Source: Candidatus Heimdallarchaeota archaeon
GTDB lineage: Archaea; Asgardarchaeota; Heimdallarchaeia; Heimdallarchaeales; Heimdallarchaeaceae
Reading direction: 5' to 3'
Length of the DNA: 32,000 nt
NCBI GenBank assembly: GCA_030668875.1
Contig: DAOVER010000011.1
Span: forward strand, 47,426 to 79,425
Part shown: positions 1-32,000 of the stretch, piece after piece
Numbering within the stretch: position 1 is the stretch's first letter
How the letters are laid out: the number at the start of each line of letters is the position of its first letter
Made by a program: the position numbers and the translations under genes
Notes under the pieces: model-generated
What the model was told of the DNA's origin: nothing
Seen by the model: only the letters and a program-made list of their open reading frames with translations
Database searches by the model: none

Positions 1-59
1 TATCCTAATGAATAGATTATAACTATAAGCTAATTGAGATTCAAATAAGCATTTTATTA

Positions 60-67
60 TTTATATA
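60..67 (+). promoter_or_regulatory. Candidate archaeal TATA box for the CoA-disulfide reductase gene
   Basis: TTTATATA at 60-67, 81 nt upstream of ATG 149. Confidence 0.45.
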
Positions 68-148
68 ACCATGGTCAGACAGTTAGCTTTTAAACATTTG
101 TCCAAACATTCTCCAAGAATTTAGCTCATATTAAAGGTGTAAACTTAA

Positions 149-1861
149 ATGGTACAAAAAGTTGTAATTGTTGGTGGTGTTGCCGGTGGTGCATCTACAG
201 CCACCAGATTGAGAAGATTGGATGAATTTGCAGAGATAATAATCTTGGAACGAGGACCGTATGTTAGTTTTGCTAATTGTGGTCTTCCGTACTATGTTGG
301 AAGAATTATCAAGACACAAGATGCTTTAGTTCTTCAAACCCCAGCAGATTTTCTGAACAAATTTAATATTGATGTTAGGGTCAATAATGAGGCTATATCA
401 ATAGATCGAAATAAAAAAGAAGTTCTTGTAAAGAATCTTCAAGATGGCGAGGAATACAAACTTCCCTATGATAAACTGGTTCTGTCTCCAGGAGCAGAAC
501 CAATAAGACCAGGATTTGAAGGAATAGATACAATACCTGTTTTTACTTTAAGGAATATTCCTGATACTAAGAAAATCGAGGAATTTATCAGCACTAAAAA
601 TCCAACATCAGCTGTTGTAATAGGTGGAGGTTATATTGGTTTAGAAATGGCTGAAAATCTATCTCATAGAGGAATCAGGGTTACAGTTGTTGAGTTATTA
701 GATCAGGTTCTACCTACTTTTGATAAAGAAATGGCTCAGTTCATAAATAATGAAATTATTCTAAACAGGATTAAACTTGTTCTTGCTGATGGAGTGAAAT
801 CATTCTGTGAAAATCCAAAAGGAAGTGTAGGACAATATAATGTTTGTACACAGAGTGGACAAAACCTCGAAGCTGATCTTATTATTCTCTCTATAGGAGT
901 CAGACCAGAGTCTCAGTTAGCAAAAGATGCTGGTTTAGAGTTAACAGATAGAGGTTTCATAGTTGTGGATAAACACATGCAAACTTCTGATGAAGATATT
1001 TATGCTGTTGGTGATGTAATTCAAATAACCAATTATATTACTAATGAATTTACTGTTGCTCCTCTTGCTGGTCCAGCAAATAGGCAAGGAAGAATAGCAG
1101 CTGATAATCTCGCAGGTAGAGATTCAGAATACAAAGGAGTTTTAGGCACAGCAGTTTTACAATTGTTCAGTCAAACAGCAGCTCAAACAGGACTTACAGA
1201 GAAACAATTAGTTAAAACAGACATCAAATTTGAAAAAATGTATGTACATCCAAAAAACCATGCAGGATATTACCCCGAAGCTTTTCCAATTCACATGAAG
1301 CTATTATATAATATAGATGATGGAAAAATTCTTGGAGCTCAAGCAATTGGTGGAGCAGGTACAGAGAAAAGAATAGATGTCATTGCAACAGTTATTTACT
1401 ACGGTGGAACTATTTATGATCTTCAAGATTTAGAACTTAGTTATGCTCCTCCATTCGGAAGTGCAAGAGATGCTGTAAATATGGTAGGATTTGCTGCTTC
1501 AAATGTGCATATGGGTGATGTTAAATTATGGCATTGGCATGATGCAGAGAAAATCTCTAAAGAAGATTGTACTATCATAGATGTTCGTCCTCCTGAAGAT
1601 CATGAAGCTGGTACTTTACCTGGTGCAATTAATATCCCACTAGGACAGATACGGTCAAGGTTAAATGAGATACCAAAAGATAAGCCAGTTTATGTCCATT
1701 GTATGGTCGGTTTCTCCTCATATATAGCCTACAGAATTCTTCAAGCTAATGGATATAATGTTAGAAACCTAGCTGGTGGCTATCAAACATATCAAATGGC
1801 TAATTTACCACCTGGTGGTCATGTCGGCGAACTAAAGCCATACGATCCACAAAGACACTAA
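149..1861 (+). CDS. cdr: CoA-disulfide/persulfide reductase with C-terminal rhodanese domain (CoADR-RHD/Npsr type)
   Basis: FAD motif GGVAGG, redox Cys motif SFANCGLPY, NAD(P)H motif GGGYIG, YAVGD and LSYAPPF dimerisation motif. C-terminal rhodanese domain IDVR...HCMVG...NLAGG. Confidence 0.92.
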   Translation: MVQKVVIVGGVAGGASTATRLRRLDEFAEIIILERGPYVSFANCGLPYYVGRIIKTQDALVLQTPADFLNKFNIDVRVNNEAISIDRNKKEVLVKNLQDGEEYKLPYDKLVLSPGAEPIRPGFEGIDTIPVFTLRNIPDTKKIEEFISTKNPTSAVVIGGGYIGLEMAENLSHRGIRVTVVELLDQVLPTFDKEMAQFINNEIILNRIKLVLADGVKSFCENPKGSVGQYNVCTQSGQNLEADLIILSIGVRPESQLAKDAGLELTDRGFIVVDKHMQTSDEDIYAVGDVIQITNYITNEFTVAPLAGPANRQGRIAADNLAGRDSEYKGVLGTAVLQLFSQTAAQTGLTEKQLVKTDIKFEKMYVHPKNHAGYYPEAFPIHMKLLYNIDDGKILGAQAIGGAGTEKRIDVIATVIYYGGTIYDLQDLELSYAPPFGSARDAVNMVGFAASNVHMGDVKLWHWHDAEKISKEDCTIIDVRPPEDHEAGTLPGAINIPLGQIRSRLNEIPKDKPVYVHCMVGFSSYIAYRILQANGYNVRNLAGGYQTYQMANLPPGGHVGELKPYDPQRH

Positions 1862-1890
1862 CCTTCTCTTTTTCTTCCTTTTTTCTTTCT
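1862..1890 (+). terminator. Oligo-T/pyrimidine archaeal terminator
   Basis: CCTTCTCTTTTTCTTCCTTTTTTCTTTCT directly after the cdr stop codon. Confidence 0.6.
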
Positions 1891-2041
1891 GTTAATAACC
1901 GGTAATAATACTCAGTCTATGTTAATTGTTTTAGTTATTCATTATATTTAATAGGAATAAGATAATTATTATAGCTATTCATTATTTTAAACAAAACAGT
2001 GTTATATTAATAGTTTTTATTTCCATGTTATCTACAAATAC

Positions 2042-2049
2042 TTTATATA
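2042..2049 (+). promoter_or_regulatory. TATA box of the hydrogenase operon, probably giving a leaderless transcript
   Basis: TTTATATA ends 24 nt before ATG 2074, the spacing expected if transcription starts at or near the start codon. Confidence 0.6.
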
Positions 2050-2073
2050 TTCTACAATATTTTCAAAATTATA

Positions 2074-3117
2074 ATGAAGACTTATAAAATGCCAAAAAAT
2101 GTGTTTCCTGACTTCATTGAGTTAATCAAAACAAAAGGGAAACTGTTTGGACCAGTTAAGCAAAAGAGTAAATATTCTTTTGAAGAAATCAGTGATGTGC
2201 AAGATCTTGATTTTGACTACCAACGAACAGTTTTAGGAGTGAAAAAATTCTTAACTCCTCCAAGATACAAGACCTTAAGCTTCGACAAAGAAGGTACAAA
2301 GGACATTATTGACGAGCCTGAAACAAATATCGTTATAGGGGTACATCCTTGTGATATTCATGCCATTAAAATCTTGGATAGACTTTTCCTGGGTAATATA
2401 ATAGATCCATACTATGCAAGTAAAAGAGAGAATTTGACAATTATCGGTCATTCTTGTCTTCCAGATGACAAGTGTTTGTGCCAATCAACTGGAACAGATA
2501 TGGTTGAGGATGGATTTGATCTCTTCTTAACAGAGTTAGAAGAATATTATTTAGTTTGGGTTGGTTCCGATAAAGGACTTGCTCTTACAATAGCAGCTGG
2601 TGATTTACTTTCTGAAGATATTTCAGACGAAAGTATAAGGGAATATGTTAGATGGCAACAAAAGCGTTCATCAATGTTCAAAGCTGTTATGCCTTCATTC
2701 AAGTATATGGCAGACATTATTACTTTAAACTATGACAGTGAAATATGGGAGCAATTTGGAGAAAAATGTTTGTCTTGCGGGACTTGCAGTTTAGTATGTC
2801 CTACATGCAATTGTTTCAATGTCGATGACAAAATTCTAATGAATGCAGAGGAAGGGTTCCGTGAAAGAATGTTAGATAGCTGTACTTTACCATATTATTC
2901 AATGGTAGCAGGAGATCATGACTTTAGACCAGATAGAACAACAAGGTTGAAATTATATTATACTCATAAACTCAAAGAATACATTGGACGATGGGGTCAA
3001 CCTGGTTGTGTCGGGTGCGGACGATGTGTAACATATTGTCCCGTTGATATTAACGTAATAACTGTCTCTGAAGCACTGTTTGGAGAAGTTTGTGATACCA
3101 AAGAGGTGTGTGAATAA
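2074..3117 (+). CDS. hydB: Group 3b [NiFe]-hydrogenase (sulfhydrogenase) beta subunit, 4Fe-4S protein
   Basis: CLSCGTCSLVCPTCNC and CVGCGRCVTYCP ferredoxin motifs, plus GVHPCD. First gene of the B-G-D-A order. TAATG overlap with the next gene. Confidence 0.9.
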   Translation: MKTYKMPKNVFPDFIELIKTKGKLFGPVKQKSKYSFEEISDVQDLDFDYQRTVLGVKKFLTPPRYKTLSFDKEGTKDIIDEPETNIVIGVHPCDIHAIKILDRLFLGNIIDPYYASKRENLTIIGHSCLPDDKCLCQSTGTDMVEDGFDLFLTELEEYYLVWVGSDKGLALTIAAGDLLSEDISDESIREYVRWQQKRSSMFKAVMPSFKYMADIITLNYDSEIWEQFGEKCLSCGTCSLVCPTCNCFNVDDKILMNAEEGFRERMLDSCTLPYYSMVAGDHDFRPDRTTRLKLYYTHKLKEYIGRWGQPGCVGCGRCVTYCPVDINVITVSEALFGEVCDTKEVCE

Positions 3118-3977
3118 TGATTGATGGAAAGAAATCAAAAATCGAAAATACATATAAATCACATCCTGTAGAAATATTAGGAATTAAGGATTTAACCAGT
3201 GATACTCGATACTTCAAAGTCAGATTTATGGATGAAGAAATGAAAAAACAATTTGTATACAAACCAGGTCAGTTTGTTATATTTTCAATCCCAGGACTTG
3301 GAGAAGCAACATTTTCTATATCTTCTCCACCTACAAGAAGGGATTTCATAGAGTTTGGTATTAGACGAGTAGGATCATTTACTGAAGCGTATTTCAAACT
3401 TAAAGAAGGAGATACTTTTGAGATGAGAGGACCTTATGGTAATGGTTTTGATATGGAGAGCTTACAAGGAAGAGACCTTATTATTATAGCTGGTGGGTTA
3501 GGAGCAGTTCCATTAAGATCTGCATTGTTATATGCTGAAGATAGACGAGAAGATTTCAATCAAGTATTCTTCTTAAATGGTGCTCGTTCTCCAGAGGATA
3601 TGCTCTTCAGAGAGGATTTCAAGGCGATGGCAGCAAGAGGTATTCTTGACACAAGACTTTCAGTTGATGAAGATCCTACAGGAGAATGGCCTTATGAAGT
3701 AGGTTTTGTAACAGCTTTGATTCCTAAATTAGCAGAAAAAATCAATCCTGAAAACACTACAGCTTTAATATGCGGACCTCCTATAATGTATAAGTTTGTT
3801 ATTCAAGAATTATTAAAAATAAATGTTCCTAAAGACCAAATCCTGATGACTTTAGAAAGAAGAATGAAATGTGGTCAAGGACATTGTGGTCATTGTGCAA
3901 TAGGTGGGAGATATACCTGTTTAGATGGGCCAATCTTTACGTATTATGATGTACAACATATAAAGGAGTTAATCTAA
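3117..3977 (+). CDS. hydG: Group 3b hydrogenase gamma subunit (FAD/NAD(P)-binding, 2Fe-2S)
   Basis: PGQF, RGPYGNGF, AGGLG, CGPPIM and ERRMKCGQGHCGHC...C motifs. Confidence 0.92.
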   Translation: MIDGKKSKIENTYKSHPVEILGIKDLTSDTRYFKVRFMDEEMKKQFVYKPGQFVIFSIPGLGEATFSISSPPTRRDFIEFGIRRVGSFTEAYFKLKEGDTFEMRGPYGNGFDMESLQGRDLIIIAGGLGAVPLRSALLYAEDRREDFNQVFFLNGARSPEDMLFREDFKAMAARGILDTRLSVDEDPTGEWPYEVGFVTALIPKLAEKINPENTTALICGPPIMYKFVIQELLKINVPKDQILMTLERRMKCGQGHCGHCAIGGRYTCLDGPIFTYYDVQHIKELI

Positions 3978-3978
3978 A

Positions 3979-4770
3979 ATGTGGAAAAGAGAAAAGAAGC
4001 CTATTGTTGGTGTTTTTGGTTTTTCTGGGTGTGCTGGTGATCAATTAGCTATACTTCACATGGAAGACAGTACAATTGATTTCTTTACAAGCGCAGATAT
4101 CAAATTCTTCCATATGGCTCAATCTCATCAAGAAGTTCCAAAAATGGATATTGCCCTTGTTGAAGGAAGTATAAACACTCAAAGGCAACTAAGAGAATTA
4201 AAAGAAATTCGCGAAATGGCAGATATTGTTGTAGCACTAGGCACATGTGCTTGTTATGGTGGAATACAATATCTCGGAGAAGATGAAGAAACATTCAAAG
4301 AAAGAATGAAGTATGTTTACGGTAAAAGCGGAGAAGTTCCAGAATTTTTAGATCTTGTAGGAAAACCCAAGCCGGCTCAACCAATCAGTGATTTCATTGA
4401 TGTTGATATCATGATTCCAGGCTGTCCTATTTCTGCAGAAAACTTTGTGCCAATTTATACAAAATTGATCAGTGGGTTATTACCTCAGAAGTATCCTATG
4501 CCAGTTTGTGTTGAATGTAAATATGAAGGAAACGATTGTTTCTTACTCCATGGAAAGTACTGTTTAGGACCAGTAACCTCAGCAGGTTGTAATGCTATCT
4601 GTCCCAGCATGGATATTTCCTGTGTTGGATGTTTTGGTACATATGAAGGTGCAAATTATCCTTCCATGATTAGCAAACTGAAGGAAATTGGTTTAACTGA
4701 AGAAGAAGCAATAAGAAAATTGAAGCTGTTTGGCGGTAATAAAGTCGAACAAGCGTTAAAAGGTGATTGA
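3979..4770 (+). CDS. hydD: Group 3b hydrogenase small (delta) subunit
   Basis: GCAGD, VEGS, GTCACYGG and PGCP motifs. Eight C-terminal Cys (VCVEC...CLGPVT...C...CP...CVGC). Confidence 0.92.
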   Translation: MWKREKKPIVGVFGFSGCAGDQLAILHMEDSTIDFFTSADIKFFHMAQSHQEVPKMDIALVEGSINTQRQLRELKEIREMADIVVALGTCACYGGIQYLGEDEETFKERMKYVYGKSGEVPEFLDLVGKPKPAQPISDFIDVDIMIPGCPISAENFVPIYTKLISGLLPQKYPMPVCVECKYEGNDCFLLHGKYCLGPVTSAGCNAICPSMDISCVGCFGTYEGANYPSMISKLKEIGLTEEEAIRKLKLFGGNKVEQALKGD

Positions 4771-4772
4771 AA

Positions 4773-6059
4773 ATGGCTGAAAAAACAATAAGTGTCGATG
4801 TTATTTCCAGGGTAGAAGGAGACGGTGGAATTCAAGTCTTTACCAAAGATGGCAAAGTGGATAAAGTCCTAGTTGATATTTTTGAAGGACCACGTATGAT
4901 TGAAGCTCTTGTAAGAGGAAAAACATACCAAGAAAATCTTTCCTTAGTCTCACGTATCTGTGCAATATGTACAGTTTCTCATCGAAATGTTTCAATTAAA
5001 GCAATTGAAAAAGCTCTAAAGGTAAAGGTTCCTGAGAAGGTTAAACTACTTAGAGAACTTATGCATCTTGCTGAATATGTAGAATCACACATTTTACATG
5101 TTTATTATCTTGCTATACCTGATTTCTTCAAGCAACCATCTGCAATAGCATTAATACCAACTCATGGTGAAACTGTTATCCAAGCAGTTACAATGAAAAA
5201 GTATGGTACAGAATTAATGCAACTTCTTATGGGTAGAAAGATACATGGAGAGAATCCTCAAATTGGTGGATTTGGACGAATACCAACAAACGAAGAATTA
5301 GACAAATTCCTTGAAAACGCTGCTGAGTATCAATCCTGGGTATCAGCTATTATTGATCTAATGGCAACATTACCCATACCAGAATATGGTGTTAGAGATA
5401 CTACATTCATGTGTTGTAATCCTGCAGATGGTAAATTTGGTTTTGAGGGTGACACAATTCTTATCTCTACAGGAGAAGAATATCCAGTAGAAGATTATAA
5501 GAATATGACAAATGAAAGAGTTGTTTCTCATAGCTATGCTAAACGTTCAAAATATCAAGACAAATCATTTTCAGTTAGTGCTCTTGCAAGACTTGCGCTA
5601 ATTGGTGATAGATTAACAGGTGAAGCAAAAGAGAAGTATGATAAATATTTCAACGAAAGCTGGAAGTCAAATCCGATATATAATAACTTGTGTCAGGCAA
5701 TTGAAGCGCTCTGGGCTTTTGAACAGATACCAATCCTCATCGAAAAAATCAAAGTTTTGCCCGATCAAGAAATGGCTGTTCCTGAGGTATTAGATGGTAC
5801 TGCAACAGCTGCAGTTGAAGCTCCACGAGGTACTTTATATCATACATATGAAATCAAGGATGGAATAATTGTCAATGCAGATATCATTACACCTACAGCT
5901 CAATTCCTTGATGATATTGAAAAATACATTTGGGTAGCAGCAGAGAAATTATTAGCAGAAGACAATCCTGATACTGAACTTCATTTGGAAATGATTGCTA
6001 GGTCATATGACCCTTGCATATCATGTAGTTGTCATATGGTAAAACTGGTGAAAGAGTAA
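4773..6059 (+). CDS. hydA: Group 3b [NiFe]-hydrogenase large (alpha) subunit
   Basis: RVEG, L1 motif RICAICTVSH, EAPRG and L2 motif DPCISCSCH followed by a short cleavable tail MVKLVKE. ATG 4773 is preferred over TTG 4767 because AGGTGA (SD) lies at 4761-4766. Confidence 0.95.
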   Translation: MAEKTISVDVISRVEGDGGIQVFTKDGKVDKVLVDIFEGPRMIEALVRGKTYQENLSLVSRICAICTVSHRNVSIKAIEKALKVKVPEKVKLLRELMHLAEYVESHILHVYYLAIPDFFKQPSAIALIPTHGETVIQAVTMKKYGTELMQLLMGRKIHGENPQIGGFGRIPTNEELDKFLENAAEYQSWVSAIIDLMATLPIPEYGVRDTTFMCCNPADGKFGFEGDTILISTGEEYPVEDYKNMTNERVVSHSYAKRSKYQDKSFSVSALARLALIGDRLTGEAKEKYDKYFNESWKSNPIYNNLCQAIEALWAFEQIPILIEKIKVLPDQEMAVPEVLDGTATAAVEAPRGTLYHTYEIKDGIIVNADIITPTAQFLDDIEKYIWVAAEKLLAEDNPDTELHLEMIARSYDPCISCSCHMVKLVKE

Positions 6060-6524
6060 TTGTCTATCTCCCTTCCTTTTTTTAATTCATCTGAAATCGA
6101 AAAATACGCCTTCATTTGTTTAGGTAATATTGATAGAGCAGATGATGCATTTGGCATATTAGTAGGTGAAAAACTTAAAGGAAAATACCCAGAAAATGTT
6201 TTCTCTGAGCTAGATAACGATTTGTCTGTTTTTCTTTTTGATTTGATTGAAAATAAGCAAGTACAGCATGTTTTTCTCATTGATGCTGTAGATTTCAATG
6301 GTGAACATGGTGAAATCATCGTAAAAGAAGATTTTGACACAAAAATAACACAAATATCAACTCATACTATCCCCTATAAACAAATCAAGAACATTATTGA
6401 AGTGAAAGGTAAGAAATTTCAACTTATCGGAGCCCAAGTAAAGGATTTAACTTTTTTGGGAGAAGTTTCAACAGAGATTCTGGACGCAGTTGAAAAAGTA
6501 GTCGAGTTTTTCATTAAAGATTAA
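6060..6524 (+). CDS. Hydrogenase maturation endopeptidase (HycI/HyaD family)
   Basis: GNxxRADDAFG, IDAVDF and STH motifs. TTG start abuts the hydA stop. Confidence 0.88.
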   Translation: MSISLPFFNSSEIEKYAFICLGNIDRADDAFGILVGEKLKGKYPENVFSELDNDLSVFLFDLIENKQVQHVFLIDAVDFNGEHGEIIVKEDFDTKITQISTHTIPYKQIKNIIEVKGKKFQLIGAQVKDLTFLGEVSTEILDAVEKVVEFFIKD

Positions 6525-6558
6525 ACATTTTTATATTACTAACGATTTTTTTATTAAT

Positions 6559-7923
6559 TTGCAATCAGATAAAAAAAAACGAACTTTCAACGTTTTATCA
6601 TATGTTTCATTAGCAGTTTCAGGTGCTATACTCATTAATTTCTTTAATACGAGAATTTACAATTTTTATACTGATGAAGTAAAACTAAATATTTTCTATA
6701 TTCCGATTGTTATGACCATTTATGCTATATGGAATGCTGTTAATGACCCACTATTTGGTTGGCTATCAGATAAAACACGATCTAGATTTGGAAGGAGATT
6801 CCCCTATATTTTATTTGGGTTTATACCCCTAACAATAGCTTTTGTAGCTATTTGGTTTATACCAATATCCTTAGTAGAAAGTCTAAATCAGGTAAAGATC
6901 TTTCTCTATATGCTTACAACTCTACTTATCTTTGATACATTATACACAATTGTAATACTTAACTGGCAGACATTATATGCGGAGAAATTTAAAACAACAA
7001 AAGAGAGAAACTTTGTTGCTGCATTGAGACAACTGATAGCTGTTATTGGTGTAGTAATATCAGTTGTTGTTAGCCCGTTGATTTTTGAATACAACAATCT
7101 TGAATCCTATCGTAAAGCCATTTTAATTATCGCAGGTTTTGTTCTATTAGGTTTTATTTTATCTCTATATGGATGTAGGGATAAAGAAATAATGAAAACC
7201 ATTAAACCTCAAAGTGAATCATATTTAACTGAATTGAAGGAAGTTCTGAAAAACAAGAATTATATTGCTTTCCTTTTTGCTTTTTGTTTTGCAAATATTG
7301 CTTATCTGACTCTTCTAGCCATGGTTCCTTATTATAATAAATGGATACTAAATCAACCAGCAAAATTCGAAAGCTACATCTATGGAGCTGGAGTTGTAAC
7401 TACTGCAATTTTCTTCATTGTTTGGGCAAGAGTGTCATTTAAAAAGGGTCCAAAGTTTGTTTTTATTACTAGTGCTTTACTCTTTTCGTTATTATTAATA
7501 CCATTGTTCTTCTTTACTAGTGATGTAAGCACTATTGTCCTTATGGGGATAATTGGTGCTCCTTTAGCTGGAATGATGCTCATTCCAGAGGTTCTGATAG
7601 GAGAAATCATCGATGAAGACTATCATAAATATGGCAAAAACAGAGAAGGTATTTTCTTCGGTTTTTATGGTTTTGCTGTACGAATTGCAATGATCTTGGA
7701 ATCTTCAGTGATTTCTTTGATACTTGGATTGACAGATTACAATTCAAATGCATACAAACAAACTGAAACTGCAATAATTGGAATTAAACTGCTTATCGTA
7801 GTTGTACCAATAATTTGTTTTGTTATTGGTATCATTCTACTGGCAAGTTTCTATGATCTTTCAAAAAAGAAAATCGTGAGGGAAAGAGCGAAGCAATCAG
7901 ATATGGATTTAGAAATAGACTGA
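6559..7923 (+). CDS. MFS transporter, glycoside-pentoside-hexuronide (MelB-like) family
   Basis: WNAVNDPLFGWLSDKTRSRFGRRFPY signature, REGIFFG in the C-terminal half and about 12 hydrophobic segments. Confidence 0.88.
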   Translation: MQSDKKKRTFNVLSYVSLAVSGAILINFFNTRIYNFYTDEVKLNIFYIPIVMTIYAIWNAVNDPLFGWLSDKTRSRFGRRFPYILFGFIPLTIAFVAIWFIPISLVESLNQVKIFLYMLTTLLIFDTLYTIVILNWQTLYAEKFKTTKERNFVAALRQLIAVIGVVISVVVSPLIFEYNNLESYRKAILIIAGFVLLGFILSLYGCRDKEIMKTIKPQSESYLTELKEVLKNKNYIAFLFAFCFANIAYLTLLAMVPYYNKWILNQPAKFESYIYGAGVVTTAIFFIVWARVSFKKGPKFVFITSALLFSLLLIPLFFFTSDVSTIVLMGIIGAPLAGMMLIPEVLIGEIIDEDYHKYGKNREGIFFGFYGFAVRIAMILESSVISLILGLTDYNSNAYKQTETAIIGIKLLIVVVPIICFVIGIILLASFYDLSKKKIVRERAKQSDMDLEID

Positions 7924-7948
7924 TTTCAGTTGATTCAATAGTAATCAA

Positions 7949-8674
7949 TTAAACAAAGAAATTAAGAGTCCCATAATAATTGAAGATAATGAATAAAGTA
8001 AGGAAAGTTACCCAAATGACCAATCTACTTACATCCATCCAAGTAATCTTTATTTTTCTGTAATGAGTTCTTTTTTGAATACCAAATCCTCTGAAATAAA
8101 GTGATTGAGCTAAGAACTCTGATCTATAAATTACAGAAGCAATGAGTATAGCTAATGTTTTTGGTAACCAACGGTAAAACCCTCCTTGAATTTCGCCTCT
8201 TAAACGTAAAGCAGTGAATGTATCTTCTGAATCTTTTGCAATTCGAGGAATTATTACTAGAGCTAATGAAGGTATTAGAGCAGCCTTTGAACTAATGTAC
8301 AGTTTTTCCAACGATCTAGTTAGATCTGATGGATTGGTTGAAGTAAAGAAAAATGAAAAACCTATTGCTCCAATAAAGAATCTAGATAGTACTCGAAAAC
8401 ATAAAATCCATCCACCAAAAAGAAAGGTTAAACCACCAAGAATTATGATCACAGGTAGGAGTGACCATAGAATGCTAAGTGATCCCCTGATATTTCTAAA
8501 GATTACACTCTCAAAAATAACAAATGTTAGGAGAAGAGCAAGAGACCAATTGATATTAGGTATTAGAAAACCAAATTGGAGTAGAATGATTGTTAAGCCA
8601 AGTAAAGGATGGATTTGAAATCGGTCGGGCTTAAACAGAAATCCATCATATATTCTTCTCAACATAAAAGACAT
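7949..8674 (-). CDS. ecfT: ECF transporter transmembrane T component
   Basis: Hydrophobic protein with TNPSDL...LE, ALRLRG and SLYFRG coupling-helix XRG motifs. Downstream of the ECF ATPase gene. Confidence 0.82.
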   Translation of the reverse strand: MSFMLRRIYDGFLFKPDRFQIHPLLGLTIILLQFGFLIPNINWSLALLLTFVIFESVIFRNIRGSLSILWSLLPVIIILGGLTFLFGGWILCFRVLSRFFIGAIGFSFFFTSTNPSDLTRSLEKLYISSKAALIPSLALVIIPRIAKDSEDTFTALRLRGEIQGGFYRWLPKTLAILIASVIYRSEFLAQSLYFRGFGIQKRTHYRKIKITWMDVSRLVIWVTFLTLFIIFNYYGTLNFFV

Positions 8675-10315
8675 CTATCTAACACCCCCTAAAAATTCAT
8701 TTACTTCATTCGAATTTACGAAATGTGGTAATTTCATTTGGAATTGTTCTTCCATCTTTTGTATGAAACGAACAATTTGATTTGGAATTAAGTCAGTCTT
8801 ATTTTCTATTTTATATAGAACTTCTCTTGGTTCACCATCTAGACATATTTTACCATCTTGAATGACAATTAATCTGTCAAGATCAACAAAAATCCTAGGG
8901 TCATTGGAAGCTATAATGACTGTCTTATTTCTAGATGTTGCTCTGTTAATGAGATTAGAAAGAACCTTTCTTCCCCGTTTATCTAAACCTATGGTTGGTT
9001 CATCTATTAGGATTATATCATCAGAGAATTGGAAAGCGTTTATAATAGCAAACAACCTTCTTTCTCCTTCACTTAAATGATACAGTTTCTTATTCATAAG
9101 GTGAGTTAATGCTGTTTCCTTATACAATGAGTGAATTGTTCTAGGTTCTTTGATAACCCGAGATAAATCAAGGAAAGGCGTTGGACCAATCAAAAACAGT
9201 TTGGCATTTTCAGGAACTAAAATCACGTGATTTTTACTTTTCCTTATGCTTTTAACTCTTGAATTATTAAGATAAATCTCACCACTTGCAGTTTTATTAA
9301 TTCCTGAAATGACTTTTAGAAGAGTAGATTTTCCACTACCATTAATACCCATTAATCCAATAGACTGACCTGCATAAAGAGATAAATCTATATCTTTCAG
9401 AACCATATCAGTTTTGGAATTATATCGAAAACTAATGTTGTTTAGTTTAACTGAAACATCATTTTCATCATCTACAATCTTCAGGTCGTTAAGTTTGTAT
9501 TGCCTATCAGGTAAGTTTGTAAAAAAAGTTCCGCATTTATCAACTGCTTCATTAACTGTTAGTATTTGTTCTTTTGATGAACATTCGAGCGTATATATTT
9601 CTGGAGGATCAATGTTCTTCAATAAATCTACTGTTTTTTTTGGTAGTCCATCTGAAATTATTTTACCTTCATCTAATATGATAAGCCTATCAGCTTTTTG
9701 TAATATGTAATCTAATCGGTGTTCAAAAGCTATAACTAAGTGACCTTTGTCTGCAATATCTCTTAATAGCTCAGTTAACATAACTTCAGAGTTTGAATCA
9801 ATTCTTGCGATAGGTTCATCGAGTATTATCAGGGGGGCTTCTGTTATAATTGCAACAGCCAAAGCCACTCTTTGTAATTCTCCAGAACTTAATTCAGTGA
9901 TCAATCGTTTTTTCAGGTGTTTTATCTTTAATAAATCAAGAATATAATCAAGCTTCATTTTAATTTCATTTGCTTCAATTGCAAGATTTTCCAAAACAAA
10001 TGCAATCTCCTCTTCAACCAATAACGATGTTGTGAAATCACTAGGATACTGAGGTACATATCCTAACAGTTTAATCAGTTTTTTTCTTTCCAAACCAAAT
10101 ATGGATTCATTGTTGTATTCAATTACACCTTCTATATCTGCTTTGATGAAATTAGGTATTAAACTCATCAAAACTTTTGCTAGAGTGCTTTTTCCACTCC
10201 CACTCGGTCCGGCAATTACAATGAACTCACCAGCTTTTGCTTTAATATTTACAGAATTAAGAGCCTGTCTTTTCTCTGTTTCATATTTAACTGATAAATC
10301 CCTTATATGGAGCAT
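8675..10315 (-). CDS. ecfA: ECF transporter fused double ATPase (A-A')
   Basis: Two NBDs: GPSGSGKST/LSSGE/LDEP and GINGSGKST/LSEGE/IDEP. Confidence 0.9.
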   Translation of the reverse strand: MLHIRDLSVKYETEKRQALNSVNIKAKAGEFIVIAGPSGSGKSTLAKVLMSLIPNFIKADIEGVIEYNNESIFGLERKKLIKLLGYVPQYPSDFTTSLLVEEEIAFVLENLAIEANEIKMKLDYILDLLKIKHLKKRLITELSSGELQRVALAVAIITEAPLIILDEPIARIDSNSEVMLTELLRDIADKGHLVIAFEHRLDYILQKADRLIILDEGKIISDGLPKKTVDLLKNIDPPEIYTLECSSKEQILTVNEAVDKCGTFFTNLPDRQYKLNDLKIVDDENDVSVKLNNISFRYNSKTDMVLKDIDLSLYAGQSIGLMGINGSGKSTLLKVISGINKTASGEIYLNNSRVKSIRKSKNHVILVPENAKLFLIGPTPFLDLSRVIKEPRTIHSLYKETALTHLMNKKLYHLSEGERRLFAIINAFQFSDDIILIDEPTIGLDKRGRKVLSNLINRATSRNKTVIIASNDPRIFVDLDRLIVIQDGKICLDGEPREVLYKIENKTDLIPNQIVRFIQKMEEQFQMKLPHFVNSNEVNEFLGGVR

Positions 10316-10347
10316 TTTAATCCTCAGTAATTAGTAAATTTTGAAAT

Positions 10348-11196
10348 TTAACATAATATTTCTTTTTGTTCTTTTTCCTCTGTAGTAATTTCATCATTAA
10401 TAATATCTGAGTGAATTACACCTAATTCTCGTAAATAAGATACTATAGGAATTGCAATTGCAGCACCAAATATGACTTGTGCAATATTGAAAGGAATTTC
10501 AAGAGCAACTAAAGTAGCATCATAACTGAGAATATAAATTTCATATAGATAGTAGCCAATTACAATAATAATTCCACCTATACTGCATGAAAGAGCCATT
10601 TCCCCTTTTTCTTTGAGCAGGATAAGTACAAGTATAATTAGAGCACTGAGAATAACAGAAATGATCAAAAATACATATCCTGGAATGTCAACTGAAAATT
10701 CTCCAGCTCCGTAAAATGAAAGACCAACATTAAAAGTTTGATTAGTTAGAAATGCAGAAAAACCAATTAGGAATGAGCATATGATTCCTATAAACACGTA
10801 TTTTAGCCAACCATACACTCTTCTGCTATAATGGAATAAAAGCCCGACAACAAAACCTTCAGCTGCCTTCAATATTGCTGTTGCTGGTGCAAAATGACCA
10901 AAACCTAAAGCTAAATCTGCCATTGATGCACCTAATCCACCTGCAATTGCTCCAGTTATTGGACCACCAATTAAAGCTGCTAAGTAAACGAAAGCCTCTC
11001 CTATGTTAAAGAAACCATTTGAAGCTGGAATATAAATGAAGAATATTGATGTTGATAGAAACACTAAAGCTGTAAAAGATACAATTAACGCAATCCCACG
11101 TATAGAAGAGACTTCTTTTAGAATTTTATTTTTCAATAAATTTTCTTGATCTGATAGATTTGTTTCTCGACTTAAGTTATCTTTATCTGTACTCAT
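10348..11196 (-). CDS. ECF transporter S (substrate-binding) component, substrate unknown
   Basis: GFFNIGEAFVYLAALIGGP...GGLGASMADL and IPFNIAQ motifs. First gene of the S-A-T unit. SD GGTGAG upstream. Confidence 0.85.
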   Translation of the reverse strand: MSTDKDNLSRETNLSDQENLLKNKILKEVSSIRGIALIVSFTALVFLSTSIFFIYIPASNGFFNIGEAFVYLAALIGGPITGAIAGGLGASMADLALGFGHFAPATAILKAAEGFVVGLLFHYSRRVYGWLKYVFIGIICSFLIGFSAFLTNQTFNVGLSFYGAGEFSVDIPGYVFLIISVILSALIILVLILLKEKGEMALSCSIGGIIIVIGYYLYEIYILSYDATLVALEIPFNIAQVIFGAAIAIPIVSYLRELGVIHSDIINDEITTEEKEQKEILC

Positions 11197-11219
11197 ATTC
11201 TCACCAACAAAAAGATATT

Positions 11220-11248
11220 CAAGTTACAACTTGTATAGTAATATAAAA
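11220..11248 (-). promoter_or_regulatory. ECF operon TATA box plus candidate palindromic operator
   Basis: TTTTATAT on the minus strand at 11241-11248. Inverted repeat CAAGTT-AC-AACTTG at 11220-11233 between the TATA box and ATG 11196. Confidence 0.4.
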
Positions 11249-11399
11249 TCTTTTAGGTGGATATCTGAAGCAAGGAAGGAAGATGAGTAACCATTTATTT
11301 TTCAATTGAAGTTTCATCTTTTCAAAATATATCAATCCTACTTTAATTTTTTAAAGGATAACCTATTCATATATCTGAAAAAAAAGGAAATTGATTATT

Positions 11400-11759
11400 A
11401 TGAAAAATAAGAAATTACTAACTGGCATAAGTTTTCTAGCTCTACTAGTTTTAGCTACACAGCTTTCAATGATTGGATATGCTGATGAGACAGTAATTGT
11501 AAGAGATTTCGACAGAGATCGAGACCAATATCAAGATGGTACATGTGAAGATCCAAATGAAAATAATTACAATAGTACAATTGTTCCCCCCGAAACAAAT
11601 AACGGAAATGATACATGTATCCCCCCTGGAGATGGAGATCAGATAAGAGAAAGAGATCGTATTAGAGATCAAATTCAAGATGGAACATGTAATTGTACTT
11701 GTATTTGTGAACAAGATGGAATTCAAGAACAACTTCAATTACAAGATGGAAATTGCTAA
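11400..11759 (+). CDS. Small secreted Cys-rich protein with DRDR/QDGxC repeats
   Basis: MKNKK plus hydrophobic signal-peptide-like segment, four QDG motifs, seven Cys and a T-rich tract downstream. ATG 11400 is preferred over TTG 11391. Confidence 0.72.
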   Translation: MKNKKLLTGISFLALLVLATQLSMIGYADETVIVRDFDRDRDQYQDGTCEDPNENNYNSTIVPPETNNGNDTCIPPGDGDQIRERDRIRDQIQDGTCNCTCICEQDGIQEQLQLQDGNC

Positions 11760-11780
11760 CTGTAGACAAATAATCCAACT

Positions 11781-11800
11781 ATTTTTTTTCTTTTTTAATT
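11781..11800 (+). terminator. Oligo-T terminator
   Basis: ATTTTTTTTCTTTTTTAATT after the 11759 stop. Confidence 0.5.
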
Positions 11801-11807
11801 TTAGAAA

Positions 11808-13151
11808 TCAGAGATAATCTATCAAGTTTCTCATGTTATCCAAAGTTTCCAGGCCTTTTGTTGTCAGTTCATAGTGTTTTCTTGTAACTTCCATCTCACT
11901 AGGTACAATCATTCCTTTTTCTTCTAATTCTGTTAAATGCTGATAAATTGATTGAAGAGATTGATTTTTACCTAAAGAAATCCAAATTGAATAACCATAA
12001 TCAGCTTTCTTTCCAGCAATGAGATTGAGGATTTCAAACTTTGTAGTAGAGCTTTCTGATAATCCCCAAACAACTTTCTTCTTTCCTCTTAATCTAGCTG
12101 CGTAAACGTTAAGTGTACTTAATCCAGAACCAGACAGGATAGCAACACTAGATTTTGAATCTATTATTCCTTCTTGAATGAGATTTTTAGCAGCAACTAA
12201 TACTGATGCTGAGGCTGGTTCAATAAACAGTCCTTCATTTTTAGCTAAAATTAAAGCTTCATCTAACATAGACTCGGCGTCGATTTCTATTTCATTCCCA
12301 TTTGTTTTTTGAATTATCTTTTTCACTTCTTCCAGAAGAAATACCTTTGTAATCTCTAATGATTCTGCTAAATGAGCTACTTTTGTTTTTTCTAATGAAA
12401 CAGCATAAATCTTTGGATATTCTTCAATCCATCCTGAGGCAATAGCATCTTCTAAACCTCGAAAAATGGAATAGATTAAAGATCCTGACCCTCTTGGCAC
12501 TATTATGCTGTCTATAGTGTCTTTCTGTAAAACTATTTCTAGACCAATTGTTTTCTGACCTTCAATAGTTAGAAGATTATTATCTGGAGATGCGTGATAT
12601 ACTTTGTTATCTTGTGCTAGTGTGGAAGAATATTCAATTGCTTCGTCAACTGATTCACCTTTTTCAATAATCTGACTGCCATATATTTTGATTTGTTCAA
12701 TTTTGGAAAGTTCAAGATTTTGTGGGATAACACTTATAGAATCGATTTTAGCTTTTGCAGCATAAGCTGCTAAACTAATACTAAAAGCCCCAGTACTTGC
12801 ACCAACAATAGTTTGTGATTTGTTTTGATATGCATCTGAAACTAATAAAGAACTTGCTCTATCTCGAAAAGAACCAGTAGGATTCCTGAAATCGAGTTTC
12901 AAGCTTAAATCTTGATAATCAGCTATGTTCTTGACAGGCAATAGTGGAGTATTGCCCTCAAAAAGTGAAATTGGTTTGGAAAAATCAGGAAGAAAAGAAT
13001 GTAAAGACCACATTGAGGATAGTTTGACATCACTAAATGATGGTCCACTAATTGGAGGAATGGCAACTAACCCTTTGCAGTTTGAACACCTTAGTTGTGG
13101 ACCTTTGAAAGTTTTTCTACAATCATTACAAGTCGGTTGATTCTTCCACAT
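11808..13151 (-). CDS. Threonine-synthase-fold (PLP fold type II) protein lacking the Schiff-base Lys, with N-terminal Zn ribbon and C-terminal PadR-like winged HTH
   Basis: CNDC...CSNC, EGNTPL, NPTGSFRDR (K to R), ASTG, EGQKTI and EPASA motifs. C-terminal KFEILNLI...YGYSIW...SIYQHLTELEEKGMI...YELT wHTH pattern. ATG 13151 is preferred over TTG 13160. Confidence 0.85.
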   Translation of the reverse strand: MWKNQPTCNDCRKTFKGPQLRCSNCKGLVAIPPISGPSFSDVKLSSMWSLHSFLPDFSKPISLFEGNTPLLPVKNIADYQDLSLKLDFRNPTGSFRDRASSLLVSDAYQNKSQTIVGASTGAFSISLAAYAAKAKIDSISVIPQNLELSKIEQIKIYGSQIIEKGESVDEAIEYSSTLAQDNKVYHASPDNNLLTIEGQKTIGLEIVLQKDTIDSIIVPRGSGSLIYSIFRGLEDAIASGWIEEYPKIYAVSLEKTKVAHLAESLEITKVFLLEEVKKIIQKTNGNEIEIDAESMLDEALILAKNEGLFIEPASASVLVAAKNLIQEGIIDSKSSVAILSGSGLSTLNVYAARLRGKKKVVWGLSESSTTKFEILNLIAGKKADYGYSIWISLGKNQSLQSIYQHLTELEEKGMIVPSEMEVTRKHYELTTKGLETLDNMRNLIDYL

Positions 13152-13190
13152 TATTACCAACGATTAGCACGATAAAATATAATGTTATTG

Positions 13191-13388
13191 CTATACAGAC
13201 AGTGCCATAGGTTCCTCATTTTTATCAATTTCAATATCGCAAGAACATAATTCATCCATAACTTCTTCAATTTGGAAGGAAAGAGGATCCTTGAATTCAA
13301 GAAAGTAATTCATATTCTGTTTTGATAAGAAATCAACCAGCTTAACCAACAATTGCTTTTCTTTTGGAGATTGAACAACTATCCGCAT
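13191..13388 (-). CDS. Small hypothetical protein (65 aa)
   Basis: ATG start, fills the intergenic gap, same strand and 30-40 nt upstream of the ThrC-like gene. No recognised motif. Confidence 0.55.
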   Translation of the reverse strand: MRIVVQSPKEKQLLVKLVDFLSKQNMNYFLEFKDPLSFQIEEVMDELCSCDIEIDKNEEPMALSV

Positions 13389-13482
13389 GAAATAACAGTT
13401 TCATGAATATACAAAAAGATTACCGAAGAGCATATTGCCATTTACTTCACACTTATTAACCATGAAGAAGAAACAATCATCG

Positions 13483-13929
13483 ATGATTCAAGCTATTTAC
13501 ATTATCTCAAGAAATGGTGTTCCTATTCACTTCAAGGAACTTCTGGAAGAAGAAGATAATGTAACTAAAGCTACACTATTTACAGGAATTATATCAGCAA
13601 TTCAAACTGTTTTAAGAGAGATTGATGCAGGTGATGCGAATTACTTCACAACAGCAACTCATGAAATCTTTCTTGAAGTAACAAATGATTTTGCAGTTGC
13701 TCTTGTCACAGAAGTTGATGAAGACTCTGATAAACAGTCAATGAATACTTTGATGTCAGAAATTATAACAGAAATAACTTTTCAATTTGAAGAAATACCC
13801 GAGATTGGTTTCTTAATTCAGGAAGATCAAAGTAAAATTGAGGGAATTGTTGATAGAAATTTAGCTAAATGGGAGAGCAGAAAAGAAGAGGGAAGTGCAA
13901 CAAAGAAATTAAAAGATGCCTTATGGTGA
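13483..13929 (+). CDS. Longin/roadblock-like domain protein
   Basis: MIQAIYIISRNGVPI (beta-beta), TLFTGIISAIQTVLREI (helix), then beta strands, a longin-like pattern common in Asgard archaea. Alternative starts at 13462 and 13435. Confidence 0.7.
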   Translation: MIQAIYIISRNGVPIHFKELLEEEDNVTKATLFTGIISAIQTVLREIDAGDANYFTTATHEIFLEVTNDFAVALVTEVDEDSDKQSMNTLMSEIITEITFQFEEIPEIGFLIQEDQSKIEGIVDRNLAKWESRKEEGSATKKLKDALW

Positions 13930-13933
13930 TAAT

Positions 13934-14653
13934 ATGTTTGAACAGAATGGAATTCCAGTTTTAGCCTTGATAATTGAACCACTAGTTGCAGTAGGTATGC
14001 TAATACTAGCAGTAAGTGGTTTTATGAAATATAGAGAGAAAAAGAGACAACCAACATTATTCCTCACTCTTAGCTTTGTTTTCTACGCATTAGCAATTGC
14101 AAGTAGTGGAATAGGAAAATGGTTACAGTTCTTTGTAAATGTACCTTCAGAGGATATATTCTTCGCAGATGGAACTATTCTAATAGCATATTGTTTGACT
14201 GCAATAGCAACAGTTTTTCTTATGATATTTGTGGATTTAGTATTCTTAGAAGTAGGACCCTGGTTTGTTGCTTTAGTTGGCATAATAAATGGTATCACAG
14301 TAGGAATGATGATCACTAAATTAAACTTCTCAAGTGAAGCTTATGATGAAGCACTAAATATTGTTATATTTCATGCACTAGTCACACTAGCTTTGGTTTT
14401 ACTTCTAGCTATTTTATCTTTTAGAGAAGCTCAACAGAATAAAGAGAGATTACCTAAAATGGGCTTTACATTCATAGGACTCTATGGTTTATTCGTGAGC
14501 ATGGTATTTGTGCTATTTGCAGTGGATATTGCCTTAGGAGGCGGATATTCAGCGTTTTATTATCTTGCATGGGTATCAGCAGGTTTAGGTTCACTATTTG
14601 GATACGTTGGATATATTATGCCCGATTGGTTTAAAAAACTTCTAAAGATTTAA
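13934..14653 (+). CDS. Stand-alone seven-transmembrane protein
   Basis: Seven hydrophobic segments and a short amphipathic tail MPDWFKKLLKI. GGTGA SD overlaps the longin stop, supporting ATG 13934. Confidence 0.75.
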   Translation: MFEQNGIPVLALIIEPLVAVGMLILAVSGFMKYREKKRQPTLFLTLSFVFYALAIASSGIGKWLQFFVNVPSEDIFFADGTILIAYCLTAIATVFLMIFVDLVFLEVGPWFVALVGIINGITVGMMITKLNFSSEAYDEALNIVIFHALVTLALVLLLAILSFREAQQNKERLPKMGFTFIGLYGLFVSMVFVLFAVDIALGGGYSAFYYLAWVSAGLGSLFGYVGYIMPDWFKKLLKI

Positions 14654-14687
14654 GGGTAATTCCATTTATCCTTTTCTTATTTTACTT

Positions 14688-14738
14688 AACCTTCAAAATC
14701 TCATTTTTGAAAGGTTGTACGAGAAAATTATTTATATA
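14688..14738 (+). promoter_or_regulatory. fadD promoter (BRE/TATA) with upstream inverted repeat
   Basis: GAGAAAA then TTTATATA at 14731-14738. Imperfect inverted repeat AACCTTCAAAA-N6-TTTTGAAAGGTT at 14688-14716. Confidence 0.45.
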
Positions 14739-14780
14739 AGCTCTAATTTTGAATAAGAATAACAGTAAGTAGGGTTATAC

Positions 14781-16493
14781 ATGCCAAAAAAAATATGGAA
14801 TTATTGTGAAGGTATTCCTGAGACAGTTGAAGTACCTGAAATAAGTATGAGTGAGCTGTTCAGAAATACAGTTGATAAGTATCCTGAAAGGAATGCAACT
14901 CATTTTAAAGGCAAATTCATGACATATACAGAAATTGAAGAAGATGTCAATAGATTAGCAAACGCTCTTCAAGATTTAGGTATAAAGAAAGGTGATAAAG
15001 TAGCAATTTTAACTCCTAATTCCCCACAGTTTGTAGTATCATTTTTAGCTACAATGTCTTTAGGAGCAGTGCTTACCGCAATTAGTCCTCTGGCTACAGT
15101 TAAAGAAATAAGATTTCAACTACAAGATAGTGAGGCTAAAGCAATAATAGCTATGGATTTATTTCTAGATAAAATAAGAGAAATTAAAGATGAAACAAAC
15201 ATTAAGCATGTTATAGTCTCATCTGTAGCCGATGCATTACCACCAGTAACAGCATTTCTATATAAATACGTTATTGGAAGAAAGAATCCAAAAGTAAAAG
15301 GAGAATTAGTCTATAAGAAAGTTCTAAAAACAGCTGAGAACAAAAGAATAAATACAAAGATTAATGCTAAAGAAGACGTAGCCGTCCTACAATACACAGG
15401 AGGGACAACTGGGATAATTAAGGGCGCGATGCTGACTCACTACAATCTAATAGCTCAAGCTACTATTTTACCCTATTGGGATAAGTGGTTACCTGAACGA
15501 CCTAAAGGTCAGTATCAGATCCTAGGAGTCTTACCACTATCACACATTTTCGGTCTATCAACATCTTTCTTCTGGTCTATATCCGTAGGTGGTTGTTTAT
15601 ATCTAGTTCCTGATCCTCGTGATTTGGATAGCATTTTAACCGAAATTCATAAGAACGGAATTCAATGGATGAATGCAGTACCTGTACTTTTCCAAAAACT
15701 AGCTGAGCATCCAAAAATCGGAAAGTATGATTTAACCTCTTTGTACTTGTGTATTTCCGGCGGTGAAGCACTTCCCGAAACAACAACTCAAAAATTCGAA
15801 AAAGCTTCAAGATGTATTCTAGTCGAAGGATATGGTCTTTCTGAAAGTTCCCCAGTTACCCATGTCAATCCAGCTAATTATGATAAACGCAGAGTTGGTT
15901 CAATTGGTATTCCACTTCCAAATACAATCTCAATGATTGTTGATATTGATACACACGAAGAGATATCTGAATTTGGTGTTCCTGGAGAACTTTGGATTCG
16001 CGGTCCTAGCGTTATGAAAGGTTATTGGAATAATAAGGAAGAAACTGAAAATACTTTAGTTAAGGGTTGGTTACGTACTGGTGACATTGCTACTTATGCT
16101 GAAGGTGGTTACTTCTCTATTGTAGATCGAGCAAAGGATATGATTAGTGTTTCTGGTTACAAAGTATGGCCAAACGAAGTAGAAGACGTTTTATACACCC
16201 ATCCTGACATCAACATGGTAGCTGTTGTTCAATCTAAAACTGAAACTGGTGAGATGGTTAAGGCTGTCTTAGTTGCTGAACCCGGAAGTAAAGAATTAAC
16301 TCAAGCTGAGATTAAAGAATTTTGCAAAGATCAACTTTCTCCATATAAAATCCCTAAAATTATCGAGTATAGGAAAGAATTACCTAGATCTCCAGTTGGA
16401 AAAGTATTGAGAAAATTACTGAGAACAGATGTTTCTGTTCCTGATAGCAGATCAGCAACTCCAGAAAGGAGTAAAGAGACAATAAATAACTAA
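14781..16493 (+). CDS. fadD: Long-chain fatty acid-CoA ligase (AMP-forming)
   Basis: QYTGGTTGIIKG P-loop, EGYGLSE, GWLRTGD, DRAKDMI and LPRSPVGK motifs. Confidence 0.9.
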   Translation: MPKKIWNYCEGIPETVEVPEISMSELFRNTVDKYPERNATHFKGKFMTYTEIEEDVNRLANALQDLGIKKGDKVAILTPNSPQFVVSFLATMSLGAVLTAISPLATVKEIRFQLQDSEAKAIIAMDLFLDKIREIKDETNIKHVIVSSVADALPPVTAFLYKYVIGRKNPKVKGELVYKKVLKTAENKRINTKINAKEDVAVLQYTGGTTGIIKGAMLTHYNLIAQATILPYWDKWLPERPKGQYQILGVLPLSHIFGLSTSFFWSISVGGCLYLVPDPRDLDSILTEIHKNGIQWMNAVPVLFQKLAEHPKIGKYDLTSLYLCISGGEALPETTTQKFEKASRCILVEGYGLSESSPVTHVNPANYDKRRVGSIGIPLPNTISMIVDIDTHEEISEFGVPGELWIRGPSVMKGYWNNKEETENTLVKGWLRTGDIATYAEGGYFSIVDRAKDMISVSGYKVWPNEVEDVLYTHPDINMVAVVQSKTETGEMVKAVLVAEPGSKELTQAEIKEFCKDQLSPYKIPKIIEYRKELPRSPVGKVLRKLLRTDVSVPDSRSATPERSKETINN

Positions 16494-16520
16494 TCTCTTT
16501 TCACTTTTTTATTTATTTTA
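16494..16520 (+). terminator. Oligo-T terminator
   Basis: T-rich tract immediately after the fadD stop. Confidence 0.5.
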
Positions 16521-16570
16521 ACTTATCAACCTCTTCACATTGTATACTTAAATCATTAATTTTTTTAATT

Positions 16571-17335
16571 TTAAGCACTTATTATTTCTTGGGCTTTTTT
16601 TAGAATTATCTTCTTAATTGGTTTCAAACTGAAAATAAATCGTGATACAGGTATGATTTGCTGGTTTACTTTTTTCTGGGTAGTGGAGGTAATTTTCCTT
16701 TGGAGGGCTAGTTCAACTCCTGCTTGTGTAAGGGCTTTATAAACCTGGAAAATTCTTGGAAAGCGGTTTTCCTTTTCTTTGTCCAAACCATGCCCCGTTA
16801 AAACCCCTCCTTGACAAGTAAGCATCCCCATTAAAGGTGCATCTAAAAATTGAGCAAATCTCTTAAAATAGACAATGGGTGTTTGGGTAATCTTAGGTTC
16901 GATATTATCTGAACAAATTAAGGCTACAAATGGTTTTGAATTGATTTTTTTGTTAACATGGTGAAAGAACAGACCACTTTCAGTTATTTTTAAATCATTT
17001 ACTTTACATGTACCATAAAAACGTTCAAAAAATATTTTTAAAAGTCCTGAAATATTAAAAACATAAACTGGAGTCGCATAGATAACGAGATCAGCTTCCT
17101 CCATTTTCTTAAAAATTGCTGCAACATCATCTTTTTTGCTATAAACACAATTTAATAACCCATCATCACTTTGGCAGTGATTGCAGCCTAAACACCTTTC
17201 AATTTTGTAGTTTGCAAGGGGAATAGATTCACATATCGCACCATTTTCTTTGGCTCCAGTAAAAATTTTTTCAATTAAAAATTGTGTATAACCCACAGCT
17301 CCCCGATGGCTTCCATTGATAGCAACAATTTTCAT
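16571..17335 (-). CDS. Flavodoxin-like iron-sulfur flavoprotein / NADPH-dependent FMN reductase family
   Basis: MKIVAINGSHR start, CLGCNHC...C cluster motif and ATPVY...SGLLKIFFER. ATG 17335 is preferred over the ORF-track start 17380. Confidence 0.85.
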   Translation of the reverse strand: MKIVAINGSHRGAVGYTQFLIEKIFTGAKENGAICESIPLANYKIERCLGCNHCQSDDGLLNCVYSKKDDVAAIFKKMEEADLVIYATPVYVFNISGLLKIFFERFYGTCKVNDLKITESGLFFHHVNKKINSKPFVALICSDNIEPKITQTPIVYFKRFAQFLDAPLMGMLTCQGGVLTGHGLDKEKENRFPRIFQVYKALTQAGVELALQRKITSTTQKKVNQQIIPVSRFIFSLKPIKKIILKKAQEIISA

Positions 17336-17341
17336 GAATAA

Positions 17342-17356
17342 TATCATACTATGATA
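17342..17356. promoter_or_regulatory. Candidate palindromic operator
   Basis: TATCATA-C-TATGATA, a perfect 7-bp inverted repeat just upstream of ATG 17335. Confidence 0.4.
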
Positions 17357-17437
17357 ATTAAATACTTTATCAATAATCATGAAAGATAAAAAATATCATT
17401 AGAAAATAGGATAAAAAGAATTGATGGTTAAAATAGT

Positions 17438-17920
17438 TTATCCACCTGGTGTACCATGCGTAAACGCATCTTTCCACATGTCATCCCAAATATCTTCTTC
17501 TATTAGAGTTTCCTTTTGTACTATGGTTTTGAATATCCATCTTAGCAATTCATGATGTCTGAGTTCATCTTCATAAATTGCTTTTATTACGATTTTTTCT
17601 TTATCATCAGAGCAACATAAGTTATCAAGAAAATCTTTGTATTGACTTAAAGCTTTAGCTTCCAAATCTATATGTTCCTGAACAGCTGCAGCTATTTCAT
17701 CTGATACTACTTCATCTATACCCGGAATAGGTCCAGTTAACCTGTCACGAAGAGCACAAAGCATTGTTTCATGTTTTTGCGAATCTAAAGCAACAGCTAA
17801 TATCATCTCCCTAATTAAGGGGTTTTTTACTCCTTTTACAATTTTATTCGCTGTTTCTACTATTTTCTTTTCTACTTCAATCTGTTCTTCAAAGAATGTT
17901 AATCTTTCTTCTTTACTCAT
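17438..17920 (-). CDS. Ferritin-like (rubrerythrin-type di-iron four-helix bundle) protein
   Basis: E...DSQKH...E...DELRH ligand pattern repeated over two helix pairs. GGTG SD supports ATG 17920. Confidence 0.8.
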   Translation of the reverse strand: MSKEERLTFFEEQIEVEKKIVETANKIVKGVKNPLIREMILAVALDSQKHETMLCALRDRLTGPIPGIDEVVSDEIAAAVQEHIDLEAKALSQYKDFLDNLCCSDDKEKIVIKAIYEDELRHHELLRWIFKTIVQKETLIEEDIWDDMWKDAFTHGTPGG

Positions 17921-18048
17921 AAATTGCACCAGTCAAATGTATATAATTCTTGGCTACTTTGAATATAATATATATAAAGATTCACAAGTATCAATTGATA
18001 CTCATGCTCATTTATTAGAAAAATCTTTTATGCACATCAAAATTCTTA

Positions 18049-19752
18049 ATGTTAATGAGCTTAGCAATAGATGTTCTATTAATCCTTATACCCTTTTTTA
18101 TTGGTATTGTTCTGCTCATTTTCTTTAAGTTTAAAGCTGACATGGTTGGAACAATAATCTTTGTTATTATTCTTATCATAAGTATTTTTTACTTCAATAC
18201 TGATTGGAAAATATCGTTTATCGTCTCCCTAGCTGGAATAATAAAGTCTTTTCCAATTTCCTTAATGGTTTTGACTTCAATTTTGATGATGACTTATATG
18301 GAGAGGACTGGAGCTTTAGCTAAGATAGTTGTTTCTTTTAAGAAAATTGGTGGAGGGAATCAAGCTTTTCAGATTATGATCATTAACTTAGCTCTTGGAA
18401 CCTTTCTAGTATCAATAGGAGCTACTCCAGTTACTATGCTACCGCCTGTTTTAGCTGCAATGGGGTACTCAGCTTTTGCTTCTGTAGCATTACCTGCTAT
18501 AGGTTATGACCCTTTATGTACTTACGCACTTTTAGCTATTCCTGCATCATTCTTTGCAGACTTCATGGGAATAACTTTAGTTGAATCAGGAAGAGCTTTC
18601 TCGTACTATATGCCATTAGTTACACTTGGAATAGCTTTGGGTATGTTATGGCTTGCTGGAGGGAAGAAATTGTTATTTAGCAAAGATGGGTTGTTATTTG
18701 GATTGCTTGGTGGATTAACAGCTGGTGGAACTGCTTTATGTACAAATCTTCTAACTCTTTTGCCGTTAGGTGGCTCTTTTTCTGAAGCCTTAGTTCTTTT
18801 AACTGGAGTTATTGCAGGATTAGTTACAGCAACAGTACTGATAATTATTGCATTAATAAAGAAAATAAAAATCATCGATGCAAGTATTTTGACAGATGAA
18901 GAAAAGGAAACAGATAAATCTATGTCATTGGTCAAAGCTTCATCACCTTGGTTGTTCCTAGTAATTTTTGTTATAATCACGAATCTTGTTCCTCCAATTT
19001 ACACATTTCTACATTCACTCCCCCTAACAGTTACTCTTGGAGAGATTAGGATAAATACTTCAATATTCTCTCATGCTTACTTTTGGGTAATAATAGCAAC
19101 TGTCTGCTCTATTCCAATCTTAGGAAGAGGAAAGCAAACAATGAAAGTTTGGATTAAAAGATCATACAGACCAGTTTATGCTGCAGCTATTTTCTTCGCA
19201 ATTGCTTATATTATAATTTATTCAGGAACAAATTATTCAAGCATAATTATGGATGGAAACATCATCTCTCAAATTTGGTTTAGGTTTTCTAATAATAATA
19301 TGATAAACATCCTTGCTTTAGCCTCAGCAGATATTTTTGGGAACATGTATCCTCTAATAGTTCCATTTATCGGATTATTTGCAGGTTTCATTAGTGGCTC
19401 TGAAACTTCTGCAATTGCTATGTTTACAAACTATCATGCAGAGACAGCAGCTGCTTTAGGGATAAGTGCTTTAGCAGTTGGGACAGCTAATGGGATTGGA
19501 GGAGGACTTGCATCAGTACTTTCTCCAGCTAAAATACAGAATGCAGCAGCTGTAATAGATCAAGTTGGAATCGAAGGAGAAGTGATAAAGAAGACAGCAC
19601 CAATTGCTATTCTTATGACTCTTTCAGTTGCAGCAATGTGCTTATGCTGGGCCAACAATTACATCTGGTGGAAATGGTTAATTGTATTCGGAATATTGTT
19701 AACAATATTAACAAGTCTTGGACTATTTATCTATTATCGCAAAGAGAAATAA
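18049..19752 (+). CDS. lctP: L-lactate permease family transporter
   Basis: SGSETSAIAMF and GGGLASVLSPAKIQNAA family motifs, with many hydrophobic segments. Confidence 0.82.
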   Translation: MLMSLAIDVLLILIPFFIGIVLLIFFKFKADMVGTIIFVIILIISIFYFNTDWKISFIVSLAGIIKSFPISLMVLTSILMMTYMERTGALAKIVVSFKKIGGGNQAFQIMIINLALGTFLVSIGATPVTMLPPVLAAMGYSAFASVALPAIGYDPLCTYALLAIPASFFADFMGITLVESGRAFSYYMPLVTLGIALGMLWLAGGKKLLFSKDGLLFGLLGGLTAGGTALCTNLLTLLPLGGSFSEALVLLTGVIAGLVTATVLIIIALIKKIKIIDASILTDEEKETDKSMSLVKASSPWLFLVIFVIITNLVPPIYTFLHSLPLTVTLGEIRINTSIFSHAYFWVIIATVCSIPILGRGKQTMKVWIKRSYRPVYAAAIFFAIAYIIIYSGTNYSSIIMDGNIISQIWFRFSNNNMINILALASADIFGNMYPLIVPFIGLFAGFISGSETSAIAMFTNYHAETAAALGISALAVGTANGIGGGLASVLSPAKIQNAAAVIDQVGIEGEVIKKTAPIAILMTLSVAAMCLCWANNYIWWKWLIVFGILLTILTSLGLFIYYRKEK

Positions 19753-19775
19753 AAATAAAAGATAACTAAGCATGG

Positions 19776-20138
19776 CTATTTTTCATTCTTAATAGCTTTT
19801 GTAATTATTCTTATGATGAAAACAACAAAGAACAGAACTAAAATATTTGCTGCAAGGAAACCAATTGAAAAAATTAATCCAATCCAGACTGATAAATATG
19901 GTACATAAAGATAAAAGATTGACAAACCTACTAATAGCTCATATATATTTGTAATCAACCACAACAAGTAGATTACTGTAACAAAACCAGTAACTATGTA
20001 TCCTAAAACCAAAACAAAACCTAATGCCGAAGCTTTGAATAATTCCGCATTACCACCTTCGGATACCTCTATATATTCATTAGAAACTTGATCAATCATT
20101 AAGATAAAATATGTGGAATTGATATAAACTTTTCTCAT
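19776..20138 (-). CDS. Small hypothetical membrane protein
   Basis: Two to three hydrophobic segments. Starts 13 nt after the GH38 stop on the same strand. Confidence 0.55.
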   Translation of the reverse strand: MRKVYINSTYFILMIDQVSNEYIEVSEGGNAELFKASALGFVLVLGYIVTGFVTVIYLLWLITNIYELLVGLSIFYLYVPYLSVWIGLIFSIGFLAANILVLFFVVFIIRIITKAIKNEK

Positions 20139-20150
20139 AAAAACAGTTTA

Positions 20151-22943
20151 TTACTCAAATTCCAATATTACTATTTCAAATGGGTTGAATGTCATTTCAA
20201 ACTTATTTATGACTAGTTGTTTTTGTTTTATCAGAGCACTATCAATTTTAATTTGCTGTATATATTTCAGCTTCCTGTCTAAAAATATAGTTGTATTTTG
20301 TTTGTTTTCATCAAGATTGTACAGAGTTGCTCTAATTTTTCCATTTTTCATTCTTAAGGATGATATTCTTATCCATGGATTATCAAATCTAATTATTGGT
20401 TGAATGAGTTTATCAGTCTTTTCGCTTATTTCTACTACAACACTTTTAGATTGGAGAGAAGCTACTTCTCCGTAATTTGATGAAACATACATTGGATCTT
20501 CTTTTGAATGCAGAATAATACTATATTCATATTCAAATTTTTCATTCAATTCCTGCGCTCCAGGAGTTTCTAAGAATGGTCCTGCATGAATTGGTCTTTC
20601 TGGGAAATCAGATCTCGATAGATATCCTGTTGAACGTAGCAGGGTTAAAGCTAATCGTCTACCTTTTGCAACCTCAATCTCTGGTAAACCTTTGTTAATT
20701 AGAGTAAGAGCTGATTTTCCTTTTTTATCCTCTAATCGAATGAATCTTTTTTGAGCTTGAATCCCAGAAGCAGCTTCAACAAAGCTATCATTACCTATAG
20801 GTTCAGTTTTTCTTTCCACAACTCCAAAATGGGTGGAAGTTAGAGAGTGGAGATTATAGTATGGAGTTTCGAAACAAATTCGAAGTCTGTGATCCTTAGC
20901 ATAATTAGCTAATTCAGTCCTAAAATCAATTCTAGGGGAATTTTTATGAAACGTGAAATATGTTATAACTGGTAACAAAGCTACTCCTTTTCTTCCATCT
21001 CTTTTATCATTTAACTCTTTTCTGATTTTCAAAAACATAGTTTGTTTTATCTCGTAGACTAATGGTCCCTTGGAAATAATTTTTCTTTTTACTTTTATTG
21101 GTTTTGTGAATTCAGGTAAAACTCGTCCAAATGAATATTCATCCCCTCTATCTCCGAAGTCTTCAAAGAAGTGAATATTTTCATAATGAGTATCATGTTT
21201 TTTATCTAACAAGGAAACTGATCCATCTCGTTTAAATCTGAACTCAAAGAACTCATTTTCTACGATATTTTTTGTGAAAATAATACTTTCAGCTGTAAAG
21301 GTTGATTCTTTTTTCTGCATAATTTGGAATCTATTGAAACTGAAGGATTGTAATGGTATTAAAGCTCCATAGGTCTGCTTTGAACCTCTTGTTGCTTTAA
21401 TGTGATATTTTTTGTATGTTTTATTATCAAGCAATTCTCGAGTTTGTTTTAACAGTTCTGTAACATCAAAATCCCCTATGGGTTCTTTATCCAAAATCAG
21501 GCGAACCTCACAAACATTAGGATCACTAGTCTCAATAATATGTGCTTCATTCAAATAGTCATCAATCAACTTTCTCCCTGGTAACAATTTCAATCCAGAA
21601 CGAAGCATGATTGGGCTCATTTTCAAGTCAAAAATGATATCCTCACCTGTTTCAAAAGGTTGTACCTCATATTCAATATTATCGTCTGATAGAAGACATT
21701 GAACCTGCATACTAGATGGGACAGAAAATTTACTCAATAAAGGAATATCTGAACAATTAGTGGGATTAAAAACAAGGAGTTGGCTATTAGTTTCTGTTAT
21801 ATTATTATTTTTGAGAGATAGTAAATCATTATCTAAGGATCCATCAGCTAAACTCTCGGCCCAATAGAAACGAGTCTTCATTTCTTCGTGAACTTGATCA
21901 ATACTACATCCACAAATCCCATCATGAGTATGGTTTTTGAGTAACCAGTTCCAGGCTAGATTAACATATTGCACTGGATACTCATTTAGCTTATTTAGAC
22001 TCATAATTGTAGCTATAGGCTCCACACAATTAATTAGAAGATCCTCTATTTTCTGGTTCCATTGCTTTATCCAAATACGAGTAGAATATGTATCTTGAAG
22101 AAGGGGAGCTGTAGCAGATGATCTGAATTCTCCTTTATGCTCTTGGGGGAGGTAATTATTCTGATTAACTGCATCGATTAAACTCTCAACATAATCGTTT
22201 AGTAAACTTAACTTAATGATTCTGTCATCTTCAGTATAAAATTTGATGGTATTTATTAATCTAGGATTAGGGAATTGGTGATCTGTGCCATTCATTAGAA
22301 GGTACACTGGAACAGGAGAATACTGTAGCAACTCATCAATATGTGCTTTTAATTCTTCTTTGAAGGTTGAAGGATCACCTGATAATCCTGCTGCGTTTCC
22401 GTAACCATGTGGCATATATACCGAAAAAAGTGAAGAAGAAGCTTTTGTGTGACTCTTCCAATAAAAAGGAACTGTTACGACTTCCTTTCCGACACCTCTC
22501 CACAGAACCGCAGCTTTGAAATTAGTTAAGTCTGTAATGATTTGAGGAATCGCTCTGGAATGTCCAAATTGGTCAGGAAGATAAGCTATATCCATCAGGG
22601 GAATGTCAAATTTCTGAGCTAAATCAAAACTTGTTTCAAGATTACGAATTAAGCTCTCTCCACCCACTAACCATTCATCAGGAAGAAGATACCATGGACC
22701 AACAGCAACTCGTCTTTTGCGAATCAGCTCAAGTAAAACTTCTTGTTTTTCGGGTCTTATTTCCAAATAGTCTTCAAGAACTATTGTTTGTCCATCAAGC
22801 ATAAAATAGTAGTCTTGATTTTCCATAATTTCAAGAATGTTATCGACTAAATCGATTAATTTGTATCTGAATGTTTGAAAAGGTAAATACCATTCTCGAT
22901 CCCAGTGAGTATGAGGTACTATGAATATTTTATCTGATGTCAT
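20151..22943 (-). CDS. Glycoside hydrolase family 38 (alpha-mannosidase / mannosylglycerate hydrolase-like)
   Basis: HTHWDREWY Zn motif, LDGQT, GPWY...GESLIRNL, nucleophile loop PDQFGH, NGTDH and HDGICGCS. No signal peptide. Confidence 0.92.
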   Translation of the reverse strand: MTSDKIFIVPHTHWDREWYLPFQTFRYKLIDLVDNILEIMENQDYYFMLDGQTIVLEDYLEIRPEKQEVLLELIRKRRVAVGPWYLLPDEWLVGGESLIRNLETSFDLAQKFDIPLMDIAYLPDQFGHSRAIPQIITDLTNFKAAVLWRGVGKEVVTVPFYWKSHTKASSSLFSVYMPHGYGNAAGLSGDPSTFKEELKAHIDELLQYSPVPVYLLMNGTDHQFPNPRLINTIKFYTEDDRIIKLSLLNDYVESLIDAVNQNNYLPQEHKGEFRSSATAPLLQDTYSTRIWIKQWNQKIEDLLINCVEPIATIMSLNKLNEYPVQYVNLAWNWLLKNHTHDGICGCSIDQVHEEMKTRFYWAESLADGSLDNDLLSLKNNNITETNSQLLVFNPTNCSDIPLLSKFSVPSSMQVQCLLSDDNIEYEVQPFETGEDIIFDLKMSPIMLRSGLKLLPGRKLIDDYLNEAHIIETSDPNVCEVRLILDKEPIGDFDVTELLKQTRELLDNKTYKKYHIKATRGSKQTYGALIPLQSFSFNRFQIMQKKESTFTAESIIFTKNIVENEFFEFRFKRDGSVSLLDKKHDTHYENIHFFEDFGDRGDEYSFGRVLPEFTKPIKVKRKIISKGPLVYEIKQTMFLKIRKELNDKRDGRKGVALLPVITYFTFHKNSPRIDFRTELANYAKDHRLRICFETPYYNLHSLTSTHFGVVERKTEPIGNDSFVEAASGIQAQKRFIRLEDKKGKSALTLINKGLPEIEVAKGRRLALTLLRSTGYLSRSDFPERPIHAGPFLETPGAQELNEKFEYEYSIILHSKEDPMYVSSNYGEVASLQSKSVVVEISEKTDKLIQPIIRFDNPWIRISSLRMKNGKIRATLYNLDENKQNTTIFLDRKLKYIQQIKIDSALIKQKQLVINKFEMTFNPFEIVILEFE

Positions 22944-23031
22944 ATTAACTTTCCCTTAAGATGAATAGTAATTGCAGTACAGAGAGAAAAAGTATATTTG
23001 TTAAGTTTTCGCATGAAATTCCATAAAAAAC

Positions 23032-23706
23032 TTAAGATTTCAACAAAGTTTTAGCATTCTCAATTAATTTAGGAGCAGTAGATGCACCGATACCTTTTAT
23101 CTTAACTAATTCATCAGGAGAAGCAGTAGCTAAGTCTTCAGCTGTTTTTATTTCTACCTCACGAAGAGATTGAGCCTTTTGTCCTACACCTTTGACACTT
23201 TCCACAGGAATACCCTTTTTAGCAACCTTCTTGGCCACTTTTACAGGCATTTTAGCTTTTGTTGGACCTAAAATCGCTTTTAATTCTTTCAGTTTGGAAG
23301 TTCTTAAGTCTCTTTCACCTTTCTTCATTTTCTTAATTGTTTTTAGAATATCTTCACTTCTTCGTACCATTTGAAGAAACTCTTTTTTATCCTTTGCTGG
23401 AGTTTCGTTTAGCATGCCTAATCCTTTTACAGATTCTAAGAATGTGATAGTTGAATCAACGACCAGCAATGGGTTATTTAACGCCATACTTTTTCTAAAA
23501 GCTACTTTTGAAAGCATCAAGCTTTTATCAAAATTGCCGTTTTTGTTTAAAATGTGACTGTTTAGAAGCATACAAGCCAATTTTTCGTCTTCGTTTAATT
23601 CAACGCCTTGTTCTAGTTCGTTCAGTTCAAACATAGCTTTTTCTAGTTCTCCTTTGTTCATGAGCTCTTCAATCTGTCCTAACCCATTCAAATAACTTCC
23701 AAACAT
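23032..23706 (-). CDS. Helical/TPR-like N-terminal domain fused to a double helix-hairpin-helix domain
   Basis: C-terminal VKGVG...DLATASPDELVKIKGIGASTAPKLI HhH pattern. Start uncertain (ORF track gives 23751). Confidence 0.72.
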   Translation of the reverse strand: MFGSYLNGLGQIEELMNKGELEKAMFELNELEQGVELNEDEKLACMLLNSHILNKNGNFDKSLMLSKVAFRKSMALNNPLLVVDSTITFLESVKGLGMLNETPAKDKKEFLQMVRRSEDILKTIKKMKKGERDLRTSKLKELKAILGPTKAKMPVKVAKKVAKKGIPVESVKGVGQKAQSLREVEIKTAEDLATASPDELVKIKGIGASTAPKLIENAKTLLKS

Positions 23707-23830
23707 AAGCCTAACCTCAACATTGTCCTCTTCGATTGAAGACAACAACATTAACTGAATCTAAATATACAAAATAGAAAAATAATAACTTTTCTATACT
23801 TTTTCAATTTCGAAATTATTTAAAACTTGA

Positions 23831-25906
23831 TTATAGAGTGAATATTTCATCAACAATCTCACGAATTTGTGAAAAATCTGCTTCATTGAGAGGTTTACTA
23901 GTTTTTCTAATACTTAGAAGAGAATTCCACAGCTGTTTTTTCGAGTTCAATGTAAATAGGGTTAAACTTAATTTGTTCTGAGCAAAGAATGATCTTCCTT
24001 TGAAAATATAGCAGAAAATCAAACCTTCTTGTGATTTTATCAATAGAGTGTAATCTTGATGTTTGATCCTCTCAATGTGACCACCCAACTCAAAAGTTTC
24101 TTTCATGAATGTATTAATAGCTGTGAGAAAACCACTAAGGAGAGTTTCATCATATCTTGATTCTAATAAGAAACGTTTAGTAAAAAGGTTTAGACCATTT
24201 TCCTCTAATATTAGCAAAAGAATCGGTTCTTCATGTTCTAATTCATGAAGATTAAAAACACCCTTTTTATCCATTTTATTTACTATGCTCTCTATTTCTA
24301 CGAGTTCCATCCTTTCTTTTATTGAAAGACCTTTAGAGCTATATTCCTCCCATTTTTCAAATTGCTCTAACAAAGAATCATGTTCGTTTGAAATTGTCAT
24401 AGCTAACTTAAGAAGCCCTTTCTCTTCAGCAAGAAGTTGAGCTTGAATCAGCAGTGCTTTTGCTTGATTAATGTCGAAATTCATGACAGATAATTTAGAT
24501 TTTAATAGATAAGATTGAACTAACAAGTAGTGAGAATTATTCATTTTTGCAAGTGACAATAATTTCTCAGTTAGTTCTTCAACCTCAGTTAATACACTCG
24601 GTTCACTTGTGGTTTTCAGTTCGAATAGAAGGAGTTCTGTCAGATATATCATTGCATTCATTGTGATGGAATAACGTGTAACTTTTTCATTGATTATCTG
24701 CTCAAATATCATCTGAGCTTTGAATTTATCCTTTAATCTTTTACTTGAAAATAATACTCTTCCCCGTACGGTATTGTAAAGTTGTTTGATCCTTAAACTG
24801 TCGCTGTTGGAACTTATATCTTCAAATATTGTTAGATATTCCTTAGCTTTATCCAGTGAACCACGATCAATGCAGGTAGAGATTAGAACATAGAGAGAAC
24901 GAGATATTGAGATGTTATCTTTAGACTCTTTGATAACTTCATAACTTTGATCACAAAAATCCATGGCCTTGTTGAAATCACCCATATCACGGTAGATACT
25001 GCCTATATTACATAATCCATCTGCTATAGTATTGGGATTGCCGATTTCCTTTCTTATTTCATAACACTGAAGATAAAACTCTAATGCTTTCTCAAGGTCT
25101 CCGCGTTCATGGTAAACACCACCCATGTTACAACGGATGTTAGCCATATCTGCATTGATTCCTAGTTCTTCTTTTAGAACCAAACTTTTTTCTAGATTGT
25201 GAAGAGCTAAATCGTATTCTCCTTGGTACATATAAGTCAAACCTATATTATTTAGAGCTTTAGCGATATCAAATTTATTCTCACATTCTTCATTAAGTTT
25301 AAGCCACTCTTGAAAATAATCTAATGCACTGTTTGTATCTCCTTCTGTAAAGAAAACTGATCCAAGCATGTTCAGAGATGTAGATAAAAGATGTTTAAAA
25401 CATGATTGTCCACTAATTTCTAGACAATGTATAAAGAACTCTTTTGCTTCCTTTATTTTTCCACTAAAATTCGCATGCCAACCTTTAAGAGATAGCAAAG
25501 TTGCTTTTCTCAATTGTAAATCTCTAGAAGAGAGTGTAGAAATAACTGAGGAGTTTTCTCCTACTTGTTCTATTAAGAAATTAACCATTTCATAATTACC
25601 AAGATTACGGTATGCTTCAGCAAGAGAGAGATTTGAATCGTATAACAGTAAAGCATCGCTTAATTTAGTGCTTTTTTCAACGGCTAATTGAGCTGATTGT
25701 AAAGCATCACGATATCTCCCAAGTTTTCCTAAAACAAAGCTATATGTTATGATCCAAGAGATTTTCTTTTGATCATTCTCTACTTCATCTAATTTAGCCT
25801 TTGTTAAGGATAAAGCTTGTTGATAATCACCCACACACAGCATTCTTTCAATTATTTCGAATTTCTTTTCACCACTGAAGAACAAAGTAATACCTCCATT
25901 GTTCAC
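23831..25906 (-). CDS. TPR-repeat protein with C-terminal longin-like domain
   Basis: Several MalT-type TPRs (ALNNIGLTYMYQGEYDLALHNL, CNMGGVYHERGDLEKALEFY). C-terminal ILEENG...LLSGFLTAINTF...HQDYTLLI. Confidence 0.8.
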   Translation of the reverse strand: MNNGGITLFFSGEKKFEIIERMLCVGDYQQALSLTKAKLDEVENDQKKISWIITYSFVLGKLGRYRDALQSAQLAVEKSTKLSDALLLYDSNLSLAEAYRNLGNYEMVNFLIEQVGENSSVISTLSSRDLQLRKATLLSLKGWHANFSGKIKEAKEFFIHCLEISGQSCFKHLLSTSLNMLGSVFFTEGDTNSALDYFQEWLKLNEECENKFDIAKALNNIGLTYMYQGEYDLALHNLEKSLVLKEELGINADMANIRCNMGGVYHERGDLEKALEFYLQCYEIRKEIGNPNTIADGLCNIGSIYRDMGDFNKAMDFCDQSYEVIKESKDNISISRSLYVLISTCIDRGSLDKAKEYLTIFEDISSNSDSLRIKQLYNTVRGRVLFSSKRLKDKFKAQMIFEQIINEKVTRYSITMNAMIYLTELLLFELKTTSEPSVLTEVEELTEKLLSLAKMNNSHYLLVQSYLLKSKLSVMNFDINQAKALLIQAQLLAEEKGLLKLAMTISNEHDSLLEQFEKWEEYSSKGLSIKERMELVEIESIVNKMDKKGVFNLHELEHEEPILLLILEENGLNLFTKRFLLESRYDETLLSGFLTAINTFMKETFELGGHIERIKHQDYTLLIKSQEGLIFCYIFKGRSFFAQNKLSLTLFTLNSKKQLWNSLLSIRKTSKPLNEADFSQIREIVDEIFTL

Positions 25907-26129
25907 TCAAATATGTCTCTTAATTTATTGTACTCTAATCTTCGATTATAATAAAATGTAGGTTAATACTAAAGCAATAAACAAGAATTAAGAAAAGAAA
26001 AAACTACTAAAAACAATATATCAAGTAATTATTACTCTCGAACACTAAGATTAATAATAGATTTGTTATGCTCGGAAAGTAAGCACTGTTAACATTATAA
26101 GTGTTTAACAAATTCCCAATGTGAGATAG

Positions 26130-27779
26130 ATGCAAAACGAGAATGAAGTGAAGTACCCAATAAAAAAATATACTAGACTAGTTTACTTAAGTGCAATACT
26201 CCTGATAGCTGGAGGGATATTAAATTTTGTAGATAAATATCTGTTCGGATGGTCCTCAGGGATAGAATATCTCGGTTATTTCTTCTTTGGACTAGTAACT
26301 GTAAGTTTAATTCCACTTGCTATTGCTCTTCGAGAGATAACCGACATCTATTTTGTAGATCATGTTACAAAAGAAGGTAAAGAAACAGCTCATTGGTTTT
26401 GGATTTATGGTGCATCAGTTGCTGTAAATTTTGTTGCATTGGGTTGGCCACTTATTGCTCCATTTGTAAGTGTAATCATAATTGTTGGAAGAGTTTTGGG
26501 TTTCTATAAACTTAACAAACTTTTTGACCGAATTAAGAAATTGTTTGACATCAAAATAGGTAGTGTCTTCTACGTTATCTTTGGTTTTTATTCAATTATA
26601 ATGTCAATTTTAGCTGGTTCAGCCACTTTGGCTTCAGATGTTGACTTTACATATTTCCTATTTGCTTTAGATGGTTTAATTGAGTCCTTATTGATAATTA
26701 TTGTTGCTGTCAAATTGATAATAGATTTCACAAGAATCCAGAAATTTGTTCTTATTGAAGATATTAAACCATATTCTGCTAAAAGCTCACTTTTCGTGAG
26801 AGATAGAAAGGATCACATGGAATTCTCAACAACCGCAGAACACGTTCAATCAAAAGTTAAGATTGCTCAACTACAAGAAAGAACAAGGTCCGTTCCTTCT
26901 GTGGTGCCTAAGAAGAAAACAGTCGAACAAGTACTTGTAAAGAAAATTGAGAAAAAGGAAAAAGAAGTTTATAATCAATACATAATCTGCCCAAAATGTA
27001 ATGAAAGAACTGATAAAAATATAGGTTTGTGCACAAATTGTGGGTTAGTACTTTCCAAGAAAGAAAGAAGAGAGATAGAAGAAAAGGCAAGTCTTGTTGG
27101 AGATGTAGCGCAGAAGAGCAAAAGAATTCTTTCAGTAAAGAAAGAAAAAATCCTACAACAAGTTGTAATAGCACTATTCCTAATAATATTCGTAACCTAT
27201 TCATTTGCAATCAAAAATCTACCTCTAATTACTTATTCGTGGATCATCATTGCAATATTTGTAACTTATTTGATTGTAAATTATATTCTGCTATTCCTTG
27301 TTGGAAGAGGTTTTGCGATTCTTACAGCTATTACTGATATTCTTTTCATGTTTGTAATGTTACCCATATTATCGGCTATATTTTCATTCTTTGCACTAAC
27401 ACTAGTTGTAGACACAATATCTGAAGGTATTTCAGATGAAGCTTTTCGAGGATCTCTAATAAGTCTAACAATTATATTAACAGTGTTCTTGATAATCCTT
27501 GTACTCCGCTTCAAAGTGAAAGGAGCAAATATGAACTTGAGAGAATATCTTCAATTTAGATTTGATTTCAAAGCTAGAGAAGCAGAATTGAATGTTGAGA
27601 AGAAAAGAGTGGAGAAAAAGAGAGCTAATTTTGATAATTTGGATAAAATTAAGGCTCATATGGTAAAACAAAGAGAAGGACGTGTGATGGATTATGAAAA
27701 CTTTGATTATAAAGAGAGACTAAAGGATCTAGGCAGTCCTCTCGAAGATATTGAACAAGATGATGATGAAGAAAGCTAA
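26130..27779 (+). CDS. Hypothetical polytopic membrane protein with internal Zn ribbon
   Basis: About 6 plus about 4 TM segments separated by a charged linker with CPKC...CTNC. Charged, acidic C-terminal tail. Confidence 0.75.
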   Translation: MQNENEVKYPIKKYTRLVYLSAILLIAGGILNFVDKYLFGWSSGIEYLGYFFFGLVTVSLIPLAIALREITDIYFVDHVTKEGKETAHWFWIYGASVAVNFVALGWPLIAPFVSVIIIVGRVLGFYKLNKLFDRIKKLFDIKIGSVFYVIFGFYSIIMSILAGSATLASDVDFTYFLFALDGLIESLLIIIVAVKLIIDFTRIQKFVLIEDIKPYSAKSSLFVRDRKDHMEFSTTAEHVQSKVKIAQLQERTRSVPSVVPKKKTVEQVLVKKIEKKEKEVYNQYIICPKCNERTDKNIGLCTNCGLVLSKKERREIEEKASLVGDVAQKSKRILSVKKEKILQQVVIALFLIIFVTYSFAIKNLPLITYSWIIIAIFVTYLIVNYILLFLVGRGFAILTAITDILFMFVMLPILSAIFSFFALTLVVDTISEGISDEAFRGSLISLTIILTVFLIILVLRFKVKGANMNLREYLQFRFDFKAREAELNVEKKRVEKKRANFDNLDKIKAHMVKQREGRVMDYENFDYKERLKDLGSPLEDIEQDDDEES

Positions 27780-27845
27780 TCTGTTAGAATTTCAGATTAA
27801 CGTTTCAAAGATAGTAATATAAACAACCTTACTCATTTCAGAAAA

Positions 27846-28493
27846 ATGCTTCATCTACCCACTCCCCGAAGAGAAGAATGTTTCTCAGCATATTCTCATA
27901 CAGCTGCTTTTTTTGTTGCAATAACTGGTGTCATTTTTCTCTTACTGAAAACTACTTCTTCTTCAGAAAATGTAGGTGTAATAGTGCCTTATTGCTTTTT
28001 TTTGTGTTTCCTTTTTGCAGCTAGTGCGCTTTATCATACTTTCAAAAAAGAGGATAAAGAACAATCATTTTGGAGAAAGATGGATCATGTTGCGATTTTT
28101 TATATGATTGCAGGGACTTATACTCCACTTGTTTATATCTATTTAGAAGCTCCTTGGAAGTGGATAATCATTGGTTTACAATGGGCTTTTGCACTATTAG
28201 GAACAGTACTAAAACTCGTCACAGTCAAACTTCCCAGTTGGCCAGATGCGATAATATATCTAATCATGGGGTGGATGATTATAATTCAAATAGGACAATT
28301 ACTCATTGTTCTCCCGTTATCATCGTTTATTGTATTATTCATCGGAGGAATGTCTTACACAATTGGAGCAGTTTTCTTTGCTTTGAATAAACAAAAACCT
28401 TTTCCAGGCGTCTTTGTTTTTCATGACATTTTTCATGTATTTATCATAATAGGGGCAGCTTGTCACTATTTCATCATCTATATAGCAGTTTGA
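27846..28493 (+). CDS. Hemolysin III / PAQR family membrane protein
   Basis: SAYSH, SALYH, RKMDHVAIFYMIAGTYTP and HDIFHVF...H motifs. Confidence 0.9.
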   Translation: MLHLPTPRREECFSAYSHTAAFFVAITGVIFLLLKTTSSSENVGVIVPYCFFLCFLFAASALYHTFKKEDKEQSFWRKMDHVAIFYMIAGTYTPLVYIYLEAPWKWIIIGLQWAFALLGTVLKLVTVKLPSWPDAIIYLIMGWMIIIQIGQLLIVLPLSSFIVLFIGGMSYTIGAVFFALNKQKPFPGVFVFHDIFHVFIIIGAACHYFIIYIAV

Positions 28494-28628
28494 AACTCTA
28501 ATGACATTTTTAAGGGAGTTTAAAGAACTGTTCTTTTTCTGTTTTATTGCGGATAATTAGACTAGGAGATAGCAAAAAGATAAATTCCACCGAGACAATA
28601 TATAAGTACAATCTCTGTAGGGGATATC

Positions 28629-29555
28629 TTGAGTTTCAAATCTGATATCAGACAAAAAGTGGAGTATCTATGCAATAACTGTAATAAGGTGAGGATTTTG
28701 TTCATTTCACCCTCTCTGCAGAGTGATCAAATTGCAGAAACAGGTTATCAAGAATATATTGATGTACATTACTGTAAAGATGACCATCTAAATGCAATAA
28801 AACTATACGTTGATTCTCATTATAATGTCAGATCACAAGTAACCATTGAAGCATCAAAGAACAAAGAAGAAGCAGAGATCAAAGAACTGCAAGGATTTGC
28901 AATCCCTGTTCCTAAAGCATCGAAATTTACTCAATATTCTATAAAATCTACTAAAGATTTTGGCTCTTATAATTTGAAATATCTAAGAATCAAGGATAAA
29001 TTCCGTCAAACTGATTATCTAATTGAAGGTTCTAAAGTAGGAGAAAAAGTTGAATCGTTTTCAGATTTAGAGTTTATTGAAATCGAAGCAAACATATCAA
29101 ATGATTTGGAATCAGAACAAGTAAAGATTTGGTTAACCAGTCTGGCAAATTCTTTAGAAACATTAGTTCTTCTGGATGAAGATCTTCTCAAGTATATTGG
29201 AACATATCTTGATCAGATAATAACTGAAAAACCCATGGATAAAGAGATGTTAGAATTAGATCTACTTCTAAATTCAACAATTGCTATACCCCACACTAAT
29301 CAATCAAATATTGATATCTTTGAAAAACACAAAAATGAAATTTTCTATGAATTATCAAATATGTCTTATAGAATCCACAAACGCATTCTGACTGCTTGTC
29401 TGGGAAATGAACAGAAAACAATAAAGCAAATTTATAACGAGGTAAAGAAAGAGATGATACAAGTGCAAGCTTTTCCATTTTTCTTATCTGTAATGAGTAC
29501 ATTAGTTACTTTTGGTTTTATTAATCTTGAAAAATTAGAATTTTATACTGTCTGA
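28629..29555 (+). CDS. Hypothetical protein with N-terminal CxxC...HxC putative Zn site
   Basis: 308-aa ORF with CNNC and DVHYC. TATA-like element 23 nt upstream of the TTG start. Confidence 0.7.
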   Translation: MSFKSDIRQKVEYLCNNCNKVRILFISPSLQSDQIAETGYQEYIDVHYCKDDHLNAIKLYVDSHYNVRSQVTIEASKNKEEAEIKELQGFAIPVPKASKFTQYSIKSTKDFGSYNLKYLRIKDKFRQTDYLIEGSKVGEKVESFSDLEFIEIEANISNDLESEQVKIWLTSLANSLETLVLLDEDLLKYIGTYLDQIITEKPMDKEMLELDLLLNSTIAIPHTNQSNIDIFEKHKNEIFYELSNMSYRIHKRILTACLGNEQKTIKQIYNEVKKEMIQVQAFPFFLSVMSTLVTFGFINLEKLEFYTV

Positions 29556-29722
29556 CAACAACGAATCTTCTGATAGAAGCTAAGAATTGAACAGAAGTTG
29601 CCTGTTTTATTAGAGAAAAGGAGTTTTTTCCCTTCTTCCTTTTAAACTTTCTACCGACAATATATATAGAGAGACGTTTTAATGATATTTAGATTTCATC
29701 ATCATACATTGAGAGTGGAAGC

Positions 29723-30022
29723 TTGAGTAACAATAATGGCGCATGGGAAGCATTACAAAACATAGCTAGAAAAGAGAAAGAGCAAGCTTTGAAGAAATAT
29801 ACTAAAATCTCTGAATTGATAAGTGAGTTTGGGGAGGAAATCCCTAAAGAAAAGGTTCTAACCTATCTAGGTTTCAAATCTATTGATGAGATGATAGACT
29901 GGGAATTGGATTGGTTACCAAGGAGAGAACTTAATGTCAAATTCGAATATCAAGAAAAGAAGATAATAATAATAAAAGATGCCTTCGAAGATGAAGATTT
30001 AGACATTTACGAATTCTTCTAG
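29723..30022 (+). CDS. Small hypothetical protein, possibly winged-helix/PCI-like
   Basis: 99-aa ORF with its own TATA-like element. The pattern IPKEKVLTYLGFKSIDEMIDW...FEYQEKKIII resembles a winged helix (weak). Confidence 0.55.
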   Translation: MSNNNGAWEALQNIARKEKEQALKKYTKISELISEFGEEIPKEKVLTYLGFKSIDEMIDWELDWLPRRELNVKFEYQEKKIIIIKDAFEDEDLDIYEFF

Positions 30023-31117
30023 ACCTTCTTCTAACCTTTGAAGTCCCTTCAGCAGGTATTCTTTCTCTGAGCCTATACCTAGCCGTAGGTAATTATCCAT
30101 TCCAAAACAATCCCCAGCAACGATAAGCAGACTCTTTTCTTTTCTTAATCTTTCAGTGAGAATAGTTGAATTCATATCAAAATGGTAACGAACAAAAGAC
30201 ATAGCACCAGCTTCTTGAGGAATGAAGTCAAATAGATGTTTACGCTTATCCAACCAGTTTTGAAATACTGAAAGATTCTCATTTAACATTTTTCTATTTC
30301 TAGTAAGAATCTTTTGTCTTGTGTTAGGTTCTAAAGCCCAAGTAGCTATCTGTTGGCTTATAACACTAGGAGAAATGGTAGTATAATCATGATAAGACCA
30401 AACTTTCTCCGCTATTTCTTCAGGAGCTACTAACCAGCCCATTCTAATTCCTGGAAGACTATACGCTTTTGATAAACCACCAACTGCGATAGTTTTGTCG
30501 TATTTTCCATAGAAAGAAGTGATTTCTTTTCCATCTAGCTCAGCTCCTCTGTAAACTTCATCAGATAAGATCCAAGCTGATGATTCATTAGCAATGTCAA
30601 TTAGTTCTTCCATGTTAGAGTTAGTCATAATTGAACCAGTGGGATTATTGGGATTACAAACTGCTATCATTTTGGTTTTAGGAGATATTAGTTTTTGAAT
30701 TTCATCCATATCTGGTTGCCATTGAAGTTCCTCTTTCAGGTGAAATGGTTTGACATTTACCCCAAAAGATCGAGCTATTCCCCAGATTTGCATGTAGTTG
30801 GGCAACATAAGTACCAGCTCATCATTAGGATTAAGATTAATCCATATAGAAACAAAGTTTGCCTCAGCTGAACCATTCGTGGTAAAGATATTATCTTGGG
30901 AAGCATCAGGATAAAGTTTAGAGATAGAATCTCGAAGCTCAATTGAACCATTAGTTTGCCCATAACCTAATCTCAAATTAAGTAATCGCTCAATTTGTGA
31001 ATCGTCTAGCAATTCAGAGATTGTGAAAGGATGAATACCACTCTCTGTCAAATTATACTCTACAGTATTTTCCCAGAGAGATTGTCTTCTCTCTAATTCA
31101 AAGGTATCAATTTTCAT
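29999..31117 (-). CDS. PLP-dependent aminotransferase class I/II
   Basis: NPNNPTG, SDEVY and LSKAYSLPGIRMGW with the Schiff-base Lys intact. Confidence 0.92.
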   Translation of the reverse strand: MKIDTFELERRQSLWENTVEYNLTESGIHPFTISELLDDSQIERLLNLRLGYGQTNGSIELRDSISKLYPDASQDNIFTTNGSAEANFVSIWINLNPNDELVLMLPNYMQIWGIARSFGVNVKPFHLKEELQWQPDMDEIQKLISPKTKMIAVCNPNNPTGSIMTNSNMEELIDIANESSAWILSDEVYRGAELDGKEITSFYGKYDKTIAVGGLSKAYSLPGIRMGWLVAPEEIAEKVWSYHDYTTISPSVISQQIATWALEPNTRQKILTRNRKMLNENLSVFQNWLDKRKHLFDFIPQEAGAMSFVRYHFDMNSTILTERLRKEKSLLIVAGDCFGMDNYLRLGIGSEKEYLLKGLQRLEEGLEEFVNV

Positions 31118-31404
31118 TTCATTTTCAAGTTCTGTATTTTATTTAAAAACTTTAGTAGTTCAAAGGTTTATTCACTATTACTAGCTTATTTGCTTCTTAG
31201 GCTTTAAATACTGCAACTGATCTTTGAATTGTTGTAAAATTGTTGCAGAAAATATTTTAGCGATATTTGATGTAGTTTGCAGTTCTTAGTATTCACACAA
31301 CAAAGGAAAGATGAAATGAAAAAAACAATAATCTCAACATATGTCGCACGTAGAACTTCGTATGATTCTTATAATTAGTTAGAATAAGTATGTTTTGAGA
31401 CAAC

Positions 31405-31917
31405 ATGGCTAAAAAGGTGAAAAAAATGAAAAGTGCAAAAAACAAACAAAAAACAAGAATAAGTTTTTCGTTACTAATTGTAGCTTCATTGCTATTCCTA
31501 ACAATTAGTTCTTCAATTCAGGTAAGTGCAGCGAATCCTAAACAAAGAATATCTCATAACATGATATATGATTCAGTAAATGATAGAATTATCATGTATG
31601 GAGGATTAACAGCTACTGGAGAATCTTACAGAGTATTTGATACTTGGTCATATTACTATGATACAAATGAATGGACACAGCTAATTACAGATAACAACCC
31701 TTACGCTTCAAATGCGAAAATAGCATATGATTCAGAATCAGAGAAGATTATTTCTTTTGGTGGATCTCATGCAGATCATGTAGAATCAAACCAAACTTGG
31801 ATTTATGACTTCAATGATAATACTTGGACTCAATCTATTCCTTCTAATGTCCCTATAATTAGTACTTCCGAATTACCGCAAAATTTTAGGGTAAAAGTGC
31901 CGACAATAATCTTATGA
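31405..31917 (+). pseudogene. Secreted Kelch-repeat protein, probably truncated by an insertion
   Basis: Signal-like hydrophobic segment and two Kelch blades (YDSVNDRIIMYGG...DTWSY...W, YDSESEKIISFGG...QTWIYD...W). The repeat pattern breaks after NVP at about 31855. Confidence 0.6.
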
Positions 31918-32000
31918 AAGTAAAACTCATGAAAAGTTTACAGAATATTATCCAGCAACTTAGACCCTGTAAAGACTCAGTGAGAACTGCTTTAAAAATG
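31860..32000 (+). mobile_element. Putative left end of an insertion sequence with a partial ORF from 31914
   Basis: Kelch periodicity is lost at TAGTACTTCCGAATT. A new ORF MKVKLMKSLQNIIQQLRPCKDSVRTALKM stays open to the window end. No transposase motif is visible. Confidence 0.4.

Follow-up and report, generated by a model that had tools for sequence, protein, structure and literature searches.

Among described systems, the closest to the one analysed here are PdxR and the MocR regulators (GabR, TauR), one-component transcription factors whose sensor is a domain derived from a PLP enzyme. In MocR, a winged helix-turn-helix (wHTH) of the GntR type lies at the N-terminus and is joined to an aminotransferase-like domain of fold type I in which the PLP lysine is retained. 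Fold type II PLP enzymes need the lysine of the SFKDR motif for the PLP aldimine, and one of them, the O-acetylserine sulfhydrylase CysK of Bacillus subtilis, is the metabolite-sensing partner of the wHTH repressor CymR. CymR and CysK are two separate proteins and CysK is an active enzyme, whereas in the protein described below the two parts are fused and the enzyme part appears to be dead. ThiR is the archaeal regulator of thiamine. Its counterpart for riboflavin is RbkR (PMC5397151). Both join an archaeal wHTH to a domain from an enzyme of the sensed pathway or cofactor, and control genes for vitamin synthesis and for ECF or other transporters through palindromic operators near the TATA box. 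As regards vitamin B6, the regulon of bacterial PdxR comprises pdxST, pdxK and pdxU, and MocR has been reported to be absent from Archaea (PMC5320631). The literature that we searched holds no description of an enzyme-derived B6 regulator of archaea, and none of a protein family in which a body resembling threonine synthase (ThrC) is fused to a wHTH.

Such a fusion is encoded in a Candidatus Heimdallarchaeota genome (assembly GCA_030668875.1), within the window analysed in this study, a stretch of 32,000 nucleotides (contig DAOVER010000011.1, positions 47,426 to 79,425). We propose that the gene probably specifies a one-component regulator of vitamin B6 acquisition, a B6-responsive repressor that would use a dead enzyme domain as its sensor. 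The protein resembles PdxR in its putative targets, which are of the pdxST and PdxU type, and the analogy is functional only. Unlike in MocR, the wHTH is C-terminal and of the PadR type, and the sensor part, devoid of the lysine, is ThrC-like and of fold type II; the regulator is an independent invention, not a homologue of MocR/PdxR. The difference from RbkR and ThiR lies in the fold of the sensor, which is a riboflavin kinase in the former (still catalytic in RbkR) and ThiN in the latter.

Domain architecture of the proposed regulator

The features of the locus are listed in Table 1. Residue numbers of the regulator follow the frame of the minus-strand ORF 11808-13160, whose translation is free of stops and in which the ATG at 13151 is the likely start.

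Table 1. Features of the regulator gene and of the adjacent ECF operon (positions in the window).
Feature	Position	Strand	Remarks
Regulator gene: zinc ribbon, ThrC-like fold type II PLP domain without the Schiff-base Lys, PadR-type wHTH	11808..13151	-	447 aa from ATG 13151
Zinc ribbon, N-terminal CxxC...CxxC (C11, C14, C25, C28)	13077..13130	-	nearly invariant within the family
PALP (fold type II PLP-dependent enzyme) domain, residues 64-344	12129..12971	-	carries the predicted homodimer interface
Arg99 codon (CGA) at the position of the PLP Schiff-base Lys	12864..12866	-	SFKDR to SFRDR
Ala125 codon (GCT) at the position of the ASTGN Asn	12786..12788	-	ASTGA
C-terminal PadR-type wHTH, residues 369-450	11811..12056	-	
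65-aa ORF directly upstream of the regulator gene	13191..13388	-	same strand; positionally conserved, about 20 Heimdallarchaeaceae loci
Predicted operator, 22-bp palindrome TATACAAGTTGTAACTTGAATA (minus strand)	11216..11237		upstream of the ECF operon
TATA box TTTTATAT of the ECF operon promoter	11241..11248	-	assigned from its placement with respect to the ATG
ECF transporter S component, PF07155	10348..11196	-	predicted target gene
Fused EcfA-EcfA' ATPase, two ABC_tran domains	8675..10315	-	same ECF operon
EcfT transmembrane component (CbiQ family)	7949..8674	-	same ECF operon

The zinc ribbon is also found in the true ThrC paralogues of the same genome. The match to the Pfam PALP profile (PF00291), with an E-value of 3e-54, places the central part of the protein in fold type II. 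An AF2 model of the regulator, built on 56 homologues, has a pLDDT of 89.3, and a Foldseek search with the body of this model returns solved ThrC structures as top matches (6nmx, 1uin and 2d1f; 26-28% identity, TM about 0.8 on the target).

Several observations identify the C-terminal domain as a predicted wHTH of the PadR family (PF03551). The Pfam match, at residues 377-440, scores 26.9 bits when the whole protein is searched and 30.4 bits with the isolated domain, against a gathering cut-off of 27; PadR is matched by all of the homologous C-terminal domains tested (56/56), and the regulator gives no match to GntR. Modelled alone with AF2, the last 93 residues adopt the layout H-H-H-E-E-H (pLDDT 84). 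The best PDB matches to the domain in Foldseek are the PadR-type regulators 4esb, 6abt and 6abq and the archaeal RosR, 6ez1 (TM 0.66-0.74), and its sequence profile recovers the same PadR proteins. In the recognition helix, Q403, Y406, Q407 and H408 are nearly invariant across the lineages that carry the gene. The resemblance to PadR, seen in both HMM and fold matches, includes the helix C-terminal to the wHTH, and recognition of a palindrome by a dimer would be expected. However, canonical PadR proteins are about 110-180 aa long, with the wHTH at the N-terminus and the ligand bound between subunits, whereas in the regulator a sensor of 360 aa, which supplies the predicted dimer interface, carries the wHTH at its C-terminal end as an output module.

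The homodimer prediction gave an ipSAE of 0.85 (best control, 0.00) with a symmetric interface in PALP (residues 49-161 and 303-357), a result that may represent recall or likeness only, because ThrC dimers have already been solved. The mark used for homodimers is reached by 20 of 30 solved homodimers and by 1 of 23 monomers; between runs at least 50% of the contacts agree, with a pLDDT of at least 81. The prediction is consistent with a PALP homodimer presenting two wHTH to a dyad. As to the 65-aa ORF upstream, it is possibly co-transcribed with the regulator gene.

Loss of the Schiff-base lysine in the ThrC-derived domain

The regulator shares with threonine synthases (EC 4.2.3.1; TIGR00260, NF006050, NF004170) the zinc ribbon, the PALP fold, the frame of the Schiff-base motif and a glycine-rich phosphate loop. 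In its motif, F-R-N-P-T-G-S-F-R-D-R, the NPTGSF.DR frame is kept and Arg99 aligns with K61 of T. thermophilus ThrC (TtThrC; the lysine being numbered as counted in the alignment). The ASTGN asparagine of ThrC, presumably a contact to PLP O3', is not only Ala in the regulator but Ser in most Asgard members, so that PLP affinity or vitamer preference may differ; members from Thermococcales and Bathyarchaeia have Asn. The TtThrC residues N154, S155, R160 and N188, which we take to be the binding site for the phosphate of O-phosphohomoserine, align with S191, P192, T198 and S225. The position of TtThrC Thr317, which we take to be the residue at ring N1 of PLP, is occupied by Ser, and the phosphate loop has changed from GNAGN to GSGSL. 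(Functional roles of ThrC residues are assigned after the T. thermophilus structures.) Thus, in comparison with threonine synthase, the regulator has Arg for Lys, Ala for the O3' Asn, a replaced O-phosphohomoserine phosphate site and an extra wHTH. It scores under all of the ThrC HMM cut-offs (287.7 against 421 for NF004170; 138 against 301 for NF005035; 105.8 against 167.1 for TIGR00260), and two bona fide ThrC genes bearing the lysine are present elsewhere in the genome (NF006050, 581 bits; TIGR00260, 195 bits). By homology, the regulator is a member of the PadR family and, within fold type II, of the ThrC branch, but it fails in the catalytic features that define ThrC.

About 95 Asgard homologues (45-92% identity) and more distant ones from Thermococcales share Arg99, which hence is not a sequencing error. 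All of these proteins read SF-R-DR and all carry a C-terminal domain of about 85 residues, while every relative without the C-terminal extension reads SFKDR and ASTGN. The census of the family was taken by a profile search over 1.84 billion cluster representatives. The Schiff-base lysine is missing in 193 of about 197 fused proteins and kept in 67 of 67 unfused relatives. In the fused set the position is occupied by R (118 proteins), I (26), L (22), V (9), T (5), M (4), F (3) or K (4), others being single cases; two of the four K-bearing proteins have a different extension, 220 residues long. Positions F98, D100, R101, G224, G226, E200-G-Q-K-T204 and G346, which frame the pocket, are invariant or nearly so across the fused family, indicating that the sensor domain is under purifying selection. 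A FastTree phylogeny was computed from the alignment columns of PALP alone, the Lys column being masked. It groups the unfused enzymes in a single clade (support 99), to which no fused protein belongs. The regulator sits in an R-type clade with 100% support that includes Thermococcales, and the fused proteins that retain the lysine are nested inside. As far as sequence conservation can tell, the ThrC-derived domain of the regulator is a selected pseudoenzyme and not a decayed gene.

An earlier note on this DNA, made from the letters alone, had described a ThrC-like body reading NPTGSFRDR, with CGA at 12864-12866, Ala in place of the ASTGN asparagine (12786-12788) and a PadR-like wHTH at about 11808-12050. 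The sequence, the PALP match and the fold matches bear out the first of these points, the GCT codon the second, and HMM and fold matches to residues 369-450 the third. The note had also held a base error in the Arg codon to be unlikely, as the conservation of the residue now confirms, and had raised the co-occurrence of the K to R change with the wHTH, which the census upholds. Its surmise that such fusions might be filed as threonine synthases proved correct as well. The databases name the family either "threonine synthase" or "PLP-dependent enzyme", and the NCBIfam model NF004170, which extends over the wHTH and is an "equivalog" with the name threonine synthase, gives this name to fusion proteins devoid of the lysine; one such protein, from Pyrococcus yayanosii, passes NF004170 with 773 bits.

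A palindrome at the promoter of the adjacent ECF operon

The regulator gene is followed on its own strand by an ECF transporter operon. Its S component scores 72.9 bits against PF07155 (cut-off 26.7) and has HmpT as its only PDB sequence match (4hzu_S, E 1.4e-7). Despite the word "riboflavin" in its name, PF07155 is the family of PdxU and of PdxU2/HmpT, which are characterised ECF transporters of B6 (PMC9997740). The cargo of HmpT is pyridoxamine, contacted by Glu41 and His84 (PMC4860826); in the S component the Glu is conserved and the His is changed to Lys. The S gene may specify a subunit of a B6-vitamer importer. No PdxS was found in this 92%-complete genome, which fits reliance on B6 uptake. 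As no B6 kinase of the Phos_pyr_kin type was found in the genome, B6 salvage after uptake is incomplete as reconstructed.

The predicted operator, with consensus TATWCAAGTTnnAACTTGWATA, starts 3 nt past the TATA box of this operon, approximately 20 nt upstream of the ATG of the S gene, and would span the expected transcription start. Overlap with the start of transcription is the classical position of an archaeal repressor site. A PWM scan of the 3.2-Mb genome gave a single strong site (29.7 bits); all other matches scored 18.6 bits or less, with a random maximum of about 20. No second site above noise was found in this genome, and a wider regulon is thus not supported. As 18 sites were used to train the PWM, the evidence from it is circular in part; the sites at pdxS, those of Thermococcus, Methanobacteriota and Bathyarchaeia, and several of the Heimdall sites lay outside the training set. 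Because of its short arms, the operator escaped a repeat search run with the default arm length. Autoregulation through this operator was considered and is unsupported, because no PWM site lies upstream of the unit formed by the small ORF and the regulator gene in any locus; the exception is an S gene directly abutting the regulator.

Predicted operator and proposed regulator gene across Archaea

In each of the ten congeneric genomes in which an S gene (PF07155) was found, this gene lies directly downstream of the regulator gene and on the same strand. The S gene is also directly downstream, on the same strand, in both genomes of a second family (regulators 50% identical). In Promethearchaeum syntrophicum MK-D1 it follows on the same strand at 1 kb. 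The distance between the two genes is 7 kb in Lokiarchaeum ossiferum; in three other Heimdall genera the two are unlinked. Linked or unlinked, every S gene of these genomes has the palindrome between TATA and ATG, often in two copies. Four congeneric genomes have the regulator but are devoid of PF07155 genes. It is precisely these four that possess pdxS-pdxT; in all of them a single or double operator is found immediately upstream of pdxS; in two of the four, pdxS adjoins the regulator gene. In the genomes with an S gene, the one studied here included, PdxS was not found. Overall, about 29 genomes that bear the regulator have the operator in front of PF07155 genes or pdxS-pdxT; they come from Heimdall, Loki, Bathyarchaeia, a Methanobacteriota MAG and Thermococcus. 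The association of the operator with genes of PdxU-family transporters or with pdxS-pdxT points to B6 as the class of ligand.

The fused gene stands directly beside a PF07155 gene in further loci, from Bathyarchaeia and a Desulfurococcales MAG, from Promethearchaeia/Hermodarchaeota (lysine-retaining), from Nitrosopumilales (Ile type) and from Thorarchaeota (Leu type). Unlinked PF07155 genes preceded by the operator core occur in a Thermococcus MAG and, with two sites each, in a Methanobacteriota MAG and a Bathyarchaeon. The pattern matches the complete Thermococcus pacificus genome at a single place, a double site that lies between a TATA-like box and the ATG of pdxS-pdxT. The regulator gene of Thermococcales follows the genes for proteasome-beta and aCPSF1 and is not beside B6 genes; this neighbourhood offers no functional clue, and the link in Thermococcales is the operator at pdxST. 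Two matches were discarded, one to the PWM in a Hermodarchaeota locus, since it lies inside a coding region, and one to the pattern with one mismatch in another genome, since it lies inside an ORF.

None of the 12 regulator-lacking genomes examined contains the operator. PF07155 genes are present in all eight genomes of a sister family that lacks the regulator, and the seven PF07155 loci examined from this family have no operator. Three regulator-lacking genomes of another family have pdxS, with the operator at none, and both the targets and the motif are missing from two congeneric genomes that lack the regulator. The unlinked S operons inspected are not flanked by a gene for any other transcription factor. 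The near-invariance of the recognition helix across lineages fits the conservation of the operator.

Discussion

We propose that the ThrC-derived fold type II domain of the regulator, which has lost the catalytic lysine and the substrate-phosphate residues and kept the cofactor pocket, would sense a B6 vitamer reversibly, the likeliest candidate being PLP. Dimerisation via the PALP domain would bring two PadR-type winged helices onto the 22-bp palindrome. When B6 is plentiful, the liganded dimer would occupy the operator and block transcription of the adjacent operon for an importer of the ECF-PdxU type; in relatives that make their own PLP, pdxS-pdxT would be the target instead. Feedback repression is the simplest logic because the operator lies over the expected transcription start and because the targets are uptake and synthesis genes. 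In this scheme we infer the identity of the ligand, the co-repression logic and the binding of DNA by the regulator, and the choice of PLP would follow from the retained cofactor pocket and from the analogy with PdxR. O-phosphohomoserine and threonine were set aside as ligands because the phosphate-site residues are replaced and all the targets are B6 genes. The earlier note had suggested a sensor-regulator responding to an amino acid, a phospho-amino acid or a B6 vitamer. The sequence evidence supports the sensor-regulator, and comparative genomics narrows the three choices to B6.

Of the other explanations, the one that survives best, while still unlikely, retains a factor of the B6 regulon and changes its ligand or its logic: PMP, PNP, pyridoxal or an adduct of PLP with an amino acid would be sensed, or the apo form would bind DNA and be released by the ligand. 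Loss of the lysine takes away the sole covalent anchor specific for PLP, an aldimine being impossible for PMP and PNP in any case, and the position of the O3'-contact Asn varies between Ala, Ser and Asn. Fused members that keep the lysine also adjoin PF07155 genes, which argues that the mode of cofactor binding varies within the family. Pyridoxamine, moreover, is what HmpT carries (PMC4860826). Nevertheless, with the operator past the TATA box and over the transcription start, and with targets in both uptake and synthesis, ligand-dependent repression is the simplest reading, and PLP is the signal for bacterial PdxR (PMC5320631).

There is a still smaller chance that another factor binds the operator and that the ThrC-like-wHTH protein is non-regulatory, for example a carrier or store of PLP whose winged helix serves protein contacts. 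DNA binding by the regulator is a prediction, some winged helices do mediate protein-protein contacts, and in Thermococcales, as in several genera, the regulator gene lies away from the targets proposed for it. However, the operator tracks the regulator gene over five archaeal lineages and is missing where the gene is missing, and the unlinked S operons examined have no gene for another transcription factor at their flanks. The recognition-helix residues, nearly invariant across phyla, match the conserved operator, and the PadR profile is matched by every C-terminal domain tested. Finally, that the protein has remained a PLP-dependent enzyme, as a paralogue of ThrC that works with another Lys or with Arg chemistry and has the wHTH as an accessory, would agree with the conserved fold, with the conservation of much of the cofactor pocket and with the database name of threonine synthase, yet is hardly credible given the scatter of residues at the Schiff-base position (R, I, L, V, M, T, F and others), which leaves no chemistry common to all, the replaced substrate-phosphate residues, the scores below all ThrC HMM cut-offs and the two genuine ThrC genes in the genome.

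The B6 repressor proposed here may belong to a wider picture, which we advance only tentatively. The fused family might be an ancient, pan-archaeal regulator of B6 with a single origin, in which the recognition helix and the CAAGTT-nn-AACTTG core have stayed unchanged from Asgard to Bathyarchaeia and Thermococci. Replacement of the Schiff-base lysine would have made a freely reversible sensor out of a site that held its cofactor covalently, and the lysine-retaining fused members found by PdxU-type genes would be surviving intermediates on the way from enzyme to sensor. The alternative to a single origin is horizontal spread of the regulator together with its operator.

Archaea lack MocR/PdxR, and the literature searched describes no B6 regulator for them; the family would close this gap in Asgard archaea, Bathyarchaeia, Thermococcales and others. 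The analysis supplies a precise operator and regulon, both testable, and corrects a systematic misannotation. The regulator might also provide a part for B6 biosensors, and the family would offer a clean natural case in which the loss of one catalytic residue allowed an enzyme fold to be recruited for cofactor sensing. The system would also show which uncultured archaea import B6 rather than make it. This would be of use for the cultivation of Asgard archaea, the system being present in MK-D1 and in Lokiarchaeum ossiferum.

Genes surrounding the proposed regulator and its predicted target operon

Three features neighbor the regulator gene in the window (see table below). A 65-aa ORF keeps its position before the regulator in about 20 loci spread over several Heimdallarchaeaceae genera, with 47-82% identity; none was seen in Loki loci, and Pfam returned no match for the ORF. 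Its product may be a partner co-transcribed with the regulator. The pair of genes encoding a Roadblock/longin-like protein and a membrane protein is divergent from the unit formed by the small ORF and the regulator, and the position of the Roadblock/longin-like gene is conserved in at least 7 congeneric loci. The signal-peptide protein carries many Asp-Arg repeats and Cys motifs. A similar DR/CDP-rich ORF occurs in a congeneric genome (locus L049, 1651-2001), where it takes the corresponding spot, between the regulator gene and pdxS.

Features neighboring the regulator gene in the window
Feature	Coordinates	Strand	Location
65-aa ORF	13191-13388	-	immediately upstream of the regulator, same strand
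Small signal-peptide protein	11391-11759	+	separates the regulator gene from the predicted target operon
Gene pair: Roadblock/longin-like 164-aa protein and multi-pass membrane protein	13435-14653	+	

Fused relatives and their annotation

The Schiff-base Lys (SFKDR) is kept in fused ThrC-like-wHTH proteins from Bathyarchaeia (loci L064 and L065) and from Promethearchaeia and Hermodarchaeota (L079-L082). Their genes adjoin PF07155 S-component genes, and in the tree these proteins fall within the clade of R-type proteins (those with Arg at the Lys position). Possibly, they are covalent-PLP sensors or evolutionary intermediates.

The NCBIfam model NF004170 (PRK05638), an "equivalog" model under the name threonine synthase, spans 442 positions with the wHTH included, and the Lys-less Pyrococcus yayanosii protein passes it with 773 bits. 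This model is one cause of systematic misannotation.

Gene context in Thermococcales and B6 supply in the source organism

In P. yayanosii and Thermococcus pacificus (loci L009 and L010, 5400-9332), the regulator gene is directly preceded by genes for the proteasome beta subunit and aCPSF1/FttA (KH and beta-CASP). This arrangement, with gaps of only 4-22 nt among the three genes, suggests that the regulator gene is co-transcribed with core RNA-processing genes there. Elsewhere in T. pacificus (L146, 1-1397), NAD synthesis genes lie immediately upstream of a pdxST operon with a predicted double operator; as read from their translations, they encode quinolinate synthase and quinolinate phosphoribosyltransferase.

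Searches of the genome that contains the window, which is 92% complete, turned up no PdxS (PF01680) and no Phos_pyr_kin-type B6/HMP kinase (PF08543); archaeal control genomes gave matches in both cases. The source organism looks B6-auxotrophic.

Follow-up and report, generated by a model that had tools for sequence, protein, structure and literature searches.

A conserved Heimdallarchaeia operon encoding a predicted longin-fold protein and a seven-helix protein of predicted GPCR-type fold

Layout of the locus and translational coupling

The DNA analyzed here is a 32,000-nucleotide stretch (the window) located on contig C23 of a host assembly of 3.2 Mb (99 contigs, 92% complete). It carries two closely spaced genes on the plus strand, which we call A and B. 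Gene A (positions 13483 to 13929, with ATG at 13483 and TGA at 13927-13929) encodes a soluble protein of 148 amino acids with a predicted longin fold, and gene B (13934 to 14653, with ATG at 13934 and TAA at 14651-14653) encodes a protein of 239 amino acids with a predicted seven-helix GPCR-type fold. The C-terminal tail codons of A (13897 to 13926, plus strand) specify residues A139-W148 (ATKKLKDALW) and end in a Trp codon. The block of highest conservation in B (14603 to 14650, plus strand) encodes the end of TM7 and helix 8, which comprise residues Y224-I239 (YVGYIMPDWFKKLLKI) and are predicted to lie on the cytoplasmic side. The source names of A and B homologues include Candidatus Heimdallarchaeaceae and Heimdallarchaeota archaeon.

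At the junction of the two genes, the TGA stop of A is followed by “taat” and then by the ATG of B. The Shine-Dalgarno sequence of gene B, GGTGA (13925 to 13929, plus strand), consists of the GG of the terminal Trp codon (TGG) and the stop codon of A. The first-pass annotation had placed the longin stop inside this signal, 4 nt upstream of the 7TM start codon, and the sequence, the coordinates, and genome-wide Shine-Dalgarno statistics all bear this out. Among 2,363 genome ORFs of at least 150 amino acids, 137 have GGTGA within positions -18 to -1 of the start, compared to 11 with the same motif at -60 to -43 (~12-fold enriched). Because it is enriched just 5′ of starts, GGTGA serves as a genuine ribosome-binding signal here. 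Furthermore, the most common start position of GGTG genome-wide is -9 (72 cases), which is the spacing at the A/B junction.

An in-frame ATG at 13916, upstream of 13934, provides an alternative start for B; the Met equivalent to 13934 is the start in 10 of 17 aligned B sequences (window counted). The junction tggTGA followed by 4 to 7 nt and ATG recurs in 22 of the 45 distinct A-B pairs of relatives, and the remaining pairs have a TAA or TAG stop and a separate GGAG or GGTG box. As this architecture shows, A and B are made from one translationally coupled operon. Scans for sigma-70 promoters (11 sites versus 9.0 expected, using a bacterial model) and for intrinsic terminators (0 found) employed models that are uninformative for an archaeon. 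The five sequencing runs listed for this DNA are all DNA runs, four of them possibly its source, with no RNA run among them.

Predicted folds of the two proteins

An AF2 model of A based on 23 sequences (pLDDT 79.6, pTM 0.75) was assigned the secondary structure order b-b-a-b-b-b-a-a by DSSP (E2-9, E14-19, H26-44, E52-56, E60-66, E70-77, H84-101, H113-147), with no N-terminal helix and with two C-terminal helices. The longin arrangement is described in PMC10933270 as lacking an N-terminal helix and carrying a second C-terminal helix, and A has longin topology because the order in its model fits this definition. When the model was compared to structure representatives using VIA-align, the best 16 rows were all longin domains (Z 14.0-11.7), headed by the VAMP7 longin (Z 14.0, rmsd 2.3 Å, 117 residues). 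The Foldseek leaders are AP2 sigma, zeta-COP, Ykt6, VAMP7, and Sec22b, with E values from 3e-5 to 1e-3 and query-normalized TM scores up to 0.62.

Other small alpha/beta domains score lower. Roadblock/MglB/LAMTOR structures align with Z 9-10 but cover only residues 1-~105 (VIA-align), and the SRX domain of the SRP receptor aligns with Z 10.0-10.7. In Pfam, Robl_LC7 (PF03259) reaches 20.9 bits, under its cut-off of 23, and Sybindin (PF04099) reaches 14.2 bits (E 0.047), under its cut-off of 25. Membership of A in the Roadblock/LC7 family was rejected, given that its model begins with a strand rather than a helix and that the Pfam score is below the cut-off. The first-pass description of a “soluble longin” is supported with regard to the predicted fold, on which AF2 topology, VIA-align, and Foldseek agree. 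It is not matched by the Pfam longin profile, as Longin PF13774 gives no match to A at E ≤ 1.

The AF2 model of B, based on 132 sequences, has a pLDDT of 97.1 and a pTM of 0.92, and it consists of seven long helices and a short eighth (residues 9-36, 39-67, 77-105, 109-128, 141-168, 172-200, 207-228, and 231-236). Twelve Lys and Arg residues are located on the side of loops 1, 3, and 5 plus the C-terminal tail, compared to 2 on the opposite side, and therefore the N-terminus of B is predicted to be outside and the C-terminus inside. The best VIA-align match is GABA-B (Z 15.9, rmsd 4.0 Å, 221 residues), and the list also includes GPR156 (14.8), de novo “GPCR-like fold” designs (14.6), mGlu1 (13.6), ACER3 (12.7), KR2 (12.2), and LYCHOS (11.8). 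The lead of the best match over rank 50 (Z 15.9 versus 11.6) is modest, and high values come easily to helical bundles, which can reach Z ~13 through their common arrangement. Since bundles reach such scores easily, we claim for B a GPCR-type fold to which class C is nearest, rather than membership in that class. In Foldseek, the best 50 rows are all GPCRs, although the matches are weak (best E 3.3e-3, TMq 0.58). A GPCR-like fold, one of several that had been suggested for the 7TM protein, is thus supported by GPCRs leading both structure searches and by the N-out/C-in topology, as a likeness of fold only.

Sequence searches place B outside named families. Pfam (E ≤ 1) and NCBIfam searches returned only sub-threshold noise and no family at the curated cut-off, and none of the 7tm Pfam families matches at E ≤ 1. 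HisKA_7TM (PF16927), which had been suggested as a possible identity, was likewise not listed by Pfam at E ≤ 1 and is not retained. In a PDB profile search, the best E of 0.0055 belongs to a nicotinic receptor TM fragment, a match that we take as compositional; the best GPCR has an E of 0.17, and no solved structure in this search is related to B by sequence. The ESM Atlas returned only unnamed, Asgard-dominated clusters. The nearest named cluster carries PF16927 in 10% of its members (score 0.85) and is a lead only. A peptide-pattern search found 13 related loci, all with Asgard MAG titles, through a single pattern whose narrowness prevents it from establishing that the family is confined to Asgard archaea.

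When the B profile was compared to 1.84 billion representatives, it matched 334 family clusters. Among the best 150 of these, nearly all are stand-alone proteins of ~235-290 amino acids, besides some short fragments, and the exceptions are a 398-amino-acid tandem form and a 384-amino-acid form with an unassigned tail. The first-pass annotation had also described the 7TM protein as lacking a kinase or other output domain, and indeed its seven helices are followed only by the short helix 231-236, with no Pfam family at cut-off.

Sequence conservation in B is concentrated toward its predicted cytoplasmic side. The inner third and inner loops have a mean relative entropy of 1.46, compared to 1.04 in the middle and 1.01 in the outer part. 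Conserved residues of the cytoplasmic third include K32, Y33, R36, and K37; F99 and F104; K175 and G177; and Y224 (88%), G226 (95%), P230 (100%), and W232 (82%), with these percentages calculated from 132 sequences. Conserved polar residues are also present in the outer half (E15, 61%; D198, 76%; Y205, 63%), as is W213 (90%).

Two established classes of seven-helix proteins were considered for B and rejected. Microbial rhodopsins hold retinal through a conserved Lys in helix 7. The only basic positions of B that are more than 50% conserved are 32, 36, 37, and 175, none of which is in TM7, and therefore B has no retinal site, although KR2 is among its structural matches. PAQR/alkaline ceramidase hydrolases carry a conserved His/Asp/Ser metal site, and B lacks the conserved His set (H147, 38%), although ACER3 also appears among the matches.

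Conservation of the pair, its tail, and its fused relatives

At the level of the phylum, the B profile has matches in 184 of 399 genomes; in the family to which the window belongs, it matches 25 of the 29 other genomes. Gene neighborhoods were examined at the loci of the 30 top-scoring B matches and the 30 top-scoring A matches and at 40 hand-picked loci, a sample that is neither random nor a census. B ORFs were left out if they were shorter than 200 amino acids, had E > 1e-10, or duplicated the last 150 residues of another. The resulting sample comprises 80 B ORFs, drawn from nearly 400 B matches. Within Heimdallarchaeia, an A-like gene heads the same-strand operon for 56 of the 66 B ORFs examined. 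The rest include 5 B ORFs that lie behind an unrelated gene, 3 that are cut by a contig end, and 2 with no same-strand upstream gene, one of which is the second gene of a tandem. This survey yielded 45 distinct A-B pairs in 41 genomes, which belong to families f1, f4, f5, and f7.

Variations on this arrangement occur in some lineages. Operons of genus g17 have the order A-B-B, and four loci of genera g2 and g3 (L072, L073, L091, and L094) encode A, then a 213-amino-acid protein with 6-7 TM helices, then B. The 213-amino-acid protein has no clear relation to B (hhalign 8.6%). The distant class-level upstream ORFs have no Pfam match and align end to end with A (hhalign 76%, E 2e-5). Because flanking genes vary between lineages, only A-B or A-B-B is preserved. 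There is no third universal component, as orf65 is found only at the locus of the first pair and a 74-amino-acid ORF only near the second pair, within the genus.

Four genomes (G015, G016, G022, and G038) each carry two A-B pairs. The A and B trees have 31 of 42 splits in common and their patristic distances correlate with r = 0.92, with both measures of agreement inflated by genome kinship. The clade of second pairs is recovered in both trees (SH-aLRT 93 and 99), whereas the first pairs form a clade only in the A tree (support 87). Judging from these phylogenies, the A-B pair is duplicated as a unit. The first-pass annotation had called for an analysis of synteny across Asgard genomes, and across Heimdallarchaeia the order of A then B is conserved, coupled, and co-duplicated. 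It had further stated that the proposal would fail if the pair were not conserved or if the soluble protein were not of longin/roadblock fold; conservation of the pair and a predicted longin fold were found on these two points.

Some genomes and classes depart from a strict association. In six sister genomes of the same genus, an intact A is present at the syntenic locus (PLP enzyme, orf65, A, acyl-CoA synthetase) and B has decayed to its first codons, with two of these loci also keeping a C-terminal B remnant. Five of the six genomes have B matches elsewhere, including a second pair in four, and no B was found anywhere in G024 (88% complete). In other Asgard classes, none of the 14 B loci has a same-strand A-like gene upstream. 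Among the 28 immediate neighbors of B outside the class, 4 end in Trp, compared to 35 of 3,140 ORFs in the window genome. Three of these four are 137-amino-acid longin-like proteins that end in KALW, KAFW, or EAVW, with only sub-threshold Pfam matches (Fuz_longin_1, E 3e-5 and 1e-4; Longin, 0.019).

The C-terminal tail of A is conserved. Residues A139, K141, K142, and W148 do not vary across an alignment of 23 A sequences, and all of the paired A homologues listed end in [L/F/I]W. Tail variants are mostly KDALW or SDSFW, with KLKDSGLW in genus g14. The six distant class-level upstream ORFs carry D-[A/S]-(G)-[L/F]-W at or close to the C-terminus, and five of them terminate at the Trp, with L073 having two extra residues (RV). 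Since structural alignments of A to longin domains mostly end at model residues 131-138, the tail is outside the longin core; its last ten residues (ATKKLKDALW) have low pLDDT.

The Trp codon contributes to the Shine-Dalgarno sequence of B, and this raises the possibility that the residue is conserved for its nucleotides. The terminal Trp is also retained where A has a TAA or TAG stop, in solo A paralogues, and in divergently oriented A-like genes, and therefore a nucleotide constraint is, on present sequence data, unlikely to be the whole reason. The window genome has one B and two W-tailed A proteins, and the second of these (L003), encoded on contig C56 at 17345-17791, is 30% identical to A and has no adjoining B. 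A further W-tailed A with no adjoining B is encoded at L050.

A genome screen revealed five proteins of 362-397 amino acids that have seven predicted helices followed by a soluble tail of ~150 amino acids. They are encoded in the window genome (G000) on contigs C39 (at 41305-42498), C40, and C97, with two on C4. Homology of the tail to A was assessed for the C39 family alone (33 sequences), in which hhalign gives 89% (E 2e-6) over 46 columns at the start of A and 79% over 99 columns when the wider A profile is used; crossed controls for this comparison gave 0.1%. An in-register alignment is also obtained between B and the membrane portion of the C39 proteins, but its hhalign probability of 13.7% is too low to demonstrate homology. 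The fused proteins and the A-B pair are alike in having a seven-helix bundle and a longin-like domain predicted to be on its cytoplasmic side. They differ in that the parts of the fusions are covalently joined, in the order 7TM then longin, and have no Trp-ended tail. That none of the five fusions ends in Trp (0/5) would fit a role for the tail as a tether in the split form.

A candidate membrane complex and its relation to known systems

We favor the interpretation, to which we give somewhat better than an even chance, that A and B are two subunits of one membrane complex. Binding between A and B is likely, as the operon and the fused proteins suggest, and the pair is likely to represent a predicted membrane receptor or scaffold together with its adaptor. 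A would dock on the conserved cytoplasmic face of B, formed by the ends of TM1, TM3, TM6, and TM7 plus helix 8, probably by using its tail (K-x-K-[D/E]-[A/S]-[L/F]-W-COOH). In the fused relatives, the covalent link from TM7 to the longin would take over the role of tail docking. In such a complex, the ligand or stimulus recognized by the outer half of B would govern a longin platform positioned at the membrane; from the modeled fold of B, we infer that it may sense something.

The genes surrounding the pair were surveyed for possible downstream partners. Among 140 neighboring proteins from 32 loci (82 proteins of 21 loci at E ≤ 1e-5 and 58 proteins of 11 loci at E ≤ 1e-6), we found no small GTPase of the Ras/Arf/Rab/Rag/MglA type and no G-alpha-like gene, and the lone GTPase is one RsgA ribosome GTPase. 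Other A-like matches (699-amino-acid TPR proteins, 165-amino-acid Fuz_longin-like proteins, and 350-amino-acid forms in G080 and G085) carry no GTPase domain. At a single locus (L079), an Arrestin_N protein is encoded 1.3 kb from a B-A pair. The first-pass annotation had called the pair loosely receptor/GEF-like. The receptor part of this description agrees with the GPCR-type fold and topology predicted for the stand-alone 7TM protein. The GEF part is left without support because no small GTPase is present among the 140 neighbors, and the idea comes only from the roles of eukaryotic longins. A small GTPase as the downstream partner of the complex would likewise be a guess from eukaryotic longin precedent, and nothing found here backs it.

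Some of the same observations would also be expected if A and B were co-expressed and did not bind, with the A tail reaching the membrane or another partner by itself and B acting independently in the same process. Interfacial helices are often basic, with hydrophobic residues and Trp, and the tail KKLKDALW is similarly basic, with two hydrophobic residues and Trp. Moreover, W-tailed A proteins exist with no adjoining B (L003, L050, and the six B-less syntenic loci), and B is encoded without A at most loci of other classes. This proposal does not explain why the pair has remained adjacent, coupled, and co-duplicated while its flanking genes change, or why a 7TM bundle has been fused directly to an A-like longin in relatives, and we regard it as rather unlikely. 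Nor is A easily viewed as a biogenesis or targeting factor that is required only during insertion or sorting of B and is not a stable subunit. Longin-fold domains do act in targeting, the SRP receptor SRX domain is present in the fold list for A, and translational coupling would bring A to the site of B synthesis. However, A persists after the loss of B in six genomes, a solo A paralogue persists as well, and the existence of 7TM-longin fusions points to a permanent association, which together make this role for A very improbable.

A different set of possibilities concerns the nature of B. The protein might use the 7TM superfold as a small transporter or channel, or as a membrane enzyme, with A as its cytoplasmic regulator. 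The Z values of ACER3 (12.7) and KR2 (12.2) are little under those of the GPCRs, and the conserved polar residues in the outer half of B could be accommodated by such a function, but B has neither the TM7 Lys nor a conserved His set, no such family was matched in Pfam or NCBIfam, and conservation peaks on the cytoplasmic face rather than along a central pathway. We consider this assignment distinctly unlikely. A bolder version of the receptor idea is that B is an archaeal GPCR-fold receptor and A its transducer, with a state-dependent insertion of the Trp-ended A helix into the cytoplasmic cavity of B at TM3/TM6/TM7-helix 8, similar to that of the G-alpha C-terminus in eukaryotic GPCRs. This we judge to be unlikely. 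If it were true, Heimdallarchaeia would already couple a 7TM receptor to an adaptor of the fold that controls eukaryotic small GTPases, and the two B genes in the A-B-B operons of g17 would point to receptors that form heterodimers, as class C GPCRs do.

The eukaryote-like proteins recognized in Asgard archaea include longins and, as a more recent addition, GPCR-like 7TM proteins, and very few partners of either group are known. Asgard GTPase regulators are rarely found in operons, which makes it hard to match them with partners (PMC10933270). Asgard longins themselves are well known (10.1101/2020.10.19.343400), and the main text of that report does not mention 7TM, GPCR, receptor, or transmembrane. 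Asgard “7TM proteins” are named in a preprint from October 2026, together with a structural cluster labeled “a class C GPCR” (10.64898/2026.10.28.762692). We found no description of a longin plus 7TM operon or of the Trp tail in the literature searched. The A-B operon is real and conserved, and it builds on these known Asgard themes. It offers a small, defined pair (148 plus 239 residues) with a candidate contact motif and a conserved cytoplasmic face, and it occurs in the class that is regarded as the nearest to eukaryotes. If A and B bind, they would constitute a minimal model of a 7TM membrane protein that recruits a longin platform, and such a model would be relevant to how receptor-adaptor coupling and membrane-bound longin/roadblock scaffolds originated. 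Even without binding, the locus represents two unnamed families joined in a well-defined, conserved operon.

Each half of the pair resembles eukaryotic proteins in its predicted fold. The longins VAMP7, Sec22b, and Ykt6, the sigma and mu adaptins and zeta-COP, and the TRAPP proteins sedlin and synbindin have the same element order as A, and the best PDB matches among them superimpose with Z 14.0-12.5 and rmsd 2.0-3.1 Å over 111-127 residues, whereas sequence identity to the listed solved longin domains is 4-14%. Unlike these proteins, A is free-standing at 148 amino acids, has a conserved Trp-ended tail and no SNARE motif, and has no coat or TRAPP partners among its neighbors. Class C GPCRs (GABA-B, GPR156, mGlu, and taste receptors) agree with B in having seven helices plus helix 8 and an N-out/C-in topology. 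Unlike them, B has no sequence relation to these receptors and no extracellular domain, and its structural match to them exceeds those to other 7TM folds by a small margin.

The tail of A invites comparison with the way in which G proteins engage their receptors. The C-terminal end of Gi/transducin is ..KDCGLF, which the KLKDSGLW tails of g14 resemble in a few residues and in one subclade, a lead rather than evidence. To our knowledge, no G protein is known in these archaea. The G-alpha C-terminus, with its free carboxylate, an acidic residue a few positions upstream, and a hydrophobic or aromatic end, meets TM5-TM7 plus helix 8 in the cytoplasmic cavity of an active GPCR, as described in PMC3268021. 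Any similarity to docking of the A tail on B would be an analogy of design only, as A is a predicted longin and not a GTPase.

MglB/Roadblock proteins, which pair with MglA, belong to the same superfamily of small alpha/beta platform proteins as A. They differ from A, which has no N-terminal helix and whose neighbor is a 7TM protein rather than a GTPase. At another locus of the window genome (L004), a canonical 100-amino-acid roadblock adjoins a 188-amino-acid protein with a P-loop, a feature by which we read this neighbor as a putative small GTPase. In the LYCHOS-GATOR1 and Ragulator systems, Rag GTPases are acted on by large multi-subunit GAPs. Although A-B consists of two small proteins with no GTPase in the neighborhood, it resembles LYCHOS/GPR155-GATOR1 and Ragulator/LAMTOR in outline, as in these systems a GPCR-type bundle or an anchor holds longin/roadblock proteins at the membrane.

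Loss of B and the genes around it

Gene A, which encodes the longin-fold protein, is intact at all six of the syntenic loci where gene B, which encodes the seven-helix membrane protein, has decayed (L035, L036 and L039-L042, in genomes G034, G026, G028, G018, G024 and G033). At these loci the first B codons persist after the tggTGA that ends A, with the ATG altered in at least two, and two of the six also preserve C-terminal remnants of B, 20 and 35 residues long, ahead of the gene for the acyl-CoA synthetase.

A 65-aa open reading frame (window positions 13191-13388, minus strand), transcribed in the direction leading away from A, is present at all first-pair loci, including those that lack B, with 47-92% identity. 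It is missing from the second-pair and class-level loci examined, and it has no family match in Pfam or NCBIfam. Beyond it lies a gene for a 450-aa protein (11808-13160, minus strand) that is kept at syntenic loci with 59-89% identity. This protein has a Cys-rich N-terminus, a PALP domain (E 3e-54) and a C-terminal PadR/winged-helix domain (E 5e-6), and it is a fusion of a PLP-dependent enzyme with a regulator. Farther upstream, the translation of a 122-aa open reading frame (11391-11759, plus strand) reveals a hydrophobic stretch at the N-terminus and repeated acidic motifs that carry Cys (..DRDRDQYQDGTC.. / ..RDRIRDQIQDGTC..). These features, read from the translation, suggest that the small product may be secreted or may bind metal.

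Other gene arrangements around B

Longin-like genes whose products end in Trp also occur near B at two loci with other gene orders. At L079 (G004 contig C1; 14-3806), which belongs to a different Asgard class, a gene of this type with a 137-aa product comes after B in the same orientation, and approximately 1.3 kb beyond it is encoded a 433-aa protein with an Arrestin_N match (E 5.5e-16) and zinc-ribbon/RING motifs; an Arrestin_N neighbor of B was found at this one locus. At L071 (G126 contig C11; 3047-6658), B lies opposite a divergently transcribed longin-like gene, likewise of 137 aa and Trp ended, after which come a HAD hydrolase gene and a gene for a WD40 beta-propeller protein of 458 aa.

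A three-gene variant is present at four loci from genera g2 and g3 (L072, L073, L091 and L094), where a Trp-ended A of 163-166 aa (cut by the contig end in L094) is followed by a protein of 212-216 aa with six to seven transmembrane helices and then by B. No relation between this middle protein and B was detectable (hhalign 8.6%).

The genes immediately 5′ of B at two further loci do not encode small longins. These are a 578-aa alpha/beta-hydrolase ending in ..EKLEESGLWE (L067, G065 contig C1; 1233-2969) and a 478-aa protein without a Pfam match that ends in ..SELSYSIW (L068, G122 contig C181; 1511-2947). Both C-terminal ends are reminiscent of the tail of A.

Long members of the two families

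Two rare long members were found in the B family: P0128 (398 aa) joins B and a second, partial B in a single chain, and P0155 (384 aa) carries a C-terminal extension of approximately 130 aa. Proteins of 350-353 aa at L052 (G080 contig C1) and L054 (G085 contig C123) match the A profile over their N-terminal ~137 residues (E 1e-38), have no Pfam match beyond this region and lack the Trp end. Their genes are located approximately 32 kb from an A-B-B operon on the same contigs.

Related architectures in the same genome

The genome that contains the window (G000) encodes four other 7TM proteins, each with a soluble tail of approximately 150 aa: two in tandem on contig C4 (8779-9918 and 9969-11057), one on C40 (82324-83421) and one on C97 (4072-5199). 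These tails look longin-like, both by eye and from weak profile matches. On contig C69 of the same genome (L004; 872-1800, minus strand), a canonical 100-aa roadblock protein is encoded directly upstream of a 188-aa protein whose P-loop marks it as a putative small GTPase, and this pair is MglB/MglA-like.
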